Notes under the pieces: model-generated
Database searches by the model: none
Told to the model about the DNA's origin: nothing
The model's input: the letters and a program-made list of their open reading frames with translations, nothing else
Made by a program: the position numbers and the translations under genes
IMG/VR virus record: IMGVR_UViG_3300020152_000019
Length of the DNA: 64,000 nucleotides
DNA from: a virus
Direction: 5' to 3' (one strand)
Shown: positions 1 to 64,000 of the stretch, in pieces
Position numbering within the stretch: position 1 is the first letter of the stretch
How the letters are laid out: every line of letters starts with the position of its first letter

Positions 1-56
1 TGGTTAATAGTAATAACTTCATATTGACAATGGACGTGTATTCGACGGAGGGTTAA

Positions 57-617
57 GTGTTAAACATGGCGTTTTTACCGGCTAAAGAAAACCGAGAACT
101 GCAAGCCGAACTTAAACTCGAATACGTTAAGCTGGATTATGTATGTTTCGTGAACGAATTATTGTTCTATCTTAATAACAGAGATCCTCAACTTACCGTA
201 CAAATATGTAATAATCTGTTGTTCGTATTGAACAAGATTTTGCTCGATAATCTATTTAGACATATTGCATATAAGACACCTGAAAGACTAATGGTCTTAC
301 TAGCCAATAGAACGTTTAGCAAGGATATTTATATCAATCCGTTTTACACTTCACAGATCATCGAAGCAACCGGTCTATATATTGAAGATAAAATGGAAGT
401 AGAAAACCATATCAATAAAAAGCTTCAACAGTACATAGACAGCATCTATATGTCTAACTCTGATGCGTTAAACGTTTGCTTGATGAATATGTTTAATGTC
501 ATGTATCAGAACTTTCATCATATCGACTTTTCGCATTTTAAGTTTGAATTACTTGATTACAGACAGCCAATGCTTCTATATACGGAAAGACAGCATGAAG
601 TCCATCTACATACCTGA
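57..617 (+). CDS. hypothetical protein
   Basis: 186-aa ORF, GGAGG Shine-Dalgarno before the GTG start. Confidence 0.7.
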   Translation: MLNMAFLPAKENRELQAELKLEYVKLDYVCFVNELLFYLNNRDPQLTVQICNNLLFVLNKILLDNLFRHIAYKTPERLMVLLANRTFSKDIYINPFYTSQIIEATGLYIEDKMEVENHINKKLQQYIDSIYMSNSDALNVCLMNMFNVMYQNFHHIDFSHFKFELLDYRQPMLLYTERQHEVHLHT

Positions 618-1149
618 ACACCATATAAGAAATCTATTTCACTCTCTTACTTTGAACGATGATTCACGTACTGTTCTGAATAACTTAGTCTTGAAGTTTG
701 ATTACAGTTATTCTAAATTCATGTACATGATTTTTAGTGCTTATGCGAATATGTATGTGAGCGTACTCGATGAACATTCTCGTCTCACGCAACAAGAAGT
801 GAAACGTGCGATGAATAAACTGTCAGTTCTTAGAAGAGAAATTAATGTAAATAATGTTTATGTAGCCGATAAGTATGATATGCTGTATGGTATCACTTGC
901 ACTGGTACTATTGGCAATATGCGGTTTAAAGACTATCTTTACGAAGATATGTATAGTCGGTTGGAAAATCTTCTTGGTGTAGCATACGCTACGAATTACT
1001 TAGAAGATATCTTCGATAGCATCGAATGCATTACGACTTTGATTGAAAGTAATTTAATCTCTGTCAGCGAAGATCCGGAAGATGTTGACGGAAATATTAT
1101 TTTCTATCTCGACATTCAACAAGAGGGTTTGTTATTCATCATAATCTAG
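595..1149 (+). CDS. hypothetical protein
   Basis: ORF-track frame 496..1149; the ATG at 595 (MKSIYIPEHH) overlaps the end of the previous gene and is the more plausible start. Confidence 0.7.
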   Translation: MKSIYIPEHHIRNLFHSLTLNDDSRTVLNNLVLKFDYSYSKFMYMIFSAYANMYVSVLDEHSRLTQQEVKRAMNKLSVLRREINVNNVYVADKYDMLYGITCTGTIGNMRFKDYLYEDMYSRLENLLGVAYATNYLEDIFDSIECITTLIESNLISVSEDPEDVDGNIIFYLDIQQEGLLFIII

Positions 1150-1182
1150 CTATTCCTGCTTAAGGAAAAAAAGGAGTTTAGT

Positions 1183-1539
1183 ATGAAGGATGTTAAAGAA
1201 ATAAGTAACACACCAGAAGGTGTATTAGTAAGACTTAAAGAAAAGATACGTCTTAAATTAGGTTTGGACGTGTACAATCTTAAAGTTCTTATAGATAGAT
1301 TCGTCTCGAACGCCTCTCAGGGCGTAACCAGTAGCAAGACTCATTTTGCTAAGGTAAACATTTACAACGAACTATCGAAACCCAAGATGACGATTAAAGT
1401 CTTCTTTAAGTTTCTAAAGATTATTAACATCAAGTCTGTAAAAATCAGCATTACCGTAGTGACTCCTAAAGACAGAGAAGTGACTGTCACTGAAGAGATT
1501 AACCTCTTTAGTAAAGGAGGACTAGAAGATGAGGAATAA
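1183..1539 (+). CDS. hypothetical basic protein
   Basis: 118-aa ORF with AAGGAG RBS. Confidence 0.75.
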   Translation: MKDVKEISNTPEGVLVRLKEKIRLKLGLDVYNLKVLIDRFVSNASQGVTSSKTHFAKVNIYNELSKPKMTIKVFFKFLKIINIKSVKISITVVTPKDREVTVTEEINLFSKGGLEDEE

Positions 1540-2023
1540 CCTTTATACGGAATACGTCGATATCACTCCTGATCTTGATGCTATTCTCAAGAAGTGTTTT
1601 GTGAATCATCTTCTTGTATACAATCAAGCGTTAGCTTTTCTATATGAAAACGAAGAGCTAACCTTTAAGAACCTTAAGAAAATGATAGTAGCTTATATCG
1701 GTGAAAGGAAGTTATCTCCGATCATTGAAATTGCGTTGTATAACGAAATCTACTATCAATATAAAAAGTTTAAGCGGAACATTAAAATCCAGAAACTTAT
1801 TACAGACATTCAATACTTTACATTTCTTTGTAAGGGTTATACCACAAAGAGTTTAACGGTATCGGATGATCGAAAGACTATTCGTTTCGATGATTTTGCA
1901 GGTCATATAGAACTAAAGAAAGAACTTCCTCCTGTGACAGATGAAGAACTAATCTATATGAATCTGAGCTTTAGTAACATCGAAAACAAGTATATGATTT
2001 CTATTTATCGATCCAGTGGGTAA
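1529..2023 (+). CDS. TnpB-like N-terminal (REC/WED) protein lacking RuvC
   Basis: MRN-x26-VYNQALA has the same spacing as the IS200/IS605 TnpB N-terminus; YKKFKR and the terminal YMISI strand also match; the ORF stops before any RuvC-I motif. Confidence 0.55.
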   Translation: MRNNLYTEYVDITPDLDAILKKCFVNHLLVYNQALAFLYENEELTFKNLKKMIVAYIGERKLSPIIEIALYNEIYYQYKKFKRNIKIQKLITDIQYFTFLCKGYTTKSLTVSDDRKTIRFDDFAGHIELKKELPPVTDEELIYMNLSFSNIENKYMISIYRSSG

Positions 2024-2033
2024 CAGTAAAGAA

Positions 2034-2061
2034 AGCCTCCTAGGGAAAACCCTAGGAGGCT
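2034..2061. terminator. bidirectional intrinsic terminator
   Basis: perfect 12-bp hairpin AGCCTCCTAGGG-AAAA-CCCTAGGAGGCT between convergent genes. Confidence 0.85.
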
Positions 2062-2064
2062 ACT

Positions 2065-2295
2065 TTATTTTTTTACCACAGTGATAGGTTCTTTCAATGC
2101 AGCAGGACATATTAAACTCACTCTTTCGTAAATTGTGTTTAATTTCGCTACGAGATAAATCGTAAAGAATACATTAAGCACTAATATCATGATAGTGAAA
2201 AAACGAATAGGATTGAAGTGCTTACTGGTGATATTATATTCGTCTTTTCTAAACAACACTTTTAATACAAACGTCTCTAACAGTTTTAAATACAT
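2065..2295 (-). CDS. small single-pass membrane protein
   Basis: 76 aa, hydrophobic FFTIMILVLNVFFTIYLVA, GGAG RBS. Confidence 0.65.
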   Translation of the reverse strand: MYLKLLETFVLKVLFRKDEYNITSKHFNPIRFFTIMILVLNVFFTIYLVAKLNTIYERVSLICPAALKEPITVVKK

Positions 2296-2346
2296 AGTTA
2301 TCTCCCCTAGGCCATTTTTTGATTACTTATTGAAGGAACATTTATT

Positions 2347-3666
2347 ATGACTAAAGAAATTAAAGGGTTTATAACCCGTGATGATTTTATCAGCAGTAAT
2401 AATGCTACCGTATCTCCAATATATGAACTTTCTGACATAGGGTTTACCTATGCCAAGAGTAAGTTACAATACTATTCTTCGGTTGATCCGTTATATAGTA
2501 TGTACTTGTTTAAGCTTAAGGAATTGACTAGCTTAAGCCAAACTGAAGTAGATGACATTATTGCAGTAGTGAAGAAGTTTAGCGCATTTTTAACTTCTAC
2601 GCTAGTAACTAATAAGCAACAAGCGATTGTGTTGTTTTTAAACAACTACAACTCTGAGAACCCGACGAAGCCTGTGACGAACTTTAGTTACAACGCTATT
2701 GTTTCTCATAACAACATCAAGACTGTAGATTACATCACATTTAAGATTCATGATGTAGTATGCAATTTCTGGATGAGTGATTCGGTATTTAGAGCGTTCT
2801 ATCCCGAATACGATATTAATGTAGTGCTGCCTTTCCAGAACTTCACATCTATTGTTAACAATACCAGTGAATTCATTAACGCTATTGATCATTTCAACTT
2901 GATTGAATTCAATCGACGTGTAGAAGAAGATAAAAATAACCTTCCGTCTACATATACAAAGATTGTGAATATTCCGTATCGTGTTCCCAACACGACGGTG
3001 ACGAAGAATGTGTACTTTGCATTTAACATTTATGGATTGCAAGGTAACTACGATTACATTCTGAAGCTTGAGTTGTATAACAAGTTAGTGAATGGATTAG
3101 GATTGGATGGTACTTTCATTGAAAATATCTTCCCGACGATTCTGAATATCAATGAGTTCTTCATTACGCCGCGTTGGGATAGAATGGCGATTCCGTCGCA
3201 GATTGGACAGACAGGTATCAATAGCCAAATCTCGTTAAGTTTTGCTGAAACGTTTGATCTTAATAAATTCATTAAGGTCTACAACAACGTTAACTACTTA
3301 AGAGACAATACGTATGATGTGCCTTTTGACTATAACAATATTCTGTTACAAGTAACGAACGGCTATTATACTGAAGCTGAGATTAAAGACTTCGCTGCGT
3401 ATTACAGCGATATGATTACAATCACTTCGACCCATCCTGACTTTGCTCGGATGAAACAAAGAACACAAAAGTTCATTACGCTGTTAGAGAACATGTTGAA
3501 TGTTGCTAACTCTGCTAACTCTACTGAGTTGTTCAACAAGATCTTACAGAACAATGACTATCACTTTACAATTATTTCTAGAAGTGGGGTGAATTACCTG
3601 TCGTTCTTCTATGAAGAACATCAGATCTATGTCATTCCTCGATATGAATTCCTTCAAAATCTCTAA
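2347..3666 (+). CDS. putative virion structural protein (phiKZ-like)
   Basis: 439-aa ORF with RBS; resemblance to phiKZ-group structural proteins recalled, not searched. Confidence 0.55.
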   Translation: MTKEIKGFITRDDFISSNNATVSPIYELSDIGFTYAKSKLQYYSSVDPLYSMYLFKLKELTSLSQTEVDDIIAVVKKFSAFLTSTLVTNKQQAIVLFLNNYNSENPTKPVTNFSYNAIVSHNNIKTVDYITFKIHDVVCNFWMSDSVFRAFYPEYDINVVLPFQNFTSIVNNTSEFINAIDHFNLIEFNRRVEEDKNNLPSTYTKIVNIPYRVPNTTVTKNVYFAFNIYGLQGNYDYILKLELYNKLVNGLGLDGTFIENIFPTILNINEFFITPRWDRMAIPSQIGQTGINSQISLSFAETFDLNKFIKVYNNVNYLRDNTYDVPFDYNNILLQVTNGYYTEAEIKDFAAYYSDMITITSTHPDFARMKQRTQKFITLLENMLNVANSANSTELFNKILQNNDYHFTIISRSGVNYLSFFYEEHQIYVIPRYEFLQNL

Positions 3667-3677
3667 GGAGATAAGAC

Positions 3678-4325
3678 ATGCCTGACGTTACAATAAATAC
3701 ACCAAGTGTAGGCTTGGAAGCTTATTTCACATTCAAAGAGCCAGTGAACTATTACATCCGTAATAAGTTCAATCTTAACTCTCTTTCGATTAAGTTGAAA
3801 GTTATTAGTATCATCTCGATGAAAGATATGATACGTAACGATCTTCGTGATCCTTATACTGAACTTTATGAGCCTGCGGCGATTCCTGAAGTCGAGTATA
3901 AGAAAGACTTAATCGACAATATTCCTGTCGTTTCTTTTTCTTATTACGATAGAAACGGGGTAGAACGGTATATTCGTTCTCCGTTAAACTATATTGATAG
4001 CATGTCGAATGTATCGAATGTAGAATACATTAACAAGCTGTTAGTAGTAGATTTAAATAGATTACCGAAAGAATTAGATACCACTGTTTTCTTTTCTGAT
4101 CTTGCTGACTTTGTTGAATCTCGATTAGGTATTGTGCCTGAGATTAAAGAAGTAGCAGTAGGTCAAGTGGAGTTAGTTGACACTAATGAACACGAGACGA
4201 GAGAAACAGTACGAACCAATATGATTACAGTACATAAAACTTTACAAGTTCAACTTGAAGAAGCGAATTTACGTCATGATCAAATATTAGAACGCCTGCA
4301 AACATTGGGGATTTCTTTAGGCTAA
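3678..4325 (+). CDS. putative virion structural protein
   Basis: 215 aa, AAGGAG RBS, co-oriented with the previous gene. Confidence 0.5.
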   Translation: MPDVTINTPSVGLEAYFTFKEPVNYYIRNKFNLNSLSIKLKVISIISMKDMIRNDLRDPYTELYEPAAIPEVEYKKDLIDNIPVVSFSYYDRNGVERYIRSPLNYIDSMSNVSNVEYINKLLVVDLNRLPKELDTTVFFSDLADFVESRLGIVPEIKEVAVGQVELVDTNEHETRETVRTNMITVHKTLQVQLEEANLRHDQILERLQTLGISLG

Positions 4326-4373
4326 GGGAAACCGCCATGAAATCATGTGACTTTTTGAAAAGGAGCCGAAATC

Positions 4374-4781
4374 ATGGCTAGCTCATTTACACAGGAAGAT
4401 ATTAGACTATTAGAGAAGACAATTTCTATTCGAGAACGTGTCTTAGATAAGTTAATTGAGAATGGCAATATCTCTACTTCTGCTAAAGATGTCGAAGCTT
4501 TAACCGGTTTAGCAGACAGTATGGATAGAAGTATTTTCACTAAAGCGAAAATTAGTATTGATGAAGCGAATAGCAAAGTTAATGAAGAAACGAAAGAAGT
4601 TCTGCGTGATCTTCTATTGGATCTCCATAAGAACAATGCTGTTCCAACTGCTTCCGCAAATCAACCAGCGAAGGAAGCACCTTCTTTTGAACCTCGTGGG
4701 TTAGAAGTGAAGGAAGGTGAATTAATTCCGAAACATGATCAGACTGATGTGAATCAGTTCTTAGAATCTCGTCAAACGTAA
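4374..4781 (+). CDS. hypothetical protein
   Basis: 135 aa, AAGGAG RBS. Confidence 0.75.
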   Translation: MASSFTQEDIRLLEKTISIRERVLDKLIENGNISTSAKDVEALTGLADSMDRSIFTKAKISIDEANSKVNEETKEVLRDLLLDLHKNNAVPTASANQPAKEAPSFEPRGLEVKEGELIPKHDQTDVNQFLESRQT

Positions 4782-4783
4782 AC

Positions 4784-4816
4784 AAGACTACTGGAGGTTA
4801 TGCCTCCAGTAGTCTT
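4784..4816. terminator. bidirectional intrinsic terminator
   Basis: 14-bp hairpin AAGACTACTGGAGG/CCTCCAGTAGTCTT between convergent genes. Confidence 0.85.
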
Positions 4817-5052
4817 TAATATTTCACTTTACTATTTAATAACTGCGTTGAAGTATTAAACTCAGCAGGTTTATTAGTACTAGCGATATAGATGGCTTTT
4901 TCCGTAGTTAATTCATCAGCTTCTATTTCAGCTTGAAACTTTTTATAGAAACTATCCGAATCAACTTTATTCGGAAGGATTACTTTTTCATCAGTAATTT
5001 CCGTATTGATAATCACGTCTATGGGCTGTTTCGCTAAGAAATCGTTAAGCAT
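4816..5052 (-). CDS. hypothetical protein
   Basis: 78 aa, start overlaps the stop of the upstream minus-strand gene. Confidence 0.65.
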   Translation of the reverse strand: MLNDFLAKQPIDVIINTEITDEKVILPNKVDSDSFYKKFQAEIEADELTTEKAIYIASTNKPAEFNTSTQLLNSKVKY

Positions 5053-6274
5053 ATTGAGTTCCTAAAAACACTTCAGTCGTTGGATGCATATCATGCGTTC
5101 TATGCGAAGTATCGACATAATCAATCTTCTCTAGATGTTCCTTTTCTGCAGGAGTAACAGCAGGCATGACTTTTTCGAAATCAAAGTCGCTAAAAGAACC
5201 AGACTCATGGGTTCTAGTCGCTACATCAGCAGACGTGCATGAGTTCTTTTTAAACTCTTGTACTTTAGTAAACAGTCCTCTTTCCAATTCTGAAAGATTA
5301 TACGTATTGACAGAGTTAAGATCCACGTTTTGAATATTCTTCGCCATACTACCAAGCTTATCAGAAAGATTCGAATACTGAATATTCTTATCTCTTCTTT
5401 CCGTGTGAATCAATGGCAGTTTAATTAATTCACCGCGTGCAGAAAGAAGGTTTCTATATTCATTACTGTGTGAAGGATATTGAGTAAGTTGTTGATCAAT
5501 ATCGTAAATATACTCTCTTCTAGCAGAGTGACTTATTTCAGAGTTTCTTAAGTTCAGTAAGTTATTTTTAAAGTTTCCAGATCTAGCACTCATAGTGAAA
5601 TCATTTCTACTTACCGGGGTAAGAAGAGGGATAGGTGATTTCGCATTAAGGTAACTAGCGTAAGTTTGTGTAAAGTTATTAAAGGTATTGGCAGCATTCA
5701 TCACTATACCTTTAGGACTAATGATTTTCTCAATAGACGAAAGAGGACCAGAAGCTTTCATTTCGGATTGAGTAAAACCTTTACAATACCGATCTAACCA
5801 ACTAAGCAATAACGCCGTAAGCAGACCTGCAATGATGTTTTTGTTTAAGGCGTAACCCAACATAAACAATTTTAAGAAGTCAAGATTATTACAAAGAAAT
5901 TTACTACCGACATGCAGTAAATCTTTCATAAAGTCTTTTACACCACCTAAATCTAACTTCTTAAGAGAGTCAAAGATGTCTTTAACGATATCTGGCATTT
6001 CTAAGTTACTAATAGCGTCTATGGCCGCATTAAGTGCGTCCTTTAGGGTTTGCATTACCTCGGACGTAGCGTTCATTATAGCGTCTTGTAGATCGCTTAA
6101 AGAACTACTTACCTTTTCGATTAATTCATCTTTTTCTTTTGCTTCTGCAATCGCTGAATTAATAATTTCATCGACGCTATTATAAACCGAATTATCATTT
6201 AACTTACTAAAATCTACGGTAGGTAAGTTAGTTTCTTTATCTAAATACTTAAACCTTTGTGCTGCTATCGACAT
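5045..6274 (-). CDS. hypothetical protein
   Basis: 409-aa ORF, helical N-terminus. Confidence 0.8.
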   Translation of the reverse strand: MSIAAQRFKYLDKETNLPTVDFSKLNDNSVYNSVDEIINSAIAEAKEKDELIEKVSSSLSDLQDAIMNATSEVMQTLKDALNAAIDAISNLEMPDIVKDIFDSLKKLDLGGVKDFMKDLLHVGSKFLCNNLDFLKLFMLGYALNKNIIAGLLTALLLSWLDRYCKGFTQSEMKASGPLSSIEKIISPKGIVMNAANTFNNFTQTYASYLNAKSPIPLLTPVSRNDFTMSARSGNFKNNLLNLRNSEISHSARREYIYDIDQQLTQYPSHSNEYRNLLSARGELIKLPLIHTERRDKNIQYSNLSDKLGSMAKNIQNVDLNSVNTYNLSELERGLFTKVQEFKKNSCTSADVATRTHESGSFSDFDFEKVMPAVTPAEKEHLEKIDYVDTSHRTHDMHPTTEVFLGTQYA

Positions 6275-7058
6275 GACCTTTCTCCTCTTCAGAATCCTTA
6301 GACAGTGGTTCGTCCTTCAATACATCATTAAACTTATCTAGGTATAGAGAAGCCGTAACTAGATTGCTGTAGAATACAGCAGGTAAGAAATTTACGTTAG
6401 CCACAGTGGAGAACAGATATTCGGTGTAAGAGAACAAGTCTTTAAATCCAAGATCATTAATTCTTTTTAACTCCTTCTGATCAGGTGTTTCAAAGAACAA
6501 TGCAGGAAAATAAAGCAATACATCTGGTAGTTTTGTTTTTTCTAAAGAAGCAGAATGATGATTCATCCATTCTTTAAAGTTATAAATAAAGCAAGTAATG
6601 ATTCCATTAGTGCTGATGAAATAAGGACTTACTTCTTTCGGAGGAAAATTAATTACGTTTACTAATGTGTTCGTATCAAGCTTGACAAACAACATGTTCT
6701 GCAACGCTTTCATTTGCGATTCAGAAAACTTAAACGGATACACGTTTAAGATCACTTCTGGTATTTTCTTCTCATTGTAGAAATTATTTCTTTTCTCTAA
6801 ATTACTAAGCTTCGATTTGAGAGAAATGAGAATGTGTGTGACCACACTAAATGGAATAAGATCAACCGTTTTATTACTATTGATTCTATCGTAGTCTTCT
6901 TGATTCACGACAGAGAACTTATCGATTTGCCGAAAGTTATATTCTTCAGAATTCAGATAAGTAGTTAATTCGTCTTTCTTTAACAGTTGAAGTAGAATAG
7001 CTCCTCTGACATCTAACAGCGATTCAATATCAACGTAGATTTTGGAAGTTTCTTTCAT
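6249..7058 (-). CDS. conserved jumbo-phage hypothetical protein (possibly degenerate HAD-like fold)
   Basis: 269 aa, N-terminal IYVDIESLLDVR; directly downstream of the vRNAP subunit. Confidence 0.6.
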   Translation of the reverse strand: MKETSKIYVDIESLLDVRGAILLQLLKKDELTTYLNSEEYNFRQIDKFSVVNQEDYDRINSNKTVDLIPFSVVTHILISLKSKLSNLEKRNNFYNEKKIPEVILNVYPFKFSESQMKALQNMLFVKLDTNTLVNVINFPPKEVSPYFISTNGIITCFIYNFKEWMNHHSASLEKTKLPDVLLYFPALFFETPDQKELKRINDLGFKDLFSYTEYLFSTVANVNFLPAVFYSNLVTASLYLDKFNDVLKDEPLSKDSEEEKGHVDSSTKV

Positions 7059-7059
7059 A

Positions 7060-7725
7060 TTAAATACTATTCGAAATATGCATCGCAGTGAGATAGGTCT
7101 TTAATGTCTTAGTGGATTCCACTCCACTAGAGTATTCCGACAATGTTTTCAGATTTGCATTACCATATCGTAAGAACATTGCGTTATATGCATTAAAGCC
7201 ATTTCTATCACCACCGCGATAGCGAATGAGTTCAGAGATAGTGTTATCCAATCCCATACCGATAAGAACTTGTAATTCCGGATACGAGATCTTCGCGCCT
7301 TTACTTTCACCGGTAGGTTGGAACGTAAGTTCGTCAATAACTTTGTTGTGCTCAGGAATACTGGTTTTCTTTAGCAGCGTTTGTGATTGACGACGATAAG
7401 GTAGATCCACAACTAGATACTTGATCGGTGTTTTATAATCAGGAGCATCCGTGTTATTGGTAAATACTAAATGCTCGAAGAATTCAAGACCGTATTTCTC
7501 AGCGATCTTCAGATTGTTTTCCACCGTAATCGAGTTAGCTTGGTACATCGGTTTAAAGATAACGAGATACTTCTTACCGTCTCGGATATCTTTCATGTAA
7601 GTGTCGAAGTCTTTGTCGGACATATTGGCAAAGATCTTCTTATATTGTTCGATATTATACCCAGTAGGTTCGATATCTTTTAAGAAATCCAAGATGAATT
7701 TCTCGGCAGCTTTTCGGTTAGCCAT
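7060..7725 (-). CDS. virion RNA polymerase beta subunit, C-terminal fragment (phiKZ gp149-like)
   Basis: RRQSQTLLKK...QPTGESKGAKISYPELQVL parallels the RNAP beta C-terminal QP.GG...GGQR.GEME region; start at MANRK. Confidence 0.8.
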   Translation of the reverse strand: MANRKAAEKFILDFLKDIEPTGYNIEQYKKIFANMSDKDFDTYMKDIRDGKKYLVIFKPMYQANSITVENNLKIAEKYGLEFFEHLVFTNNTDAPDYKTPIKYLVVDLPYRRQSQTLLKKTSIPEHNKVIDELTFQPTGESKGAKISYPELQVLIGMGLDNTISELIRYRGGDRNGFNAYNAMFLRYGNANLKTLSEYSSGVESTKTLKTYLTAMHISNSI

Positions 7726-7855
7726 GGTAAATCCTTCACAAATATCAGTCAAAGTATCGAAAGAAATATAGAAAATAACAGTTGAGTTATCACGGCTATC
7801 CCTTGTGACTGAGGATCATTCTGTGAGTTTCCCTTATAAGTAAAGGAGTTTAGAG

Positions 7856-10750
7856 ATGCGTATTAATATAGTAAATCAAGGTGGTTACGGTAACGGTGGG
7901 TTTGATATTGCGGGTGCAACCTTAACGGGTCCGCTTATTCTTGCCGCTGATCCTACCACTGGTCTTGAAGCTGCGACTAAACAGTATGTTGATAATGCGG
8001 TTAATTCGTTAAACGCTGGTCACATTACGACTGGTATTTTACCTGTAGGAAGACTGCCTGCGTTTACTGGTGACTTAACTAGTACAGCCGGAAGTAATAG
8101 TTTAACTTTATCTAACTCTGGTGTTATTGCCGGTACTTATACTAAAGTTACAGTCGATGTTAAAGGTAGAATTACCAATGGTTTAGCTTTAACTGTAGCG
8201 GACATTCCTGATCTTAGTTGGAATAAAATTACTACTGGCAAGCCAACTACGTTAGCCGGGTTTGGTATTACAGATGGTGTTAAAAATACCACTGATTCTG
8301 TTACTGGTTATTTGACGGCACACGCTGCACCTACCAACGCAACTCATGCAGCTACTAAAGCGTATGTTGATAGTTTGTCGTCTGGTTCTGGTTCTTTATC
8401 AGTCGGTGATACGATTCGTCGTCCTAGCAGTGTAACTCCCACGGGTTTCTTACGTTGTAACGGCGGGCAATTTAGTAAAACGACTTACCCTGCTTTATAT
8501 AGCGTTTTAAGTTCGATGTATAGTTCTTATGCTAATATCGATTATACTAGTTACGCTGCTATGGGTAATGGTCAACCTTGGCGTCAACAGTTCGGTTTTA
8601 AAACTTCTGATGTAACTGATATAACTGGTTGGAGTATACACGGAACATTACCAACAGAAGCTATGGATGACGGTCAAGTCATTGTCACTAAAAACCGTGT
8701 TTATATATTAGGTAAAAATGCTAAAGCTACTGTACTTACCGCTCCTATCAACGCCGACGGTACGTTAGGTACATGGACCACAGGTACAAATTTACCAGTA
8801 ATTCTTTTTAAATCTCAAGTTGTCGTCACTAAGAATCGTGTGTATTTATTAGGCGGTAAGACTAGCGCTACAATGCTTACTAGTACTGTATATACCGCTC
8901 CTATCAACACAGACGGCACCTTAGGTACCTGGTCAGCTAGCCCTAATAGTTTACCTGGTAATTTAGCGCAGAGTCAAGCAGTAGTTACTAAGAATAGAGT
9001 CTATTTATTAGGTGGTGGTGTTAGTACTAGTAATCGTACCGCTAATATTTATTACGCGCCTATTAATAGTGATGGTACGTTAGGAGTCTGGAGTAGTGAG
9101 GGTAGTTTACCAACTTCTTTAATGGACTCTCACGCTGTTGTCACTAAAAACCGCGTATATCTGTTAGGTGGAAATAATGGTTCAATTATATCTACTATCT
9201 ATACTGCACCCATTTTCGATGATGGAGTAATAGGTTCTTGGAGTGTTGCTAGTAGCAGTTTACCAGGTCCTTTAGCAGATTCTCAAGTTATAGTCACTAA
9301 GAATAGAGTGTTTACGTTAGGCGGGCGTGATGGTTCTGATAGACATTCTAATGTCTACACCGCTCCTATCAATGCCGACGGTACGTTAGGTAGTTGGACT
9401 ACTGGTACACCTTTACATTCAACATTAGCTAATTCACAAGCTATTGTTACTAAAAATCGTGTTTATTTATTAAGCGGATTGGATGCTAGTGGTCTAGGAT
9501 CAACTACTAATATTTATACTGCATTGTTACCTGGTAACGAATCTTTTAACGATTACTCTAATTTCTATAACGGTACCATTAATAAGTTTGACGGCTCTGA
9601 CATTTCTGGAACTATATTGTTAAAAGACGGATATAGCGATAGTTTAGATTATACTCAATCTGGTAACGGTCAGCCGTGGCGTCAACAATATCAAATAAAC
9701 ACCCAACAAAGTGGTGATATAACCAATTGGGCTTTTAGCGATTATCCCTTACCTGCGACTATTACTGAATCTCATTCCATTGTTACTAAGAATAGAATTT
9801 ACTTATTAGGCGGATCTATCAACAGTGCTTATAGCAGTACTGGTTATACTGCAACTATTAACGCTGATGGTACATTAAATTCATGGAACAGTATCTCGTT
9901 ACCAGCTTCATTTAGCTATAGTCAAGCAATAGTGACTAAAAATAGAGTGTATTTATTAGGTGGAAATGTTAATGGTAGTTATTCTACTTCAGTTTACACA
10001 GCACCGATCAATAGTGACGGTACGTTAGGCGAATGGACTACCGGAACATCATTACCATTAACTATAGTATTTTCTCATGCTTTAGTAACTAAAAATAGAG
10101 CCTACTTACTAGGCGGTGAAATAAATGGCGCTAACTCGTCCGCAGTTTATACTGCTCCTATTGACGCAAACGGCATGTTAGGTAGTTGGACTAACACTAA
10201 TAATAATTTACCAGCATTTGTTAAAAGATCTCAACTTGTAGTTACGAAGAATAGAGTATACCTCATAGGTGGTTTAGTAAATGGTTCTAACTCATCTAAC
10301 GTTTATACCGCACCTATTAACTCTGACGGCACATTAGGTGTATGGGCTACGGCAAGTAATTTACCTGTCTCTTTATATGGTTGCCAATCTATAGTTACTC
10401 AAAATAAAGTATATTTGTTAGGTGGGTATGCTAATGGTTCCTATAGCTCTACCGTATATACAGCCCCGATTAATGCCGATGGAACTTTAGGTAATTGGAC
10501 TACTGGAACATCGTTACCAGGAAGTACAATGCTATCTCAAGCTGTAGTTGTAAAGAATAAAATATATTTAATAGGCGGAAATAATGGTTCGAATCTTGCT
10601 ACTATACATGTTGCGCCTATTTTAGGGGGTTTGAATGATTATTCTCCTTACTATAATGGCACTATAATTCCTGTTGAATCTGGTAATTTTAAATTACCGG
10701 ATACTACGTTAACTGATCCTGTTGGCATCTATACTTTTATCAAATACTAA
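7856..10750 (+). CDS. tail fibre/receptor-binding protein with collar domain and two six-bladed Kelch-like propellers
   Basis: AATKQYVD fibre repeats, GFLRCNG...YPALY collar motif, 12 (V/I)TKNRVYLLGG-type repeats, C-terminal FKLPD...FIKY. Confidence 0.85.
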   Translation: MRINIVNQGGYGNGGFDIAGATLTGPLILAADPTTGLEAATKQYVDNAVNSLNAGHITTGILPVGRLPAFTGDLTSTAGSNSLTLSNSGVIAGTYTKVTVDVKGRITNGLALTVADIPDLSWNKITTGKPTTLAGFGITDGVKNTTDSVTGYLTAHAAPTNATHAATKAYVDSLSSGSGSLSVGDTIRRPSSVTPTGFLRCNGGQFSKTTYPALYSVLSSMYSSYANIDYTSYAAMGNGQPWRQQFGFKTSDVTDITGWSIHGTLPTEAMDDGQVIVTKNRVYILGKNAKATVLTAPINADGTLGTWTTGTNLPVILFKSQVVVTKNRVYLLGGKTSATMLTSTVYTAPINTDGTLGTWSASPNSLPGNLAQSQAVVTKNRVYLLGGGVSTSNRTANIYYAPINSDGTLGVWSSEGSLPTSLMDSHAVVTKNRVYLLGGNNGSIISTIYTAPIFDDGVIGSWSVASSSLPGPLADSQVIVTKNRVFTLGGRDGSDRHSNVYTAPINADGTLGSWTTGTPLHSTLANSQAIVTKNRVYLLSGLDASGLGSTTNIYTALLPGNESFNDYSNFYNGTINKFDGSDISGTILLKDGYSDSLDYTQSGNGQPWRQQYQINTQQSGDITNWAFSDYPLPATITESHSIVTKNRIYLLGGSINSAYSSTGYTATINADGTLNSWNSISLPASFSYSQAIVTKNRVYLLGGNVNGSYSTSVYTAPINSDGTLGEWTTGTSLPLTIVFSHALVTKNRAYLLGGEINGANSSAVYTAPIDANGMLGSWTNTNNNLPAFVKRSQLVVTKNRVYLIGGLVNGSNSSNVYTAPINSDGTLGVWATASNLPVSLYGCQSIVTQNKVYLLGGYANGSYSSTVYTAPINADGTLGNWTTGTSLPGSTMLSQAVVVKNKIYLIGGNNGSNLATIHVAPILGGLNDYSPYYNGTIIPVESGNFKLPDTTLTDPVGIYTFIKY

Positions 10751-10756
10751 AATAGC

Positions 10757-10788
10757 AAGACACTACCAGGAACTCCTGGTAGTGTCTT
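10757..10788. terminator. bidirectional intrinsic terminator
   Basis: 14-bp hairpin AAGACACTACCAGG/CCTGGTAGTGTCTT. Confidence 0.85.
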
Positions 10789-10798
10789 ATCTCTATCA

Positions 10799-11110
10799 TT
10801 ATTTAAAAAACTTATCTTCGTTCTCTTTAAGAAAAGGAAGAATTACAATCCGGATATCGTCTAACCAACCATTCACATCCGTCGCGATATTAAGTGCTAA
10901 CCTAATTTGACTCGGAACAATATGTTCGCTATCCACTAGAATACCGTAAAACAACATCGTCAACATCGTGCGTTGAAGTTGGTTGTTTTTATCGTATGCG
11001 TCAATATAATGTTGACTCGATTTAATAGCATGAACACTGTTAGGATTAAACTGTAATCTTTCCATTTCTGAAATGATTATAGTACATAGGTTTATATTAA
11101 TATCGCTCAT
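10799..11110 (-). CDS. hypothetical protein
   Basis: 103 aa with GAGG RBS. Confidence 0.7.
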   Translation of the reverse strand: MSDININLCTIIISEMERLQFNPNSVHAIKSSQHYIDAYDKNNQLQRTMLTMLFYGILVDSEHIVPSQIRLALNIATDVNGWLDDIRIVILPFLKENEDKFFK

Positions 11111-11137
11111 AATTGCCTCTTAAGAATTTTTTAAAGA

Positions 11138-11560
11138 ATGAATCATACTTTAGTTATAACCACTATGGTCATATATATGTTATCCTTTTTTAAAAAATTA
11201 TTTACTAAGCAGCCTGTTGTTGTTAACGAAGAGGATGAGCTGTACTCTAAACTTCTAGAAATGGTGCATTATGAAAAACTGCATTCACTCATGTACTCTC
11301 CCGTTAATAAGCTGTATATACTTAATACGTATACTGCTGATTTTAACGATCTCATCAGTAATCTTTATAACAGTCATTTCCATCGACAGATTATTGCGAT
11401 TAATATTCATTCTTATTTTCAAAATAGCAAAGTCGATATCCAAAACGATCTTGAAAGAATCACTAAGTGTTTAAGAGATCATAAACCCAACGCGCAGCTA
11501 CAACATGATCTCCATGAAATAGTGAATGCTTTTGAGTACTTTAAGTCAATGGAGAAATAG
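11138..11560 (+). CDS. hypothetical protein
   Basis: 140-aa ORF; the start may be an internal Met. Confidence 0.7.
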   Translation: MNHTLVITTMVIYMLSFFKKLFTKQPVVVNEEDELYSKLLEMVHYEKLHSLMYSPVNKLYILNTYTADFNDLISNLYNSHFHRQIIAINIHSYFQNSKVDIQNDLERITKCLRDHKPNAQLQHDLHEIVNAFEYFKSMEK

Positions 11561-11562
11561 AA

Positions 11563-12378
11563 ATGTCCGAAAGTAATCTGAAACTACATTCGTTAGGTAT
11601 TGTAGTAGAGACGAAACCAGAAGGCACTGATTTTATTCTGGTCACGCCTATTGAAGAATTGAATATTCAAACTCCTGGCAACATTAAGGAGTATAAGAAA
11701 GAATATGAAGGTAGTAAGAAAGAGTTAGAATCGACTAACTTTAAAACAGAACACGAAGCTAAAAATTATCTCAGAGCGAAATGGCTTCCTTTTGGTCATA
11801 GCAATCGTAACAGTGCACCAGATGTGGTAGCAAACGAAACCGTTGTATTGTTTAAGTTTGCTGATGTGGATGAATATTACTGGACGACGATTTTCCGTGA
11901 ACCTGAGTTGCGTCGTCAAGAAACCGTTCAATATGCTTTCTCAAATCTTCCTAAAGGTATTGCTGCTTTTGATAAAGATACGAGTTATTGGATAGAAGTC
12001 TCTACCAAACATAAATACGTCCATCTTCATACCAGCAATAACGATAAAGAACACACGACCTACGATATCAAGATAGATACCAAGAAAGGTAACATTGAGA
12101 TTAAAGACGGTAAGAAGAATAACATCTTGTTTGATAGCGCAACAAATAGTTTAACTGTCAATACAGAAAATGCTCTTACTATTAATACTAAGAACATAGT
12201 GAATGTGAATACAAAAATAGCTAACATTGTAGCAAGTAGTGAGATGAATATCACTTCTCCAAATATCAATATGACTGGTAATGTTAATGTCTCCGGAAAC
12301 ATTAATGGTAAAGGTGACATCAAAGCTGCTGGTTCGATCATGGATGCTGGTGGTAATAGTAACCATCACTCGCATTAA
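11563..12378 (+). CDS. baseplate central spike protein
   Basis: OB-like N-terminus, repetitive beta-helix (NITSPNINMTGNVNVSGNI) and terminal HSH iron-binding apex motif as in P2 gpV-type spikes. Confidence 0.8.
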   Translation: MSESNLKLHSLGIVVETKPEGTDFILVTPIEELNIQTPGNIKEYKKEYEGSKKELESTNFKTEHEAKNYLRAKWLPFGHSNRNSAPDVVANETVVLFKFADVDEYYWTTIFREPELRRQETVQYAFSNLPKGIAAFDKDTSYWIEVSTKHKYVHLHTSNNDKEHTTYDIKIDTKKGNIEIKDGKKNNILFDSATNSLTVNTENALTINTKNIVNVNTKIANIVASSEMNITSPNINMTGNVNVSGNINGKGDIKAAGSIMDAGGNSNHHSH

Positions 12379-12429
12379 AAAATATTTCAATTCTCATCCT
12401 CTGATCCAATATAACTCACAGGGAACATC

Positions 12430-13854
12430 ATGCGATTAATGTTCAATAATACGCCTGCATTTACTGAAGTAGATCCGAACAAAATTCTGTACAATGTAGG
12501 AGCACTGATTGACCATTTGACAGGTAAATATGTTAAAGGTCAAAAAGGTGAAAATATCCTGAATGGCGGCTTGAGTGTGTTCACTGCTGTCATGGGTAAA
12601 CCGAATACTTATAAGACCAAGTTCGCACGGTATATGATGCTCTCGGCTGCTAGTAAAGTAGCTTATTCTGGTATCTTACCGTATATGAATACTTACGATA
12701 CAGAAGTTAACGTAGACGTAGATCACTGTCTGTCTTTAGCGCATAAGTTTGAACCGTTCCAAGGACACGATCTCATTAAAATGAAAGCGTGGAATATCAC
12801 TGATAAGACTCATCATCTTGGTAACGAATGGTTTAAGATGTTGAAAGACTTTCTGCGTGGTGAGAAGATCAAGAACCGTAAGGAATATACAATGGCTACT
12901 CCTTTTATTGATAAGGAGCTTAAAGTCATGTATACGATCTTCCCGTCTTTCAATGACCTAGATAGTGTATCGGAATTCCAAACTTCCGCTACCGAAGAAA
13001 TTCAGAACAAGAATGAAATCGGTGACTCTGGTGGTAATACGATTCACATGCGTGGTGGTCTTGATAAGACTCGTTTGTTGATGGAAATTCCTGGTATCTG
13101 TAATGCCGCTTCACATTACATGATCATGACTGCTCACATCGGTAAAGAAATTCCGATGGGTCAAGGTCCGATGGCAGCAATTCCGACGAAACAATTGCCG
13201 CACATGAAACCGGGTGAAGTGGTTAAAGGTGTTGCAGGTAAGTTCTTGTATCTGTCGAATCTGCTTTGGCAAACGACTCATGCTTCTCTGCTTAATAATC
13301 AAACGACTAAAGGTCCGGAATATCCTAAGACTCGTGAACAAGTCGATGAAGGTAGTGTAGACTTGAATCTTGTTACTGTCAAACTTGTGCGTAATAAGTT
13401 TGGTCCGAGTGGTTATAGCGTGGATCTAGTGATTTCGCAATCGGATGGTGTGTTACCTACACTGACTGAGTTCCATTATATCAAAGAGCATGGTCGCTTT
13501 GGTTTGGAAGGTAACGATCGTAACTACAGTCTTGCACTGTATCCTGGTGTTAATCTCCAACGTACTACCGTGCGTAGTCAGATTGACGCTGATCCGTTAC
13601 TGCGTCGCGCTATTAAGATCACCGCTGATCTGTTACAAATTAAGACGTACCATAAGAACATCACGTTAGAAATTCCTGATCTAAAACTGCTGTACGAAAA
13701 GCTTGACAAACAGTACGGTTGGAAGACGATTCTGGAAACGCGTGACTTCTGGACGTTTAACAATTATGAACACGCTGTACCGTTCCTTTCTACTTTAGAC
13801 ATTCTTGAAATGTATCACGACAAGTATGTCCCTTATTGGTATAAGAAAAAATGA
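12430..13854 (+). CDS. uvsX: RecA/UvsX-like recombinase ATPase
   Basis: Walker A GKPNTYKT, RecA-type strands (YMIMTAH, VKLVRNKFG). Confidence 0.8.
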   Translation: MRLMFNNTPAFTEVDPNKILYNVGALIDHLTGKYVKGQKGENILNGGLSVFTAVMGKPNTYKTKFARYMMLSAASKVAYSGILPYMNTYDTEVNVDVDHCLSLAHKFEPFQGHDLIKMKAWNITDKTHHLGNEWFKMLKDFLRGEKIKNRKEYTMATPFIDKELKVMYTIFPSFNDLDSVSEFQTSATEEIQNKNEIGDSGGNTIHMRGGLDKTRLLMEIPGICNAASHYMIMTAHIGKEIPMGQGPMAAIPTKQLPHMKPGEVVKGVAGKFLYLSNLLWQTTHASLLNNQTTKGPEYPKTREQVDEGSVDLNLVTVKLVRNKFGPSGYSVDLVISQSDGVLPTLTEFHYIKEHGRFGLEGNDRNYSLALYPGVNLQRTTVRSQIDADPLLRRAIKITADLLQIKTYHKNITLEIPDLKLLYEKLDKQYGWKTILETRDFWTFNNYEHAVPFLSTLDILEMYHDKYVPYWYKKK

Positions 13855-14306
13855 ACACTAATGTAATTCTTCAACCCGTATCGACTGATAACATATTAGC
13901 TTTGCTAGAGCAACAAAAGGATAACTTTCACGCTCTAGCAGAGTTTGTTAAGAGTAAAGATATTAAACCTTCGAGAATCTTCCTTCCGCAAACTCTAAAG
14001 GTATTGGATGCAGAGTTTAGCGTGAGGGAAGACCTCATTCTCGATTGCATCGATTATCTTGATGTAATAAAAATTTACAGCATCAGTGTATATGGTGATA
14101 GCGAAAGTTACCTTGAGGAAATAAAACGAACCATCGTTGAGAATAGAACTGCGAATTCAAACGCTACTATTCTTGCTCAAGATGCACTCGATGACTTTAT
14201 GTTTACTTCTAAGGAGGAAGCAACAACCTTTTTAAATAACAATAAATTATTGATAGCACTCTATCTATATTCTTTAGTTAATCTAATTTTTTATACAGAA
14301 GCTTAA
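13851..14306 (+). CDS. hypothetical protein
   Basis: 151 aa, overlaps the uvsX stop. Confidence 0.75.
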   Translation: MNTNVILQPVSTDNILALLEQQKDNFHALAEFVKSKDIKPSRIFLPQTLKVLDAEFSVREDLILDCIDYLDVIKIYSISVYGDSESYLEEIKRTIVENRTANSNATILAQDALDDFMFTSKEEATTFLNNNKLLIALYLYSLVNLIFYTEA

Positions 14307-14317
14307 GGGGAAATAAC

Positions 14318-15064
14318 ATGTCGCAACAAAAAGGTAAAATTAGTTTTAAGGATCTTAAGAAACAATTTAAGTCCAACGCTTATTACAACAGCCCCAATAA
14401 CGCTGGTAAAGAAGGCGAAGACCATATTAACATCAGTATTCAATCCGAAACTCGTCTTGGTAAGCTTCTAGACCCGGCTTATTTGAAGACGATCAATTAC
14501 CGTTATGTCGGTAAGTTTAACTCGGTCATGAGTCTGTGGTACTGGGTGCGCTCTCCGCAACTGGATGACAACTACCGTCGTCTGACCGGTCAAAAACTGA
14601 AAATGTACGCAGAAGCCAATGGCGTGTTTGGAAACTATATTCCGAACTTCAAAGCGATCATTGCTAAAGCCACTTGGGTGAAAGTAAAAGGTTACCCTAA
14701 CGTTCTGAAGGAAATTAAAGAACTTGATCCCAATATCAAGTTTTATTCTTATCATATCGTTAAGGCAAGCAATCTGCGCATCTGCACGAACTACGCTGCT
14801 ATGATCATTGAAATTGTGCAAGAGATCATTAAAGCAGTGAAGGAAAATCGTGAACCTAACTTTGAGATGTTCGTGGATAAACCGCATGTAGCTGGTCTGG
14901 ATTACCTCGAAGGCGTTCTGACTAAGATCCTTCCGAAAGAGAAGATCGAAGAAATGAAGGCACAAGGTGTTGAAACGGAAGAAGCTAACACTCTTGAAGA
15001 AGGTCAAGCTCCTACTGAAGATGATGCACGAGAAGAGAAAGCTCCTAGTGAAGCGACAAGCTAA
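14318..15064 (+). CDS. possible divergent NADAR/YbiA-like protein
   Basis: DHINISIQSETRLGKLL...GKFNSVMSLWYWV...RRLTG pattern; acidic tail. Confidence 0.4.
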   Translation: MSQQKGKISFKDLKKQFKSNAYYNSPNNAGKEGEDHINISIQSETRLGKLLDPAYLKTINYRYVGKFNSVMSLWYWVRSPQLDDNYRRLTGQKLKMYAEANGVFGNYIPNFKAIIAKATWVKVKGYPNVLKEIKELDPNIKFYSYHIVKASNLRICTNYAAMIIEIVQEIIKAVKENREPNFEMFVDKPHVAGLDYLEGVLTKILPKEKIEEMKAQGVETEEANTLEEGQAPTEDDAREEKAPSEATS

Positions 15065-15076
15065 CCTTTAGCTTAA

Positions 15077-15116
15077 AGATCATGACCTACAGGTGAAAGC
15101 CTGTAGGTCATGATTT
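15077..15116 (+). terminator. intrinsic terminator
   Basis: long hairpin ATCATGACCTACAGG/CCTGTAGGTCATGAT. Confidence 0.8.
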
Positions 15117-15141
15117 GATCACATAGCTAGAAAGGTCTATC

Positions 15142-15987
15142 ATGAATGCCCTGTTATACGCAATAAACGAAATCAATCACCAGATCCCGGCAGAGATTAT
15201 TCACGCAGGAATGACTATTGATGAACAACCCACTACGGTGAATTTAACTTCTCTTGATGATAAAATTCTTCGTAAAGTGTTAAAGAAAAGAGTGCTGGTA
15301 GACGCAAATATCGTCGGTGGTATCGAAGCTATCATCCCGTTAAATAACATTCAACCTAGCTTCTTTGAACACTTCTATACGGTATATCAGATTGCTCCAG
15401 AGTTAACCAATAACAAAGAAATCATTTCTGCGTTAAGTATTGCGTTTATGCCCGCAAATGGTTACTTCGGTCAAGTAGGTGGCGCACCAGGTTCTGCTGG
15501 TTTATCGAATAACTCTTCTTTAAGTGGCTTTAATACCTTTAATCCACTCATGAGTGTTGCAGATAGAATTGGTAATTCTGCTTCTACTACGGGTGTGTTA
15601 AGTAACGCGCATATTGAAATCGTAGGGTATAACACCTTATTAATTTATGCTCATTACCGCACTCTGGCAAACTTTGGTGTAAGAGTGGTGTTGGAAAATG
15701 ATAGTAACTTAAATAACTTACAACCGAGAAGTTATAAAAACTTTAGTATGCTTTGTGTGTTAGGTGTGAAGGCATACTTATATAACAAATTGATCATTGC
15801 TATTAACAGTGGTTATTTAGCTGGTGGTCAAGATCTGGGAATGTTCAAGAGTATTCTTGAAAACTATTCTACTGCAGAAGAAGACTACAATAACTTCTTA
15901 AAGAATGTGTGGGCTTCTACAGCGTTTATGAATGACACAACGAGATATAATCGTTATCTCGGCTCCATGATTGCTCCTGATCTTTAA
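15142..15987 (+). CDS. putative virion structural protein
   Basis: 281 aa; phiKZ-group structural protein resemblance (recalled). Confidence 0.5.
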   Translation: MNALLYAINEINHQIPAEIIHAGMTIDEQPTTVNLTSLDDKILRKVLKKRVLVDANIVGGIEAIIPLNNIQPSFFEHFYTVYQIAPELTNNKEIISALSIAFMPANGYFGQVGGAPGSAGLSNNSSLSGFNTFNPLMSVADRIGNSASTTGVLSNAHIEIVGYNTLLIYAHYRTLANFGVRVVLENDSNLNNLQPRSYKNFSMLCVLGVKAYLYNKLIIAINSGYLAGGQDLGMFKSILENYSTAEEDYNNFLKNVWASTAFMNDTTRYNRYLGSMIAPDL

Positions 15988-16097
15988 GCTAATATACACT
16001 CCTTGGATGAATTTCCAAGGAGTGTAACTATTATAAAAACTAATCATAAAAGAAATAGTACGGTGAAGTTATTAGTAATATCTTAAAGGATATAGTC

Positions 16098-16583
16098 ATG
16101 AACTTGGAACAGAAGAAAATTACAAGAGAAATCAATAAAGCTTTGAATGACGGTTTTAAGATCGATACTGATTCGGATCAACAATATCTGGATGGTCAGG
16201 ATTATAACTGGAACGATCTGAATAATTTTAAAGAAGAATTAGGAAGTAGTGTTGTGAAATTTGCACAACAAGTTAGTGAAATCACGGTTCGTCCGGAGAT
16301 TATTAACAATCTTGGCGATAAACGCGAACACTTTAATAAAGTCGTGACAGTCTTCTTTAACGACATCAATAGCTTTAGCAATAAAGTTAAAGAATTGCGT
16401 TTGCAACATGAACAGTTCTCGGGTCCGGTGAAAGATATTAACGAATTCAATCTGTATAACCGACTCGCTATTAGCTATCAAGCGCTATATACGGAACTGA
16501 CTACGTTAATCACTCCTACACTTAGTGATATCATGTTGACTGTTACCGAAATCCTCGGATCGGTAATCGAACAACCTACTTAA
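16098..16583 (+). CDS. hypothetical protein
   Basis: 161 aa, AAGGA RBS. Confidence 0.75.
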   Translation: MNLEQKKITREINKALNDGFKIDTDSDQQYLDGQDYNWNDLNNFKEELGSSVVKFAQQVSEITVRPEIINNLGDKREHFNKVVTVFFNDINSFSNKVKELRLQHEQFSGPVKDINEFNLYNRLAISYQALYTELTTLITPTLSDIMLTVTEILGSVIEQPT

Positions 16584-16608
16584 TAAAAAAAGTATTAGGG
16601 AGTAAGTA

Positions 16609-18171
16609 ATGAGTATTAATGAACCTAATGAAGAAAAAGTAACTGAGCACACACTACCGGTAGGGGAGGTGTCTAATGAAAACAATAAAAACGAACAAGT
16701 CGATGCGCAGGAAGTTACAGCGTATCCAGACCCAGCGAATGCTAAACCAGAACAAACCGTTCGATCCAGCAACGCTATTCAGACTGATGAATATTCCAAT
16801 AACACCTTCAAGCTTGGAAATTATTCTATATCTCTGCCTTCTCTTGGTCTTTTTGATTTTAATGCTAAGCTCAGGCGCTTTAACAATTCCAATCTAGAAG
16901 ATAAGATGGAAAGCCTTGAAGACTGGAAAGAATTGACCGAACAATCGATCAATTATTACACTGTCGGTGGTTTGTATCAAGATCGCTTTATCGATGAGAA
17001 GTCCCAGTTTAAACAAGGTATCGAGACGAAAGATGGGGATTTAAATACCATCTCGACGTTGAAGTTTAAGAAGACGGAAGGTGAACTTAAAGGCGAGATC
17101 GCTCTCCTTAAAGTTTCCAAGATGCTGGGTCTAGGAGATGTGATCAACGTTCCGCTACCGCACTCCGGTATTTGGGTAACGATTAAACCTCCTACTGAAA
17201 AAGATCTGATTGATTTTTATAACAGCATTTTCCGTGAAAAGATTATGTTGGGCAGAGCGACCTTTGGTCTTACTCTGACAAATTTCTCAGTACACATCAA
17301 TAACCGTTTGTTTGATTTTATTATCAAGCATATCCATAGCGTTAACTTCGGTGATATTCCTAAGGAAGAGTTAAAGAATTATGTACTCATCCATGACTTC
17401 CCGATTTTAGCATGGGGGTTTGCATGTACGATGTATCCGAATGGTTTCGAATACCAACGTGCTTGTGTAGACGACATTGAAGCGTGTTCTTACATTGCTA
17501 AAGCCACCCTGAATTTGACCAAACTTCTGTGGGTAGATAATTTCTCTCTGACTGACGCACAGAAAATCATTCTGGAAGAATTCAGACCGAATAAGCTTTC
17601 TATTGAAAACTATCGTAAATTCATTAGTGAACATACTCGGGTCACTAGTTCTACGTTCACCACGAAGAATGGTATTAAGTTCAAGCTTAAGATTCCGACC
17701 TTTAATGAGTATACCACGGATGGTCTTGCATGGATTAGTAGTATTAATTCTGCCATTGAAAATCTGATTCTTGCGGAATCTGATCAAGATCAAGCAGATG
17801 ACGCTAAGACGGAAATGCTCAATCAGTATGTAAAGACTTCGATTCTGCGTCAGTTTAATCACTTCGTCGATTACATTGAAGTAGAAGACAATGTCATTAC
17901 TGATCGCGCAACGATTAATCAAGTGCTCGAAGTGTTCTCGTCAGAAGACGATATTCGTGGAGAGATTACTGAAAATATCTTAAAGTTCAAAGCGAAGACC
18001 ACCATTGGTTTGATTGGTATTCCTGAATATAAATGCCCGAATTGTGGTAAGTCCCAGAACCCGACGCCGACGAACGATCACTTCGTTAACGTTATTCCTC
18101 TGGACGCGATGAACCTTTTTTTTACGCTAATAACTTTAAGAATTTCGAAGATCCTAGAGAGGGAAGTGTAA
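16609..18171 (+). CDS. putative tail/baseplate assembly chaperone (G-like product)
   Basis: 520 aa, C-terminal CPNCG, ends just after a T8 slippery run. Confidence 0.55.
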   Translation: MSINEPNEEKVTEHTLPVGEVSNENNKNEQVDAQEVTAYPDPANAKPEQTVRSSNAIQTDEYSNNTFKLGNYSISLPSLGLFDFNAKLRRFNNSNLEDKMESLEDWKELTEQSINYYTVGGLYQDRFIDEKSQFKQGIETKDGDLNTISTLKFKKTEGELKGEIALLKVSKMLGLGDVINVPLPHSGIWVTIKPPTEKDLIDFYNSIFREKIMLGRATFGLTLTNFSVHINNRLFDFIIKHIHSVNFGDIPKEELKNYVLIHDFPILAWGFACTMYPNGFEYQRACVDDIEACSYIAKATLNLTKLLWVDNFSLTDAQKIILEEFRPNKLSIENYRKFISEHTRVTSSTFTTKNGIKFKLKIPTFNEYTTDGLAWISSINSAIENLILAESDQDQADDAKTEMLNQYVKTSILRQFNHFVDYIEVEDNVITDRATINQVLEVFSSEDDIRGEITENILKFKAKTTIGLIGIPEYKCPNCGKSQNPTPTNDHFVNVIPLDAMNLFFTLITLRISKILEREV

Positions 18172-18623
18172 TAGTTGGAGATAAAGAAGTACCGAAACAT
18201 ATCTCTAACTTTCATTTTGGTTATTATATAAACTTTGACGAGTTTATAGAAGAGACCATTCGACATCTTAAAGGTAATAAAGATTATTTCTATAACAAGC
18301 AATTGTTTATAGAAATTTATGAAACCAAGTATCGGATCTGTGATCATCTCAACACAGTCAATCCTCTGTCTTCAGTGCAGTTTAATGAACCAGAAGACTA
18401 CTTTAGTAAAACTCTGTATGACGGATACTTAAATATTTTCATCTATAGAGAACTAGGAAAAAAACTTAATATGTCTTTTGATGATTTTATTAATAGACCT
18501 CGATACGAGATTGAGGCTATGATAAAGGTTGTCGAAGATGTAGATAAGAAAAAGATAAAAATGAATGAGGATATCGCTAAGGACTTAGAAAAAAATGTTC
18601 CTAAACCTCCTCCTACTGAATGA
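18123..18623 (+). CDS. -1 frameshift extension (GT-like); alternatively a TTG-started ORF 18303..18623
   Basis: frame open from 18090 to 18623 with no ATG before about 18470; entered by a -1 slip at T TTT TTT 18117-18123. Confidence 0.55.
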   Translation, partial: YANNFKNFEDPREGSVIVGDKEVPKHISNFHFGYYINFDEFIEETIRHLKGNKDYFYNKQLFIEIYETKYRICDHLNTVNPLSSVQFNEPEDYFSKTLYDGYLNIFIYRELGKKLNMSFDDFINRPRYEIEAMIKVVEDVDKKKIKMNEDIAKDLEKNVPKPPPTE

Positions 18624-18688
18624 TAATAAAGAGACAACCACAGTCTAGTGCTGTGGTTGTTTTCTATCTTTGTAAAGGAAAAAAACAC

Positions 18689-20752
18689 ATGGTACTAAAT
18701 AAACACCATGGCAATATACCTTTCGATGCTATCTATATCGGAAGAGGAAGTAAATGGGGTAATCCGTATGAAATGGGTAAAGACGGTAACCGCGATGAAG
18801 TATGTGATAAATATGATCGGTATTTAGAAGAACAAATAAAAACTGGTAAATTCACATTAGAAGAACTAGCCTCGTTACATAATAAAGATTTAGTATGTTA
18901 TTGTCATCCTAAGAGATGTCATGGACATTCATTAGAAAAAGCCGCGAAATGGGCTTGGAATAAATTAAATAAAGATAAAGAAACATTCTTTTTTCACACA
19001 AAAGTGAATGACGTGAATAAAGAATTGGAGCCTAAAATGTCTAAAGAAATCGTCAAAAAGGAAGTGCGGTTTGCATGGCATCTTCCTAGAAACGACTACA
19101 GGCCAGATCTACATTATGTTCGAGAAGATATTACCTACAAAGATGGTACTCAAGAACCTAATTGTTATTTCGCTGAAGATTTTGAACGTCCGGTGTACGT
19201 AACTAAAGAAAACTTTAGAAATCACTACGATAAAAAAGAGTTTGAATATCGAGATAAACTCAATCGTCAAATGACTACTCAATCGGATATGGAACGAGTA
19301 GTGCGTGGCATGCTTGGTCACAAAGAGAATGAAAGAGTCAAAGGAGAAGTAAAGAACTCTCCTTACGTGTACGCTTATGATGTTACCTCTACCTCTCTTA
19401 TCAAATATACCACGTTAAAGAAGAATGATTTTATTCAATCTCCCTATAGTGTAGCGGCATTCGATATTGAAACAAATCCCGATACCCAAGAAATTCTTTT
19501 GTCGACGGTCGCGTTTAAGAATAAAGTGCATACTTCTATTCTTAGAAAGTTTGTCAAGAATATCGCAGACGTAGAAGGTAGAATCAGAAAAGCAATTGCG
19601 CATTATCTGCCGGACTACGTAGGATTAGAATATAGCTTTGGTGTGTATGATTCTGAAGTCGATCTGTTAAAGGATAACTTTAGAGTCATTAATAAATGGA
19701 AGCCTGCGTTCTTAGCTATTTGGAACATGGATTTCGATATTCCCAAGATCTTAGAACGACTGAAGCATTATAACGTGAATCCGACCGATGTGTTATGCGA
19801 TCAAGCGATCCCAAGACCTTATCGGATGTGTCGTTATAAACAAGGTCAGAAGAAGAAGGTTACTGCGTCAGGGGTGGTAAAACCTATTAACCCCAGTCTG
19901 CAATGGCATACTTTAATTGTGACGGCTCCTTACTATGTAATTGATGCGATGTGTGTATATCGCCAGTTACGTATGGCAGGACAAGAAGAAACGAGTTATG
20001 CTCTTGATGCGATTCTAAAGAAAGAAGGCATTGGTGGTAAGTTAAAGTTTGAACCAGCCAATGGTTATTCTGGAATCAAATGGCACTTATTCTTACAAGA
20101 GAATTACCCGATTGAATATATCGTATATAATATCTACGACTGCTTAGGAATGCTAGAGTTAGATAAGAAGATTAAAGATCTTTCTTCTACTCTGCCTTCG
20201 TTTGCGGGTATTACTGATTTCCAGAAGTTTAGTAGTCAAGTACGGAAGATCTCTGACGCTGTGTTTCTGTTTGGTTTGGAAAAGAACCGTATCATTGGTA
20301 CAGTTCCCAAGATTGAAAAAACAGAAGAAGAACTGGTTGATGTACCTGACGAAGTATTAGACAATAATGGTGACGATGAAGAAGAAGACACTGAAGATAA
20401 ACCTAATAAATATAAGACATTAGATCTTAAAGGGTGGATTCAATTACTTCCTCAGAATCTATTATTACATGAAGGTCTACAGTGTTTAGAAGAATATCCC
20501 AACGCTGTGACTAATCTTAGAGGTTTAACTTGCGATCTGGATGCTACTTCTTCTTATCCGTCTTGCACTCTCGTTGGTAATGTATCGAAAGAGACGTGTG
20601 TAAACGAATTGATTCGTATCGATGGAATTGATGAAGAAACATTTAGAGAACAAAACCTAAGTATTTGTTTAGGCAATGCTAACATATTGGAATATTTCAG
20701 CGTGATGTTTGGGATGCCGAGTATGTCAGAAATAGATGCGTATTTAGATTAG
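18689..20752 (+). CDS. DUF4326 domain fused to the split family-B DNA polymerase exonuclease subunit
   Basis: IYIGRGSKWGNPY...LVCYCHPKRCHG; ExoI FDIET, ExoII WNMDFD, ExoIII YNIYD; PolB motif A DLDATSSYPS; internal GGAG-ATG at 19037. Confidence 0.8.
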   Translation: MVLNKHHGNIPFDAIYIGRGSKWGNPYEMGKDGNRDEVCDKYDRYLEEQIKTGKFTLEELASLHNKDLVCYCHPKRCHGHSLEKAAKWAWNKLNKDKETFFFHTKVNDVNKELEPKMSKEIVKKEVRFAWHLPRNDYRPDLHYVREDITYKDGTQEPNCYFAEDFERPVYVTKENFRNHYDKKEFEYRDKLNRQMTTQSDMERVVRGMLGHKENERVKGEVKNSPYVYAYDVTSTSLIKYTTLKKNDFIQSPYSVAAFDIETNPDTQEILLSTVAFKNKVHTSILRKFVKNIADVEGRIRKAIAHYLPDYVGLEYSFGVYDSEVDLLKDNFRVINKWKPAFLAIWNMDFDIPKILERLKHYNVNPTDVLCDQAIPRPYRMCRYKQGQKKKVTASGVVKPINPSLQWHTLIVTAPYYVIDAMCVYRQLRMAGQEETSYALDAILKKEGIGGKLKFEPANGYSGIKWHLFLQENYPIEYIVYNIYDCLGMLELDKKIKDLSSTLPSFAGITDFQKFSSQVRKISDAVFLFGLEKNRIIGTVPKIEKTEEELVDVPDEVLDNNGDDEEEDTEDKPNKYKTLDLKGWIQLLPQNLLLHEGLQCLEEYPNAVTNLRGLTCDLDATSSYPSCTLVGNVSKETCVNELIRIDGIDEETFREQNLSICLGNANILEYFSVMFGMPSMSEIDAYLD

Positions 20753-20907
20753 GGAAATAATATGGAAGAAAAGGGTTGTGGTGACTATCACGTTTGTCGG
20801 AAAGCGTGATTTCTTCTTTGTTTGTCTCCTTAGTTGTGTTTTTATGACCACCAGTGTTAAGTCACTGGTGGTCATTTTTTGACATTACTAACAATTTTAG
20901 GCTTCTT

Positions 20908-22236
20908 ATGAAATCGCTAGCACTGGAACTAATTGATTACCAGAATAAAGATAAGTTTCCAGAGAAACTTACCAATATCATTGAAGACATTTATAAAGAA
21001 ATAGACGATCAAAAGTATACGAAAAACATTGAGTTAATTGGTAAATCTGAAAACGCAAGACGTATAGAAAAGTTAATTCGTGAACGTTTTAATTTGAATG
21101 TTGTTTTTGATAAAGAGTTTTCTGAGTTTTACATGGCAGCGATTTTGCCATTCATGTCAGATTACTTATCCGCTAGTTCTACATTGAATAATATCTCCAC
21201 GAAAATCTTTAGCGATCTCTTTTCTGGTATTAATATTTACAAGCACTATCATGAACTAGAAACAGAAAGAGAAAAGTATTTTAAACGTATCCATAACCGT
21301 AAAGGATTTGTGGATAAAAAGAACGCGCGTGTCGGTGGTTATCTATCCGATGTCAAGAACTACTTGCTGGTGAACTTCTTTATGATGAAAGCAGAAGACA
21401 TCACACCAGCAGAAGCAGCGGCGATCATTACCCATGAGATCGGTCATGCGTTTGTAGGATTAGAGACGCATCATCGTTTAACGACGACCAATTCGACGAT
21501 CATGGATATCATGGATAATATCAATAAGAATAAACATGATAAAGCTATTTATATCTTTAAAAAGAATTTTGACGTTGAAGACTTAGAAAAAACTTCATTG
21601 GATAACAGTAAAGAAATTACGGATTTCTACGGGAAGCTTGCGAATAAGTATTTAGGTGAATTGAATTCTCAACTCATCAACAATAAGTACGATGAAACGA
21701 ACTTTGAGAATCTCGCAGATAGTTTTGCTGTACGTTTCAATATGGGTAAAGATTTGTTTAGCGGTTTATATAAATTACATACTCAATATGGACATATCAC
21801 ACAAAGAAGTAGTTTCATGTACTGGACTGCGTTAATCATTGAAGCGATCACCTTAGCTATTCTTCTTATTCTCTGTGGACCTATGGCACTCGGTGTGGCT
21901 GTCGTTATTCTAATTGCGTTAACGAATCTTCCCAGCGGACATATGACCTATGATAACGCAATGGATCGTTATAACAGAATAAGAAACGGTATTATCAATA
22001 ACCTCAAGAATGAAAAGTTACCTGCTAATATCGCGAAAGACTTGGTAGATCAATTTGTCGTCATTGACACTGTCATGAAAAACAGTACACATTTTGATTC
22101 GATCCTTGATACGCTCTTTGGTGCATTAGATTTCGGTAACAGTTCAGATAACTATTACATCAAATTACAGCAAACTATAGAGAATTCTCTGAACAATATT
22201 CTCTTTGTTAAATCTTCTCAGTTAAGAACACTTTAA
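20908..22236 (+). CDS. putative head protein with zincin HEXXH motif and hydrophobic segment
   Basis: THEIGH, ENLADSFA, N-terminal ALE processing motif, hydrophobic ALIIEAITLAILLILCG. Confidence 0.7.
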   Translation: MKSLALELIDYQNKDKFPEKLTNIIEDIYKEIDDQKYTKNIELIGKSENARRIEKLIRERFNLNVVFDKEFSEFYMAAILPFMSDYLSASSTLNNISTKIFSDLFSGINIYKHYHELETEREKYFKRIHNRKGFVDKKNARVGGYLSDVKNYLLVNFFMMKAEDITPAEAAAIITHEIGHAFVGLETHHRLTTTNSTIMDIMDNINKNKHDKAIYIFKKNFDVEDLEKTSLDNSKEITDFYGKLANKYLGELNSQLINNKYDETNFENLADSFAVRFNMGKDLFSGLYKLHTQYGHITQRSSFMYWTALIIEAITLAILLILCGPMALGVAVVILIALTNLPSGHMTYDNAMDRYNRIRNGIINNLKNEKLPANIAKDLVDQFVVIDTVMKNSTHFDSILDTLFGALDFGNSSDNYYIKLQQTIENSLNNILFVKSSQLRTL

Positions 22237-22246
22237 GGAGTTTTTC

Positions 22247-22708
22247 ATGTATGCATTTTCTTCAGATCTGTCCGGTAGACTCAATCTCCTGCAACAGAGG
22301 AAGTTAGGTAAGGGAGAAATCTTCTTACTGGCTAAAGCAATCGCCGATTCTATTCCGTTAGCACCGGCTGAAACTGATAACATCGCTCTGTTTACGATTA
22401 ATCATCGTAGCTTCATGAACAATGTGATTTACTCGATGGCTGAGTTTACTTACATTGACGACGAAAACGTGAAGACGATTTACCGTCTGGTGGATGAATT
22501 GAGTCTGTGGCGTTATAGCGTTGCTCACAATCCGCCGAGCATTTTGTTTAGAGGCGACACGAACACGGTGATTGATGATATCTCTTGCTTGCCGCGTTAT
22601 ATTGACGTATCGAATATGTGTGCCGTAGCTGATATCGTAGATAAAGCTAACTGGGTTTATAACATGTTTAGAGACGTTGCTAAAGAAGTTAAAGCTGCTA
22701 AACAATAA
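22247..22708 (+). CDS. hypothetical protein
   Basis: 153 aa, AAGGAG RBS. Confidence 0.75.
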   Translation: MYAFSSDLSGRLNLLQQRKLGKGEIFLLAKAIADSIPLAPAETDNIALFTINHRSFMNNVIYSMAEFTYIDDENVKTIYRLVDELSLWRYSVAHNPPSILFRGDTNTVIDDISCLPRYIDVSNMCAVADIVDKANWVYNMFRDVAKEVKAAKQ

Positions 22709-22730
22709 CTTCTTAAGGTAGGAGTTCACA

Positions 22731-23693
22731 ATGTCTCTCAACCAAATTCTAAATGACATACAAGATAACGTCAACAATATCCCGATAGCCACTGAAGGTA
22801 TAGTGTTAACGAATCAAAAAGAATCTAAGTTCAAAGTTGCTCCGACTAATCTAGATCAAAAAGTTCTAGAGAAGTTTAACACTTTGTACAACGTTATTAC
22901 GACTAGAAAAAACATCTATCCTTTAACTAAAGTAGATCGTAAAATTGCTCAAGAAGTATTTACGATGTTGCCTGAAGTTAATCCGGTAGAACAAGCGAAG
23001 ATCACGAGTTATCCTTCCACGATCAATAAAGACATCTTAGATGGTGTGTTAAATAAGATTGTGGAAACGATGCCGACAGAGATCATTACTCTGTTCACAG
23101 AACTCGCAGACCAAATCACTAGCAATACCGAAAACATCGAGAAGGTTGTCGAAGGCGTCACGTTATACGCTGACGTGTACGATAGAGAATCTAAACGACT
23201 CTCTGTGAATAAACCTCTCATTATCTATGATAAAGATAGTAAAGATTTGTTCCAGAGCGATCTAATCAATTGCATGTATTTTAAAGATACTGAATTGGAT
23301 TATGAAAAGTATGCTGGAAAGTTAAATAAGATGTTTGAGGAGTTGTATTACGATCCGACGCTTCAAACGTTCTATGAGCATTTCATTCCTAAGACTGAAG
23401 GACAACCTTCCGTAACGATTAATTCGACAAGCTTAGCAAGTTTATGCGAAACACTGATTAACTTAAAGAACAGTGTTACAGCGGATAAATCGTTTTTGAA
23501 TCATTATTCTGAAACGCTTGTTAAGAATTTAACTAATGATTCTAAGACTATTACGGACGATAGTGTTTACTTAGTTAATAACTTTAATTCGATTGTTTCT
23601 TGTCTGAATACGTATAAGGTGTTGTTTGATATCTTCGATCAACAAGATCACTTTTTCGAAAAACTCAAGAGACTTCTTGAGTTCCTTGATTAA
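22731..23693 (+). CDS. putative processed head protein
   Basis: 320 aa, IPIATE-G maturation motif near the N-terminus. Confidence 0.6.
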   Translation: MSLNQILNDIQDNVNNIPIATEGIVLTNQKESKFKVAPTNLDQKVLEKFNTLYNVITTRKNIYPLTKVDRKIAQEVFTMLPEVNPVEQAKITSYPSTINKDILDGVLNKIVETMPTEIITLFTELADQITSNTENIEKVVEGVTLYADVYDRESKRLSVNKPLIIYDKDSKDLFQSDLINCMYFKDTELDYEKYAGKLNKMFEELYYDPTLQTFYEHFIPKTEGQPSVTINSTSLASLCETLINLKNSVTADKSFLNHYSETLVKNLTNDSKTITDDSVYLVNNFNSIVSCLNTYKVLFDIFDQQDHFFEKLKRLLEFLD

Positions 23694-23795
23694 TACTTCC
23701 GAGAACAGAAGGAGCAATCCTTCTGTTCTCTTATTTAGCTTGCTTTCTTAAGATCATCCTGTGAGTTTCAGCCTATAGTCAAAAAGGAGTTTAAC

Positions 23796-26678
23796 ATGAG
23801 ATTTAAGATTCTTAAACAGGGCGGATATAATAGCGGCGGTATATCTGAAACCGGTGGTAACATGTCCGGTCCGTTAGTGCTTGCTGCTAATCCTACCGAA
23901 AATTTACATGCCGCTTCGAAGTCCTATGTGGACACCGCGTTAGGTAATTTAAACGCAGCAAGTCTTACTAGTGGTCTTATTCCGGCTGAAAGATTACCGG
24001 CAATGACCGGCGACATTACCAATGTTGCTGGTAGTAATTCGTTTTCTTTATCTGATACTGGTATATCTCCTGGCACTTATGCTAAGGTTACTGTCAATGC
24101 AAAAGGTCGTATCACTAATGGTTACCCATTAGCCGAATCTGATATCCCTAATTTAGATTGGAGTAAGATCGTCACTGGTAAACCTACAACTGTCGCTGGT
24201 TATGGCATCACTGACGCTGTGCCTTCTACCGGTGGTACGTTAACTGGAGATTTAGTTGTTAATACCTCTCCCAGTAATCCATTACATATCGTCACTAAAG
24301 CTTATGTAGATTCTCTCGCGCAAAATAATACTAGTGGTATGAATGTGAATGTCGGTGATGTGGTGAGAAAAATCACTAACGTTACTCCTGCTGGTTTCTT
24401 GCGATGCAATGGTGGACAAGTCAGTAGAACTACTTATAGCGCTTTATTTAATGTTATAAAAGATCCATATACAGTTAAAGCTACAGTAGATTATACTAGC
24501 TATAGTGCAATGGGAGCTGGTACTCCTTGGAAACAACAATACGATATTAATTCTTTACAAAGCGGAGATATTACTGGCTGGACCACGAGTGGTTCGTTAG
24601 ATAGTAAAAATACTATTAACTCGTTAATAATTGTAACGAAAAATAAAGTCCATGCAATTGGCGGTAATGCTATGCCGGGTGGTTCGCTTCAAAATGTTGT
24701 TAATACAGCTACGATAAGGGACGACGGCACATTAACCGGATGGAGTGCTTCTACACCTTTCCCGTATACTATAAGTTATGGTCAAGCTGTAGTTACTAAA
24801 AATAGAGTCTATGTGTTTGGTGGTTTTATTAATGGATCTTACACTGCGACTGTATATACGGCTCTTATCAACGCTGACGGCACGTTAGGTGCTTGGACTA
24901 CCAGTGAAAATAGTTTACCAACACCTGTAGGTTTTTCTCAGATTGTCGTCACTAAAAATAGAGTATATAGTTTAGGCGGAGCTAATTCTAGCGGAAGTAT
25001 TACTGCTGTTTATACTGCTCCTATCAATTCTGATGGCACGTTAGGTGTATGGACTACTAGCTCTAATTCTTTACCTGTAGCGATAAGAAACTCTCAAGTT
25101 GTTGTTACTAAAAATAGAGCATACTTATTAGGCGGTGATGTAAATGGCACTAATTCTTCTGTCGTTTACACTGCGGTTATTAATAGTGACGGTACGTTAG
25201 GTGCTTGGTCTAACGCGAATAATAATTTACCAGGAGGTATCGCGTATTCACAAGCTATTGTCACTAAAAATAAAGTTTATATGTTGGGCGGACACAATGG
25301 TAGTCCCGTTTCTACGGTATACACTGCTCCTGTTAACGCTGATGGTACATTAGGAACATGGTCTACTAGTACCTCGTTACCTGCTGTTCTATCCAATTCC
25401 CAAGCTATTGTCACTAAAGGTCGGGTATACTTATTAGGTGGAAGTACTTCCGGAGAATCTAGTCCTACTATTTACACTGCTACTATAGCAGGAGGAACAG
25501 CAGATTATTCTATTTTCCATGATGGCACCATCAATAAGTTTGACGGCTCTGACATTTCTGGATCTACTATTTTATATGATACGTATGACGATTTTTCATT
25601 AAATACGCAACCTGGTTCTGGGCAACCTTGGAAAAATCAATATGAAATAAATTCATCTCACACTGGAGATACTTTATCTGCTTGGACTACGACTACTTCT
25701 TTACCAACAACGATAACTGAATCTAACGCTGTAGTAACTAAAAACAGAGTCTACTTATTAGGCGGACATGTAAGCAATAATCAATCTTCGGCTATTTATA
25801 CTGCTCCTATCAATGCCGATGGTACCTTAGGTACTTGGACTACAGCAGGTAATTTACCTATTAGTATATCTTCAACTCAAGCAATAGTCGCTAAAAACAG
25901 AGTTTACATTATAGGTCCTTCTACAATTTATTCTGCACCGATTAACACTGACGGTACTTTAGGTGTTTGGTCGTTAATTGGTAACGCACCAAGTAACGCT
26001 TACGATTCTCAAGTAGTAGTTATTAAAAATAGACTTTATATATTTAGCGGTCTTAATACCATTTCTTGTATCATTAATGATGATGGAACATTAAGTAATT
26101 GGACTACTGCTGCTACTTTTACTGATTCCATGTATTATGGACAAGCTATAGTTATAAAAAATAGAGTATATATTCTTGGAAGTGTGGATAGTTCTCTTTC
26201 TCTTCCAAGTAATAAAATTTATTACGCTCCTATTAATGCTGATGGTACTCTGGGCAATTGGACTTTATATAGTACGATGCCAACGAGATTATGCGAATTC
26301 CAGTTTTTTGTTAGTAAAAACACGTTATTTATCATTGGTGGATGTAGTCAATTTACTTATGGTTCTGCGAGAACTGATGTTTATTACTGCGCGATACAAA
26401 GCGATGGTAGTTTAGGAGCTTGGCTACCTGGTAATAGTTTACCAGTAGCAATGTTCGATCACCAATTGATCGCTACAAAAAATAGATTATATCTGTTAGG
26501 TGGCGCTGATACTGTTACGAATATTTCTACTGTTTACACTGCTACTATATCTGGAGGGTTAAATGATTATTCTCCTTACTATGATGGCACGATAACTGCT
26601 ATTGAACCTAATAACTTTAAATTGCCTGATTATAGCAATAAAGAACTTCCTGGTTCTTATAGTTACATCAAGTATTAA
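23796..26678 (+). CDS. second tail fibre paralog with collar domain and two Kelch-like propellers
   Basis: same architecture as 7856..10750; 12 blades; ends FKLPD...YIKY. Confidence 0.85.
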   Translation: MRFKILKQGGYNSGGISETGGNMSGPLVLAANPTENLHAASKSYVDTALGNLNAASLTSGLIPAERLPAMTGDITNVAGSNSFSLSDTGISPGTYAKVTVNAKGRITNGYPLAESDIPNLDWSKIVTGKPTTVAGYGITDAVPSTGGTLTGDLVVNTSPSNPLHIVTKAYVDSLAQNNTSGMNVNVGDVVRKITNVTPAGFLRCNGGQVSRTTYSALFNVIKDPYTVKATVDYTSYSAMGAGTPWKQQYDINSLQSGDITGWTTSGSLDSKNTINSLIIVTKNKVHAIGGNAMPGGSLQNVVNTATIRDDGTLTGWSASTPFPYTISYGQAVVTKNRVYVFGGFINGSYTATVYTALINADGTLGAWTTSENSLPTPVGFSQIVVTKNRVYSLGGANSSGSITAVYTAPINSDGTLGVWTTSSNSLPVAIRNSQVVVTKNRAYLLGGDVNGTNSSVVYTAVINSDGTLGAWSNANNNLPGGIAYSQAIVTKNKVYMLGGHNGSPVSTVYTAPVNADGTLGTWSTSTSLPAVLSNSQAIVTKGRVYLLGGSTSGESSPTIYTATIAGGTADYSIFHDGTINKFDGSDISGSTILYDTYDDFSLNTQPGSGQPWKNQYEINSSHTGDTLSAWTTTTSLPTTITESNAVVTKNRVYLLGGHVSNNQSSAIYTAPINADGTLGTWTTAGNLPISISSTQAIVAKNRVYIIGPSTIYSAPINTDGTLGVWSLIGNAPSNAYDSQVVVIKNRLYIFSGLNTISCIINDDGTLSNWTTAATFTDSMYYGQAIVIKNRVYILGSVDSSLSLPSNKIYYAPINADGTLGNWTLYSTMPTRLCEFQFFVSKNTLFIIGGCSQFTYGSARTDVYYCAIQSDGSLGAWLPGNSLPVAMFDHQLIATKNRLYLLGGADTVTNISTVYTATISGGLNDYSPYYDGTITAIEPNNFKLPDYSNKELPGSYSYIKY

Positions 26679-26683
26679 TTAAA

Positions 26684-26722
26684 AGATATCCCTACCAGAG
26701 TAATCTCTGGTAGGGATATTCT
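26684..26722. terminator. bidirectional intrinsic terminator
   Basis: hairpin ATATCCCTACCAGAG-TAAT-CTCTGGTAGGGATAT between convergent genes. Confidence 0.85.
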
Positions 26723-26725
26723 ATC

Positions 26726-29602
26726 TTAAGTTAACATGAATGATACCGATACGTCTTCTTTCAGGTTGTACCCATCAGCCTCGGTAATAAGAAGCTTATT
26801 CAAACTCACTCTAGCATTTGCATCCAGAATGTTTATATATTCTTCATTAAGTTCAGTAAACTCGTCAATACTAACACTGTTGACAAACTCTTTTAATTTA
26901 TTAAATAAGACGTTTAACAGTTCAGTCTTACTTAACGAAGTCGTGTTGTACAAATAAGTATCAATTTCATCTACAATCGTATAAACAATACTGTCACGAG
27001 TTTCAATGTCATTGTAAACACGTTCATTCACAAATACATTCACTCTAAACTTTTGCATCGAATTAATATATGTCGTCTTAGTCGGTGTCTTGACTTTGAT
27101 CTGACTGATATTCTTCGGAACCACTACAAAAGCTTCCGTATTCTCTAACAATTGGTTTTGAACGACATTCGCATTCTCGACGATCTGTTCCGTCAAATAC
27201 GTTTTGACATATGCTCTATAATCTTTAATGATCGTCTTATTGCTGATCGTTGCTTTATAATCGATAAATAATAGATTAATATAACGATTTAATTCAAGTT
27301 CATTCACTGGAATGGGTTTACCATGTTCATCTAACTTAATGTCACCTTTACGATGTACGTAAACGATTTCATTTTGACCATTGTAAACAATATCGTTAAC
27401 CTGGTGCACGATTTCATTCTGTGCATTATAGACTGTATTTTTATATCTTAAAGGAACGTCTTCTTGATGTATTTCATATTCATAAATACCAGTGCTGGTA
27501 TGCACCTGAGTAAACAGTCGTTCTAGATAATCGCCAAACTTGACTTTGATTTCTTCTAACGTAACTACTGCTCGACCAACAGCTAAATAGCTGTTATAGA
27601 TATAGTTATCCAAATCAGAAGCAATGTAATTGCCAGGCACGATATTACTAATATAGATGATCTCTAAATTACTATTGAGATCAAGACTAATGTTAGCAAC
27701 ATTGTCATTGACATCTTTAAAGTTACTGACACTGATCCGATTGTTCGCATCAATGTAGTAATTACTGTTCAATTCAAACCGATAAACAGGATTATCATTA
27801 ATCGTTGTAAACAGTCTACCTTCAAGATAGAAAGCACTATCGTCGTTATCACGATACACGATGTAAGGCTTCACATTCGTTTCATTAATCGTGTTCACAT
27901 ATTTCTTTAAGTTCGCAAGAATATCAATGACGAACCCATTCGGAGTCTTAACGATATTCGTGTTGCTGGTATTAATACCTACTTTTGCAGTAGGATTGAA
28001 TTCTTTAAAGTTAATTTGTTTAATGACAGGTTTACTGATGTCATAGGCACGTAAATTAGTTTCATCATCAGTAGTATCGAGTACATAATGATAGAATACC
28101 GACAGATACTTATTATTGTTAACAGCAGTTGTTAAATCAATGTCTGATAAACTGATAAGCTGCGTATGCTCTGTTTTATCCAGAATCCGCAGTCCGTCTT
28201 CCGTCATCTTGAAGATAGTATTTTCAGGAATGATCGTAACGTGATCATTGATAGCAATTACGCCATTTGTATTTAAACGCAAGTGACTCACTGTCGTTTT
28301 GTATTCCATGATATCTAAGTTGAACTTAGTAATCGGATAACGAGTCGTCGCGTTAGGAATACCGCATTCTAATAAGAACATGCGTTTAGTGACAACGTCA
28401 ATATCTTTAATCAACTTAAAGTTATTTTGACCACTGGAGAAAGCAATCTGCTTGCTTGTAATCGGTAGTTTACGATCGCCGATACTGTTTTCAATAACGT
28501 TATTCTTCAATTCAATAAAAGGCATTTTACCTTTACCAGCAATCACTTCATCTTTAATATAGATAACTTTAGAGATAAGTTGCAATGGCTCGGTATATTG
28601 ATCTAATTCTTCTTCTTGGAACACTGGGTTGTATTCCACACTGAAGTCGCTGATCTTGTAATCATTGAAGTTAACATTGATTTCACCGTTTGTGGTATAA
28701 ATCAAGAACTTGACTTTTGTACCAATCTTTCCACTGTTAACGTAAACAGGAGGAATGTAGTATTCTAAGCTATTGCTTTCTTGTAAAACCTTAATGATAC
28801 AAGTAGGCTTATAAATATCATACACTTGATCGGTATGAGTAACTAACATTTCATTCCACTTACTGTCTTTAAAGTAGAATGCTCTAAAATAATAAAACTG
28901 TCGATTGGGATTATATGTGATATTGTTTTTAAACAGTTTAGATTTCTCTACAGGAATCTCTACTGTCTCAATATCAATTTCTGGTAACTTCAATTCAAAG
29001 TTCAAATACGTTTCGTTTTGATTGAGCTTATAGATGTTGAAGTTAATGTAGTTAGTTTGGATCGGAAACAAGTTATTGAAATCTTGATTCTCGAACTTTA
29101 CGTCAATAACACCATTTTCGGTTAAACGAATAATGATCGCGCTAGTTAGAGTAAAGATGTACTTATCAACAGAAAGTTTGAAATGCCTAGGTAACTTAAG
29201 AACATATTCTTTCTGAATAGGATCGTAAGTGGCTTTACTAGTAAAGTCATTAAACAGAATATTAAACAATACGTTTGCATGTGCTGGTTCAGAGAAACGA
29301 CCCAGATAGTCTTCATCCGACATATGAAGATACAAGTCTTCTTCTTGGTTAGCTAAGCGAGGATACAGCTTTCTCGTTAACAGTGTATACTCTTGCACAG
29401 CAAAAGCGGTGTTTAAGCAATTGGTTTCTAATAGATAAGTAAACGGATTCGAAGGATCGGTAATTTCTACCTTACCAGCTAACATATCTTGTAATCTGTT
29501 TAAAGATACATTTAAAATACCGTTAGGATGATATTTGTATAGAGCTAGCTTATCTAACTCATCCTGTATGTTAAGATTTACACTAGGGGTGATATTGGGC
29601 AC
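26726..29602 (-). CDS. large virion structural protein (baseplate wedge-like)
   Basis: 958 aa; lies at the start of the phiKZ-like structural block; function inferred. Confidence 0.55.
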   Translation of the reverse strand: MPNITPSVNLNIQDELDKLALYKYHPNGILNVSLNRLQDMLAGKVEITDPSNPFTYLLETNCLNTAFAVQEYTLLTRKLYPRLANQEEDLYLHMSDEDYLGRFSEPAHANVLFNILFNDFTSKATYDPIQKEYVLKLPRHFKLSVDKYIFTLTSAIIIRLTENGVIDVKFENQDFNNLFPIQTNYINFNIYKLNQNETYLNFELKLPEIDIETVEIPVEKSKLFKNNITYNPNRQFYYFRAFYFKDSKWNEMLVTHTDQVYDIYKPTCIIKVLQESNSLEYYIPPVYVNSGKIGTKVKFLIYTTNGEINVNFNDYKISDFSVEYNPVFQEEELDQYTEPLQLISKVIYIKDEVIAGKGKMPFIELKNNVIENSIGDRKLPITSKQIAFSSGQNNFKLIKDIDVVTKRMFLLECGIPNATTRYPITKFNLDIMEYKTTVSHLRLNTNGVIAINDHVTIIPENTIFKMTEDGLRILDKTEHTQLISLSDIDLTTAVNNNKYLSVFYHYVLDTTDDETNLRAYDISKPVIKQINFKEFNPTAKVGINTSNTNIVKTPNGFVIDILANLKKYVNTINETNVKPYIVYRDNDDSAFYLEGRLFTTINDNPVYRFELNSNYYIDANNRISVSNFKDVNDNVANISLDLNSNLEIIYISNIVPGNYIASDLDNYIYNSYLAVGRAVVTLEEIKVKFGDYLERLFTQVHTSTGIYEYEIHQEDVPLRYKNTVYNAQNEIVHQVNDIVYNGQNEIVYVHRKGDIKLDEHGKPIPVNELELNRYINLLFIDYKATISNKTIIKDYRAYVKTYLTEQIVENANVVQNQLLENTEAFVVVPKNISQIKVKTPTKTTYINSMQKFRVNVFVNERVYNDIETRDSIVYTIVDEIDTYLYNTTSLSKTELLNVLFNKLKEFVNSVSIDEFTELNEEYINILDANARVSLNKLLITEADGYNLKEDVSVSFMLT

Positions 29603-29613
29603 AGTCTTTCTCC

Positions 29614-30828
29614 TTAACCTGAATATTCTTCACTTCTGTCTACACCATAGTTTTCGATTTTATCTTTAAAATCTTTATCGTTGGCGTTGGTAAACAAACG
29701 GCCATCAACCCACCATTCTAATTCATTCGTGACAAGATTGATATATGGGTAAGCACGATGATTTACGTTAAAGAAGTTATTACTAAAGACACTTGTATCC
29801 ATACTCATGGATAAGTAATGAGGAAGCTTCACATACGGACAACCTGGTATTTTATAACTAACCATTCCGTTGTCTCTAGCTTTAAGCTCATCACTCGCAT
29901 CACCCATATCGTAATCCAATACTTTCTTCATTCCGGGATTGAAGATAGCAAGTGTCTTATTGAATTCGAGTTTAAGGATGTCTTCAAAAGCAGTAAAGCC
30001 TAAGCTTCTGAAACGAATATTGATTTCGCTATTCTTTGTGTTATAAGGTGTATCGATATTAAAATCGAAGAGATTGCCGGTGGGGACGTTGATGGGGAAA
30101 CTAGCACCAGTAGCCGCTATATAAGTGACATAGCGTTTTTGTTGGTCTAGAATCACGCGATAGATACGAGTATTATAATCAATCTCGTTCTCAGTGATCA
30201 TGTCGATATAAGGATTGAGAATGCCTTCAAACACTAAGCTTTCGTATTTAATCCAAATATAGAATAAGTAGATAAGAGGATTACCTTTGGTGTTTCTAAA
30301 AGTAGCATCTAAATCAAAACTTTCGAAATGGTTTGTAGTACCATCAACAAAGCTATGTTCTTCTCCGTATAATCCCGCTTCGCTAGTGTAGGTAGGAACA
30401 GCTAAGTCAGGCCAACCAGAGATTGAGACAAGGTTATTTGTTAGAATCGAAAAGAAAGGATTTTGACTATCCACAAACGGACACTTTAAACCATTGTTCA
30501 ACGCTAAACGAGGGTCAAGTGCTAAACGAGTAAAACGCTGATAACTTAATTCGTTATTAGTAAGAAGGTTATAGAACCCACGGTAGTTGGTAATATTGAA
30601 GTTATGTAGGTTTAATTGAGGACGGGTAAAGAACGTAAAACCGTACATATCTTTAGACCGAGGAACCACATTTCCTGTCTGTCTAAAGTTAATACCGAAC
30701 ATGTTATTACCGAGTGCTTTCGCTACACTACCGATGGGTAAATTTTCAAGCATCTGGTCGATGGACGAGTCAAATACGATCTCCCCGCCACCTGACGCTT
30801 GATTACTATTTAAATCGTCAATAGCCAT
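29614..30828 (-). CDS. virion structural protein (tube/baseplate-like)
   Basis: 404 aa, FFTRPQLNL...ISGWPD motifs. Confidence 0.55.
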   Translation of the reverse strand: MAIDDLNSNQASGGGEIVFDSSIDQMLENLPIGSVAKALGNNMFGINFRQTGNVVPRSKDMYGFTFFTRPQLNLHNFNITNYRGFYNLLTNNELSYQRFTRLALDPRLALNNGLKCPFVDSQNPFFSILTNNLVSISGWPDLAVPTYTSEAGLYGEEHSFVDGTTNHFESFDLDATFRNTKGNPLIYLFYIWIKYESLVFEGILNPYIDMITENEIDYNTRIYRVILDQQKRYVTYIAATGASFPINVPTGNLFDFNIDTPYNTKNSEINIRFRSLGFTAFEDILKLEFNKTLAIFNPGMKKVLDYDMGDASDELKARDNGMVSYKIPGCPYVKLPHYLSMSMDTSVFSNNFFNVNHRAYPYINLVTNELEWWVDGRLFTNANDKDFKDKIENYGVDRSEEYSG

Positions 30829-30883
30829 AATAAATACCCTAAAAATATTGTGATTTTCAACTGATTTGCAAAGGAATAAAATT

Positions 30884-32047
30884 ATGGCAACCGCTAACGG
30901 GGAACCTGGAGTTCTGGAAGTTATTCGTAATGTAATCGTGACCTATAAAGGTACTGTCGGCGATCCAGTTTCTCTTGCTGACATTTCCAAAATTGCACGT
31001 ATTGAACCCATTACGTTGATCTCTTCCAATCTCGCTGGAAATAAAGAACTCTATAACATCCTGCACGGTGTTTTAAATATTTACGCTGCTTACTATTTAC
31101 AAGCAGTGCATATTCTGTCGGCCCAGTTAGCTGACGTTCGTATTTTAAAGATTTTAGATAAGACTAATCCTGATCGTGACTTAAAGACGCTGTTAGCTTC
31201 TGGTTATACTGCGTATGAAAGTTTTGGTTCTAGTTCCAAGAACATTAAGACGCTGTCGCTGGAAGGTTGCCAATTCAAGCTGCCGATGTTAAAGTCGGAT
31301 AAGACGGAACTGGCTATGGAAGATATTTTCAACGAAGACGATACTAACAGCTTAACTTCTTCGATGCGTAAACTGGATACGTTTGAAAAGCTCGGTTCTG
31401 CGGTTGGTAAAGTGATCGAACTGAAGTTTAACGTCAAAGCTAAAGAAGATTCGAAGGGTAAGCCTGATGAAGTAACCATCCCGGTTGTGGTGAAACTGGA
31501 TAACATGGTTATTCCTTCTGAAGTGATTGACCGTATCATTACTTCTAATAAGGATGAGATTACTTTAGGTAGTCGTTTCAAAGACGCTATTTCTGGTCGT
31601 ATCAGCTTCATTAAAGACTTCCTGCTCTGCTCTGATTTGATCAAAGCACAGAAGAAGACGATGATTAAAGATCCGACTGGCTATTACAATCAACTGTTAA
31701 AGCGTATTAATAACTCTCGTTTGTATTCTGCTCTGTCTGGGAATATCTCGTTGGCTGGTATTTCCAGTATCGTGGTGATCTCTGAGCAAGATGAACAAGA
31801 AGTGCAAAAGTTGATCGGTGGTAAGCTGACGAACCAAAAGACCCGTGATATCGTTTTCGACAATACCTCTGCGATGATGATCGTAGTGGTTGATAGCGAA
31901 TGGGAACGTGTATCGATCTATGTTAAGGATATCGATGGGTTCTCTCAGAATTCCTTCGACAGCTTTAAGCCGATGGCTGATAAAGGTAACAACAATATCA
32001 CTGACATCCTGAAAGCTTTCTCCCTTAACAATGCACCGTCGTTCTAA
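30884..32047 (+). CDS. virion head protein
   Basis: SLADISKIARIEPITLI motif; AME-D processing motif. Confidence 0.6.
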   Translation: MATANGEPGVLEVIRNVIVTYKGTVGDPVSLADISKIARIEPITLISSNLAGNKELYNILHGVLNIYAAYYLQAVHILSAQLADVRILKILDKTNPDRDLKTLLASGYTAYESFGSSSKNIKTLSLEGCQFKLPMLKSDKTELAMEDIFNEDDTNSLTSSMRKLDTFEKLGSAVGKVIELKFNVKAKEDSKGKPDEVTIPVVVKLDNMVIPSEVIDRIITSNKDEITLGSRFKDAISGRISFIKDFLLCSDLIKAQKKTMIKDPTGYYNQLLKRINNSRLYSALSGNISLAGISSIVVISEQDEQEVQKLIGGKLTNQKTRDIVFDNTSAMMIVVVDSEWERVSIYVKDIDGFSQNSFDSFKPMADKGNNNITDILKAFSLNNAPSF

Positions 32048-32059
32048 TGAGGTTTTAAC

Positions 32060-32983
32060 ATGTCTATGAACATTGCTGGTTTTATTAAAAAGCTGTTGCC
32101 TTCTTTCGATAAGAGTGATCTGGAAAGTGATCTTGAGATTTCGTTAGAAAGCATTGCTACTATTCAAGAGACTTACACTAATTTAGAACAAATCACGAAA
32201 GTTGCTAAGTTAGAAGCTAAGGTTAATAAAGATCTGATTAAAGAGTTTTATAAAGAACTCGATACTATCAAGCACGTTAGACTTTCTCCTGCTAAGAATA
32301 TCGCTTTAGATACGCTCACGCTGTTTAAAAACGTGAAGATCAATGGTGATTATCTGCATAAGGAAATCTCTGACGCAGTCAATGACGTGGTTGTCAGCGG
32401 TGCGTTAACGGCTTATAAAGCTAATCTGCTGCGTGCAGTAGCGCACTACTACTTCATGACTCGTTTTGCTTTAGATCTGGCTAACTTCTTCTATATTGCT
32501 GAATCCGAAGAAGCGGGTATGGAACTCGGTAAAGACTATAAGCTTAACAACAAGCAGAAAGAATTCATCGTTAAGAATCTGTGGATTTATGCACGTATGC
32601 TGTCTGTGTACGGTATGGATCACGATGACTTCAAATCTAAGTTGGAAGCTATTGATGAAATTACTCTTCCGAAAGATCAAGTGGATGAAGTAGTTGACAT
32701 TTATAATTCGGATAAGGTGGATGTGTTTAACAATCTGCCTGCTGGTTTCATCGGCTCGCCGATCTATTCTATCCGCTTAGTGTTCGCACAATGGGAAGCT
32801 GATCGGTATAAGAATCTGAAAGATAAAAAGAAACTGCTGGAACTCCGTTATCTGCATCTGAAGTTGATGAAAGAACAAAATCAATCGGATATCAATGTAG
32901 AGAAAGAAATCGAGTATCTGCAAAAACGCATCACTGATATCGATTACAAACTAGCTAAAATTGAGGATAGTGTCGATGAATAA
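32060..32983 (+). CDS. virion head protein
   Basis: 307 aa, ISLE motif, coiled-coil C-terminus. Confidence 0.6.
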   Translation: MSMNIAGFIKKLLPSFDKSDLESDLEISLESIATIQETYTNLEQITKVAKLEAKVNKDLIKEFYKELDTIKHVRLSPAKNIALDTLTLFKNVKINGDYLHKEISDAVNDVVVSGALTAYKANLLRAVAHYYFMTRFALDLANFFYIAESEEAGMELGKDYKLNNKQKEFIVKNLWIYARMLSVYGMDHDDFKSKLEAIDEITLPKDQVDEVVDIYNSDKVDVFNNLPAGFIGSPIYSIRLVFAQWEADRYKNLKDKKKLLELRYLHLKLMKEQNQSDINVEKEIEYLQKRITDIDYKLAKIEDSVDE

Positions 32984-33557
32984 CGTTCATATATTAACTA
33001 CATCTGGTTTCATTCTTCCGAATAATCCGCACTATACCGTGCTGACGAAAGAGAAGATGGCTGATGTATCTATTTTCAATAGAACCGCTTTAGTCTCCAC
33101 TGACAGCAATGTCGCACAAATGGTCGATACCAATCAGATCTATCATTCTGATATTGCTAACGAAGCGTATAAAAAATTTGAAGCTTCTGGTAAGTTTGAA
33201 GACTTCATGGCAATGATCGATATTGCTACTGATGTGCTGTCGAAGGTGAACTACGATACCTTCTTTGAACTGCAAGCCAATAACCGTCATATCTCTGCCT
33301 TTAGTATTAAATTGTGTAATGAATTGTTGAACGGAAATTTTGTTCGCAATTATCATGAATACGCTACGATTCCTTTTAACATCCGTTTTACTGCTGACAA
33401 CGGTTTAACGTCTAGTCAAGCAGCGGATAGAGTAAAGGCTATGCGTTACAGTAAGACTTATTACTTAAATACTTGGCAAAATCTGCTTAGTATGTTAGCC
33501 AATGATCGTTCTGCTTTCTCTACCTTCTTCAAGTACGTGTTTGTAGATAGCTACTAG
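32976..33557 (+). CDS. hypothetical protein in the head gene block
   Basis: ATG overlaps the previous stop. Confidence 0.7.
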   Translation: MNNVHILTTSGFILPNNPHYTVLTKEKMADVSIFNRTALVSTDSNVAQMVDTNQIYHSDIANEAYKKFEASGKFEDFMAMIDIATDVLSKVNYDTFFELQANNRHISAFSIKLCNELLNGNFVRNYHEYATIPFNIRFTADNGLTSSQAADRVKAMRYSKTYYLNTWQNLLSMLANDRSAFSTFFKYVFVDSY

Positions 33558-33566
33558 GAGTGTAAC

Positions 33567-34949
33567 ATGATTAAGCTGTTTGCACTCGAAGAAGAACAAA
33601 AAGATCATCTTGAAAATAATGAACTGTTAATCGATAAGGTTCTGAACTACGCTAAGCAAGAAAAGTCTCCGATGTCGTTAACGGCAGATATTCTCACGCA
33701 ACGTAAAGAACTTAAAAAAGAAATCAATGATAAGTTAAACGAACCACCGGAAGATGATTCTTCTGAAGGTGATGATAATGACTCTGATGAAAACTCGGAC
33801 GATAATCAAGATAACGAAAACACGGACGATAACGGTTCCAAAGATGACGACGGTAAGAAAGACGATGCTAGCGATAGTGACGCCGCTGATGACAAAGACT
33901 CTTTAAAGTCTCTAGTCGGAAGTGGTCTCAGTGATTCTTCTAAAGGCGAAAGCAAGAAAGAAGAAGAAACCGCAACGGAATCTTTCAAAACGAAGTTGAC
34001 GCTGTCGAATATCTTTGCTCCGATTCGTGATCACTACACGTATTATTCTACAGCGTTAGAGACGTTTAATTTAAGTGCTAAGAAATTAGCCTTAGAAGAA
34101 CAACCGATCGTGTACGTTAAAGAAGCGGTGGAAAAATCTCTCAACAATCTCGTTACTTTAGCAAACAGCTATATCGACAACAATACAACGTTTGCCGAGA
34201 AAATTGCTGGCTCTGTTAAAGAGTTAAACGAGAAACTGACTATCTTTAGGCAGTTTGTTGAAAATGAAAAATTCCATTTTACCAATAAACTTATTAACGA
34301 TAAAGATATTCTGAGCAATGTCTCTTGTCCTGGTAAATCTGACATCACCGAGACGGCACGGATCTTATTGAATTACGTAGAAGATTCTACTAAAGCTAAC
34401 GCTCTTGTTATTAATAACGAGTTTAATAAATTAAGTAGTGGTTATACGACCTCCAACTTCCAACAAGAAGAAGGTGATCTCGTCTACAAAACCGCATTAC
34501 CTGGTTTTAACATTATTCGTTTGCATCTTGAACCGTATGTTAATTACCTTAAAACCGATATTCAAGAATATCAGTATTATAAACTCAAGGTGTTAAAGAC
34601 CGAAGATCTTTACAATCTTGAAGCTATTACGATCAGTGAAGATAGAGAGATCAATCGTCTGCTTGACACGGTAGATAAACTCCTTGTCAATATCTCTTTA
34701 ACCACCGACAATTTAAAAGATATTAACACTCACTTTACTAAGTTTATTGATGACATTAAAGTCATCATCTTCGACATAGAAAAAGATAAATATAAAGATT
34801 TAGCCTCTATAGATATTGATAGTAAAGTCCAAGACTTTATTAAGTTTAAACTGGTTATTGAAAGCAGTTATATAAACATTAACACAATGATTGAATACAT
34901 GACGAGTGTAATGTCGGTATTAAATATTTGTGTTGAATTAAAAGACTAG
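33567..34949 (+). CDS. head/inner-body protein with acidic propeptide
   Basis: ALE, ATE and ALE motifs; D/E/N-rich tract before ATE. Confidence 0.7.
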   Translation: MIKLFALEEEQKDHLENNELLIDKVLNYAKQEKSPMSLTADILTQRKELKKEINDKLNEPPEDDSSEGDDNDSDENSDDNQDNENTDDNGSKDDDGKKDDASDSDAADDKDSLKSLVGSGLSDSSKGESKKEEETATESFKTKLTLSNIFAPIRDHYTYYSTALETFNLSAKKLALEEQPIVYVKEAVEKSLNNLVTLANSYIDNNTTFAEKIAGSVKELNEKLTIFRQFVENEKFHFTNKLINDKDILSNVSCPGKSDITETARILLNYVEDSTKANALVINNEFNKLSSGYTTSNFQQEEGDLVYKTALPGFNIIRLHLEPYVNYLKTDIQEYQYYKLKVLKTEDLYNLEAITISEDREINRLLDTVDKLLVNISLTTDNLKDINTHFTKFIDDIKVIIFDIEKDKYKDLASIDIDSKVQDFIKFKLVIESSYININTMIEYMTSVMSVLNICVELKD

Positions 34950-35035
34950 AATTCTAGGCTACTAATTAATACTATGGTCAAAAATGCTTGACTATACGTA
35001 TAGTGTTAACAAACTTTTTTACGAAGGAAAATAAA

Positions 35036-36244
35036 ATGAGTAAGCTTTTTGCTCTGGAAAATCTGGAAGAAAACGTCGACGGCGTGGAACTCGAAGCAGC
35101 ACCGGAAGTTGGTGAAGTTGCTGACGTTCAAGTGGAAGTCGAAGCCGAAACCGGTGACGCTGATACCGCTGTTGCTGCTATCGATGAAGGCATGGGCGCT
35201 GCTGATCAACTGGAACAAGTTGAAGAAGTCGTCGCTGACGCCGCTGAAGGCGAAGGCCTTGATCCGGTTGCTGCTGAAGCTATCAAGATCGCTGTTGAAG
35301 CTATCTGTGCTCGCGTTGGCGCCAACCCGAAAGCAATGTACTCGCTGTACGCTACCGAGAACTTCCAATCCGCTTCGTCCCGTAAGGCTAACACCAAGAT
35401 CGCTCTCGAAGGCGTTGGTGAATTCCTGAAAGACATGTGGAAGAAGATTAAGGCAGCTCTGCAACGCCTGTGGGAAAAGGTTCGTGCATTCTGGGACAAG
35501 CATGTGTCGTCCCTGGGCCGTATCAAGAAGGCGCTGGAGTCGATGAAGGCCAAGGTTAGCTCTTCCAGTGGCAAGCTGAAGGACAAGGCTTTCATTGAAG
35601 ACGCTCCGAGTGGTCTGTCTGACGCAGTCGGCGGTGGCGATATCAGTGCTAAGTCGTTCGATTCCTTCGTTGCTGCTCACAAAGCTCTGCTGAAGAGTGC
35701 TGACGACGTTACCGCTGCAACCGCAGACTTTAACGCTGCTGCTGCCGCTGGTGTTGCTTCTGACGAAGCCGCTATCACTGCTGCTATCGGTAAAGTCAAG
35801 GGCAAGGCTCCTGGCAAGTCCGGTACGCTGGTTGGTGGCGTCACCATCGAGTACAAGTTCTCGGAAGAAGGCGAAGGCGTTGTCAATCTGGAAGTCGAAC
35901 GTGAAAACGTTGACAAGAAGGATAAGGGCGGTGTTTCGCTGGCTGAAAAGAACGACGTTAAGTCGGCTCTGGACGGCGTGCTGGCGCTGATCAACGACAA
36001 CATCAAGGCTAAGGAAAAGCAGAACAAACTGCAAGAGTCCTTCAACAAGTTCTCGCTCGCAATCGAGAAGGCCATCAATGGTGCTGACGCTGCTAAGCAA
36101 AAAGGTCTGCGCGATGCAATGAAAGTTGCATACAAGATCAACGCTAAAGCTCCGACGATTCAGAACGAAGTTCTGGGCCTGAACATCAAGCTGGCTAAGG
36201 CTGTGCTCGGCTACGCTTCTCTGTGCGTTAAGAACTACAAGTAA
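35036..36244 (+). CDS. abundant head/inner-body paralog A
   Basis: MSKLFALE start, ATE and ALE-G motifs, GC-richer biased codons. Confidence 0.8.
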   Translation: MSKLFALENLEENVDGVELEAAPEVGEVADVQVEVEAETGDADTAVAAIDEGMGAADQLEQVEEVVADAAEGEGLDPVAAEAIKIAVEAICARVGANPKAMYSLYATENFQSASSRKANTKIALEGVGEFLKDMWKKIKAALQRLWEKVRAFWDKHVSSLGRIKKALESMKAKVSSSSGKLKDKAFIEDAPSGLSDAVGGGDISAKSFDSFVAAHKALLKSADDVTAATADFNAAAAAGVASDEAAITAAIGKVKGKAPGKSGTLVGGVTIEYKFSEEGEGVVNLEVERENVDKKDKGGVSLAEKNDVKSALDGVLALINDNIKAKEKQNKLQESFNKFSLAIEKAINGADAAKQKGLRDAMKVAYKINAKAPTIQNEVLGLNIKLAKAVLGYASLCVKNYK

Positions 36245-36264
36245 TCTTTACTTGTTACTGTAAG

Positions 36265-36298
36265 AAGACTGCTAGAGGGTAACACCTCTAGCAGTCTT
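36265..36298 (+). terminator. intrinsic terminator
   Basis: AAGACTGCTAGAGG/CCTCTAGCAGTCTT plus T tract. Confidence 0.85.
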
Positions 36299-36367
36299 TT
36301 ATTCCCTTATGGAAAAATAGTGTGAAGTAATAACCTAGTTTATTTTAACCTGTTTAAGGAATATAAA

Positions 36368-37612
36368 ATGAGTAAGCTTTTCGCTATGGAAAATGACGAT
36401 ACCGGTCTCGTTGACGCACAATTGGAAGTAATGCCTGAAGAAGGCGAAGCTGCTGACGTGCAAGTTGACGTTCAAGAAGAAGCTGGTGGAGTCGCTGAAC
36501 AAGAAGCAGCCATCGACGAAGGTATGGGTGCTGCTGATCAACTGGAACAAGTTGAAGAAGTGGTTGCTGACGCTGCTGAAGGTGAAGGTCTGGAGCCGGT
36601 TGCTGCTGAAGCTATCAAGATTGCTGTTGAAGCTATCTGTGCTCGTGTCGGTGCTAATCCGAAAGCTGTCTATAGCCTTTATGCAACGGAAAACTTCCAG
36701 TCTGCATCTTCGCGTAAAGCTAACACCAAGATCGCTTTGGAAGGCGTTGGTGAGTTCCTGAAGGATATGTGGAGAAAGATTAAAGCCGCTCTGCAAAGTC
36801 TGTGGGCTAAAGTGAAAGCTTTCTGGGCGAAGCATGTGTCGTCGCTCGGTCGTATCAAGAAGGCGCTGGAGTCGATGAAGTCGAAGGTTGGTTCTTCGTC
36901 TGGTAAGCTGAAAGACAAAGCCTATATCGAAGAAGCTCCGAGTGGTCTGAAAGATGCATTTGGCTTTAGTAAAGACGTGAGTGTTGATTCGATTAAGGCT
37001 GTTATTGCCTCTCATCGTAATTTCACTAAAGGTGCCGATGATATCGCTAAGCATATTCAAGCGATGAATAACGTAGCTGATCATCTTCCTGACACTAGCA
37101 ATAAAGATTTTAGTAACATTCTGAGTGCTATTCTCAAGGATACTAATAAGACTGTTTCTTTAGGTAGTAAAGACGCTCCTCTGGTGGGTGGCGGCTATAT
37201 TACTTATAAGCTTGAAAGCGATAAAGCTGAAGGCGAATTCACCGTTGAAGTCGAACGTGAAAACGTTGAACGTGAATCGAAGATCGGTGTTAGTCTGTCG
37301 GATAAGGCTGGCGTACAAAGTGTTCTGCAAGATACGATCACTATCATTAACGACACGATTCGTCGTAAAGAAAAGATCGAAAAAGATAACGAAGCAACCA
37401 ATAAGCTGTTCGTTGCTATGGAAAAGCGTATCAATGAAATTGCTACTAATGGTACTCCGGAAGCAGTGAAGGCCATGCGCAAGATCATGAAGATTGCATA
37501 TAAGGCTAACGCTAAGTCGCCGATGATTCAGACTGAAGAAATTGGTCTGAATGTGAAGCTCGGTAAGGCTGTGCTCGGCTATGCTGCTCTGTGCATGAAG
37601 AACTACAAGTAA
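36368..37612 (+). CDS. head/inner-body paralog B
   Basis: N-terminal half nearly identical to paralog A; same C-terminal KAVLGY..LC.KNYK. Confidence 0.8.
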   Translation: MSKLFAMENDDTGLVDAQLEVMPEEGEAADVQVDVQEEAGGVAEQEAAIDEGMGAADQLEQVEEVVADAAEGEGLEPVAAEAIKIAVEAICARVGANPKAVYSLYATENFQSASSRKANTKIALEGVGEFLKDMWRKIKAALQSLWAKVKAFWAKHVSSLGRIKKALESMKSKVGSSSGKLKDKAYIEEAPSGLKDAFGFSKDVSVDSIKAVIASHRNFTKGADDIAKHIQAMNNVADHLPDTSNKDFSNILSAILKDTNKTVSLGSKDAPLVGGGYITYKLESDKAEGEFTVEVERENVERESKIGVSLSDKAGVQSVLQDTITIINDTIRRKEKIEKDNEATNKLFVAMEKRINEIATNGTPEAVKAMRKIMKIAYKANAKSPMIQTEEIGLNVKLGKAVLGYAALCMKNYK

Positions 37613-37620
37613 TCACTAAG

Positions 37621-37657
37621 AAGACTACCAGAGGGTAAAACCTCTGGTAGTTCTTTT
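37621..37657 (+). terminator. intrinsic terminator
   Basis: CTACCAGAGG/CCTCTGGTAG plus T tract. Confidence 0.8.
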
Positions 37658-37702
37658 ATCCATTTGTATTTTTTGATATACCTACAGATTAAGGAGTATT
37701 AA

Positions 37703-38377
37703 ATGTGTGACGACTTGTTTGACAGAATGTTCAAACACGCTCAGACTGTATCTCTAGAAGAGTTTACAGACGAAGACGTTGAACAAGAACAAATATATGT
37801 ACCCGAACTATCAGAAGACGATATCGCTATAGAAGGCATTGTTACTGCTATTGCTGGAGATATCGGTAGATTTTATACCGACGCTTATAAAGAACTTAAA
37901 GGTTGGTTCTTAGGTATAGAATCGAAAAGAAAATACATCAATGAGATGTGTGAAGATACGATTGAATGGTTAAAGGATGAAGATAGAAATAATCCTAAAG
38001 TTAGTCTCGATCTTGGTAAATTTAAAACGTGGATGAAAACATCTGAAACGTTTTATTGGAGATATTACTATGTTCTTTCTGATTCCGTTTATAACGATAT
38101 CATGAAAGAAATCAAGAAGAATGAAATCACCTCGATAGAAGTGCTGATGGATCTGAATATGTCTGAGAGAATGAAAGTCACCAGAATGTTAGATTCCGTC
38201 GATAATATTAAAGACCTTATTGTTATCGTTGAAAAATATAGATCCAGAGTTAATAACATTTTCGAAGGCTTATTAAAGAGGAAGAGAAAGATTCAAAGTT
38301 TCCCTTTCCAGATCATGCTGTTAGGTTATGCTGATCTTAATAAGACTGTTAAGAAGATTGTCAATCTCGCTACTTAA
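37703..38377 (+). CDS. putative processed head protein
   Basis: SLE and AIE-G motifs after an acidic N-terminus. Confidence 0.6.
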   Translation: MCDDLFDRMFKHAQTVSLEEFTDEDVEQEQIYVPELSEDDIAIEGIVTAIAGDIGRFYTDAYKELKGWFLGIESKRKYINEMCEDTIEWLKDEDRNNPKVSLDLGKFKTWMKTSETFYWRYYYVLSDSVYNDIMKEIKKNEITSIEVLMDLNMSERMKVTRMLDSVDNIKDLIVIVEKYRSRVNNIFEGLLKRKRKIQSFPFQIMLLGYADLNKTVKKIVNLAT

Positions 38378-38380
38378 TGA

Positions 38381-38418
38381 AGATAGATAGGAGGGTAACA
38401 CCTCCTATCTATTTTTTT
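38381..38418 (+). terminator. intrinsic terminator
   Basis: ATAGATAGGAGG/CCTCCTATCTAT plus T tract. Confidence 0.85.
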
Positions 38419-38437
38419 GTGTTTGAATTTTTTATGA

Positions 38438-38448
38438 TTACATATATA
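38438..38448 (+). promoter_or_regulatory. TTACATATATA phage promoter-like motif
   Basis: repeated motif with upstream TTGAA, placed before a small gene. Confidence 0.65.
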
Positions 38449-38521
38449 CTACTTGACTAAAGCTGCTTAGTTTTTGTTCCTATACTAAGTAATTATCGAT
38501 TAAAGGAAAAGGAGAATATTC

Positions 38522-38851
38522 ATGAACGAATTTTTGAGTGTTGAAAAAATCAAAGCTACTCTGGATGAAATGAAAGCGGGTTTCAAGAAAGCTGAAGGAA
38601 CGGTTGAAACAGTTCCGGTGGAAAAATTCTTGGAACAGTTTGGACAGTTGGGTGCTCTTTGCGAAGCCTTTGATATTAAACTTCACGACAGCTTAGGTGA
38701 AGTGACTATCTTTGAATCTTTGATTTCCGGGCTTCGTCTGCATGGTATCAAGGTGTTCGAAATGCATTTCCCGGATGGCGACCAATACGAAGTTGTCATG
38801 AGGTATCGTGAAAACGATACCCATGTTCGTACCTTCGCATATAAGATCTAA
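38522..38851 (+). CDS. hypothetical protein
   Basis: 109 aa, GGAG RBS, own promoter motif and terminator. Confidence 0.8.
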   Translation: MNEFLSVEKIKATLDEMKAGFKKAEGTVETVPVEKFLEQFGQLGALCEAFDIKLHDSLGEVTIFESLISGLRLHGIKVFEMHFPDGDQYEVVMRYRENDTHVRTFAYKI

Positions 38852-38944
38852 ACAAAGAAGAAGAGAGTTAAACTCTCTTCTTTTTTTTTTTCTTTAACAA
38901 TACTCTAGCAATTTTTTGAATCTTTACTTATCAGGATAATATCC

Positions 38945-40384
38945 ATGAAACTTTACGAAACTGAAAAAGAGAAAGTAGAAATTGGTGCTATCGTCAATAG
39001 TACAAATACTCCTTCTCTTCCTAGCGAAGAATATAATCTAGACAAAGATATCGTTACCTTAGAAAAGCATGTCGATGCTTTTAATAGCTTAAACACTGTA
39101 TATGATCAAGTAGCTACTGAACAGTTTAGTTTCATCGATAAAGGTAACTATATTCTTTATAACGAATACATTAAGAGTTTAACCAGTAATCTCGGTTTAA
39201 AACATGTGCCTGTGATTTCTCAGGAAGCGATTGACACTTTACCGACTGTTGCGATTAACCATCACATCTCTTTAGAAGGCTTTATTAAAGATATGTGGGA
39301 AAAGGTTAAGGGATTGTTTAATAAGATTGCTACTGCTATTAAAGAGTTCTTTGCAAAATACTTTACTCGTGTCGGACGTCTGAAAAACAAACTGAAGAAT
39401 CTTTCGGAAGTTCTGAAAGAAACTGATAAGGATATTGCGACAGTTAGTTTAGATACAGTACCGACTGGGATTGCAACTAAATATCCTGTTAACGGAACGA
39501 TTAACTTAGCTACGATTCAAGAGACGTTTAAGAATATCGCCATCATGGGGACTATTCTGAAAAACATTAACAATGAATCTATTGCTTTAGCGAAGAAAGA
39601 TATCCTGGATAAAGACTTTGTTGGTAAAGTAAAGAGTTTGAAAGATCTCGCTCGTAACAGTAAAGAGAAGATCGATCAAAACAACGCCGCGAAAGGCTGG
39701 AATCCTCTGTCTAAAAAGAACAGAGAATTGCGTAAAGACAATAAGAATCTTTCTGAAGTGGCAAAAGACGCCGAGAAAGAAGCGAAAAACGAAAAAGCCA
39801 AAGTCGATGAAGTCACAAGTGATCCGGCTAATGCTAATATTGAGTTTGATGATACGGAATTTAATGCAGCTAAGAAAGAGTTTGAAAACTTGATTGCTGC
39901 GATTAATTTAGATCTCGGTAAATTAAAGAATAAGCCGCTTGTGGGTGGTAAGACTATTACAAGTGTGCGTGTGGATAAAGATTCCGGTTTAGAATTAGAA
40001 ACCGAAGAAAATAAAGAATCTCCGGATGGGATTCATTTAAGTAGTAAGTCTGATCTTATTAAGTTAATCGATGACACTATTAAATTGATCACCGAAGTAG
40101 AATCTCTTTCTAAAGCCTACGGTCAAATTAACGATACTATCATGAAGAGTATGGATACCGTTGATAAGATCATTAAAGATATTGATGCGGTGAAGTTAGA
40201 AGAGCTGGGTAAGTATAAGACGATTCTGACTAACAAGGTGAAAGAACGCTTAAGTTTACTGAAGACTTTCTTCACCAATTATAACAAGATTTGTAAAAGT
40301 CTGTTCACTATGGTGGTTGACGCAGCAGAAGGTAACTGTGAATATACCGTGTTATGTTTAAAATACTTCGGGGATAGTAAATAA
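38945..40384 (+). CDS. head/inner-body paralog
   Basis: SLE-GFIKDMWEKVK motif shared with paralogs A and B. Confidence 0.75.
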   Translation: MKLYETEKEKVEIGAIVNSTNTPSLPSEEYNLDKDIVTLEKHVDAFNSLNTVYDQVATEQFSFIDKGNYILYNEYIKSLTSNLGLKHVPVISQEAIDTLPTVAINHHISLEGFIKDMWEKVKGLFNKIATAIKEFFAKYFTRVGRLKNKLKNLSEVLKETDKDIATVSLDTVPTGIATKYPVNGTINLATIQETFKNIAIMGTILKNINNESIALAKKDILDKDFVGKVKSLKDLARNSKEKIDQNNAAKGWNPLSKKNRELRKDNKNLSEVAKDAEKEAKNEKAKVDEVTSDPANANIEFDDTEFNAAKKEFENLIAAINLDLGKLKNKPLVGGKTITSVRVDKDSGLELETEENKESPDGIHLSSKSDLIKLIDDTIKLITEVESLSKAYGQINDTIMKSMDTVDKIIKDIDAVKLEELGKYKTILTNKVKERLSLLKTFFTNYNKICKSLFTMVVDAAEGNCEYTVLCLKYFGDSK

Positions 40385-42111
40385 TGAAACTATTTAGCGC
40401 TGAAGACTTCTCTGAAGTCAACGAAAATACTCAACAAAGAGAAAATGACATTGTAGACATTACTGCTGACATTGAAGAATACGCAAGTGATTTGGAAATA
40501 GCCACAGAACGTCTTACAATCGCTTCTAACGAATTAAATCTCGTTGGTGGTATCTCGGCTTCCCTTAACTCGAAAAAACTCGCTAGCGTGGATTATTTCA
40601 CGTCTATGGAAAACTATAGACCGGTGATTGAAGCTATTGCTGATAATCTCGGTGTCAAGAATAAAGTCCCTTCACTGGAAGACTTTAAGAATCCTTATGG
40701 TACTGAAGCCTCGCATCAAATTGCGATGGAAGGTTTCTTTGATTATATTAAGAAGATCTGGGAAAAGATCAAGGATATTTTCGTGGCTTTCTTTAAGAAG
40801 ATTAGTGTCTTCTTTAAACGTTTATTCAATGCTGAGTTAGATCTTGAAACCTACGAAGAATATCTCGAAGGTATGGTAGCTAAGATCAAAGCGAAGAAGA
40901 TGACTATCTCGGATAACAAAGTTCTTCTAGATAGTAAGTTACCTTCTTTACTCGCTAACGAAGGTATGGAATCGGTGAATTCGGATTTCATTCTGTCGGT
41001 TGGTGAAACGAAGATCAGACATTTGGTTGGTGTGACCAATACCGTTTTCCAAGATAACCTCACAAAGGTTTCTAAGGACGATCTGAAAGAATTGCATTCT
41101 AAACTTAAAGATGTAGTTAACGAAGGATTAGATCCTAATAAGACTGTCGATGAGATTGCTCTTGATTTAGATAACCTAAAAGCGCTTAGCATCAGTAGCC
41201 TGAATCAATTGTTTAGTCATCAAATCAGAGATATTCGTGAATTACCTGATACGGTTTATGACGCTATTTTCTATCATTTTGATAAGACCGAGATTGACGA
41301 TCTGTTAGTCAGCAGTCTGGTCGATAATACTCGCCACGGCGATACTCTGCCGAAGAACTTTAATGCTTATTATATTCTGTCTGATTCTGGAAAATTGTTT
41401 ATTTCCTCTAGCACAGAGTCGAATGGCTATACACAAAATAAGTTGTATCCTATTTCTAATGCGAATAATCTCGTTAAGTTCTATGAGTTCTATAAGAAGT
41501 TTAGCAAAGAACTTAACATGAAGAGAATTGATTCTACCATTGGTGACTTCCAAGATACCGTGGAAGATATCATCCAGTTGATGAGAACTAAGTTCGTAGA
41601 TCTTCTTGAGAGACTTCAGAAGAGTAAGAACTATTCTAAGCTGGTAGATAAAGTCACGACAAAAGAAATGGCTTTAGATACGTTAATTGGTTTCTTTGTT
41701 GAAGCGGACAAGCGTTTCCCCAATGATCCTAAAGTCAATCGTGCTTTATTTAACATGGCTAGTTTGTTAAAGATTGATGGTAGTGCTTTAGAGAATCTGG
41801 TAAGAGATAGAGATGTCGAAGCAAGTAGACAATTAATCTTAGATTCTATTACCGATGAAGATGAATTTATCGCAGAAACTAAAAAGCAAACCGGTGCGGT
41901 CAATAGCGCTACTGGTAACTCTTTCTCTAGAGAGGAGATGGAAGCTATTCTGAAGGAATACGAGGATCTGCAAAAGTTTTTGTTGAACTATCTGAATAGC
42001 TTACAAGTGATGCTTAAAGAAGTATCGATCAATCTGGCTGGTACTTACACGCAGCTTCGTTTTGAATTGGCTAAGTATATTTATAACTCGGCGAAGCTTT
42101 ACGTAGCTTGA
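40384..42111 (+). CDS. head/inner-body paralog
   Basis: AME-GFFDYIKKIWEKIK motif; several S/A-x-E sites. Confidence 0.75.
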   Translation: MKLFSAEDFSEVNENTQQRENDIVDITADIEEYASDLEIATERLTIASNELNLVGGISASLNSKKLASVDYFTSMENYRPVIEAIADNLGVKNKVPSLEDFKNPYGTEASHQIAMEGFFDYIKKIWEKIKDIFVAFFKKISVFFKRLFNAELDLETYEEYLEGMVAKIKAKKMTISDNKVLLDSKLPSLLANEGMESVNSDFILSVGETKIRHLVGVTNTVFQDNLTKVSKDDLKELHSKLKDVVNEGLDPNKTVDEIALDLDNLKALSISSLNQLFSHQIRDIRELPDTVYDAIFYHFDKTEIDDLLVSSLVDNTRHGDTLPKNFNAYYILSDSGKLFISSSTESNGYTQNKLYPISNANNLVKFYEFYKKFSKELNMKRIDSTIGDFQDTVEDIIQLMRTKFVDLLERLQKSKNYSKLVDKVTTKEMALDTLIGFFVEADKRFPNDPKVNRALFNMASLLKIDGSALENLVRDRDVEASRQLILDSITDEDEFIAETKKQTGAVNSATGNSFSREEMEAILKEYEDLQKFLLNYLNSLQVMLKEVSINLAGTYTQLRFELAKYIYNSAKLYVA

Positions 42112-42164
42112 AATAATTAAAGATTTATAAATACCAGTGAGCAGATAAATGACAGGATATTCTT

Positions 42165-42752
42165 ATGTCCAACGCTATCATTGCAGAGAAGTTTGTCAAA
42201 CAAGCTTTGTCTGTGCATGGAAATGCTTATGACTATTCTTTAGTGCTAAGTAGAAATAGATTAAATGAATCTATTCCTATCTATTTGAGTATTGACGCCC
42301 TTGTCTTTATTACTTGTCCTCGTCACGGAGAGTTTCTGATATCTCCAAGAGAGCATTTAAAAGGCAAGGGTTGTCCTCTTTGTCATCTAGATAAAAACTT
42401 AGATACTATTAAACACGTATTAACTAGAAACAATATTAGCTTTGAACCTGATTTTGTTATTCCAGTAGTAAGTTGGAAGTATAAGTATGACCTCTACTTG
42501 CCAGATTACAATACTGCGATTCAATTTCATGGACTAGATCATACTAAAGCTTTTGTCGAATACGAAGGCGAAAACTTTAGACTAATTAAACAAGACGACA
42601 TATTAAAAGATAGTTTAGCAAGAGAGTTTGGAATCAAGGTAATCTATATTACCTACAAACATCTCCGAGATTTCTCCTACGAGAAATTATCTAACTACAT
42701 CTTAAATATCTTACGTATGCACAGGTTTGGTGAAACAGATGGAACGCGATAA
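42165..42752 (+). CDS. putative homing-type endonuclease (Zn ribbon plus PD-(D/E)xK/Vsr-like)
   Basis: CPRHGEF...GKGCPLC and YDLYLPDYNTAIQFHG. Confidence 0.65.
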   Translation: MSNAIIAEKFVKQALSVHGNAYDYSLVLSRNRLNESIPIYLSIDALVFITCPRHGEFLISPREHLKGKGCPLCHLDKNLDTIKHVLTRNNISFEPDFVIPVVSWKYKYDLYLPDYNTAIQFHGLDHTKAFVEYEGENFRLIKQDDILKDSLAREFGIKVIYITYKHLRDFSYEKLSNYILNILRMHRFGETDGTR

Positions 42753-42813
42753 CTCATGAGAGAAGCAAACGCTTCTCTCATGAGATCGTTTGACCGTTAT
42801 TAGGGAGTAAACC

Positions 42814-44538
42814 ATGCCAGTTGTTTCTCTTACATTAGAAGACACAAATAGAACTATATTAGCTAACACTTATTTCAAGATCATTCAAGACATTGTCGAT
42901 ACCGTTAAGATTCCTTACGGTGCTTTAGTTGTTCTACATAAAGATTCTGAAGTAACGTTAACTGATAACAAAACCAATGCTACTTTAAATACCAAAGATA
43001 ATTTACCTTCTACTGTCTCTAGTCGAAGAGTACAAGCTTCTATCAATGAAGACTTTAATGAAGATGAATTAACTACTACTGCTGTTCATCAACCTGCAGC
43101 GTATCCTATCTTCTTAGATCCAGATGTAGATGTTTCTATCTACCCGATCTACGTTAAATCCGACATTACAATTAACTTTACTTATGTTTCTCCCTCTAAG
43201 ATTGAAGCGAATCGTATCCGCGATGATATCCGTTTACGGTTATCACAAACCAGAAATATCGACATCCATGAAATTGAATATTCGATTCTGATTCCTGAGA
43301 TTGTAGAAGAATTCATTGCCGATGTTTATGATCTAAAGAATAGATTAGTTCCGCAATCGCTAGAAGATTACTTTAGAGAGCATTCGACGAAAAGAATCTT
43401 TCCGATGACGGATATGTCAAACAAAGAAAACACGAAGCTTGCGGTACAAGAGAAACAAGTGCGCATTGTCGGTGTATATGATTTTAGCAGTATGCCGGAG
43501 AAGGTAGAACATGATAACGAAAACAGTAACTTTAAAGTGAGTTTCAGTTATCGCTTATCGATGGAAATTCCAAGAGCCATCGCTATGCGCTATCCGGTGA
43601 TGATTTGTAATCGTCCGTTACCGGCAAAATACATTCAATTCATCGAAGATAATAAGCGTAACTCGAAAGAAGAATGTAACAAAAATCTGAACTACACAGG
43701 TTCTCTTCGTTCGTTATCTCATTTTGAAGCGCATCGTCAATTAGAGAATAGAATAGATATTAAGCTACCGATGAATATCCCAGCTTTCGATGAATTCAAT
43801 CTTCGTCAAGGACATAAGGGTTACGGTATCTTAGTGTCGTTCCTTACCCAAGTGAATGAAGATGATAAGAGATCTCTGTTTAATTTAAGAGATCTAGATG
43901 AATACTATATCCCAGAACCCTTGTTAGAGTTCCTTAAAAATGGTGAGAGGAATTTTGTAACTAAACCTTATATGTCTTTCTTGTACTTTGGTTTACATCA
44001 AGGGACTAATCATTACGATAACAGTATTTTAGAAATAGATAGTGATCTAAACGTTAAATCTAAGGTAAATCTTTCACTGATGAAACCAGTACGAGTTACT
44101 ATCAGTATGAGTATTGATCTTAGTTATTTAGATAAGAATTGTATTAACAGGTTATTTGACAATCCTGAAATACTGTTTATTTTCTTAAACGAATATATTA
44201 ACGCTTACAATAATTTCAAAACAGAACAATCTAATTCTTTCATCACTGATAATACTTTCTATAGAGATTTCATTTTGATGCTATATAGATATTTAGGATT
44301 AGATAAATTTGATATTATTAAGAAGATGTTTCAAATTTTAAGTAGAGATAATTACTTATACTCTAACATACTTAACTTACTTAAAGGTGGTTATTTTGAT
44401 ATCTACAGAAGTTTAGTGCAGAAGGATATCTTACAAGGTGAAGTATATGACGGTGAACATAGAAGATCAGAAGTGGATTCTTTAGTAATGAAGACCGCGA
44501 TGATTAACTATGTGGTTGCCGGTAGAAGAGATTCTTAA
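42814..44538 (+). CDS. putative virion structural protein
   Basis: 574 aa, GGGAG RBS, phiKZ-like block. Confidence 0.5.
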   Translation: MPVVSLTLEDTNRTILANTYFKIIQDIVDTVKIPYGALVVLHKDSEVTLTDNKTNATLNTKDNLPSTVSSRRVQASINEDFNEDELTTTAVHQPAAYPIFLDPDVDVSIYPIYVKSDITINFTYVSPSKIEANRIRDDIRLRLSQTRNIDIHEIEYSILIPEIVEEFIADVYDLKNRLVPQSLEDYFREHSTKRIFPMTDMSNKENTKLAVQEKQVRIVGVYDFSSMPEKVEHDNENSNFKVSFSYRLSMEIPRAIAMRYPVMICNRPLPAKYIQFIEDNKRNSKEECNKNLNYTGSLRSLSHFEAHRQLENRIDIKLPMNIPAFDEFNLRQGHKGYGILVSFLTQVNEDDKRSLFNLRDLDEYYIPEPLLEFLKNGERNFVTKPYMSFLYFGLHQGTNHYDNSILEIDSDLNVKSKVNLSLMKPVRVTISMSIDLSYLDKNCINRLFDNPEILFIFLNEYINAYNNFKTEQSNSFITDNTFYRDFILMLYRYLGLDKFDIIKKMFQILSRDNYLYSNILNLLKGGYFDIYRSLVQKDILQGEVYDGEHRRSEVDSLVMKTAMINYVVAGRRDS

Positions 44539-44561
44539 TAATAAAAAATTACTATAGATTG

Positions 44562-44575
44562 TATATAGTGAACAG
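44562..44575 (+). promoter_or_regulatory. TATATAGTGAACAG motif upstream of the tRNA cluster
   Basis: identical 14-mer at 60477-60490 upstream of the second RNA cluster. Confidence 0.5.
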
Positions 44576-44584
44576 TAGTAATAT

Positions 44585-44620
44585 TCCCTGATAGCTCAGT
44601 CGGTAGAGCGACGGACTGTT
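44585..44620 (+). pseudogene. 5' half of tRNA-Asn, truncated after the GTT anticodon
   Basis: TCCCTGATAGCTCAGTCGGTAGAGCGACGGACTGTT followed by a T tract. Confidence 0.8.
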
Positions 44621-44633
44621 GTATTTTTTTTTT

Positions 44634-44709
44634 TCCGCAGTGACCAGAGTGGTAATGGCCTCGACTGTTAATCGAGTATTCACACGTTCGATCCGTGTCT
44701 GCGGAGCCA
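44634..44709 (+). tRNA. trnN: tRNA-Asn(GTT)
   Basis: TCCGCAG/CTGCGGA acceptor stem, CTCGA-CTGTTAA-TCGAG anticodon arm, TTCGATC T-loop, encoded CCA. Confidence 0.9.
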
Positions 44710-44749
44710 CGTATTCTTTAACTATGAATATTGCTTGAAAAATCCATAG

Positions 44750-44759
44750 TTACATATAT
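44750..44759 (+). promoter_or_regulatory. TTACATATAT promoter-like motif
   Basis: motif copy with upstream TTGAA. Confidence 0.6.
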
Positions 44760-44791
44760 TACATCTGTTATTAACAATAAGCGGGTGTAAT

Positions 44792-45205
44792 ATGAATGAA
44801 AAGAAAACAAATCAGTTAGGCATGAATTATAGTACTGCCTATAATCGTTTAATACGAGATATTATCTGGTCTTTGATAGTAGATTCAGGTAGGTATAGAT
44901 GTTGTCGTTGTAATGAATTTATGACGAGAGAAGACTATACTATCGAACATATTGAACCATGGCAAGACACAGAAGATCCTGTTAAGTTATTCTTTAGTTT
45001 AGAGAATATTGGTTTTAGTCATCATAAGTGTAATATGGAACATAAAAGAAGACATGGTTTTGCTTCTCAAGCTGTTCACGGGACATCGACTATGTATGAA
45101 AGAGGTTGTCGCTGCGATCCGTGCAAACAAGCTAGTTCCGAATATAGAAAAAGTAAATATACAATTGAAAAACGAAGAAAGAAATATTTAAAGAACGGTT
45201 ATTAA
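44792..45205 (+). CDS. HNH endonuclease
   Basis: CxxC...EHIEP...N.GFSHHKCN plus C-terminal HG...GCRCDPC. Confidence 0.85.
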   Translation: MNEKKTNQLGMNYSTAYNRLIRDIIWSLIVDSGRYRCCRCNEFMTREDYTIEHIEPWQDTEDPVKLFFSLENIGFSHHKCNMEHKRRHGFASQAVHGTSTMYERGCRCDPCKQASSEYRKSKYTIEKRRKKYLKNGY

Positions 45206-45242
45206 TTCTCGACTTTAGTCGGGGAGCCATAATTGAAGTGCA

Positions 45243-45332
45243 GGAGGTTTGGCCGAGCGGTCGATGGCACCGGTCTACTAAACCGGCATACGTGTAAACG
45301 TATCTAGGGTTCGAATCCCTAAGCCTCCGCCA
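45243..45332 (+). tRNA. trnS: tRNA-Ser(ACT)
   Basis: GGAGGTT/AGCCTCC acceptor stem, CCGGT-CTACTAA-ACCGG anticodon arm, long variable arm, G73, CCA. Confidence 0.9.
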
Positions 45333-45343
45333 TTAATAAAATT

Positions 45344-45378
45344 AAGAGAGCTAGAGGGTAATACCTCTAGCTCTTCTT
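45344..45378 (+). terminator. intrinsic terminator
   Basis: GAGCTAGAGG/CCTCTAGCTC hairpin. Confidence 0.8.
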
Positions 45379-45400
45379 GTCACATTTGGTATTTGTTAGA

Positions 45401-45411
45401 TTACATATATA
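45401..45411 (+). promoter_or_regulatory. TTACATATATA promoter-like motif
   Basis: motif copy. Confidence 0.65.
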
Positions 45412-45440
45412 TTATCTGTCACTCTAACCAAGGAATATAA

Positions 45441-46124
45441 ATGACCTTCACTCAAGCTGAATACGATCAGGCTTTAGCAGAAATAGGACCGATTCAAGAA
45501 GCTCGTTATCAGCGAGCATTCGCTGAAGCTGTAATGGCTAACTTGGAGCAAGCTATAAAACTACACGCTGGATATCCTTACTGCTCTGTATCATTAACTA
45601 CTCCGCAGCTACAGGAGTTTGAAATTATAATTAAAGAACGTCTTAATAAATGTTTAGACTTAAGTATTTACAACACTCAATATAAAGACTTCTTATCTAA
45701 GCTTGCAGTAAGTTTGGAAGTACCTGAACCAGGTAAGCTTGTTATTGTTCCAAACGAATATTTTAAATTACTGTACGAAGGCAAAGCTCCTGTAAAGTTT
45801 TATCAACCCACTCGTAAAAATCTTGAAGATTGGTGGAATCATCATAAGAAAACCAAAACTCAAATTCAGATTCGTAAGCACTGGATGGGGGCTACCGTTT
45901 TCGAATCAATGGAAACTTGCAAACTTATTCCTCCGACTTTAGAAGCTGTTAAACAATATTTCCGGGATACTGAAAAAGGTATACCTTATACTGAAGAGGA
46001 TTTATCAACTGTAAAAGTAACTTACTACAGTGACGCAGATCCGCGTATAAACTGGAAAGAAGTTTATATAGTTCAAATAGCTGGTCGTGTTGTTGCGTGG
46101 ACTAATGGTCCCGTGACTAAATAG
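45441..46124 (+). CDS. hypothetical protein
   Basis: 227 aa, AAGGA RBS. Confidence 0.75.
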   Translation: MTFTQAEYDQALAEIGPIQEARYQRAFAEAVMANLEQAIKLHAGYPYCSVSLTTPQLQEFEIIIKERLNKCLDLSIYNTQYKDFLSKLAVSLEVPEPGKLVIVPNEYFKLLYEGKAPVKFYQPTRKNLEDWWNHHKKTKTQIQIRKHWMGATVFESMETCKLIPPTLEAVKQYFRDTEKGIPYTEEDLSTVKVTYYSDADPRINWKEVYIVQIAGRVVAWTNGPVTK

Positions 46125-46139
46125 TTAAGAAAGATTACT

Positions 46140-46442
46140 ATGACTAATGAATATATAGATCCAGGTATAGCTTATGGTTATCCTGAATGTTGTCGTACAG
46201 CTTTCGATACTCTTAGTCATATAGGAGATCACGAACATTTCGAGAAGTTTAGAACAAGTGGATTCTTAGGTACAGGTTTTGTTCCCTGCGCAGAATGCCT
46301 GAAAAAAGATCCCCATGATTTAGTAAAAGAAATCAATTCAAAACGAAATCCTAAACTACCTCTGTTTGAATTGCATGGTGATGTTTCTCTCATGGATAGA
46401 GTTAAAGTAGTTAATGGAGGATTCGTCTTAACTAAGATTTGA
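46140..46442 (+). CDS. hypothetical Cys-rich protein
   Basis: GYPECC and CAEC motifs. Confidence 0.7.
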   Translation: MTNEYIDPGIAYGYPECCRTAFDTLSHIGDHEHFEKFRTSGFLGTGFVPCAECLKKDPHDLVKEINSKRNPKLPLFELHGDVSLMDRVKVVNGGFVLTKI

Positions 46443-46453
46443 ATTTTCTACGA

Positions 46454-46464
46454 TTACATATATA
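46454..46464 (+). promoter_or_regulatory. TTACATATATA promoter-like motif
   Basis: motif copy with TTGAA upstream and GTGA downstream. Confidence 0.7.
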
Positions 46465-46495
46465 ATAAGTGATCATTTCTGATAAGGAGTTTAAT

Positions 46496-46774
46496 ATGAA
46501 CACACAACATCCTGTTGGTAATTACTGCGAGTTTGGTCGTTCGACGATCATGTATCGACAACCGCCGAATTACGACGACTACGGTTACAACGAAAAAGGA
46601 GAGAAGTGGGAACACCATTTCTGTGTGATGGATGATTTCGGTAACGCTATTCCTGTCGATCCATTCTTCTACAGTGAAGAAGGTTACAAACCGTATCACG
46701 CACCGGATCATGATCCTTCTACTCCGGTTGGTCAGCCTTACAAATATATTCAGTACACTCCGATGATTCACTGA
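46496..46774 (+). CDS. hypothetical protein
   Basis: AAGGAG RBS before the ATG at 46496. Confidence 0.75.
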   Translation: MNTQHPVGNYCEFGRSTIMYRQPPNYDDYGYNEKGEKWEHHFCVMDDFGNAIPVDPFFYSEEGYKPYHAPDHDPSTPVGQPYKYIQYTPMIH

Positions 46775-46825
46775 ATCTAAAGAGTTTTAGTCGTTATACA
46801 TTTTTCCACTAAAGGAAATTTAAAG

Positions 46826-47107
46826 ATGAATACTACTGTCACCCAAACCGCAGTTTGCCCAGGTCCGTTCTTCGTAGCTAACGTCACTGCTAATGTGATC
46901 ATGAAGGACATCGTTAAGGATAATGTTTTCTACGATCCGAAAGCTGCTGCTCTTCATGTGAATGAACTGAACATGGTTAGCATGGGAAATCCCACCTACA
47001 CTGTGGTTGACGAACACGGCACTCTGATCGATCACGACGGAAACTACACTCAAAATAAATTGCCGATTTATTTCGACGGCATTACTAAAGAAAATTGTCT
47101 ATATTAA
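46826..47107 (+). CDS. hypothetical protein
   Basis: 93 aa, AAGGA RBS. Confidence 0.75.
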   Translation: MNTTVTQTAVCPGPFFVANVTANVIMKDIVKDNVFYDPKAAALHVNELNMVSMGNPTYTVVDEHGTLIDHDGNYTQNKLPIYFDGITKENCLY

Positions 47108-47120
47108 AAAGGAGTTTAAC

Positions 47121-47399
47121 ATGAATACCCAAGTTTCTAATTTGCCGTGGATTAACAAAATTGCTGCACAGATCCATCAACCGGTAGTTAATCACAACAC
47201 CTTCACTATGTATGACAAAGCAATGGAAATTGTTGATGTTGTGCTTGGTGAAGATCTCGGTGAAGTATTTAAGATCAGCGTCGTTAATCAAGTTTGTAAA
47301 GTGAAATTTCCCCTGTATGTGTCGTTGCTTCCGTTGCAGTTCCGTGAAGATATCACCGTGGATATGGGCGAAGATTTCACCGTTATCACTATCCATTAA
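47121..47399 (+). CDS. small protein, probable member of the ~70-aa paralog family
   Basis: C-terminal region parallels 50088..50300 (ends VITIH). Confidence 0.6.
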   Translation: MNTQVSNLPWINKIAAQIHQPVVNHNTFTMYDKAMEIVDVVLGEDLGEVFKISVVNQVCKVKFPLYVSLLPLQFREDITVDMGEDFTVITIH

Positions 47400-47411
47400 T
47401 CGGAGCACAAA

Positions 47412-47633
47412 ATGCTCGACAATCTTCTACGGCTTCTTGGTTATCTGAAAAGCTTGAAGTTGGGCGATTTGGAAAACAGCATTGAAGTCATGGCTGAAGA
47501 AAAGAAACTTCATGTTAGTATCGGAACACGGCTTAATGACGATCAGTTGCTTAAAGCATCTAAGTTCATTGAAGTCGATCAGCTTGAAGTTCTTGTTCAG
47601 CCGAAAAGAACTTACTTCAGTTTAGTAGCATAA
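47412..47633 (+). CDS. ~70-aa paralog family protein
   Basis: LKSLKLGDLENSI motif. Confidence 0.7.
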   Translation: MLDNLLRLLGYLKSLKLGDLENSIEVMAEEKKLHVSIGTRLNDDQLLKASKFIEVDQLEVLVQPKRTYFSLVA

Positions 47634-47686
47634 ATAACAGAAGAGGACACATAGTCCTCTTCTTTCTTTTTATAAAGGAATAGAAA

Positions 47687-48013
47687 ATGTTTGATGCATT
47701 CACTGCTAAAACGATGTTGCAAAATGTTAATAGTAGTAACGTCGATCAAATGGCTGATCTCTATAAATCTCTGAATAATAATTCTGCTGGCGGTCCTACT
47801 GAAGAAGCTCGTGCTTTCTTTGAGCAGAATAAAGGCAAAGCTTGTAAGATCAGGTATACCGATCACGAAGGTATTGTTCTTCGCTTGAATGAAGCGACTG
47901 CTGGTTTCTATCCTGGTTCTGTGTTCCCTATTCACGTTGAAATCACCAACGGAGAAAACAAGGGAACGATTTTTGAATACGGTCTCGAACAAGTAGAGAT
48001 TGTTGGTAATTAA
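47687..48013 (+). CDS. hypothetical protein
   Basis: 108 aa, AAGGA RBS, flanked by terminators. Confidence 0.75.
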   Translation: MFDAFTAKTMLQNVNSSNVDQMADLYKSLNNNSAGGPTEEARAFFEQNKGKACKIRYTDHEGIVLRLNEATAGFYPGSVFPIHVEITNGENKGTIFEYGLEQVEIVGN

Positions 48014-48069
48014 TAAATAGAAGAGAGCCATGTAGCTCTCTTCATTTTTTCCTGGGCTAGGAGACAAGA

Positions 48070-48279
48070 ATGTATAAACAAGCTATCGAATTTTTGAATA
48101 GTCTTTCCTTAGGAGATTTTAGAGGAGAGATTGAAATACAAATAGAAATGAGTATAATCACTATTCGAATAGATGAAGTATTAAATAGAAAACATATTGA
48201 AGATGTAGCAGAAAAACTCAAGCGTGTTGTGGAGGTCACTGTTAACGATACTAACACAGTGATAGTTATTAGGCCGTAA
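48070..48279 (+). CDS. ~70-aa paralog family protein
   Basis: LNSLSLGDFRGEI motif. Confidence 0.75.
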   Translation: MYKQAIEFLNSLSLGDFRGEIEIQIEMSIITIRIDEVLNRKHIEDVAEKLKRVVEVTVNDTNTVIVIRP

Positions 48280-48292
48280 TTAAGGAGATAAA

Positions 48293-48508
48293 ATGATTCA
48301 AGTGGTTGGCGAAATCCTTACTAGTCTTTCGATGGAAGATTATAGAGGAGAAATCAATGTGATTCTAGAAGGAAACAGAATCAATATTGGATTCGATTGT
48401 ATTTTGACGCCCGACCAAATCCGAAGTATAGATATTGATAAGAAAGATACCTTGATGATTGGTATCGATGAACAAAAGAAAAAAAGCTATATTTCAGTAG
48501 ATCTTTAA
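48293..48508 (+). CDS. ~70-aa paralog family protein
   Basis: LTSLSMEDYRGEI motif. Confidence 0.75.
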   Translation: MIQVVGEILTSLSMEDYRGEINVILEGNRINIGFDCILTPDQIRSIDIDKKDTLMIGIDEQKKKSYISVDL

Positions 48509-48571
48509 GAGTGAGTTAAGAAGAGAGCACATAGCTCTCTTCTTTTTTTCTTTTTTCTGAAATAATTAAAG

Positions 48572-48582
48572 CTACATATATA
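48572..48582 (+). promoter_or_regulatory. CTACATATATA promoter-like motif
   Basis: one-mismatch motif copy followed by GTGA. Confidence 0.6.
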
Positions 48583-48611
48583 ATACGTGATACCAACTAT
48601 AGGAGAATTAA

Positions 48612-49313
48612 ATGCCTTTCACTTTGAGTTTGTTTAGGGAGTTTATAAAGTTTTTCATCCGAGTTGAAGGTGGTGGTAAAGAAGATAAAATAGATACTCT
48701 CACTTTCAATGTCATAGGTAATGTTAAAGTAAAGACGCCTGAAAAAGAATTTGAATTTCCTCTTGCAGTTACTATAGACGACGCATTCAATAAAACAGCT
48801 TCTTTGTTTAAAAGTAAAGACGGAGCTATTAGAATAGTATTCTATATTGATTTTCTTTCTAAGCTGTTAAACCATCCGTTTCGTAATGCTTTATTAGCCA
48901 CTTGTGCTCATGAAGTAGGACATTACTTAGCTGGACATTTTGATAACGATACATCCAGTGCATATCTGAACGTCAAGCCAGAAATACAGCAATTCTTCTT
49001 TAATCGTTATTCAGAAACTAAAGACGTTAAAGATGAAAACAACTACATGCGATGTGTTGCTACTTGCTTATTAAAAGGCGGAGTTATCGTAAGAGAACTG
49101 GAAGCCGATATACAAGCATTGAATTTTATTGATTTAGCAGATGTAGTCCATATGCACAGTTTAGATTTTGATAATAAAAAGAATCCATTTACTGTGTTAG
49201 AAAAGGTAAATAGAATTAAGCAACTGAATGCTTACGCACAGAAATACGAAATCGATACAGAAGGTTATGAATTACTGGTTGAATTTTATCAAAATAAATC
49301 AAAGGAGAACTAA
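48612..49313 (+). CDS. zincin-type metallopeptidase (M48/ImmA-like)
   Basis: CAHEVGHYLAGH and RELEADIQA. Confidence 0.7.
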   Translation: MPFTLSLFREFIKFFIRVEGGGKEDKIDTLTFNVIGNVKVKTPEKEFEFPLAVTIDDAFNKTASLFKSKDGAIRIVFYIDFLSKLLNHPFRNALLATCAHEVGHYLAGHFDNDTSSAYLNVKPEIQQFFFNRYSETKDVKDENNYMRCVATCLLKGGVIVRELEADIQALNFIDLADVVHMHSLDFDNKKNPFTVLEKVNRIKQLNAYAQKYEIDTEGYELLVEFYQNKSKEN

Positions 49314-50012
49314 ATGGAACTTGACGGAAAAGAGTTATATCGTTTCATTAAACATTTCGAAAATTTAGGAAGAGTGATAGAAATTACTTCCTTTGTTGAT
49401 TTTATCGGCTCGGGTGTAGTACAAACACCTAATAATAAATATGTGTTTAATATTTATAAAGTCGAAGATGAAAACATTACAAGATCTATAGCATATTCAG
49501 CTATAAACGAAGAAGGGGAGTTTGGTCTTGCTGTTCATAAAGACTTATACGATAAACTAACTTCTACTATACCTTCTGCTATTTCTATCCGAACGCTATG
49601 TCTTCGAGAAATCATTCGGATGGTGTTCTCGCATTTGCCAAATAATCTTCCTACTGAATTGGATGGAAACTATCCTTGGTTACTTGATAGAAGACCAGAA
49701 GATCAAATTTTCTATTATAAGCGTAGCATGATTGATCCTTTTAATCGAGAAGATACTCATTTGTTTTATAGATGTATAGTTGCGAATTTATTAAAAGGTG
49801 CGGTGAACATTAGAGAATATCTAATCGATAGAGAAGCTTCTACGTTTGTTGATGTGAAAGATCTCGCTGAAATACTAACTGAAGAAGTGAGACACACTGA
49901 TAACATATTTTTCCAATTAGAAAGAAACAATAGAGCGAAAAAACTTTTATCCGATGTTAAGGATGAAAGAATAAATATGCTGGAATATGATGTTGAAATC
50001 GATCTTATCTAA
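49314..50012 (+). CDS. degenerate paralog of the adjacent metallopeptidase
   Basis: YRCIVANLLKGAVNIREYLIDREA matches MRCVATCLLKGGVIVRELEADIQA; HEXXH replaced by REIIR. Confidence 0.6.
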   Translation: MELDGKELYRFIKHFENLGRVIEITSFVDFIGSGVVQTPNNKYVFNIYKVEDENITRSIAYSAINEEGEFGLAVHKDLYDKLTSTIPSAISIRTLCLREIIRMVFSHLPNNLPTELDGNYPWLLDRRPEDQIFYYKRSMIDPFNREDTHLFYRCIVANLLKGAVNIREYLIDREASTFVDVKDLAEILTEEVRHTDNIFFQLERNNRAKKLLSDVKDERINMLEYDVEIDLI

Positions 50013-50030
50013 AATTTGAATTAAATAGAG

Positions 50031-50041
50031 TTACATATATA
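50031..50041 (+). promoter_or_regulatory. TTACATATATA promoter-like motif
   Basis: motif copy. Confidence 0.7.
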
Positions 50042-50087
50042 ATGTGTGTAGTTCTCAATTGTCTTATTTAATAACTAAGGAGTTTAC

Positions 50088-50300
50088 ATGTTTAATCAAG
50101 TCATGGCTTTGCTCGCTGCTCTTCAACTGCAAGATTTCAAAGGTGAAATCTACACCAGTCTTGCAACTACCAAAGCCAGCGTCACTATTTTGCCGAAACT
50201 GCCTGATGAAAAGATTACCCTGATTCCGGCAGAGATTCGCGCTAAGGCTACTCTGATCACAGACGACGAAGATCAGACAATCATCACAATTCACCAGTAA
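50088..50300 (+). CDS. ~70-aa paralog family protein
   Basis: LAALQLQDFKGEI motif. Confidence 0.75.
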   Translation: MFNQVMALLAALQLQDFKGEIYTSLATTKASVTILPKLPDEKITLIPAEIRAKATLITDDEDQTIITIHQ

Positions 50301-50376
50301 TAACAATAAGAAGAAGGGACTTCGGTCTCTTCTTTTTTCTTTTGAATTTTTTGATTATATACTAAGGAAGTCCATT

Positions 50377-51744
50377 ATGGGTATCGTAAAACTTCAACCT
50401 GACGCACCAGCTCCAGGACAAACTACTTCACCGATTACTATCGAAGCTCCTGCTAAATCTATCTTTACTGCTTTAGTACCGGAATCTAAGATTAACTCTC
50501 TCTTGAAATATGTAGAAGGTTATCCTTGGACTGTGGATTTCTATGGTCAAATTCTCAACACCAATAACACGGTAGAGTACTTTGATCCTTCTACACCGAA
50601 TCTTACACAACCTTATTACAAGGTTAATAAACTTATACTTCAAGTATCTTCTCCGTTATCCAGTTCCTATGATCAATCCAATGGCATCACGACTATCACT
50701 GGGTCAGCAATTACACCTTATAAAATTACCCCTAATGTGGGTGACGTGTTTATCGCACAAGTAGACTCCGGCGAAGACGCTATCTTTATTATTAACACCG
50801 TTACTCGTAAAACCCATCGTAAAGACACGTTGTATGAGATTTCTTATTCCCTGTACTCTTATACTTCATCTAATCCTAATTTCATTACTACACTTTTATC
50901 CAGAGTTAATGACGAATATTTTTTTAACAGTGATACAGATTTTTTTAACAGAGATATCCTCATTAAGCCATCTGTTAAGGAAGCTATTGATCGTTTAAGA
51001 GGATTCTTGTACGAGTCTCAAGACTTTTACTTTAATACCTTTGCTCAAAAACAAACTGGTTCTATTTTAATCCCTGGTATCCAGTATAATGTATATGATC
51101 CGCTTTTATTGAGTTTCATCTCGAAGATAGTCGATTACAGTGTATTAGTAAATACTTCGTTCTATAGATATACTTATTTCTCTGCTCAGATTGACCAACC
51201 ATCTCTCTTTGATGCTTTGCTTAATCGTTCTGCTAGCTATCTTGCTACGATTAATAAAACTTATAACTTTGTGTCAGCATCAGCTATTCCCAATAAAGCG
51301 AGGTTTGGTAGCGCTTATCATGCCGGTGTAGATTACATTCTTCACCCGACTAATCCAGATCGTAGAACTGAAATTGGTAGTGTACGTTCTGTGGATTCTC
51401 ATGAATTCATTAATACAGTTAAGACTACGAAGAATTATTCAGGCGCTGCACCTATCATCATTAAGACTACCAATAACAACCAAGTCTTTGATAAACCATT
51501 ACTTCATCAGTTGTTTGAAGAAGATTACTATATCGTTAGTAAGAACTTCTATGAGTATCAAACTGATAACTCCGCATATGAAGATATTAGTTATATGGAG
51601 TTAATGATTCATAAGTTCTTAAATAAACAAGCTATTGCAAAAGAAGACTTAGCTATAGCGGTAGAAAAGTATATGAATTGGTCTTTACTGCATCAATTAT
51701 ATTTGTTACCTGTAATGTGGTTGATTGTGAAAGCAAGCACTTAA
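50377..51744 (+). CDS. putative virion structural protein
   Basis: 455 aa; YVEGYPWTVDFY...PNVGDVF pattern seen in phiKZ-like structural proteins (recalled). Confidence 0.55.
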   Translation: MGIVKLQPDAPAPGQTTSPITIEAPAKSIFTALVPESKINSLLKYVEGYPWTVDFYGQILNTNNTVEYFDPSTPNLTQPYYKVNKLILQVSSPLSSSYDQSNGITTITGSAITPYKITPNVGDVFIAQVDSGEDAIFIINTVTRKTHRKDTLYEISYSLYSYTSSNPNFITTLLSRVNDEYFFNSDTDFFNRDILIKPSVKEAIDRLRGFLYESQDFYFNTFAQKQTGSILIPGIQYNVYDPLLLSFISKIVDYSVLVNTSFYRYTYFSAQIDQPSLFDALLNRSASYLATINKTYNFVSASAIPNKARFGSAYHAGVDYILHPTNPDRRTEIGSVRSVDSHEFINTVKTTKNYSGAAPIIIKTTNNNQVFDKPLLHQLFEEDYYIVSKNFYEYQTDNSAYEDISYMELMIHKFLNKQAIAKEDLAIAVEKYMNWSLLHQLYLLPVMWLIVKAST

Positions 51745-51794
51745 AAGAAGAGAAGGGATCGCTCCCTTCTCTTCTTATCTTGAATTTTTTATGA

Positions 51795-51805
51795 TTACAT
51801 ATATA
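51795..51805 (+). promoter_or_regulatory. TTACATATATA promoter-like motif
   Basis: motif copy with TTGAA and GTGA. Confidence 0.7.
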
Positions 51806-51837
51806 GTATGTGATCTTACCGGATAAGGAGTTTTACT

Positions 51838-52086
51838 ATGTCGGATAAACCTACACCATACCTATTAGGTAAGAATAAAGCTTTTTTAGATAAATGTCAA
51901 GAAAGAGCTAAAAGAGCTTCTCAAGAATTAGATAAACTTGAGAAAGGTGTAGTGAAAGACTATATAATTGTAAGACTTTACATACTAGATAAAATATTTA
52001 CTAACAAAGATTTTAGCAGTAGAACTCTTCACACAGTTGAAGCGCAGTTAGAAGAAATAGAAGCTATTCTTAATATTAATAACTAA
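51838..52086 (+). CDS. hypothetical protein
   Basis: 82 aa, AAGGAG RBS. Confidence 0.7.
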   Translation: MSDKPTPYLLGKNKAFLDKCQERAKRASQELDKLEKGVVKDYIIVRLYILDKIFTNKDFSSRTLHTVEAQLEEIEAILNINN

Positions 52087-52096
52087 GGAGTTAATA

Positions 52097-52507
52097 ATGA
52101 ATATCAATACTGATTCAATCTTTAAAGAAGCTCTGCAAGAATTTCTTCCGGATTTCAAGAAGAAAGCGAAAGACTTCTTCCGTACTTTCTTTGAGCGGAG
52201 ATTGGGAGCTTACTTTCTTGATCCGCACGAAGTGCAGAAGATGAAGCAAGATCCGGGAATGGCTCGTTTCCGTGGTATTAATCCGAACGATCAAGATCTA
52301 GGGTTGGCTTACAATATGATCGATGGTTTCATTACGGAAAACATTCTGGAAGAAAACTTCAAGCAATATATGGAAGATTACATGAAGACCAACTTCCAGA
52401 AACATCTCGACGAAGCGATGGATAAAGCTATGAAACACAAAGCAAGTTCCATGGCTTTTCATGCTATTCGTAACCGTGCCATGGAAAACTCATACGCAAA
52501 ACGGTAA
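52097..52507 (+). CDS. hypothetical protein
   Basis: 136 aa, AAGGAG RBS. Confidence 0.8.
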   Translation: MNINTDSIFKEALQEFLPDFKKKAKDFFRTFFERRLGAYFLDPHEVQKMKQDPGMARFRGINPNDQDLGLAYNMIDGFITENILEENFKQYMEDYMKTNFQKHLDEAMDKAMKHKASSMAFHAIRNRAMENSYAKR

Positions 52508-52544
52508 ATAATAAGAAGAGAACCTTAACGGTTCTCTTCTTTTT

Positions 52545-52838
52545 TTATCTAACATTGACCGCTCTTAGTCCTTGTGATGTTCTTTGTTGATTATTAAGTA
52601 ACATCTCAATCATGCGCTCTTGACGACTTTGAGATTCTACTAGAGCTTGTGTTCTTTCTTCCGTTCGACTCAATTGAATCCGCATCTCTTTAATTTCTTT
52701 CTGCGTCTCACTGTGCTGTTTCACCGTTTCTTCCAGCGTTTGAATCTTTAATGTACCTTGACCATACGCTACGGAGATAGAAAAGAACACTGTAATTAAG
52801 AACCAATATTTCCTCAACCATTCTGCTGTATTTTTCAT
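52545..52838 (-). CDS. single-TM coiled-coil membrane protein
   Basis: GGAGG RBS before MKNTAEW; TM segment YWFLITVFFSISVAYG. Confidence 0.65.
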   Translation of the reverse strand: MKNTAEWLRKYWFLITVFFSISVAYGQGTLKIQTLEETVKQHSETQKEIKEMRIQLSRTEERTQALVESQSRQERMIEMLLNNQQRTSQGLRAVNVR

Positions 52839-53016
52839 TATTACCTCCATCCTAAATTAACCGATAAATTACATATCAGTATTACAAACATACAAAAGAA
52901 CATTGTAATTATGAACCTATGTTCCCTTAGCCATCCTATAAAATTCTTCACCACAGCCTCCCTTAAAATAAATATATCAATGAATTATGTATTGACTGTG
53001 CTTGAAATTTCTTTGA

Positions 53017-53027
53017 TTACATATATA
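53017..53027 (+). promoter_or_regulatory. TTACATATATA promoter-like motif
   Basis: motif copy with TTGAA and GTGA. Confidence 0.7.
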
Positions 53028-53066
53028 TTAGGTGACTCTACTCTGTTAATTATTTAAGGGGGTAAC

Positions 53067-53495
53067 ATGAATACGACTTACAATATCGATCATAAGGATT
53101 TCGAAGTAGCGAAACCGAAAGATCTTCTTGAAATCTTTAAGAAGAATAAGAACATCACGATTAAACGTCGACAAGACGAAGAAATCAGTATTACTTATAC
53201 CAGTGGTTTGCCTTACGGTATTCGTTTTGCTGAAGTGATTGTACTCCAACATAGGAAGAGTAATCCTCCTCCGGTTCATACTCCTGATGATGATTGGACT
53301 GTCACCATCATTTATCAGAAAGTGCTGTCGCCTTTGGATTTCAAGAAGGCTATTGCAAACCTGCGTTTGTACTACAACAACATGGTTCAGGGTAAGAAAA
53401 CTAATATCAAAGATCTTACCCCTGAAGAGATTGAAGAGATTGTCTGGACTCTGAATGCTCCGATAGGAGAAGACAGGGTCTATGCTCCTAATTAA
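53067..53495 (+). CDS. hypothetical protein
   Basis: 142 aa with RBS. Confidence 0.8.
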   Translation: MNTTYNIDHKDFEVAKPKDLLEIFKKNKNITIKRRQDEEISITYTSGLPYGIRFAEVIVLQHRKSNPPPVHTPDDDWTVTIIYQKVLSPLDFKKAIANLRLYYNNMVQGKKTNIKDLTPEEIEEIVWTLNAPIGEDRVYAPN

Positions 53496-53591
53496 TTGTG
53501 TTCCCTTTTGCTACCAGAGACTAACCTCTCTGGTAGTTTTTTTTTCACGTAAATATAAAATTTAGTGATTATAACATTAAGGATTTCTATC

Positions 53592-54137
53592 ATGTCCTTC
53601 GCAAGTCAACATGCTAGTAAGATATGGAATAAACTGTATGTAGTATTAATCCCGGATCAAGTTACTTTAGAAAAAGGATATATTCAGAAATTTGGTACTC
53701 ATGTCACTGGCAACAAACAAGTAGATGAGATGCTAAGTAAGAATCAGACACGGGTAATGATTCCGGTGATTAAGATTCTTGAATACTTCGAAGATGGTAT
53801 TGAAGTACAAATACCTTCACGAGAAGATATGATCCAAATGCATAAAGATATGGAAGCTTATCTCGCAGAATGGAGAGACCATATCAAATTCGATATTAAT
53901 TTAAGTGTGAATCAAAATAAAGAGTTATTGCTTGCTTTAGAAAAGCTTTCTAAGCATATTTACGAGAAAGCTCGACCAAGGGAACTTATTGACAACCTGT
54001 TCTTGAGTAAGCGCATTGGTATTGTGAATCCTCTGCAACAAGTTGCGGAACAAAAGAAAGAAGTCGTCAAACCGGATTATGAAGGAATCGGTAGACTGGT
54101 GCGGAGTAAAACACCGAAACCTCAAGGTAGATTCTAA
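53592..54137 (+). CDS. hypothetical protein
   Basis: ATG at 53592 after AAGGA. Confidence 0.75.
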   Translation: MSFASQHASKIWNKLYVVLIPDQVTLEKGYIQKFGTHVTGNKQVDEMLSKNQTRVMIPVIKILEYFEDGIEVQIPSREDMIQMHKDMEAYLAEWRDHIKFDINLSVNQNKELLLALEKLSKHIYEKARPRELIDNLFLSKRIGIVNPLQQVAEQKKEVVKPDYEGIGRLVRSKTPKPQGRF

Positions 54138-54172
54138 GAGAGTATTTAAGAAAAAACACTAAGGGAGTTATT

Positions 54173-54415
54173 ATGATAGAGAGCAGTATTAACAATGTTA
54201 TTATTGACGGTAAGTCGTATATCGGTATTAATGATTTCAAAGTAGAAGATCTCGAAGAGCTTTTGCGTTTAGCTACTAGAGACGTTGAGTACTATAAAAA
54301 GTTTCCTAAAAAGTCTAGTGCTTATCTTGGCCTTCTGATAGAAAGAAGAGAAAAGGTATTGATTCATCTAGGAAATAAATGTCAAGAAAAACATAAGAAT
54401 AGATTCACAGCGTAA
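54173..54415 (+). CDS. hypothetical protein
   Basis: 80 aa, GGGAG RBS. Confidence 0.7.
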   Translation: MIESSINNVIIDGKSYIGINDFKVEDLEELLRLATRDVEYYKKFPKKSSAYLGLLIERREKVLIHLGNKCQEKHKNRFTA

Positions 54416-54431
54416 TTATTAAGGAACTATT

Positions 54432-54764
54432 GTGGCTACTAGACATTTTGTTAAGAACGAAGTAGTACGTTGGATTGACGGTGATACTGTTGTATTAAAC
54501 GTCGATCTTGGCTTTAAAATCTGGTCCGCACAAACGTTTAGACTAGCCAGAATTAATACACCAGAAAAAGGTAAACCTGGTTACGCTGAAGCAGTCAATC
54601 GAGTAAATCAATTAGCTCCTGTAGGTTCTATCGTTGCTATTGATTGCGTAGGGCTTGATAAGTATGGTCGATGGGTGGCAGAAGTATTTGTACCTAATGC
54701 ACTTGGTATGAATATTTCTGTAAATCAGACTCTTATTAGTGAAAACTTAGCGGTTGTTTATTAA
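54432..54764 (+). CDS. thermonuclease (staphylococcal-nuclease-like)
   Basis: IDGDTV, RLARINTPE, DKYGRWVA. Confidence 0.85.
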   Translation: MATRHFVKNEVVRWIDGDTVVLNVDLGFKIWSAQTFRLARINTPEKGKPGYAEAVNRVNQLAPVGSIVAIDCVGLDKYGRWVAEVFVPNALGMNISVNQTLISENLAVVY

Positions 54765-54800
54765 CTTTTGTTCACGTTAAGAATAATATAGAAGGTTAAA

Positions 54801-55445
54801 ATGAATAAAAAGAAAGTTCTTTTAGCTTGGTCGGGTGGATTAGATTCGACATATTTAATTCAATACTATCTACAAGCAGGTTATTCTGTTGATGTTGTAA
54901 ATTGTAGTTTTCAGAATTCTTCTCAAACTCAAATGAAACGAGAAGATAAAGCCATTAAAAAAATGTTGAAGGGTTACTTTAAAGATAAAGATGTGAAGCT
55001 GTTAGGGAAGTCTACTATAACCTTTACAGGATATTCTTTTAGTAAACTGTTTTTAGGTCAAGTTCCAACTTGGGTTTATAACCTAATCAATTATTTAAAC
55101 TCCGAGCACACTGAAGTGGCGGTCGGATATGTAATGAACGATGATGCTATTTCATTCTTAGATGATATTCGTAAACTCTGGAATAGTTATGCTGGTTTAG
55201 TAAAAGAAACACTACCACCCTTGGTGTTTCCTCTTATTAAATATACGAAAACGTTTATCTATGGAGATTTACATCCAGAGTTAAAAAAACATATCACTTG
55301 GTGTGAAAGCTTTGGACCGGCAGATCTTTGTGGTACTTGTCATTCTTGTAGACGCATGATTGATCTAGGAATACAAACACCACCTATGATTCAGATAGAA
55401 GAGCCTATGAAACCACAATCTATTAAGAAAACAAGAAAGAAGTAA
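54801..55445 (+). CDS. queC: QueC-family PP-loop ATPase
   Basis: LAWSGGLDST PP-loop; TWC...CGTCHSC zinc site. Confidence 0.75.
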   Translation: MNKKKVLLAWSGGLDSTYLIQYYLQAGYSVDVVNCSFQNSSQTQMKREDKAIKKMLKGYFKDKDVKLLGKSTITFTGYSFSKLFLGQVPTWVYNLINYLNSEHTEVAVGYVMNDDAISFLDDIRKLWNSYAGLVKETLPPLVFPLIKYTKTFIYGDLHPELKKHITWCESFGPADLCGTCHSCRRMIDLGIQTPPMIQIEEPMKPQSIKKTRKK

Positions 55446-55531
55446 ATAACAGACAAGAGAGGATAAACCTCTCTTGTCTTTTTTTATTGTTGGCAATATC
55501 TTCTGATCGTATTTTACTAAGGGAGAATATA

Positions 55532-55804
55532 ATGGCTAAATATATTGTTGTTAAGCACGCTGGGGACAGTGCATGGGAATATTATTTTGTTTCTGACCCT
55601 AAAGAGTTCGATTGCCATATCAGCGTTTCCGCATTCTATACTCCTACCGGTAATGAGATTTGCAATCTTTATTATACCGAAGAACAACATGATCTTGCGC
55701 TACAACACTGCGCGAAGATGAATGAAGTTAATCCTTCTGGACATTATCGTGTATGCCGTGTCTCGGAAGACAGTTTAAAAGAAGTATTAGAACAGAAGGA
55801 ATAA
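55532..55804 (+). CDS. hypothetical protein
   Basis: GGGAG RBS before MAKYIVV. Confidence 0.75.
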   Translation: MAKYIVVKHAGDSAWEYYFVSDPKEFDCHISVSAFYTPTGNEICNLYYTEEQHDLALQHCAKMNEVNPSGHYRVCRVSEDSLKEVLEQKE

Positions 55805-55806
55805 CC

Positions 55807-56139
55807 ATGTTAGATTACGTAACCCAAATAGTAGTTTACTTAGTAATGGTCAGTGTCGCGGCTGAACGCTTGACAGATATTTTTAAGCGTGTATTTGTAG
55901 AAACATTCAAAATACCTACCTTTAATGGAGCGTTATATCAAGCTTTTGCTTGTATATTCGGAGCCCTTATAGCTCGTATAAGTCCGCCAGATATTCCTGT
56001 TATCCATTTAAATGAATATGTTCTAGTCATTATTATCGGATTAGCTGTTTCCGGTGGTAGTGGTGCTTGGAACAGTATCTTAGATATTCTTAAGCAATTA
56101 TCTGCTAGTAAGAAAATAGAAAACAATATTAAAGGATAA
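55807..56139 (+). CDS. holin-like multi-TM membrane protein
   Basis: three hydrophobic segments, GLAVSGGS...ILDIL, basic C-terminus. Confidence 0.5.
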   Translation: MLDYVTQIVVYLVMVSVAAERLTDIFKRVFVETFKIPTFNGALYQAFACIFGALIARISPPDIPVIHLNEYVLVIIIGLAVSGGSGAWNSILDILKQLSASKKIENNIKG

Positions 56140-56142
56140 ATC

Positions 56143-56463
56143 ATGACTTTATATCATGATTCTCTTTTTAATCCAAGACAACCGACAGCTATTTTTAGTA
56201 ACGCTAGCTTATCTCCTACCAATAGTTCTGCATCAACGGTTGGTAACATTAAGATGAAGTTAGCAATTATAGATTGCTTAACCAACGGTACAAATACATA
56301 TACAATATCTAGTTCAGTTAATACAAATGTGCTTAAACAAGAACTAAAGAAATTACAGAAAATACTTCAGAAGCATCCAAAACGTACTGATATTAAATTA
56401 AGAATATTAGAAATTCAAAAACAAATTAAAGAGGAACATAAAAATGCAAAACAACGAGTGTAA
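56143..56463 (+). CDS. hypothetical protein
   Basis: 106 aa, AAGGA RBS. Confidence 0.6.
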   Translation: MTLYHDSLFNPRQPTAIFSNASLSPTNSSASTVGNIKMKLAIIDCLTNGTNTYTISSSVNTNVLKQELKKLQKILQKHPKRTDIKLRILEIQKQIKEEHKNAKQRV

Positions 56464-56635
56464 GACATGTAAGAAATGTAATAGTAAAGGTGACGGTATC
56501 GGTGATACTCTTTTAGGTTGCATGATTGCCGTCATTCTTCTTTTCGTTTTATTTAATGGTGAACCGAATATTGCGGAAAGCTTAAGAGTAGTTGCACAAC
56601 GCTGGGCTGAAACATTTGGATATTGTAATCGTTAG
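56444..56635 (+). CDS. small membrane protein with CxxCxxC
   Basis: CKTCKKC plus a hydrophobic stretch; GAGGA RBS. Confidence 0.65.
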   Translation: MQNNECKTCKKCNSKGDGIGDTLLGCMIAVILLFVLFNGEPNIAESLRVVAQRWAETFGYCNR

Positions 56636-56672
56636 TAGAAGAAGTTAATACTAAACTATACTGGAGTCTAAC

Positions 56673-56906
56673 ATGTCTATTGATTATAAAAAACTAGAAA
56701 CAATGGAAGAATGTGAAAGAGATGCTTACTTAAAAACTCTTCCTAAAGAAAATCTATTAAAGATTCTAGAACATTATACTGAAAAGCTGTTGACTTGCAC
56801 ACAACGGATGACTGAGGTGGCTTATGAAAGATTGGATCAACAACTTCCTACTCATTTGCCGTCTAAAGTTGAAACTAACAATTTACTTAATAGACTAATG
56901 TCTTAA
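56673..56906 (+). CDS. hypothetical protein
   Basis: 77 aa, GGAG RBS. Confidence 0.7.
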   Translation: MSIDYKKLETMEECERDAYLKTLPKENLLKILEHYTEKLLTCTQRMTEVAYERLDQQLPTHLPSKVETNNLLNRLMS

Positions 56907-56943
56907 GAGGTTTTACAATTAAATATAAATAGGAGAAGGGGTT

Positions 56944-58485
56944 ATGTTTAAAAATGTGAAAATTAAAACACGATTAATATTTGTATTGATGTTTCTATCT
57001 TTACAATTAATCGTAGGTGCGGTAATTGGACTTGCTGGAATTTATGCCGGTAACGAAGAGATGAAGTCTTTGTATGAAGATCGTCTTGTAGCGCTTGCTG
57101 ATTTAGACCAGTTGATTCGTCTTCTTAACATGAATCAACTTGATCTTGCAAAATCAGTGACTGATACTAATCCTGATGAAATAAAATCTATTCTTGCTTC
57201 AATTGAATCACGACGAGACATTTTCGAGAAAACGTGGAATGCTTACATGGCTACCACTTTAACTGCAGACGAAAAGCTCTTCGCAGACCAGTTGACTATC
57301 GAACGTCAAGTTTTCGTCAATGAAGGATTAAATCCTACCATTGAAGCAGTTCGTAAAGGTGACACTGCTGCTGCGATCGAACTCATCCACGGTAAAATGG
57401 AAAAGACCTTCGTACCGGTGCGTGAGTCTATCAATAAACTAATTAAATTGCAAACCGATGTCGCTCTTGAAAGTTATAACGCATCGCAAAGACAATACGT
57501 TTTAATTCGTAATTTTTGTATTTTCGGTGTAGCCGTTGGTTTGTTAATGGCTTTTGGTTCTTGTGTATGGTTAATTAAATCCATTACCACGCCGATAAAT
57601 AAAGCTATTGATATTGCTAAAGGCGTTGCGAATGGTGATCTCACACAACAAATCACTGTTGACTCCACCAATGAAATGGGTGAGTTAATGAAAGCTCTAT
57701 CTGATATGAATAACGGTTTGCAACAAATCGTACTTCAAGTCAGAGGAGGCACCCAGCTTATCAATACCGCGTCTAATGAAATTGCCAGTGGTAACGCAGA
57801 TCTTTCTTCTCGCACTGAACAACAAGCAGCTTCATTAGAAGAGACAGCATCGTCGCTTGAAGAACTTACTTCTACCGTTCATCAAAACGCAGATAACGCT
57901 AAACAAGCGAGTTCTATGTCATTAACAGCCGCAACAGTTGTTAGTGAAGGTGGACAAGCAGTTGAGCGGTTAATTAATACAATGTCTGATATTAGAACGA
58001 GTTCTAACAAGATTACTGAAATCATTGGTGTGATTGATGGTATCGCTTTTCAAACCAATATCTTAGCTTTAAACGCAGCAGTTGAAGCTGCTCGCGCCGG
58101 AGAACAAGGTAGAGGTTTTGCGGTAGTTGCAACAGAAGTCAGAAGTTTAGCGCAACGTTCAGCCGCAGCAGCAAAAGAAATTAAAGAACTCATTAATCGT
58201 TCTGTAATGAATGTGGCTACCGGAAGTGATCAAGTTGAACATGTAGGTACAAAGATTAAAGACGCAGTAGCAAGCATTCAACGAGTCAATGATATCATGA
58301 CTGAAATTGCAGCAGCTAGTGCAGAGCAATCGACTGGCATTGATCAAATCAATACTGCTGTTTCACAAATGGATCAGGTAACTCAACAAAACGCAGCTTT
58401 AGTTGAACAAGCAGCAGCAGCGGCGGAAAGTATGAAAGAACAAGCTAATCAGTTAGCTCAAATCGTAAGTACTTTCAAAGTTTGA
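56944..58485 (+). CDS. methyl-accepting chemotaxis protein (full length)
   Basis: TM1, four-helix sensor, TM2, HAMP, signalling hairpin IAFQTNILALNAAVEAARAGEQGRGFAVVATEVRSLA, methylation helices. Confidence 0.97.
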   Translation: MFKNVKIKTRLIFVLMFLSLQLIVGAVIGLAGIYAGNEEMKSLYEDRLVALADLDQLIRLLNMNQLDLAKSVTDTNPDEIKSILASIESRRDIFEKTWNAYMATTLTADEKLFADQLTIERQVFVNEGLNPTIEAVRKGDTAAAIELIHGKMEKTFVPVRESINKLIKLQTDVALESYNASQRQYVLIRNFCIFGVAVGLLMAFGSCVWLIKSITTPINKAIDIAKGVANGDLTQQITVDSTNEMGELMKALSDMNNGLQQIVLQVRGGTQLINTASNEIASGNADLSSRTEQQAASLEETASSLEELTSTVHQNADNAKQASSMSLTAATVVSEGGQAVERLINTMSDIRTSSNKITEIIGVIDGIAFQTNILALNAAVEAARAGEQGRGFAVVATEVRSLAQRSAAAAKEIKELINRSVMNVATGSDQVEHVGTKIKDAVASIQRVNDIMTEIAAASAEQSTGIDQINTAVSQMDQVTQQNAALVEQAAAAAESMKEQANQLAQIVSTFKV

Positions 58486-58500
58486 TAAATCTATATTCTA

Positions 58501-58531
58501 AGAAGAGGTGTCTGATGATACCTCTTTTTTT
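58501..58531 (+). terminator. intrinsic terminator
   Basis: AAGAGGTGTC/GATACCTCTT plus T tract. Confidence 0.75.
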
Positions 58532-58586
58532 ATTATTTATTTTTTACAAACTGACATAACCCTATGAGAAAGAAAAAGGATATATC

Positions 58587-58967
58587 ATGTCTACTACTGA
58601 TGTCGAAGTTATTAATGAAAAAGTGATTTTATATAAAGGTGTGAGGTTTGTAGCAGATCCTGATATCGCTAATAGAATTAGTATCTTTCTGGTAAGAGAT
58701 AACCATTCCACTATTAAAGTGTACGGTACTACCCCAGAAGCTATTTTGACTGAAGTAAATCGAATTCTTAAAATCTTCTCCGATGCAGATAGTGGCGTTA
58801 TCTTTTTAATGCATGATCGAAAAGAAATTAAGAGATATAGCTTTACTATAGATGAAGAACAAGCTAAGAAACAAAATAGCTGTTATAGAGATAAGTATCT
58901 TGGTGATATACTTAAATTAGAAGACGTTAAAGTTCTTCTGCCGAAAAATATTGATCCTAAAAATTAA
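58587..58967 (+). CDS. hypothetical protein
   Basis: 126 aa with RBS. Confidence 0.75.
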   Translation: MSTTDVEVINEKVILYKGVRFVADPDIANRISIFLVRDNHSTIKVYGTTPEAILTEVNRILKIFSDADSGVIFLMHDRKEIKRYSFTIDEEQAKKQNSCYRDKYLGDILKLEDVKVLLPKNIDPKN

Positions 58968-59022
58968 AAACACAATAAGACGACTCAGATGGTTTTTCCA
59001 TCTGAGTTCGGATCTTTTTCAA

Positions 59023-59033
59023 TTACACATATA
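59023..59033 (+). promoter_or_regulatory. TTACACATATA promoter-like motif
   Basis: one-mismatch motif copy. Confidence 0.55.
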
Positions 59034-59063
59034 ATAACTGATCTTTCCGGTTAAGGAGTTTAA

Positions 59064-59570
59064 ATGTTTGGTTTTACAGGTGCAGGACCTTTCGTTATCA
59101 TTCTAAATAAGAAAGATAACATTAAGTTTATTTCTATCCCTTTCTTGTTTACATATAGTAACACAGAGAAAGATGTTAGCGATTATATAGGAGATGAAAG
59201 TTCTATCATTATTCATCTTGGTTTTTTAAGTGGCTTACTGCGATTCAAAAAGAAGAGCTACAACTATGATATTCCTGAAACGTTGTTCGGGAGAGTAGAA
59301 CACGAACTGGTTGAAACAGGTAAGACTACAGTTGTTACTACCAATCTTGGTGAATTCGTCGTAGTAGAAGGTCAAGCGATATTTAAAAGGTCTAGAAGGA
59401 AAAAGGTTCTTGAAAGAACTTCTGTCTATATCTTTAAGAAAGCTCCGATCAATATAAGGAAAAACTTAAATTACGTTCAAGCTTTAAGTCCTGAACATGC
59501 GGTAGTACGAATTCAAGAAGTGGTGAATATCGTAAATCAATTACAGAAAGATTTCGATTTAAAGGAATAG
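59064..59570 (+). CDS. hypothetical protein
   Basis: 168 aa, AAGGAG RBS. Confidence 0.75.
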   Translation: MFGFTGAGPFVIILNKKDNIKFISIPFLFTYSNTEKDVSDYIGDESSIIIHLGFLSGLLRFKKKSYNYDIPETLFGRVEHELVETGKTTVVTTNLGEFVVVEGQAIFKRSRRKKVLERTSVYIFKKAPINIRKNLNYVQALSPEHAVVRIQEVVNIVNQLQKDFDLKE

Positions 59571-59592
59571 TTTATATTTAAAGGAGAGCAAC

Positions 59593-59967
59593 ATGAGATC
59601 AATGAAACTTCTTAAAGAAGCAGCTCATCTTCTTGAAACACCTGGTGATTTTACTGACGGAGAAAAGAGTAGCACTATCGCAGAGATAGGATCGTTCTTA
59701 TCTGAGCAACAAAAGAAAGCTGAAAGTAATACAGAAGACGGTATTCGGGTAAGCACCGACGGCGAGAACTGGGAGTATACTGACAACGTTCAAATTGTAA
59801 GTCACCTCACTCGTGCTGGACAAAAAGAAGTTCGAGAGTTTACTATGAAGACCAGAGACGGTGAATTAGACATCGATTTCAAAACAACGATTAACAGTGA
59901 GTCCTTAAATAACAAAGTCTCCTTTGATATCGAATCTTTAAACAACTTCACGATCAAGCATTTCTAA
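59593..59967 (+). CDS. hypothetical protein
   Basis: 124 aa, AAGGAG RBS. Confidence 0.75.
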   Translation: MRSMKLLKEAAHLLETPGDFTDGEKSSTIAEIGSFLSEQQKKAESNTEDGIRVSTDGENWEYTDNVQIVSHLTRAGQKEVREFTMKTRDGELDIDFKTTINSESLNNKVSFDIESLNNFTIKHF

Positions 59968-59979
59968 TAGGAGAAACAC

Positions 59980-60132
59980 ATGGCACACAATGCAGGTAAA
60001 GGTAGTGGTCGTCGTCCGAATCAAGTTCCTGATGAAGTAGTTGCTAACAACTGGGAACAAATCTTCGGTAAGAAGAAGCCGAAGCACGAGCAACCGCAAG
60101 AACAACAATCGTCCGACGTTAAGAAAGACTAA
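59980..60132 (+). CDS. small phage protein (GKGS.RRP...NW..IFGK type)
   Basis: 50-aa ORF below the ORF-track cutoff, AGGAG RBS. Confidence 0.75.
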   Translation: MAHNAGKGSGRRPNQVPDEVVANNWEQIFGKKKPKHEQPQEQQSSDVKKD

Positions 60133-60134
60133 AA

Positions 60135-60458
60135 ATGATTTATACGTTCGCTAATCGCACTGTAGGGCTTGTTGGGCAATTTGAGACGCCAATAGAACTT
60201 ATGCAATTGGCGATCTTTTATCTGGGCGGTAGATGTTTTGTTGTCTATAATAAAATAATCATTCCTGATGTGATTGTTATCGGGAAGCACACATCCAGTA
60301 AAGCCATCGAAGCTATCGAAAAACATTTCATGAATGGACAAATGTCAAGCATTCCTGTTTATGAAGCTAAGATTAACGACCACATGCCAGACGATAAAAT
60401 GTTTAGTGATATCCTCGATCGTGTAAAAGAAGAACTTCCTTGGTGTATTGGTTATTGA
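60135..60458 (+). CDS. possible stand-alone BRCT-like domain
   Basis: VGLVGQF...YLGG...DVIVIG...KAIEA...IPVY pattern. Confidence 0.45.
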   Translation: MIYTFANRTVGLVGQFETPIELMQLAIFYLGGRCFVVYNKIIIPDVIVIGKHTSSKAIEAIEKHFMNGQMSSIPVYEAKINDHMPDDKMFSDILDRVKEELPWCIGY

Positions 60459-60519
60459 AAAAATACTAGAAATCCATATATAGTGAACAGAACGCAACCT
60501 GCATTTGAAGTAAACACAA

Positions 60520-60530
60520 TTGCATATATA
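60520..60530 (+). promoter_or_regulatory. TTGCATATATA promoter-like motif
   Basis: one-mismatch copy with TTGAA and GTGA, heads the RNA island. Confidence 0.6.
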
Positions 60531-60572
60531 TTAAGTGATATAAGCATATGTGTAATTCCTATAGGAGATTAA

Positions 60573-60743
60573 ATGTCGACTGAAGAATTGAATGCTGAAA
60601 ATGCAAAGATTGCAGCAGACGCTAAGGAAGCACACAAAATCCTTTCTGAGCTTTGCTACAATCATGACGAGAATGCAACGCTTACTGATTTAGCAAATCG
60701 TGTGCGTAACATTGTAGTCGCTTCAACAGGTTGCGATCACTAG
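60573..60743 (+). CDS. hypothetical 56-aa protein
   Basis: AGGAG RBS; MSTEELNAEN...GCDH. Confidence 0.65.
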   Translation: MSTEELNAENAKIAADAKEAHKILSELCYNHDENATLTDLANRVRNIVVASTGCDH

Positions 60744-60752
60744 CAAGAATTT

Positions 60753-61343
60753 GCCCGAGTGGTGAAATTGGTAGACACAGCGGACTTATTGAAAAATTGA
60801 GCACCTACGAAAAATGCGGAAGTAAAACTTCAAACTAACCTTCCCGATCAAAAGGGAAAACTTGTAAGAAGGAATTTCGCAACCGAAAGGCGTATAAACA
60901 TTCTTCGGAATGGGTGAATCTCTTCAAATTCGGCGAACACTAAAAAAGCGATGAAGTCAGAGACTTCGCATAGTCGCATTAGCTCGGTGATACCGTCGAG
61001 CTAATTGATGTCAACGCCGAGCCAAGCCTGATAAGATCCTTTAAAGTATGGGTAAACTTCAGGAAGGTGTAGAGACTGTAAGGAGAGGATCTAAGTAGAG
61101 AGGGAGCAGGAATAGGTACCTGTTCACGGCAAGCAATTGCGTGTAATCAAATCGCCTTATCAAAACCCGATCTATACGATCAAGACACAGTCCAGACCAC
61201 GAACAGCGTATTCCATAAGTAGCTTCGGTCTTAACCTAAGCGAAATAGATGGTTGATCTCTGGCGTCGAAAGACGAAGTGGTAAGAAAATCCGCCGCTTA
61301 CCCGAGAGGGGGCGTACCGGTTCGATTCCGGTTTCGGGCACCA
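60753..61343 (+). tRNA. trnL: tRNA-Leu(TAA) split by a group I intron (exons 60753-60787 and 61286-61343)
   Basis: GCCCGAG/TTCGGGC acceptor stem; the splice rebuilds GCGGA-CTTAAAA-TCCGC; long variable arm; CCA. Confidence 0.92.
60788..61285 (+). mobile_element. group I intron (IC3-like, trnL(UAA) type), no ORF
   Basis: P/Q/R/S elements (CAAATTCGGCG, CGCCGAGCCAA, GAAGGTGTAGAGACTG, AAGACACAGTCC), P3 CTCTTC/GGAGAG, P9.0 ACCAC/GTGGT, terminal G after the U34 exon. Confidence 0.9.
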
Positions 61344-61345
61344 GA

Positions 61346-61990
61346 AAAGGTTCGGTAGTGAACCTCCCCTCTAAGCTTCGGCTTAGAGACAAGCCTCCTT
61401 TGGCAACTACCAAAAAGGCTAGGCAGGTAGCCTCCTCTCTGAATTTAGGTTTAGAGCCAAGTCCACTTGGACACCTGCCAGATTCACGTCGTGAGACGTT
61501 TATACTTAGACACCACCGTTGAAAGACGGTAAAGATCCAAAGCTTGCGTGCAGGGGCGGCCTGCTTCAAGAGCCATTTGAAATGCCGTAAAACCACCTGT
61601 AACTGGACTAAGTCCTAAGAGGGTGTAACTAATCCGGTAAGGCAACGGTAGTACTTGAATTAAGAATTAAAACGTGGATCGGTGAATCTTCTCAAAGTCG
61701 GTATGACTAAAAAAGCGATGAGGCTAGAGGTCTCTTAAGTTGCATTAGCTCGGTGTTATCGTCGAGCTAATTGATGTCAAAATCGAGCCAAGCTTAATGA
61801 TTCTATTAGATAACTTTCCTACCGGTGTGTTATTTGATAGTTTCTATTATGAAGGTGTAAGACTAATGGGAAGTACTGTTACTACTAAACTGACAGGAAG
61901 GGGAAGTTGGTAACAGTAAAAGGTCTAACCCATGAGCATAAATGAATCCTCCTGAGAAAAGTGTTCTGTTTATGTTTGTGGTTCTATTCT
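61346..61990 (+). ncRNA. free-standing group-I-derived structured RNA with a multi-hairpin 5' domain
   Basis: 61681-61930 is paralogous to the intron core with compensatory P3/P4 changes; 5' region rich in UUCG/GNRA hairpins; no exons found. Confidence 0.65.
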
Positions 61991-62006
61991 AAGAGAATAA
62001 GGAAAT

Positions 62007-62045
62007 ACCCTCAGGGAGCAATCCCTGAGGTTTCTAAATTTTTCC
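62007..62045 (+). terminator. intrinsic terminator-like hairpin
   Basis: CCTCAGGGA-GCAA-TCCCTGAGG followed by a T-rich tract. Confidence 0.65.
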
Positions 62046-62182
62046 TTGAGTGCGGTTGAACTGTATTTACGATTGTTCTTAGCTTTGCATTCGTGAGAGT
62101 GTAAGGATATTGTAAATGCGGTTGTTATTACCTCCGCATTCGAGAAGAATCAAGAGAGTAACATCTCTTGTATTATTGTCGT

Positions 62183-62515
62183 ATGGAGAGGGTAAAACTT
62201 CTCTGAGACTTTCAAGGTGAAAGGCTTCTGGACGCGGGTTCGATTCCCGCCTCGTCCAATAAGTACATTCTAACGAGTGTGGTTATTGGGCGAGTACTGG
62301 TTTCGACAGGGGTTAAGTAGGTGAGAAGGAACGACACGTCCATGAGCGCGGACGTTAATCTGGGTTCAATAAAGTAAATGCTGCTAATGATAGCCATTTC
62401 CGCGCTGCTGCCTAAAAACAGCTAACGGATGAGGTCACTAATCTAGTTCGCTAGGTTAGGTCGTCTACTCTCCCGATAATGACGGAGTCCTTATACCCCA
62501 AACAGGTAGACGACA
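62183..62515 (+). ncRNA. ssrA: circularly permuted two-piece tmRNA (acceptor piece ends 62258; coding piece starts 62288)
   Basis: T-arm GCGGG-TTCGATT-CCCGC plus CTCGTCC-A precedes GGGCGAG-TACTGGTTTCGAC; G3-U70 pair; tag ORF 62380-62415 (AANDSHFRAAA*); outer ends approximate. Confidence 0.9.
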
Positions 62516-62521
62516 CACGAC

Positions 62522-62598
62522 GTGCCCATAGCTCAGTAGGATAGAGCAACAGCCTTCTAAGCTGTGGGTCGGGGGTTCGAATCCCTCTGGGCGCGCCA
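62522..62598 (+). tRNA. trnR: tRNA-Arg(TCT)
   Basis: GTGCCCA/TGGGCGC acceptor stem, ACAGC-CTTCTAA-GCTGT anticodon arm, CCA. Confidence 0.95.
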
Positions 62599-62606
62599 TT
62601 GTTTCT

Positions 62607-62662
62607 GTAGTAAACTGAACTCAATCGAGTCAGAATTTTATAACTGTTATCTCGTTAAGGAG
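62607..62662 (+). repeat. leader repeat copy 1
   Basis: GTAGTAAACTGAACTCAATCGAGTCAG...AACTG...CTCGTTAAGG. Confidence 0.8.
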
Positions 62663-62668
62663 ATTAAT

Positions 62669-62872
62669 ATGAATGCTACCGCTCAACAAGCTGCGGAACA
62701 ATGTATTAGGAAGCATCATTTAGTATTAGATGAAAAACATAAACAGCTATTAATCGGACTTTTCGAGCAAGTCGAAGTTACGAAAAAAGGTATTTATTTA
62801 CACGAGCTTGGGAATAAGATAAGTAATTTTATCAAAACCCAAAAACGTAAACAACGCATGAAATTGAATTAA
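62669..62872 (+). CDS. hypothetical protein
   Basis: AAGGAG RBS before MNATAQQ. Confidence 0.7.
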   Translation: MNATAQQAAEQCIRKHHLVLDEKHKQLLIGLFEQVEVTKKGIYLHELGNKISNFIKTQKRKQRMKLN

Positions 62873-62874
62873 GA

Positions 62875-62930
62875 GTAGTAAACTGAACTCAATAGAGTCA
62901 GTCTTTTTTAAACTGTGTTCTCGTTAAGGG
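62875..62930 (+). repeat. leader repeat copy 2
   Basis: GTAGTAAACTGAACTCAATAGAGTCAG...AACTG...CTCGTTAAGG. Confidence 0.8.
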
Positions 62931-62939
62931 GAAATTAAA

Positions 62940-63305
62940 GTGTCAAATCTTCATATTGTAAAAACTGAATCTACTAAGCTTCAGTCTCGTATTTATAATG
63001 TAATCAAAGTTCTAGCTGGTTTAAATAAAACCACAATTATCAGGAAAGAAATTGTTGATTACTCTCGCTTCACTATCGAACATCCTCAGGCTTATGTTCC
63101 TGATTTTGACTTCGAGTGGTGCGACTCTAAAAAGCATTATCGAGTGTATATCCATCAAGCATTTACTAACGAAGCTAAACGCCGTCGTGGTTACTGCATT
63201 GCTGTGATTAACGGACCACTCGCTGCTACCGAATTCGTGCAGATGTATAAGTTCTTACATAAGCACCGCGCCAATAACAAAGATTCTATGCAAGAAGCAG
63301 CGTAA
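62940..63305 (+). CDS. hypothetical protein
   Basis: 121 aa, GTG start after AAGGGG. Confidence 0.75.
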   Translation: MSNLHIVKTESTKLQSRIYNVIKVLAGLNKTTIIRKEIVDYSRFTIEHPQAYVPDFDFEWCDSKKHYRVYIHQAFTNEAKRRRGYCIAVINGPLAATEFVQMYKFLHKHRANNKDSMQEAA

Positions 63306-63307
63306 AG

Positions 63308-63810
63308 AATACCCTCTGCAATACACAGAGTATGGATGACAAACTCATATTACCGGGGTAAGCGCAAGCAGCCGTCGGATAATGGTGATAAGGTCTACCC
63401 AATGTAGGAGCCGTGATAGTTAGACATTGATCTATACAGATTCGTGTCTACCAAGCGTCTAGGACATCGCCTTCGCACGACAAAGCGAACAAGCCTTGTT
63501 AAACGGTCTAGATAGATTCTTTACTGACTCAACCAGTTTATGAATGACGCTTTTGCTGCTGTTGAACTTATCGTGCTGAAACTGATCATTTCAGCGGTGG
63601 AGAAAACCTTTTATTCGGTAGACCTTGTTCGAGGAGTATAAGGTGGACATAGAAGCTAGATAAGAGCCGGGACCGCACTGACTGGCGGAGTGTCAAGTCG
63701 TCTGATACCAATTTGATTACGGGGTAGCTATATCCCTGACGGCTTAATAGAAGTGGAAGGAAACTTTTGCCTGAAGGCAGTTGGGAGTGGTATCCTAATT
63801 GTCTTTGGAG
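63308..63810 (+). ncRNA. unidentified large structured RNA
   Basis: GC-richer gene-free region with nested long-range helices (63370/63744, 63390/63626, 63453/63552); ends approximate. Confidence 0.6.
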
Positions 63811-63832
63811 AAAAGTTTTTAATAATAAAGAA

Positions 63833-63871
63833 ACTAGAGAAAGGAGTAACATCCTTTCTCTAGGGTATTCT
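63833..63871 (+). terminator. intrinsic terminator
   Basis: CTAGAGAAAGGA/TCCTTTCTCTAG then a T tract. Confidence 0.75.
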
Positions 63872-63930
63872 TTTTTTGCTGTACCTGAGTCACGGCGGGT
63901 CTCCGTGGCATTTTTAATAGGAGTTTCTAA

Positions 63931-64000
63931 ATGAAACTGAAATTCACGAAAGACGCACAAGCAGTTATCGATGAAATTGCTAAACTTCCTACTCAAACTT
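63931..64000 (+). CDS. partial CDS running off the window
   Basis: AGGAG RBS, MKLKFTKDAQ... Confidence 0.6.
   Translation, partial: MKLKFTKDAQAVIDEIAKLPTQT

Follow-up and report, generated by a model that had tools for sequence, protein, structure and literature searches.

A large tRNA-type group I intron in the tRNA-Leu(UAA) gene of a phage

The tRNA-Leu(UAA) gene of a phiKZ-like jumbo phage is interrupted by a 498-nt group I intron of the IC3 tRNA type. The intron is probably a self-splicing passenger without an endonuclease, and its removal would be needed before the phage has its TTA-reading tRNA. In this explanation, which as a whole fits the evidence best and is likely to be right, the intron also belongs to a non-cyanobacterial branch common to uncultured phages and Proteobacteria. 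Positions are numbered within the window, which is the whole 64,000-nt stretch of IMG/VR virus record IMGVR_UViG_3300020152_000019 that was analysed.

The split gene and its group I core

When introns were allowed, ARAGORN called a tRNA-Leu(taa) at 60753–61343 with a 498-nt intron after gene position 35, which is U34 (i(36,498)). The sequence-only reading had placed an ORF-less intron here, and its coordinates and length agree exactly with those from ARAGORN. When the two exons are joined, they form a 93-nt class II tRNA-Leu with the anticodon UAA and a canonical cloverleaf (ARAGORN). Its acceptor stem has 7 bp and its anticodon stem 5 bp, the anticodon loop reads CUUAAAA, the variable arm is long, and CCA is encoded. 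The intron starts with A60788 and ends with G61285, and its junction in the anticodon loop, CUU/a...g/AAAA, matches the Leu.3Ug class, in which an IC3 intron lies between nt 34 and 35. The anticodon stem (60780–60784/61290–61294) forms in the window, and 99% of the cells of the intron family described below are paired there. The longest ORF within the intron has 43 aa (ORF list), a Pfam search of the small ORFs gave no match, and no homing endonuclease was found in the intron ORFs or the flanking ORFs by Pfam and PHROG searches. In a sigma-70 promoter scan, sites were no more numerous than in shuffled sequence.

Default ARAGORN and Rfam at gathering thresholds called nothing at 60753–61343. 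Since such genes are missed by both, the tRNA repertoires of phages, and the codon-usage arguments built on them, are incomplete. A covariance-model search, which had been suggested at the outset, was run with two models. Rfam RF00028 matched 60814–61211 over the full model (1–253) with 37.9 bits (E 5.9e-8) and did not reach its gathering score of 50. By comparison, a 213-nt Leu.3Ug intron in a Burkholderiaceae MAG scores only 39.1 bits with RF00028, and Williams 2020 used a threshold of 18–20 bits for this class. The second model, R1, describes the core of IC3 tRNA introns: tRNA-borne IC3 introns were gathered from IMG/VR and bacterial genomes, and 50 short cores, viral and bacterial, were aligned without the window to give a model of 137 positions. 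R1 scored 92.7 bits on 60917–61200 (E 2.5e-18), covering positions 1–137 of 137.

In the alignment behind R1, 96.5% of the cells are paired in the family structure, including the P7 pseudoknot, compared to 28–45% with slid partners, and double changes are found at 21 of the 31 pairs. A 126-row alignment places P1, P2, P3, P4, P6, P7, P8, P9.0, P9 and the anticodon stem of the window at homologous columns, and the earlier statement that P3, P4, P7 and P9.0 can form and that the G-binding pair is intact was confirmed for each of these elements. The core helices P3, P4, P6, P7 and P8 are paired in 89–100% of family cells, against 32–59% in slid controls, with P4 at 98% and P7 at 100%. P1 is paired in 94% (50–52% when slid) and P9.0 in 94% (35–48%), and the four inner pairs of P9 are at 99–100%. 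At all invariant junction columns, the window has the same letter as the family: the adenines of J3/4 (AAA) and J4/5 (AA), J6/7 (AAGGUGUA, all of whose letters match invariant or nearly invariant columns), the bulged A61073, J8/7, U at -1 (a U in 111 of the 126 rows) and omega-G. At one place in P7 the window departs from the consensus, GACUA/UAGUC, in a compensated manner, having GACUG/CAGUC. A tetraloop-receptor-like motif is seen in P8 (UCUAAG 61090–61095 and UACGA 61175–61179, compared by eye with the family consensus CCUAAG/UAUGG). ARAGORN and R1 together thus bear out that a phage tRNA-Leu(UAA) is interrupted by an IC3-type core at U34/A35, the classical site.

These parts suggest how the intron would be removed. 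The exon end CUU would pair with the guide UUGAG to make P1, with a U-G wobble (U60787-G60799) at the 5' splice site. An external guanosine would then attack after U60787 from the pair G61074-C61192 of P7, which lies beside the bulged A61073 and, by homology, would be the guanosine-binding pair. P9.0 would subsequently bring omega-G61285, which is positioned 3 nt past the 3' strand of P9.0, into the guanosine site, and with the anticodon stem keeping the exons together, ligation would give a normal tRNA reading TTA (and TTG). Judging from its sequence, the intron probably splices itself.

Table 1. Features of the split tRNA gene, its intron and related intron cores (window positions unless another contig is named)
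Feature	Position	Strand	Basis or remark
tRNA-Leu(UAA) exon 1, 35 nt: acceptor, D arm, 5' anticodon stem, C32 U33 U34	60753–60787	+	ARAGORN
498-nt ORF-less group I intron, IC3 tRNA type; last base G61285 = omega-G	60788–61285	+	ARAGORN, Rfam, R1
P1: exon CUU + intron A (60785–60788) with guide UUGAG (60798–60801 used)	60785–60801	+	Sequence reading
P2 (60802–60807/60911–60916) with branched insert of ~100 nt	60802–60916	+	Fold z-score -3.13; alignment to relatives
P3 5' strand CUCUUC; partner GGAGAG 61082–61087	60920–60925	+	Family 100% paired, 4–5 pair types per position
J3/4 AAA, P4 (60929–60935/61015–61021), J4/5 AA, P5 extension of two hairpins (60948–60977, 60978–61005)	60926–61021	+	P5 extension: fold z-score -3.35; 62-nt insert relative to R1
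P6 (CCUG 61027–61030/CAGG 61060–61063) with 25-nt insert	61027–61063	+	Family pairing, R1
J6/7 AAGGUGUA, P7 5' strand (G61072, bulged A61073, GACUG 61074–61078), P3 3' strand 61082–61087	61064–61087	+	
P8 (61088–61091/61178–61181) with 74-nt insert	61088–61181	+	Family 99% paired; R1; insert fold z-score -2.06
J8/7 AAGACA, P7 3' strand CAGUCC (61188–61193)	61182–61193	+	126-row alignment
P9.0 (CCAC 61197–61200/GUGG 61278–61281), ~60-nt insert, P9 hairpin CGUC-GAAA-GACG (61264–61275), UAA, omega-G61285	61197–61285	+	
tRNA-Leu(UAA) exon 2: A35 A36, 3' anticodon stem, long variable arm, T arm, acceptor, encoded CCA	61286–61343	+	ARAGORN
Decayed paralogue of the tRNA-Leu intron core	61685–61933	+	No recognisable host gene; ~340 nt downstream of tRNA-Leu
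Intron cores of IMGVR_UViG_3300025121_000282 (G088)	C1:86740–86878, 102102–102241, 103754–103900		R1

The intron stands out mainly for its size and its intactness. A core of ~175 nt at 49.7% GC is combined with ~323 nt of inserts at 39.9% GC in P2, P5, P6, P8 and P9, and these AT-rich, structured inserts double the size of the intron relative to the usual. (The inserts in P5, P6 and P8 are those seen in the R1 alignment.) In relatives, P2 is a short, GAAA-capped hairpin, whereas the window has its branched insert there. Folding is clearly better than in shuffled sequences for the P2 and P5 inserts (z -3.1 and -3.4) and more weakly so for the P8 insert (z -2.1), while the P6 segment (z -1.0) and the P9 region (z -1.1) cannot be told from shuffles. 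The searches described below turned up no close relative of this particular intron, which leaves the peripheral domains without covariation support. The GAAA loop of P9 is retained. A P2-P8 tertiary contact is uncertain, as the GAAA-capped P2 has been replaced by the branched domain, and the large inserts could lead to slower folding or to a dependence on proteins. The AT-rich inserts point to a long residence in AT-rich phage DNA.

The phage genome and its RNA island

The contents of the window mark it as part of a phiKZ-like jumbo phage, as judged from its genes. PHROG matches include a DNA polymerase, a tail fibre, a UvsX-like recombinase and virion proteins, and a 958-aa virion protein has 57% aa identity to a protein of Bacillus phage AgentSmith and a weaker match to 290 records of mostly jumbo, phiKZ-like phages. 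The ORFs immediately flanking the split tRNA have no PHROG or Pfam match, and no relatives of the phage around its RNA island were found via the 168-aa neighbouring ORF. Two IMG/VR fragments related through the virion protein had no group I intron in the parts examined. AgentSmith, the nearest isolate, has only tRNA-Lys and tRNA-Arg among its tRNA genes. It does contain a strong group I intron (RF00028, 81.8 bits) at MW749006.1:117384–117713 (L162:1501–1830), between two CDSs annotated as "hypothetical protein", where it probably splits one unannotated protein gene.

Several other genes of the window may be mentioned in passing. A full-length homologue of methyl-accepting chemotaxis proteins is encoded at 56944–58485 (+), with 40–52% aa identity to enterobacterial MCPs (tblastn), and a QueC-like ORF (queuosine/archaeosine pathway) at 54801–55445 (+) matches phrog_1550 with E 8.5e-28. 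A tRNA-Ser with the unusual anticodon ACU (45243–45332, +) lies next to a tRNA-Asn(GUU) (44634–44709), and in the ORFs of the window AGT outnumbers AGC by a factor of 2.6.

TTA is the commonest Leu codon in the 42 long ORFs of the window, making up 36.6% of Leu codons (34.6 per 1000), in agreement with the earlier claim that this codon is abundant. It follows that the tRNA is probably needed, which counts against the idea that its gene has been silenced by the intron.

The split gene lies in an island of RNA genes. Its CCA end is followed by ~340 nt (61344–61680, +) that are GC-richer, hairpin-rich and poor in ORFs, and that had no Rfam match at E up to 5. Within the ORF-poor stretch 61344–62150 sits a second intron core (Table 1), and a strong hairpin followed by a U-rich run is found at 62009–62046. 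Beyond these lies a two-piece (permuted) tmRNA (62154–62506 and 62522–62598, +; RF01850 99 bits, RF04321 94.9 bits) with the tag AANDSHFRAAA, directly followed by a tRNA-Arg(UCU). The tmRNA adjacent to the tRNA-Leu fits the betaproteobacterial two-piece model.

The second core is a decayed paralogue of the first. Positions 61678–61793 are 80.5% identical to 60910–61027 (E 8e-26), and the similarity includes the odd P5 extension with its two hairpins. R1 gives the paralogue 24.1 bits (E 0.0011), invariant letters having been lost in J4/5, P7 and J8/7, and none of 7,992 trial exon joins produced a tRNA around it. By eye, its P5a hairpin seems to have been kept by compensating changes (GAAGUC/GACUUC compared to GAGGCU/GGUCUC).

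Such elements evidently do decay in this genome, and one might suspect that the tRNA-borne copy is itself dead or too slow, so that the tRNA-Leu(UAA) gene is effectively a pseudogene, or that splicing needs host or phage proteins. The unusual size of the intron, its four big inserts, the loss of the canonical L2 GAAA hairpin and an Rfam score under threshold would all fit such a state. The core tells otherwise: every invariant base and every helix has been kept, the one change in P7 is compensated, the exons are intact and fold into the canonical cloverleaf, and R1 separates the intron from its decayed neighbour by 92.7 against 24.1 bits. Loss of invariant letters in the copy next door implies that the one in the tRNA gene is under constraint to splice. 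A dead or protein-dependent intron is consequently considered unlikely.

Another suspicion concerns the origin of the DNA. The exons are 92–97% identical to Burkholderiales tRNA-Leu(UAA) genes, the nearest bacterial introns come from Burkholderiaceae, and the immediate flanking ORFs match neither PHROG nor Pfam entries, all of which might be expected if the split tRNA were a piece of bacterial DNA brought in by misassembly or by very recent capture from the host. However, the intron has a GC content of 43% and its inserts 40%, compared to 37% for the phage and 57–62% for the bacterial relatives, and there is no GC break across the RNA island into its flanks. Moreover, the diverged paralogue 340 nt downstream shares the same AT-rich context, a sister intron is present on another viral contig, and no long match to the intron was found in any bacterial genome. 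On the strength of composition and the nearby paralogue, contamination or misassembly was rejected, and a bacterial origin of either kind is very improbable.

Relatives and lineage of the intron

Where, then, does the intron come from? The pattern "tRNA-Leu exon end plus UUGAG guide" had at least 120 matches in bacterial contigs, taking one genome per species. Among the matches listed were Gamma-, Beta- and Alphaproteobacteria, Bacteroidota, Acidobacteriota, Actinomycetota and others; the single cyanobacterium among them had an intron-less tRNA-Leu gene, and none of the 120 listed was a cyanobacterial intron. The Leu.3Ug class is also among the 5,292 split tRNA genes of Williams 2020, and by both accounts it is spread over many bacterial phyla. 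(At least nine bacterial Leu.3Ug introns, mostly from Gammaproteobacteria and one from a Pyrinomonadaceae, measure ~680–706 nt, and this shared size class suggests an ORF inside.)

For comparison, five cyanobacterial trnL introns were fetched separately. Over 209 core columns, the window intron is 66–69% identical to viral and proteobacterial introns and 51–54% identical to the cyanobacterial ones. The window has the letters UUCGGCG in P4, GUGUAG in J6/7 and CCAC/GUGG in P9.0, as do proteobacterial and viral introns, and the letters typical of cyanobacteria, CUCAGGG in P4, GUGCAG in J6/7 and UUCUC/GAGAA in P9.0, are absent from it. In a maximum likelihood (ML) tree of the cores, its sister is the 430-nt intron of a tRNA-Leu(UAA) on another viral contig, IMGVR_UViG_3300020050_005379 (support 95/92), which has the same core blocks and different inserts. 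The cluster around the two, which is weakly supported, consists of introns from viruses, Burkholderiaceae, Achromobacter and Steroidobacteraceae. The tree contained only six cyanobacterial introns (five from tRNA-Leu and one from tRNA-Arg) and no plastid intron, and forcing a clade of the window with five cyanobacterial introns was 37 lnL units worse, a difference at which the AU test did not reject the clade (p 0.138).

The sequence-only reading had called the intron cyanobacterial or plastid-type. This description holds only for the insertion site and for subgroup IC3; for the lineage it is not supported, given the core identities, the P4/P6 and P9.0 letters and the viral sister. In the phylogeny that had likewise been proposed, the free tree joins the window to the viral contig and not to the cyanobacterial introns, and the AU test leaves a common branch with the latter statistically acceptable. 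The intron probably comes from the non-cyanobacterial branch. The tRNA-Leu(UAA) genes of Burkholderiales that its exons resemble are mostly intron-less; exon identity, tmRNA type and intron relatives together hint at a betaproteobacterial host pool.

Searches for closer kin returned little. A blastn search of INPHARED with the split gene matched the 36-nt exon 1 only, and the intron is absent from the isolated phages of that set. A 29-mer from P3–P5 had no matches in IMG/VR, a 22-mer from the 3' end found only the sister contig and two unrelated-looking loci, and two patterns for close relatives had no matches in metagenome contigs.

Introns in phage tRNA genes: occurrence, roles and known systems

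According to a 2014 review, every group I intron known from a phage at that time lay in a protein gene, although phages have many tRNA genes (PMC3984707), and the earlier remark that phage group I introns are mostly described in protein genes agrees with that review. Devoto et al. 2019 described introns in phage tRNAs as previously unreported (PMC6784885), and reviews of jumbo phages mention self-splicing introns only in protein genes. Full-text literature searches yielded no paper on group I introns that interrupt the tRNA genes of phages. Motif scans of IMG/VR nevertheless returned at least 152 places with at least 44 intron-split tRNAs, at least 16 of which were tRNA-Leu(UAA); among the matches listed, the others included Met, Phe, Thr, Leu(CAA), Arg and suppressor-like anticodons. 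The kind of intron is therefore a known one, and its setting in phage tRNA genes is little described yet not rare. The window locus and dozens of similar ones in IMG/VR show that classical group I introns of the tRNA type occur in the tRNA genes of phages, which makes phages a plausible vehicle for the spread of tRNA introns between bacterial phyla.

Some genomes hold more than one. IMGVR_UViG_3300025121_000282, a jumbo-phage contig of 314,886 bp rated 100% complete, has three IC3 tRNA-type cores (R1 106–123 bits; Table 1), and another contig (G087) has two IC3 cores ~560 nt apart. Five tRNAs on viral contigs that are split by IC3 introns were labelled "Stop(tta)", "SeC(tca)" or "Tyr(ata)" by ARAGORN; these may be suppressor tRNAs or the result of miscalled intron boundaries.

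Why would a phage keep an intron in a tRNA that it probably needs? One answer would be that splicing is put to use, either in timing the supply of the TTA-reading tRNA, perhaps inside a phiKZ-type phage nucleus, or as a shield: with the anticodon loop formed only by splicing, host anticodon nucleases or endonucleases targeting tRNA genes could fail to attack the precursor or the gene. The abundance of TTA, the position of the gene in an RNA island with a tmRNA and a tRNA-Arg(UCU), and the recurrence of IC3 introns in many phage tRNA genes, several per genome, which could reflect selection, are in keeping with such a use. Selfish spread, on the other hand, would explain the recurrence equally well, the intron has no sensor domain and no regulator, and its inserts are not conserved. 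Of the 56 complete tRNA-Leu(UAA) genes in IMG/VR that share its 3' half, 52 are without an intron and four have one, which shows that the intron is dispensable. A used intron is therefore quite unlikely. The idea that splicing gates the supply of the TTA tRNA, put forward from the sequence, is true in the trivial sense that a mature tRNA requires splicing, and finds no support as regulation. The intron is thus probably a tolerated selfish passenger, not a regulator.

A bolder proposal is that phage tRNA genes are a major undescribed niche of IC3 introns and that the window intron is more than a passenger. If this were true, its lineage-specific inserts, and the non-splicing paralogue retained 340 nt downstream, might be functional RNA domains; the proposal as a whole is unlikely. 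The 498-nt ORF-less ribozyme with its four natural inserts makes a convenient natural pair with its decayed sister for looking at peripheral domains and core erosion in an Azoarcus-like ribozyme.

Among known systems, the "enigmatic" tRNA introns of Lak megaphages (Devoto et al. 2019, PMC6784885) resemble the window intron in being located in phage tRNA genes, but these short introns lack a group I core. The introns of phage protein genes (T4 td, nrdB and nrdD, Twort, SPO1, AgentSmith) are of the same self-splicing type and phage-borne, and an RNA polymerase intron brings this type into a phiKZ-like jumbo phage as well, a chimallivirus (Birkholz et al. 2024). Unlike the present one, however, the phage introns of this group interrupt protein genes, often together with homing endonuclease genes.

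The cyanobacterial and plastid trnL(UAA) intron of the Anabaena type (Xu et al. 1990 and Kuhsel et al. 1990, as cited in PMC3984707) has the same insertion site, subgroup IC3 and overall helices, and its exons are likewise held by the anticodon stem. It differs in P4/P6 (CUCAGGG/CCUGAGCCAAGC), J6/7 and P9.0, and its core identity to the window is the lower one given above. The Azoarcus tRNA-Ile(CAU) IC3 intron has the same compact architecture, and its J3/4-P4 and P4'-P6 letters are probably nearly identical to those of the window, but it is found in another tRNA and at another position of the anticodon loop, has ~205 nt and possesses the GAAA-capped P2 that the window is without. This intron is the crystallised model ribozyme, and is named in PMC3984707 and PMC13168695.

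Closest of all are the nearest bacterial Leu.3Ug introns, which share the site CUU/a...g/AAAA, the UUGAG guide, the IC3 core without an ORF, the P4/P6 letters UUCGGCG/CGCCGAGCCAAGC, the P9.0 pairing CCAC/GUGG and the 3' end GUGGUAAG, with a core identity of 66–68%. These introns, however, are 205–300 nt long, have 57–62% GC and reside in bacterial chromosomes, whereas the window intron, at 498 nt and 43% GC and with four large inserts, resides in a jumbo phage.

Follow-up and report, generated by a model that had tools for sequence, protein, structure and literature searches.

A paralog of a tRNA-Leu group I intron core with altered splicing junctions in the RNA island of a jumbo phage

RESULTS

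An RNA island with an intron-split tRNA-Leu gene and a noncoding element

The DNA analyzed (the window) is a stretch of 64,000 nucleotides from the IMG/VR virus record IMGVR_UViG_3300020152_000019. Its source is a jumbo phage, represented by a 234-kb metagenome contig that was assembled as a circle (ENA ERZ27252484, k141_498264). The window contains an RNA island in which a tRNA-Leu(UAA) gene with an intron is followed, all in the same orientation, by the element described here, a permuted two-piece tmRNA (62154-62506) and tRNA-Arg(UCU). The permuted tmRNA is of the beta type, which suggests that the host is a betaproteobacterium. The tRNA-Leu(taa) gene was called with a 498-nt intron using the intron option of aragorn, and the 3' end of this intron (GAAGUGGUAAG, followed by AAAAUCC) agrees with those of bacterial tRNA-Leu introns. 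No gene was called in the region of the element and its ORFs gave no Pfam match on either strand, and a protein-coding reading was rejected. The features of the locus are collected in Table 1.

Several other observations concern the surroundings. The window was cut from a circularized and rotated version of the contig, and the join (61547-61687) falls inside the element. A Logan assembly of the public run SRR7003767 (SRR7003767_579037) contains this phage too, with identical proteins. Past the window edge (approximately 66.65-66.98 kb in window numbering; L043:5106-5430) lies a tRNA-Met(CAU) gene with an intron between nucleotides 33 and 34; this is a compact IC3 intron of 247 nt. The phage carries at least two intron-split tRNA genes (tRNA-Leu and tRNA-Met) in addition to a dead copy. 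Directly upstream of the split tRNA-Met is a truncated piece like a tRNA 5' half (L043:5056-5100), which resembles the broken tRNA-Asn that the initial annotation had noted at 44585-45205; the two hint at repeated partial duplication or replacement of tRNA genes. The stretch 63308-63830 is gene-free and strongly self-complementary and ends at a bidirectional terminator hairpin (63834-63863); it gave no Rfam match (E<=10) and no likeness to the noncoding region of relatives.

Table 1. Features of the tRNA-Leu gene and the downstream element, 5' to 3'
Feature	Position	Strand	Basis
tRNA-Leu(UAA) gene, split by the parent IC3 group I intron (~60786-61285)	60753..61343	+	
h1 hairpin	61349-61364	+	folding
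UUCG hairpin	61369-61388	+	folding
h3 hairpin	61392-61420	+	folding
Three-way element, closed by 7-bp helix 61422-28/61474-80	within 5' hairpin block 61345..61480	+	folding
Multi-helix domain, 200 nt, at the place of P2 in a group I intron	61481..61680	+	minimum-energy folds
Shared J2/3 GGUGAAU, then P3 5' strand CUUCUC (61688-93)	61681..61693	+	repeat, alignments
J3/4 AAA, kept; P4 5' strand UCGGU (61698-702); J4/5 AUG	61694..61705	+	alignments
P5 three-way extension: P5a (61715-43), P5b (61744-71)	61706..61781	+	repeats, alignments
P4 3' strand AUCGA (61782-86), invariant GCCAAGC (61787-93), long P6 hairpin	61782..61852	+	
J6/7 AGGUGUA, P7 5' strand AGACU (61860-64), J7/3 AAU, P3 3' strand GGGAAG (61868-73)	61853..61873	+	
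P8 hairpin	61874..61918	+	folding, -13.2 kcal/mol
Short J8/7 (AAA) and P7 3' strand GGUCU, replacing invariant AGUCC	61919..61926	+	alignment comparison
P9-like long hairpin, G-U rich	61929..61982	+	folding, -16.6 kcal/mol
Vestigial intron end	61985..61999	+	sequence compared with real 3' ends; fold
Probable terminator: 9-bp G+C-rich hairpin (62009-62030), then TTTCTAAATTTTT	62009..62045	+	folds, -17.6 kcal/mol

An element does lie where the initial annotation had put it (61346-61990), but it most likely extends from the tRNA end (61345) to the terminator hairpin and the T tract behind it. The consensus terminator scan called this hairpin on the minus strand only, because the T tract on the plus strand is interrupted.

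The hairpins that had been listed upstream of the intron-like core, with UUCG (61369-61388), GUGA (61486-61499) and GAAA (61515-61530) loops, were all recovered by folding, and the helix noted at 61422/61479 corresponds to the 7-bp helix that closes the three-way element. At E<=10 the 5' hairpin block matched nothing in Rfam, and it bears no significant resemblance to the tRNA-Leu gene or to the intron in it. Next to it, a 9-bp helix (61481-89/61672-80; single-sequence prediction) that abuts the shared J2/3 is predicted to close the 200-nt domain, which contains the GUGA and GAAA hairpins. The folding z-score of the 5' domain is -3.1. The hairpins behind the description "new 5' domain" are present, but 61345-61566 could be a separate upstream RNA or a spacer in which the intron copy landed.

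The element contains a paralog of the neighboring intron core

The core of the element had been described as a paralog of the adjacent intron core, and both repeat finding and BLAST agree with this. A single BLAST alignment joins 61678-61793 to 60910-61027 with 80.5% identity over 118 nt (E 5.5e-26). Repeat finding gave three direct repeats: 60972-61032/61738-61798 (61 nt, 87%), 60939-60962/61706-61729 (88%) and 60910-60933/61678-61701 (83%). Beyond the aligned block, weaker homology runs through P7, P3' and P7' into P9. The distance from the parent intron to the paralog copy is 766 bp.

The P5 three-way extension, an insert of 60 nt relative to the IC3 consensus, is common to the copy and the tRNA-Leu intron only and is near-identical in both. 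In P5a, pairs are preserved through two both-sided changes; in the 12-bp stem of P5b all pairs are kept, and the sole difference is a G-C pair that has become G-U. The hairpins further downstream diverge in sequence: P6 (-16.8 kcal/mol) is not alignable with the parent P6, and P8, whose sequence is unlike that of the parent P8, has almost perfect pairing.

Comparison with IC3 tRNA introns

As an outside standard, 120 IC3-type introns were fetched from bacterial genomes, 89 of which were placed inside tRNA genes. Two alignments of IC3 tRNA introns were made (n=70, then n=50), and a covariance model, R1, was built from the 50 sequences. R1 matched the tRNA-Leu intron (116 bits) and the tRNA-Met intron (124 bits) over their full length. 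The paralog copy scored 17.7 bits and matched model positions 48-151 only, covering P3, P4, P6, the P7 5' strand and P3'; its P7' half was not aligned. This match, at 61686-61873, has an E value of 2.4e-4 over 75.8 kb and of 2.5e-6 within 801 bases. The copy's score compares with 116-208 bits for tRNA-type introns; full-length matches in viral contigs range from 30 to 208 bits, and the lower-scoring ones include introns of protein genes.

No Rfam family was found for the parent intron or the copy, even at E<=10, and cmscan (Rfam 15, E<=10) of 61340-62050 and 60400-64000 returned only noise for the region of the element. Rfam misses even the canonical tRNA-Leu intron (60753-61343), probably because of inserts of 60-70 nt in P5 and P8; this intron was recovered only by the purpose-built IC3 model.

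The copy shares with IC3 tRNA introns (Azoarcus tRNA-Ile, Anabaena and other cyanobacterial tRNA-Leu(UAA)) the order P3-J3/4-P4...P4'-GCCAAGC-P6-GAAGGUGUA-P7-P3'-P8-P7'-P9 and the core blocks. The J3/4 AAA, the GAGCCAAGC block and the J6/7 GAAGGUG block of the P3-P4-P6 scaffold were found in it. It differs from them in having no recognizable tRNA or other exons and no convincing P1, in its deviant J4/5, J8/7 and P7, and in the 335 nt of unrelated 5' structure added. We do not class the copy as a working IC3 member because four defining features that were tested are absent, namely a full-length family-model match at the level of real members (17.7 bits, partial), the P7 strands AGAGACU/AGUCC, the IC3 J8/7 and the IC3 J4/5.

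Helices are kept in the copy

The copy keeps the J3/4 AAA, P4 at five of six pairs, the P5 extension, GAGCCAAGC and GAAGGUGUA, together with P3 and the long P6, P8 and P9 hairpins. The P7 G-C pair 61861/61925, the counterpart of the guanosine-binding pair, is also kept. The compensatory changes that had been proposed from the letters were found as described. In P3, CTCTTC/GGAGAG of the parent has become CTTCTC/GGGAAG (61688-61693/61868-61873), and in two of these pairs both sides are swapped; in P4, TCGGCG/CGCCGA has become TCGGT/ATCGA.

To examine the helices together, the pairs of the parent P4-P5abc, folded alone, were transferred to the copy. Of the 33 pairs, 22 are the same in both, 8 differ but still form (both sides changed in 3 of the 8), and the 3 broken ones all lie near J4/5. 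So few breaks have P ~0.001 against the same number of random substitutions. When parent and copy were folded jointly, none of the 31 pairs was broken. The substitutions that separate copy and parent in the alignable helices (P3, P4 and P5abc) preserve pairing. The folding z-score is -5.25 for 61660-62045 (core and 3' tail) and -3.6 for the core; 20 real IC3 introns average -2.5, and coding controls range from -0.7 to -1.7.

Junctions needed for splicing are lost or altered

In group I ribozymes, docking of the P1 substrate helix depends on J4/5 and J8/7, which also help to hold the catalytic metals. J4/5 is AUG in the copy, with one nucleotide fewer, compared with GAA in real IC3 introns, where G64, A65 and A66 are invariant in the 50 sequences. 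In P7, one nucleotide (the extra or bulged one adjoining the guanosine-binding G-C pair) is missing from AGAGACU, giving A-AGACU/GGUCU in the copy. The strand joining J6/7 to P7 had been reported as one nucleotide shorter, and this is so: the intron has GTGTAGAGACT and the copy GTGTA-AGACT. The P7' strand AGUCC is invariant in 70/70 and 50/50 introns, and two of its positions are changed in GGUCU of the copy.

The shortening of J8/7 was likewise found, from AAGACAC in the intron to AAA in the copy; opening the two end pairs of P8 would extend it to UAAAAG at most. The J8/7 consensus, GAAGGGAU, is 7-8 nt long and conserved, with only some positions invariant, and J8/7 of the copy is 3-4 nt shorter. 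The invariance of J4/5 GAA and of AGUCC was not imposed by the pattern used to search for introns. The parent intron has J4/5 GAA and AGUCC exactly and a full-length J8/7; the copy has none of the three. The altered parts of the copy are exactly those that splicing needs, because J4/5 and J8/7 dock P1 and hold the metals. Taken as statements about the sequence, those of the initial annotation all hold.

Search for exons and a splice-site helix

No convincing P1, exons or tRNA remnant was found around the copy. We considered that it might be an ordinary intron in a missed tRNA gene, but aragorn (introns <=900 nt) and Rfam gave only tRNA-Leu, tRNA-Arg and the tmRNA. The flanks were also compared with tRNA-Leu as possible decayed exons, and the local alignments were no better than those of shuffled sequences (P 0.3-0.95). 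A decayed intron 3' end within the 5' domain, as in a tandem-gene or permuted intron-exon layout, was rejected as well, for there was no significant likeness; with filters off, the IC3 model found only the GAAA hairpin in the 5' domain (E 0.2).

The candidates that remain, a P1 at 61563-61573 (GCUU followed by CAAGAGC) and a UAAG ending at 61993, are at chance level only. The CUU...GAG hairpin at 61563-73 mimics the P1 of tRNA-Leu and lies 122 nt upstream of P3, compared with 134 nt in the parent; by our estimate such a hairpin is expected by chance about 1.5 times per 335 nt. No P10 could be drawn, and ligation of the candidate exons restores no recognizable gene. The initial annotation saw no evident exons or terminal G junction; a vestigial intron end (GUGGU..UAAG) is present, with its G at 61993. 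In this end the canonical GUGGUAAG is interrupted by a 7-nt insertion, and a 6-bp hairpin (UAUUCU/AGAAUA) holds the would-be terminal G in its AAG triloop.

Distribution among relatives

Patterns for orthologs (the P5 and J5/4 blocks and the P7 deletion, exact and gapped) retrieved none from viral contigs and metagenome contigs; the matches that appeared were due to chance or belonged to two unrelated group I introns of protein genes. Pattern scans of genome collections found no ortholog, and phage GenBank records gave no match. When a neighboring ORFan protein was compared with 5.8 billion proteins, its only match was itself. In GenBank, Bacillus phage AgentSmith is the best relative (PolB 59%), and in IMG/VR the best relatives are two genomes, G001 and G002 (PolB 65%); the common ground of all three with the window consists only of tRNA and tmRNA pieces, and G001 and G002 have neither the intron nor the copy.

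In the relative with 65% PolB identity IMGVR_UViG_3300034198_008895 (L040; minus strand, 5104-3698; identical in L041), an intronless tRNA-Leu(UAA) is followed by a 109-aa ORF, about 480 nt of unrelated noncoding DNA and a permuted tmRNA, whose intervening segment is much longer than in the window. The same phenomenon seemed to occur elsewhere in IMG/VR, where weak partial matches lie near strong introns (L182 and L192), but these are separate, real introns of protein genes.

DISCUSSION

A structured RNA or a decaying copy

Two readings of these data come first. The one we prefer, tentatively and without calling it probable, is that 61345-62045 specifies a structured RNA of about 700 nt, derived from a group I intron, that does not splice and whose structure is maintained. 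We rank second, as a serious possibility nonetheless, that it is a neutral fossil: a duplicated or ectopic copy of the tRNA-Leu intron or a close relative that came to lie in the spacer, lost catalysis and is slowly decaying. The intact helices would then reflect youth and an earlier period as a working intron and not present selection. The initial annotation had proposed a ribozyme scaffold repurposed as a noncoding RNA. Its group I origin, its compensated scaffold and its lost or altered junctions stand, the repurposing itself is not established, and exaptation of the scaffold is plausible.

The distribution of the changes bears on both readings. Approximately 27 junction nucleotides contain eight or nine changes, and the helices, some 300 nt, are nearly intact; uniform neutral decay is hard to reconcile with this pattern. 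The changes cluster in the junctions, and P3, P4, P5a, P5b, P6, P8 and P9 are still stable. The hairpins P6, P8 and P9 are unalignable with those of the parent yet remain long and near-perfect, and the folding z-score is no weaker than that of working introns. Useless DNA is, moreover, usually purged from phage genomes. On the other hand, lesions in these places are as expected once selection for splicing ends, and the G-U-rich P9 is what decay by transitions predicts. Without an outgroup the compensatory changes can be assigned to neither lineage; they may be older than the loss of splicing or belong to the lineage of the parent, and gene conversion could account for the near-identical P5abc.

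Further points favor decay. Selfish introns end as decayed copies more often than they are exapted. Intron traffic in this phage is high, as indicated by at least two other IC3 tRNA introns that look active and by the scars of partial tRNA duplication. The interval between tRNA-Leu and the tmRNA is variable, as the ORF and unrelated DNA of the relatives illustrate, and none of the collections searched contains a second example of the element. A maintained RNA is represented by one genome only, with no ortholog in the scanned collections and with its nearest relatives, G001 and G002, lacking both intron and copy. Degeneration after invasion is described as the standard fate of group I introns (PMC4059233).

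The copy comes from the same IC3 lineage as the tRNA-Leu(UAA) intron, either by local duplication or by ectopic insertion into the noncoding trailer between tRNA-Leu and the tmRNA. If a structured RNA is maintained, the element would be co-transcribed with tRNA-Leu, because there is no terminator between them and the next hairpin and T tract are those at 62009-62045, and the RNA may be freed upon tRNA processing. It would then fold into a compact group I core, with the new hairpin-rich 5' region of 335 nt at the place of P2. Its role, if any, would be that of a folded scaffold and not of an intron. The P5abc module, unique to these two RNAs and near-identical in them, is the only clue to a role in the sequence; speculatively, it could let the RNA bind the same protein or RNA partner as in the active intron.

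Residual catalysis and assembly

That the element is still an active ribozyme seems improbable to us. It would be either a sluggish intron with 61345-61566 as its 5' exon, or a ribozyme that cleaves itself by hydrolysis or branching in the manner of GIR1. The retained guanosine-binding G-C pair, J3/4, J6/7 and P4-P6 domain are consistent with activity, and with J8/7 counted generously as 6 nt, residual catalysis is possible, which also tells against a structure maintained without splicing. The tRNA-Leu P1-like hairpin lies at nearly the spacing of the parent, but is expected by chance; the UAAG is like a canonical intron end, but its would-be terminal G is locked in the triloop hairpin. GIR1 offers a precedent, with an altered J8/7, no splice sites and a new reaction (PMC3679873; PMC2219692). 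In the copy, however, J4/5, J8/7, the extra P7 nucleotide and AGUCC all depart from invariant positions, and the R1 score is 17.7 bits compared with 116-124 for the introns of this phage. It also lacks a recognizable P10, candidate exons whose ligation gives a recognizable gene, a match to any Rfam ribozyme family at E<=10 and, unlike GIR1, a downstream homing endonuclease gene.

An artefact of assembly or circularization, with a chimeric junction between 5' domain and core where the contig ends meet, is very improbable: k141_498264 (234,290 bp) does end at window position 61687 and start at 61547, near the start of the core, but the overlap is exactly 141 nt, the k of the assembler and the usual signature of a closed circle, this 141-mer is unique, the intron copies share at most 21 identical nucleotides in a row and so cannot mislead a k=141 graph, and a contig of 10-20 kb is indexed for each of three genes flanking the junction (one on one side and two on the other), so that probably one contig spans it.

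Relation to known systems

Group I introns are textbook selfish ribozymes and, to our knowledge, GIR1 of protists is the only accepted group I fold turned to another use. GIR1 is eukaryotic and measures about 180-200 nt; it is nested within another intron, with a homing endonuclease gene downstream, and combines a P15/P3/P7 double pseudoknot with a known branching reaction. Like the copy, GIR1 (from the twin-ribozyme rDNA introns of Didymium and Naegleria) is derived from a group I intron, has no recognizable splice sites and has an altered core. The copy differs in that it belongs to a phage and spans about 700 nt; it has neither an Rfam match nor a downstream ORF, and P15 and P10 are not evident. 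It did not match the curated GIR1 model, showed neither the intron/endonuclease position nor the P15/P10 topology, and is followed by a terminator instead of an ORF. With its single GGUCU strand, P7 and a P15-like helix cannot both form.

GIR1 has been described as a unique group I intron without splice sites and with core rearrangements that gained new properties (PMC3679873), and the proposal has been made that an IC3-like intron gave rise to it when mutations accumulated in J8/7, P2 and P3 after the need to splice had ended (PMC2219692). Our data make it conceivable, though we consider it doubtful, that the remodeled core and its new 335-nt domain are kept as a functional noncoding RNA, a phage counterpart of GIR1. 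Its role could then be that of a scaffold or decoy sharing P5abc with the tRNA-Leu intron, or a new self-processing activity.

In Clostridioides difficile, a group I ribozyme in an mRNA leader is controlled by a c-di-GMP-II riboswitch. As with the copy, no conserved gene is interrupted, and the ribozyme has a use other than restoring an ORF or an RNA; however, it is competent and splices, whereas the copy is without splicing junctions. Accounts of degeneration usually concern the homing endonuclease gene, or introns that must still splice from a gene, and a free-standing core with perfect helices in a phage spacer departs from that picture. The copy does resemble the cycle of invasion, degeneration and loss (PMC4059233) in that catalytic features were lost once unneeded.

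An intact intron and its altered sister lie side by side as a natural experiment in a single transcript. The pair could show which parts of the fold outlast splicing and whether phages recruit ribozyme scaffolds as noncoding RNAs. Even as a fossil, the copy records the ectopic spread of a tRNA intron in a jumbo-phage RNA island with at least three IC3-type elements. Its interest would be high if expression and conservation were shown, and it is moderate as matters stand.

The scan with the IC3 model also drew attention to another viral contig, IMGVR_UViG_3300020414_002119 (L202), in which six matches of 21-61 bits lie on one strand within 2.2 kb (3636-5841). This run is an unusually dense tandem array of group I cores.

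Follow-up and report, generated by a model that had tools for sequence, protein, structure and literature searches.

A circularly permuted (two-piece) ssrA gene lies near the end of the 64,000-nt stretch analysed here (the window), which belongs to the genome of a phiKZ-like jumbo phage. The product of ssrA, tmRNA, is the RNA that rescues stalled ribosomes. ARAGORN called a permuted tmRNA (tmRNA*) at 62169-62506 on the plus strand with the tag AANDSHFRAAA*. Two Rfam models matched as well: beta_tmRNA (RF01850) over 62154-62463 with 99 bits (E=7e-29; cut-off 84) and tmRNA_permuted (RF04321) with 94.9 bits (E=4e-17; cut-off 47). RF01850 gave the best score among the models of clan CL00001, of which overlapping lower-scoring matches were dropped; membership in this family is marginal, being 15 bits above the cut-off as compared to the 169-296 bits reached by bacterial genes. 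The call is far above chance level. An earlier note, made from the letters alone, had proposed a permuted two-piece tmRNA in a phage at 62183-62515 and had suggested a check with permuted models. ARAGORN and both Rfam models were positive, and the existence of a real two-piece ssrA gene within a phage is thus confirmed, with boundaries that differ slightly from the span first given. That a phiKZ-like jumbo phage here carries a functional-looking permuted ssrA gene is, in our judgement, very likely, and the sequence suggests that the gene is probably functional. It is a very divergent tmRNA of known type rather than a new kind of element, since two-piece tmRNAs of phages are already published and common.

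The region 61900-62800 was read directly, and substrings were checked by script. On the plus strand, the 3' tRNA-like half is followed by the intervening segment and then by the 5' tRNA-like half with the tag frame. The core of the acceptor piece (62224-62258) was delimited by sequence, Rfam, fold and stem comparison. It comprises the 5' strand of helix 2a, GCTTCTG (62224-62230), the T arm GCGGG/TTCGATT/CCCGC (62234-62250), the 3' acceptor strand CTCGTCC (62251-62257) and the discriminator A73 (62258). As the next letters are ATA, CCA is not encoded. Cyanobacterial permuted genes likewise lack an encoded CCA, so this feature is no defect. After the 29-nt intervening segment (62259-62287; fold and Rfam alignment), the coding piece starts (62288-62313) with the 5' acceptor strand GGGCGAG (62288-62294), the D-loop analogue TACTGGTTTCGA (62295-62306) and the 3' strand of helix 2a, CAGGGGT (62307-62313), which pairs with GCTTCTG. 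The T arm, CTCGTCC, A73 and unencoded CCA ahead of GGGCGAG, the 29-nt spacer and the D-loop-like stretch were all located where the earlier note had placed them.

The two acceptor strands form seven pairs including G3-U70, the alanine determinant recognized previously; together with A73 and the 7-bp stem the alanine identity elements are present. G1-C72, G2-C71 and G3-U70 are common to the correctly extracted phage, beta-type and cyanobacterial copies compared, and the phage copies always have A73 as well. Pairs 4-7 co-vary between copies with pairing kept, the window having A6-U67 and nearly all other rows U6-A67; such retention of pairing with changed letters is as expected for a selected stem. 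The T loop and the D-loop analogue CUGGUUUCGAC are letter-identical to the beta consensus in the Rfam alignment. T arm and D-loop analogue constitute the SmpB-binding face of the tRNA-like domain. An unconstrained minimum free energy (MFE) co-fold of both pieces recovered the acceptor stem, the T arm and, as a 7-bp helix 2a, the pairing that had been proposed as helix 2 (CAGGGG/CTTCTG). When the precursor is folded, the intervening segment becomes a hairpin that stacks on the acceptor stem. This segment is too short for any ORF and would be removed during maturation.

Outside this core the gene departs from the models. Where the Rfam model has an outer helix 2, the window gene shows mismatches and is out of register. 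CTTCTC (62198-62203) could pair with GAGAAG (62323-62328) to form an alternative outer helix 2 of 6 bp, drawn by hand with the letters checked in the sequence. MFE fold and hairpin search both gave a hairpin on the 5' side (62184-62205, +) that has the loop GTAAAA and lacks a T tract; CTTCTC is its 3' strand, so that the two pairings would be alternatives. Because the Rfam models do not include pseudoknots, a candidate pseudoknot 1 was drawn by manual pairing. The candidate (62336-62368, +) is of the H-type, with a 6-bp stem 1 (62336-62341 with 62350-62355) and a 5-bp stem 2 (TGAGC, 62343-62347, with GTTCA, 62364-62368), and it ends 11 nt ahead of the resume codon. A similar pairing can be drawn in one other case, the copy of Acinetobacter phage 3098. 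Close relatives for a covariation analysis were sought with acceptor-specific and tag-specific patterns in metagenome_contigs and viral_contigs, with 0 matches, and a blastn search of 50,697 phage records gave matches restricted to the tRNA-like core.

The tag frame GCT GCT AAT GAT AGC CAT TTC CGC GCT GCT GCC TAA (62380-62415, +) was located by ARAGORN and by Rfam alignment to the beta consensus tag. It encodes AANDSHFRAAA* in 11 uninterrupted codons, with an alanine resume codon in an intact UAAAU context, a C-terminal Ala-Ala and a UAA stop. Translation could resume at the first or the second GCT; ARAGORN takes the first, and alignment to Rfam as well as comparison with the 3098 copy speak for the second. 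Acinetobacter phage 3098 has the closest tag, ANDSTF..., and the end RAAA of the window's tag differs from the usual ALAA or LAA. The coding piece closes with a structured 3' tail (62437-62514, +; fold and terminator scan). In the fold this tail has two hairpins (+), one with a UUCG loop (62438-62459) and a long one whose closing strands are GTCGTCTAC (62460-62468) and GTAGACGAC (62506-62514). Coverage by the Rfam model stops at 62463, inside this tail. Two mechanical ORFs of 61 and 57 codons run antisense to the tmRNA and the adjacent tRNA-Arg (62212-62397 and 62451-62624, both minus strand); they are likely to be spurious and could be miscalled as genes.

Proteins of the window had PHROG matches to tail fibre, virion, internal head and DNA polymerase families and Pfam matches to phiKZ_IP and Phage_TTP_15. 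A 958-aa virion protein is kept across phiKZ-like phages and is 57% identical to its homologue in vB_BspM_AgentSmith, a 200-kb jumbo phage with which the window is syntenic from position 1 to about 54.1 kb. The remainder (54.1-64 kb) has no counterpart in AgentSmith, whose comparable variable region carries tRNA-Lys and tRNA-Arg(UCU) without a tmRNA. The window proteins map to contig k141_498264 (234,290 bp) of ENA assembly ERZ27252484. The ends of this contig correspond to window positions 61687 and 61547 and overlap by 141 nt, the k-mer length of the assembler; the assembly is therefore circular, the window spans the join, and the tmRNA is physically part of the phage genome. A terminator-loop motif of the phage (GTAANA, see below) is present on either side of the junction. 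The genome is that of an uncultured, metagenomic, circular 234-kb phiKZ-like jumbo phage. In the 71 kb examined of the 234 kb no SmpB is encoded, and tmRNA function would hence rest wholly on host factors.

A hint of the host came from a 513-aa gene (56944-58485, +) encoding a complete methyl-accepting chemotaxis protein with TarH, 4HB_MCP, HAMP and MCPsignal domains. Its best named homologues (55-60% identity) are from Oxalobacteraceae, namely Noviherbaspirillum, Herbaspirillum, Massilia and Glaciimonas, which weakly suggests an Oxalobacteraceae-like betaproteobacterium as host. These homologues give no support to a Bacillus host, the one with which AgentSmith, the nearest phage, is labelled. 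The one Oxalobacteraceae genome checked, Noviherbaspirillum sp. UKPF54, has a full-length one-piece tmRNA (RF00023, 209 bits), and the phage tmRNA would thus probably differ in form from that of its host. Loci retrieved via the 513-aa protein (L005-L014) were rejected as phage relatives: they are mostly bacterial proviral regions with chemoreceptor homologues, and their missing tmRNA is therefore uninformative.

Three lineages of permuted tmRNA are known, in alphaproteobacteria, some betaproteobacteria and cyanobacteria. Maximum-likelihood trees computed without alphaproteobacterial sequences separated the beta from the cyanobacterial genes with 100/100 support and placed the window gene with the former; its branch is very long, which makes its position inside the beta group uncertain. 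The window gene is about 50% identical to bacterial beta genes. The letters TACTGGTTTCGACAGGG are of the beta type (cyanobacterial counterpart, AATGGTTTCGACGGGG). The intervening segment AAGTACATTC...GAGTGTGGTT shares its architecture with the Thauera-type segment AAGTGCATTC...GAGTGTGCTT, and in the Rfam alignment sequence similarity to the beta consensus continues along it; by these marks the two segments are homologous. The gene thus descends from the betaproteobacterial permuted lineage and, judged by sequence, is a very divergent member of its Rhodocyclales type. In the GTDB order holding the Rhodocyclales-type genes, 4 of 151 sampled genomes had one above the cut-off, and one-piece tmRNAs of that sample scored at most about 50 bits on RF01850.

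The two-piece tmRNAs of Rhodocyclales (Thauera, Dechloromonas, Accumulibacter; RF01850) share with the window gene the gene order, T arm, D-loop analogue and helix 2a, a homologous hairpin in the intervening region, which is a long segment in these bacteria, and a tag that starts with AND..F and ends with AA. In comparison to them, the window gene differs in acceptor pairs 4-7, encodes no CC or CCA, has the outer helix 2 out of register and an extra 3' hairpin, specifies AANDSHFRAAA instead of ANDERFALAA, and is phage-borne. One-piece tmRNAs (RF00023, e.g., of Noviherbaspirillum) have the logic of the tRNA-like domain and the alanine-started tag in common with it but, unlike the window gene, are encoded by an unpermuted gene and consist of a single RNA molecule. 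The core pattern of a permuted tmRNA was also matched at positions 5443-5510 of a contig (L080) binned as a Sphingobacterium thalpophilum MAG, which is unexpected in Bacteroidota and may reflect a prophage or a binning error.

For a search of phage records the window and a Thauera gene served as queries, and tags were taken from ARAGORN calls. Seven further phage records that were examined contain comparable beta-type copies, which are often part of tRNA clusters. The permuted tmRNAs found include those of Acinetobacter phage vB_AbaM_3098 (tag ANDSTFGTRALAA; 88.9 bits on RF01850 and 108 bits on RF04321), Stenotrophomonas phage DLP_6 (ANDDSFAPMAIAA; 103.7 and 136.8 bits), Pseudomonas phage PaMx31 of the SM1 group (ANDTSFDVRLAA; 109.3 and 118.5 bits), Xanthomonas phage XacN1 (ANANTFDYALAA; 107.8 and 123.2 bits), Stenotrophomonas phage Marzo (VAANDDSYTVRIAA; 94.6 and 119 bits) and Xanthomonas phage BUDD (VAANDADYSVARYA; below the RF01850 cut-off, 77.5 bits on RF04321). 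All are divergent, and scores ranged from 89 to 109 bits on RF01850 where the cut-off was passed and from 77 to 137 bits on RF04321 for all copies. The tags are of the form AND(S/T/D)xF, and most copies are inside or adjoin tRNA genes; in PaMx31, tRNA-Arg(UCU) lies 11 nt upstream. All named hosts are Gammaproteobacteria, outside the three known permuted lineages. CCA is encoded in these copies, whose intervening segments measure about 30-130 nt, in contrast to the window gene (no CCA, 29 nt), and blastn detected no similarity between them and the window past the core. In the tree all phage copies fell inside the beta group; the window gene paired with the 3098 copy (90/94, with a long-branch caveat), and support for a single phage clade was equivocal (42/84). 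Permuted tmRNAs with 109 bits on RF01850 were also found in three IMG/VR contigs (L002-L004).

Previous reports place the gene in a wider context. A two-piece tmRNA was described in the Methylophilales phage Melnitz by Buchholz et al. 2022 (PMC9004378), and the same paper reports tmRNAs for 402 of 18,146 phage genomes; of the 133 unique ones, 53 are two-piece. The 2025 tmRNA database holds 79 phage sequences. The marine phages (Melnitz, pelagimyophages and cyanophages; PMC9004378) resemble the present one in carrying a permuted ssrA, and the type of the Melnitz tmRNA is likewise mismatched to the lineage of its host. In contrast, Melnitz has an alphaproteobacterial-type copy with a glutamine riboswitch, whereas the window copy is of the beta type and no Rfam riboswitch was detected in 60400-64000. 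No paper testing the function of a phage tmRNA was found in the searchable literature.

The tmRNA gene is followed by tRNA-Arg(UCU) with encoded CCA (62522-62598, +; ARAGORN and Rfam). As proposed earlier, the coding piece ends about 7 nt before it, the last hairpin ending at 62514. Terminator scan and fold revealed no T-tract terminator between the two genes, which makes it plausible that they are co-transcribed, as is probably the case, and that an RNase P cut at tRNA-Arg would free the 3' end of the tmRNA. A parallel exists in phage Marzo, where tRNA-Thr abuts the 3' end of the permuted tmRNA. The tRNA-Arg(UCU) of the window is nearest, among those compared, to that of AgentSmith. A mobile cassette of tRNA-Arg(UCU) and tmRNA was considered and rejected, the tRNA-Arg genes of PaMx31 and 3098 not being specifically related to that of the window.

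On the 5' side, the terminator scan identified a phage-type hairpin with a 7-bp stem, a GTAACA loop and a T-rich tail (62151-62170, +), which likely ends the upstream transcript and bounds the tmRNA unit. Hairpins with GTAANA loops also follow genes at 36263-36300, 37623-37652, 38379-38416, 45346-45375 and 63834-63863 (all +). The GTAANA hexaloop on a GC-rich stem, usually with a T tract, is a common feature of the intrinsic terminators of this phage. A seventh copy of the motif is the hairpin without T tract at 62184-62205, which overlaps the 5' end of the tmRNA unit; the loops of both hairpins upstream of the tmRNA (GTAACA and GTAAAA) hence match those of the phage's terminators. The promoter scan detected no sigma-70 promoter on the plus strand upstream of the tmRNA. 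The 13-mer GATTACATATATA occurs five times as an exact copy, always on the plus strand (38436, 45399, 46452, 51793 and 53015), with variants at 50029, 59021 and 60518. Copies 38436 and 45399 lie shortly downstream of a terminator, and the variant at 60518 has two mismatches and lies at the start of an RNA-rich stretch. The motif is likely a phage promoter; it is absent between 62031 and 62190, and the variant nearest to the tmRNA is that at 60518. In the vicinity of the tmRNA an earlier reader had seen an intron-containing tRNA-Leu, an intron-derived RNA and a large structured RNA (60753-61990 and 63308-63810). With permissive filters no Rfam family (neither group I intron nor other RNA) was found in either region at E<=1, and ARAGORN with default settings found no tRNA-Leu. 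Elsewhere in the window, ARAGORN called a tRNA-Ser with anticodon ACT (45243-45332, +; 53 bits on the Rfam tRNA model), an unusual serine tRNA with A34.

From established tmRNA biology and the intact determinants we infer how the gene would act; precedent and a processing model for two-piece tmRNA are available (PMC9004378, PMC11915505). A single precursor would be transcribed, probably along with the adjacent tRNA-Arg. Host tRNA-processing enzymes would cut it, RNase P at G1 (62288) and a 3' end-maturing activity past A73 (62258), where the CCA-adding enzyme would act next; the 29-nt intervening segment would thereby be released. The two RNAs would stay joined via the 7-bp acceptor stem and helix 2 and be charged with alanine through G3-U70 and A73. 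Host SmpB and EF-Tu would then bring the charged tRNA-like domain to ribosomes stalled on broken mRNAs, where translation would restart on GCU and append (A)ANDSHFRAAA as a degradation tag of the common ssrA kind. The purpose may be to keep ribosomes free during infection, when the cell is flooded with truncated host mRNAs; the host's own tmRNA is probably one-piece.

Three other readings of the locus were weighed. A chance tRNA-like element, a leftover of integration from a host ssrA or a mimic of an attachment site would give a tmRNA-like sequence that is not a tmRNA, and tmRNA genes are indeed common integration targets whose fragments occur in prophages (PMC9004378). This explanation, which has hardly any probability left, is already effectively refuted by the ARAGORN and Rfam results, as the sequence contains the two tRNA-like halves along with the tag frame, arranged in permuted order, at E-values of 1e-17 to 1e-29; moreover, the phage is of the phiKZ-like lytic type and no integrase was found among the products scanned. 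Alternatively, a permuted ssrA might have been acquired from a bacterium or from another phage, have lost its function and now be drifting. The very long branch, the score only 15 bits above the RF01850 cut-off, the lost register of the outer helix 2, the unencoded CCA, the lack of an obvious promoter upstream and the absence of the gene from AgentSmith, the closest sequenced phage relative, would all fit such a decaying relic. However, the divergence is mostly outside the functional core, and changes in the acceptor stem are compensatory rather than disruptive. The G3-U70 stem, T loop, D-loop analogue, helix 2a, Ala resume codon with UAAAU, and an 11-codon tag ending in AA before UAA are intact. 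We therefore regard a relic as improbable; some decay may nevertheless have occurred, in view of the long branch and of 99 bits versus 169-296 bits.

The RNA could also be intact and serve another end, by titrating host SmpB, by competing with host tmRNA or by altering the fate of tagged proteins through the AAA-ending tag. A precedent is mycobacteriophage DS6A, for whose RNA, consisting of the tRNA-like domain only, inhibition is cited (PMC4131195, PMC11915505). The unusual RAAA end and the probable presence of a one-piece tmRNA in the likely host type point in the same direction. Unlike the DS6A RNA, however, the window gene has kept a complete tag frame, the resume context and the candidate pseudoknot 1; it also retains the terminal Ala-Ala of ssrA tags, and its sequence bears no sign of an inability to be charged. 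We consider such a decoy or modulator quite improbable, and the preferred reading remains that of a probably functional two-piece tmRNA.

With respect to the phage copies as a whole, it is conceivable, if on balance unlikely, that they form one phage-borne permuted lineage that was derived once from a Rhodocyclales-type gene and now circulates among unrelated phages whose hosts have one-piece tmRNAs. Its range may include Samunavirus, T4-like, jumbo and phiKZ-like phages. If true, these phages would own a host-independent rescue RNA, which might work on while the host tmRNA is disabled in infection, or whose RAAA end might alter the fate of tagged proteins. The window gene adds a well-documented case: the two-piece tmRNA is complete, the phage that carries it is a phiKZ-like jumbo phage, and the subtype is probably mismatched to the tmRNA of the host. 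Compact, tRNA-adjoined examples of this kind would be convenient objects for testing the roles of phage tmRNAs.

A practical point concerns annotation, as several GenBank phage records omit the homologous gene or cover it with spurious CDS calls. It is named tmRNA in the records of Marzo, Bhz51 and Yut2/3 and is blank or CDS-covered in those of 3098, DLP_6, PaMx31, BUDD and XacN1. The expectation that standard annotation would miss the window gene therefore holds in part: it is readily detected by ARAGORN and by two Rfam models, whereas its homologues went unannotated in these records. Permuted tmRNAs that are unannotated or overlaid by a 'hypothetical protein' lie at 1450-1786 of L144 (PV081573.1), 1447-1790 of L145 (KU682439.2), 1468-1888 of L146 (JQ067090.1), 952-1403 of L147 (ON758385.1) and 952-1372 of L148 (AP018399.1); the phages concerned infect Acinetobacter, Stenotrophomonas, Pseudomonas and Xanthomonas. 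In two of the IMG/VR contigs (L002, 672-2024; L003, 10780-12132), a permuted tmRNA with the tag ANDAYFVAPAVSAARELRLAA lies beside two tRNAs with the amber-reading anticodon CUA, which suggests stop-codon reassignment or suppression in that phage.

Follow-up and report, generated by a model that had tools for sequence, protein, structure and literature searches.

A candidate new family of large structured RNAs in the tRNA and tmRNA islands of uncultured giant phages

Structured noncoding RNAs longer than 400 nt are, to our knowledge, rare, and only about a dozen classes of them are known. Large RNAs of this kind have repeatedly proved to be ribozymes or RNA-only assemblies, the latter recently for ROOL, GOLLD and OLE. 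ROOL and GOLLD are phage RNAs of unknown function that are often located near tRNA islands and are assembled via kissing loops and A-minor contacts, and GOLLD, first seen in lake metagenomes, has been reported to pull down ribosomes (PMC12286853). Here, we describe a locus of similar size and setting in a 64,000-nt stretch of viral DNA (IMG/VR record IMGVR_UViG_3300020152_000019, hereafter the window). The window belongs to a metagenomic contig of 234 kb from an uncultured giant phage, and a large structural protein of this phage is only distantly related to proteins of annotated phages. An original prediction had placed a highly structured, unassigned RNA of about 500 nt at 63308-63810 and had likened it to ROOL and GOLLD in size and tRNA-cluster context. 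We find there a conserved RNA core of ~510-515 nt (63311-63825, + strand), and a tRNA or tmRNA island setting was seen in the loci that come with enough sequence.

According to the list of open reading frames and their translations, the flagged stretch is free of credible ORFs, and its G+C content (0.44-0.45 versus 0.32-0.33 in the left flank, 62650-63099) makes it the gene-free, GC-richer region that had been proposed. The minimum free energy of 63308-63870 is -178.4 kcal/mol, compared with -148.9 +/- 6.4 kcal/mol for 100 dinucleotide shuffles (z -4.58), none of which folded as well; this, together with the covariation found across eight lineages, bears out the high degree of structure that had been claimed. 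The extent of the core is given by the alignments and by an nhmmer family profile, which spans 63311-63833 end to end with seven relatives. The core begins at an invariant A-CCC immediately before hairpin P1 and, on the 3' side, stops where the long hairpin Pg stops. An intrinsic terminator follows at 63834-63877 (+ strand), as the original prediction had anticipated, and consists of a strong 12-bp hairpin (63834-63863) and then a seven-T run (63871-77), seen in the terminator scan, the sequence and the alignment; a transcript including it would be ~565 nt long. The family profile found no second copy of the RNA in the window.

The region behind the core differs between lineages, the spacing between core and terminator ranging from 10 to ~110 variable nt. 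In the alignment, the relatives have ~100 extra nt after the core and then another strong terminator of different sequence. The extra sequence is conserved among L003 (2130-2300), L006 (1095-1260) and L023 (1020-1190), where it includes AAATCACAGAAGAA...CGCTGCGATA ahead of the strong terminator; it is absent from the window and may be an optional 3' module. Additionally, the interval from the terminator of the RNA to the ribosome-binding site ahead of the following gene, which starts at 63932, contains another conserved hairpin at 63889-63909 (GTCACGG-CGGGTCT-CCGTGGC, then ATTTTT). The hairpin is also present in L006 and L023, right after their terminators, where a C-G pair of the stem has become U-A in both, a compensatory change. 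It might serve as an additional terminator or attenuator, or as an operator of the 160-aa gene downstream. The TCACGGC of its 5' strand is complementary to the invariant GCCGTGA of the RNA, a 7-nt match that could easily be due to chance.

The RNA was found in eight lineages in all, namely the window and seven other metagenomic phage lineages (L002, L003, L006, L007, L022, L023 and L024). The 121-aa protein encoded directly upstream has six homologues with 50-66% identity on metagenomic contigs, several of which have long ORF-free gaps after the gene, and blastn gave 68-70% identity to the window RNA over ~330 nt in L003/4/5, L006 and L023, as well as partial copies, truncated where the contigs end, in L007 and L022. 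Scanning metagenome contigs for motifs yielded L024, a more divergent full-length copy and the sole real one among four motif matches, while the eighth and most divergent copy, in L002, lies at the very end of its contig and was found with covariance model R1 of the 5' module (42.7 bits, E ~1e-8, a rough value from a short-calibrated model). All eight lineages are metagenomic, three of them (L002, L007 and L022) are truncated by contig ends, and two covariance sub-models were used instead of one full-length model. No similar sequence was found among annotated phage genomes (blastn 'distant'), and the 157-aa and 160-aa neighbour proteins used as queries retrieved nothing beyond themselves and led to no further contigs. 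When IMG/VR and 185,579 prokaryote genomes were scanned for motifs, all matches proved to be due to chance on checking with nhmmer or blastn, and the family is thus rare on present evidence; it may be larger, since exact-motif scans would miss copies as divergent as that of L002.

Nucleotide identity is 63% in the RNA core, compared with 58-63% in the upstream gene and 50-53% in the downstream gene, and a coding role for the core is excluded because the copies differ by single-nucleotide indels and the homologues have no ORF in common. In the 5' module (63311-63418; eight sequences), 16/20 pairs are changed on both sides with 90.6% of the cells paired, and in the 3' module (63666-63825; six sequences) the corresponding values are 19/39 pairs and 95.3%. 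For either module, 0/500 shuffles reach these values, and controls with slid positions gave 0-5 and 0-6 doubly changed pairs, respectively. Model-fitted alignments lean towards the structure of the model; the slid controls and independent MAFFT-based counts nonetheless agree. Our own counts on the RNAalifold structures of the two halves gave 28/69 and 28/66 doubly changed pairs versus 13.4 +/- 2.4 and 12.0 +/- 2.4 in shuffles, and helices that RNAalifold missed or drew wrongly carry double changes as well, in Pa at 4/6, in Pb at 6/8 and in Q at 4/7 pairs. Further, the modelled helices contain 124 G-U cells and 19 A-C cells, a ratio expected only for an RNA of the + strand, which is therefore taken as the RNA strand. 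The alignments show a secondary structure conserved in independent lineages, with its fold maintained by compensatory substitutions and with several unpaired junctions and loops kept invariant.

As read from these alignments, the RNA is laid out as two multi-helix domains followed by a long 3' hairpin, all on the + strand. The 5' domain begins with P1 (63314-63330), a 5-bp hairpin (63314-18/63326-30) with a 7-nt loop in which 3/5 pairs are doubly changed and 100% of the cells are paired. P2 (63334-63399, pairing 63334-40/63393-99; 5/7 pairs doubly changed) encloses P3 (63345-63388), a long bulged hairpin with double changes in 8/8 modelled pairs, and a near-invariant AAAC/UAAG internal loop separates the two. 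In the window and L002, P2 contains a tandem A-A/U-U mismatch (GGAUGA against UCUACC). The tip of P3 is a GNRA tetraloop in 6/8 lineages, GCAA in the window (63364-67) and GAAA in five relatives, with other tips in L022 and L024. The stretch that follows (63400-63416), mostly unpaired and containing the invariant AGGAGCCGTGA, is the most conserved of the family, being invariant in seven lineages and slightly changed in L002. Behind it, a variable element at 63421-63450 is a simple hairpin in the window and a ~75-nt branched element in the relatives.

Helix Q (63457-63/63507-13) is extended by Q2 (63464-66/63497-99; 1/3 pairs doubly changed), and the element as a whole (63457-63513) has a conserved asymmetric internal loop at 63500-06 and a variable tip. 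A possible pseudoknot across Q would pair CCGU (63411-14) with ACGG (63503-06), in pairs that never vary; a 7-bp version of this pairing competes with Q and is the one chosen by RNAalifold on seven sequences, yet it is Q that has covariation. At the site of the CCGU strand, L002 reads CAGU. Hairpin P6 (63516-63545, pairing 63516-26/63534-45) is kept in 7/7 sequences, and its inner half shows compensatory substitutions; a search of the alignments by eye for an 11-nt tetraloop receptor in P6 turned up none that is conserved. How the 5' domain is closed is ambiguous, the two candidates being a GCG/CGY core and an AUGU/ACGU pairing (63402-05/63547-50) with one compensatory change, in L022.

The 3' domain (63559-63750) is probably closed by CUGUUG (63559-64) and UAAUAG (63745-50), which are paired in 5/6 sequences and nearly invariant, with one consistent A-to-G change, and which form the weakest of the helices listed here. 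Within it, Pa (63567-63664, pairing 63567-72/63659-64) encloses the hairpins Pb (63574-63596) and Pc (63606-63644), the latter of variable length. The loop of Pb, CUGAUCA with the palindrome UGAUCA, is invariant in 5/6 lineages and absent from L024, the most divergent full-length copy. Three further helices follow: Pe (63673-63688, pairing 63673-76/63685-88; 2/4 pairs doubly changed, 100% of cells paired), Pf (63690-63708, pairing 63690-95/63703-08; 5/6 pairs doubly changed) and Pd (63721-63736), a hairpin with a GCUA loop and 4/6 pairs doubly changed. The helices of this domain are separated by invariant unpaired runs, namely CGGUGGAGA, GAAGCUAGA, AUUGA and GAAGUGGAAGGAAAC. The core ends in Pg (63760-63819), a long imperfect hairpin of ~23 pairs, 8/23 of them doubly changed and 96.5% of cells paired. 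Both halves of the RNA are conserved, and variability is limited to three hairpins.

Measured against this structure, the helix map of the original prediction fared unevenly. Every string that it quoted lies where it had been placed, and its hairpins at 63575-63595 (Pb, here 63574-63596) and ~63778-63801 are conserved in the relatives, whereas the hairpin at 63421-63450 is particular to the window. Its long-range pairs, as judged from the alignments, were largely wrong. The helix joining AGCCGTCGG (63370) and CTGACGGCT (63736) occurs in no relative, its 5' arm being the 3' side of the conserved P3. The 10-bp helix of AAGGTCTACC (63390) and GGTAGACCTT (63617) is real in the window, where 63390-99 can pair with 63617-26 and the minimum free energy fold uses this pairing, but it is confined to the window and its 3' arm lies in an extra insert in the window's Pc; in the relatives the 5' arm pairs instead with the strand just upstream, in P2. 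Of the predicted AAGCGTC/GACGCTT helix, a 3-bp core survives as the GCG/CGY pairing, but without covariation, and its GTC belongs to the covarying Q. The strand inserted in the window's Pc, GGUAGAC, is the consensus 5' strand of P2 in other lineages. Because the P2 mismatch is common to the window and L002 and because the insert equals this consensus, the partner strand of P2 may have relocated to the 3' domain in the sub-lineage of the window and L002; the copy in L002 (2749-2877) is cut short by the end of its contig.

In the window, the RNA closes a co-oriented RNA island (60.5-63.9 kb), which ends in the flagged stretch. The island includes a group I intron and its non-splicing paralog (60753-61990, blastn to each other 1e-25), the intron lying in a tRNA-Leu with a group I match in Rfam (60814-61211; 37.9 bits, E 1.2e-7), followed by a permuted two-piece tmRNA (62154-62506), tRNA-Arg(UCU) (62522-62598) and two small ORFs between the tRNA-Arg and the RNA. 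The tmRNA and tRNA-Arg are thus 0.7-1.2 kb upstream of the RNA, and a tRNA or tmRNA is found no more than 1.7 kb upstream of it in every locus with enough sequence (window, L002, L003, L006, L007, L022 and L024). No tRNA was found in L023, the sequence of which begins only 0.47 kb upstream of the RNA. In five lineages only 2-6 nt separate the start of the RNA from the stop codon upstream, in L024 its start is 57 nt behind a tRNA-Pro, and no conserved promoter precedes the RNA, which makes co-transcription with the island and processing of the 5' end probable. As side observations, an HNH endonuclease gene lies between the permuted tmRNA and a tRNA-Thr in L003 (448-915), immediately ahead of the 121-aa gene and the RNA, and is one more sign of homing elements trafficking through these RNA islands. 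The three long relatives (L001 5698-6225, L003 3550-4065 and L006 4607-5119) all carry, a few kb past the RNA and in the opposite orientation, a dihydrofolate reductase gene that is useful as a marker of synteny in this group of phages.

The neighbours of the RNA vary among lineages. Upstream lies a 121-aa gene, a 70-aa gene, a 157-aa gene or a tRNA-Pro, and downstream either the 160-aa family or, in L024, a 74-aa ORF and a tRNA-Leu; because the upstream neighbour differs between lineages, we regard the RNA as an independent module. The 121-aa gene, which in the window ends 5 nt before the RNA (62940-63305, + strand, from the ORF list), is its immediate upstream neighbour in five lineages; in L007 and L002 one other gene intervenes between the two, which in L002 is the unrelated 157-aa gene. 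In L024, the RNA sits between a tRNA-Leu/tRNA-Pro pair and another tRNA-Leu with no 121-aa gene nearby, and conversely four other lineages (L008-10, L029, L030 and L031) have the 121-aa gene but no RNA in the 3-6 kb of flanking sequence inspected. Model R1 also found no 5' module in the whole records of the three IMG/VR contigs L029-L031. The two being found without each other, co-occurrence does not support the link between the RNA and the 121-aa protein that had been suggested, and this gene is, on the loci compared, a frequent neighbour and not an obligate partner. The protein has no Pfam or PHROG match, and its AlphaFold model (pLDDT 84) is alpha-beta5-alpha, with weak and uninformative structural matches and no RNA-binding hallmark. 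The 121-aa family itself recurs in phage tRNA islands, with a tRNA or tmRNA within 2 kb in most of the window, L002-L010, L022, L023 and L029-L031.

On balance, and with moderate confidence, we favour the reading that 63311-63825 constitutes a gene in its own right, the product being a large structured noncoding RNA that belongs to a new family, is probably co-transcribed with the rest of the island and acts in trans as a folded particle. The RNA, which probably lacks a promoter of its own, would be made as part of the polycistronic transcript of the island, from which its 5' end would be cut out at a fixed site in the manner of the tRNAs, while its 3' end would be set by the terminator. It would then act in trans, folded into a compact particle that is stabilised by tertiary contacts, for which the GNRA tetraloop, the invariant junctions and the possible pseudoknot are candidates. 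Self-association through the palindromic UGAUCA in the loop of Pb is also conceivable, as a homodimeric kissing contact like those of the ROOL and GOLLD cages (PMC12286853). The loop is kept while 6/8 stem pairs change, which is the pattern expected of a loop making a specific contact; since L024 lacks the loop, such a contact may exist but is taken as a lead only. The RNA would serve the takeover of translation or of tRNA metabolism by the phage, the same niche as that of ROOL and GOLLD. Only tentatively would we go as far as a new class, either a self-assembling particle like ROOL and GOLLD, to which the palindromic loop and the GNRA tetraloop would point, or a new large ribozyme that would process or protect the RNAs of the tRNA and tmRNA island.

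Among other readings, a ribozyme that frees its own 5' end from the upstream message, or acts in trans on the tRNA-Leu, the tmRNA precursor or the tRNAs, would fit a size and architecture comparable to those of group I introns and RNase P, with multi-helix domains, invariant unpaired junctions and a possible pseudoknot, as well as a 5' boundary that is sharply conserved right after unrelated upstream sequences and a neighbourhood of RNAs in need of processing (the intron-bearing tRNA-Leu, the two-piece tmRNA and the tRNAs). We nevertheless consider it unlikely: the RNA matches no catalogued ribozyme (RNase P, group I and II introns, small self-cleavers), has no sequence kinship to the local group I intron or its paralog and no conserved flanking exons, and does not keep an RNase P-like P4 pairing, and chemistry cannot be read from sequence alone. 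The invariant single-stranded motifs could alternatively be binding sites for protein, the RNA acting as scaffold or sponge for some protein of the host or the phage, or else forming a particle together with the 121-aa protein, whose gene is so often close by; ribosome pull-down has been reported for GOLLD (PMC12286853). That the gene and the RNA each occur alone, that the protein model lacks an informative structural match and that GGA is not enriched, which speaks against a sponge of the CsrA/RsmA type, make this quite unlikely.

A role in cis, as a giant structured 3' UTR of the upstream message or as a leader or attenuator of the downstream gene, is suggested by two features of the locus: in five lineages the RNA abuts the upstream stop codon, and behind it there is always a terminator and, next, a gene of the same orientation. 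However, both neighbours differ between lineages, the variable distance from core to terminator comes without any alternative antiterminator pairing that we could find, and ~500 nt of conserved multi-domain structure is far beyond any known 3' stabiliser or riboswitch, all of which renders the cis-acting reading improbable. Finally, GC-richer islands devoid of ORFs can also be found at origins and pac sites, but an element that works as DNA (in replication origin, packaging or recombination) or chance folding from composition is essentially excluded by the 124:19 ratio of G-U to A-C, by compensatory changes beyond every shuffle and slid control, and by the terminator that closes the element.

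If the favoured reading of a trans-acting, stand-alone RNA is true, a third giant RNA, independent of and unrelated to the other two, would occupy the tRNA-island niche of phages, and this niche would be one that repeatedly selects giant RNAs. The carriers are a small clade of uncultured giant phages, and the RNA would represent an independent system for asking what giant tRNA-island RNAs do. With a compact ~510 nt, clear domain boundaries and natural variants in which hairpins are swapped or missing, it is also a practical target for structure probing and cryo-EM.

Comparison with known families agrees with the original prediction that the RNA carries no signature of RNase P, SRP, 6S or introns. 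At gathering scores, Rfam 15 gave nothing at the flagged stretch of the window; a permissive search of 63100-64000 (E<=10) gave four chance-level rows (microRNA, sRNA and cis-regulatory, E 0.7-7), and six relatives searched at E<=1 matched tRNA and tmRNA only. RNase P RNA (RF00010/RF00011, including reduced phage-borne copies) is likewise of catalytic size and can sit in phage tRNA islands, and two words that we take to belong to the E. coli RNase P RNA recur here, GAAUGAC and, in some relatives, GAAAGGUCCGG; the window, L022, L024 and L002 lack the CR-I-like word. RNase P RNA was rejected with no match at E<=10 and with ends that are unpaired into a P1, the 5' end being a local hairpin, and a P4-like pairing (GUCCGG/CCGGAC) is broken in L003, L022, L023 and the window in the alignment, without compensation.

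The local group I intron and its paralog are also structured, of similar size and part of the same co-oriented island. Kinship of the RNA to either of them or to the tmRNA was rejected on a best blastn match of E 0.35 over 11 nt, in the same run in which intron and paralog matched at 1e-25. The group I model (RF00028) had no match at E<=10 in 63100-64000 under settings that find the tRNA-Leu intron at 60814-61211, and the RNA has no conserved exons, its flanks differing between lineages. A group II intron was discarded as well, with no Rfam match, a start of ACCC in place of GUGYG and no 34-nt domain V-like hairpin in the sequence or the alignments. A sponge of the CsrB/RsmZ type (CsrA/RsmA) was set aside on GGA counts of 10-15 versus 10-12 expected, which 25-178 of 300 shuffles equal.

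The closest likenesses are to ROOL and GOLLD, in size, complexity and genomic niche only. Like it, ROOL (RF03087) is ~0.5-0.6 kb long, multi-domain and pseudoknot-prone, is located in phages or prophages, often beside tRNA islands, and has no known protein partner (PMC12286853), and the location in a phage near tRNA genes is shared by the RNA described here. However, the ROOL covariance model had no match at its gathering score, in the window at E<=10 or in the six relatives at E<=1, the helix layouts differ, and ROOL resides in Firmicutes prophages whereas this RNA resides in uncultured giant phages with a two-piece tmRNA of betaproteobacterial type. GOLLD (RF01998) is similarly phage-borne and ornate, lies next to or interleaved with tRNA genes and has conserved and variable sub-domains (PMC12286853), but its model, including the conserved 3' domain, matched neither the window nor the relatives, and it is at least 800 nt long, compared with ~510 nt for the present RNA, in which both halves are conserved. 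Because the models of ROOL, GOLLD, group I and II introns and RNase P all failed to match, the RNA is, on these sequence comparisons, a member of no named family and is filed as a new family within the loosely defined kind of large ornate phage RNAs near tRNA islands.
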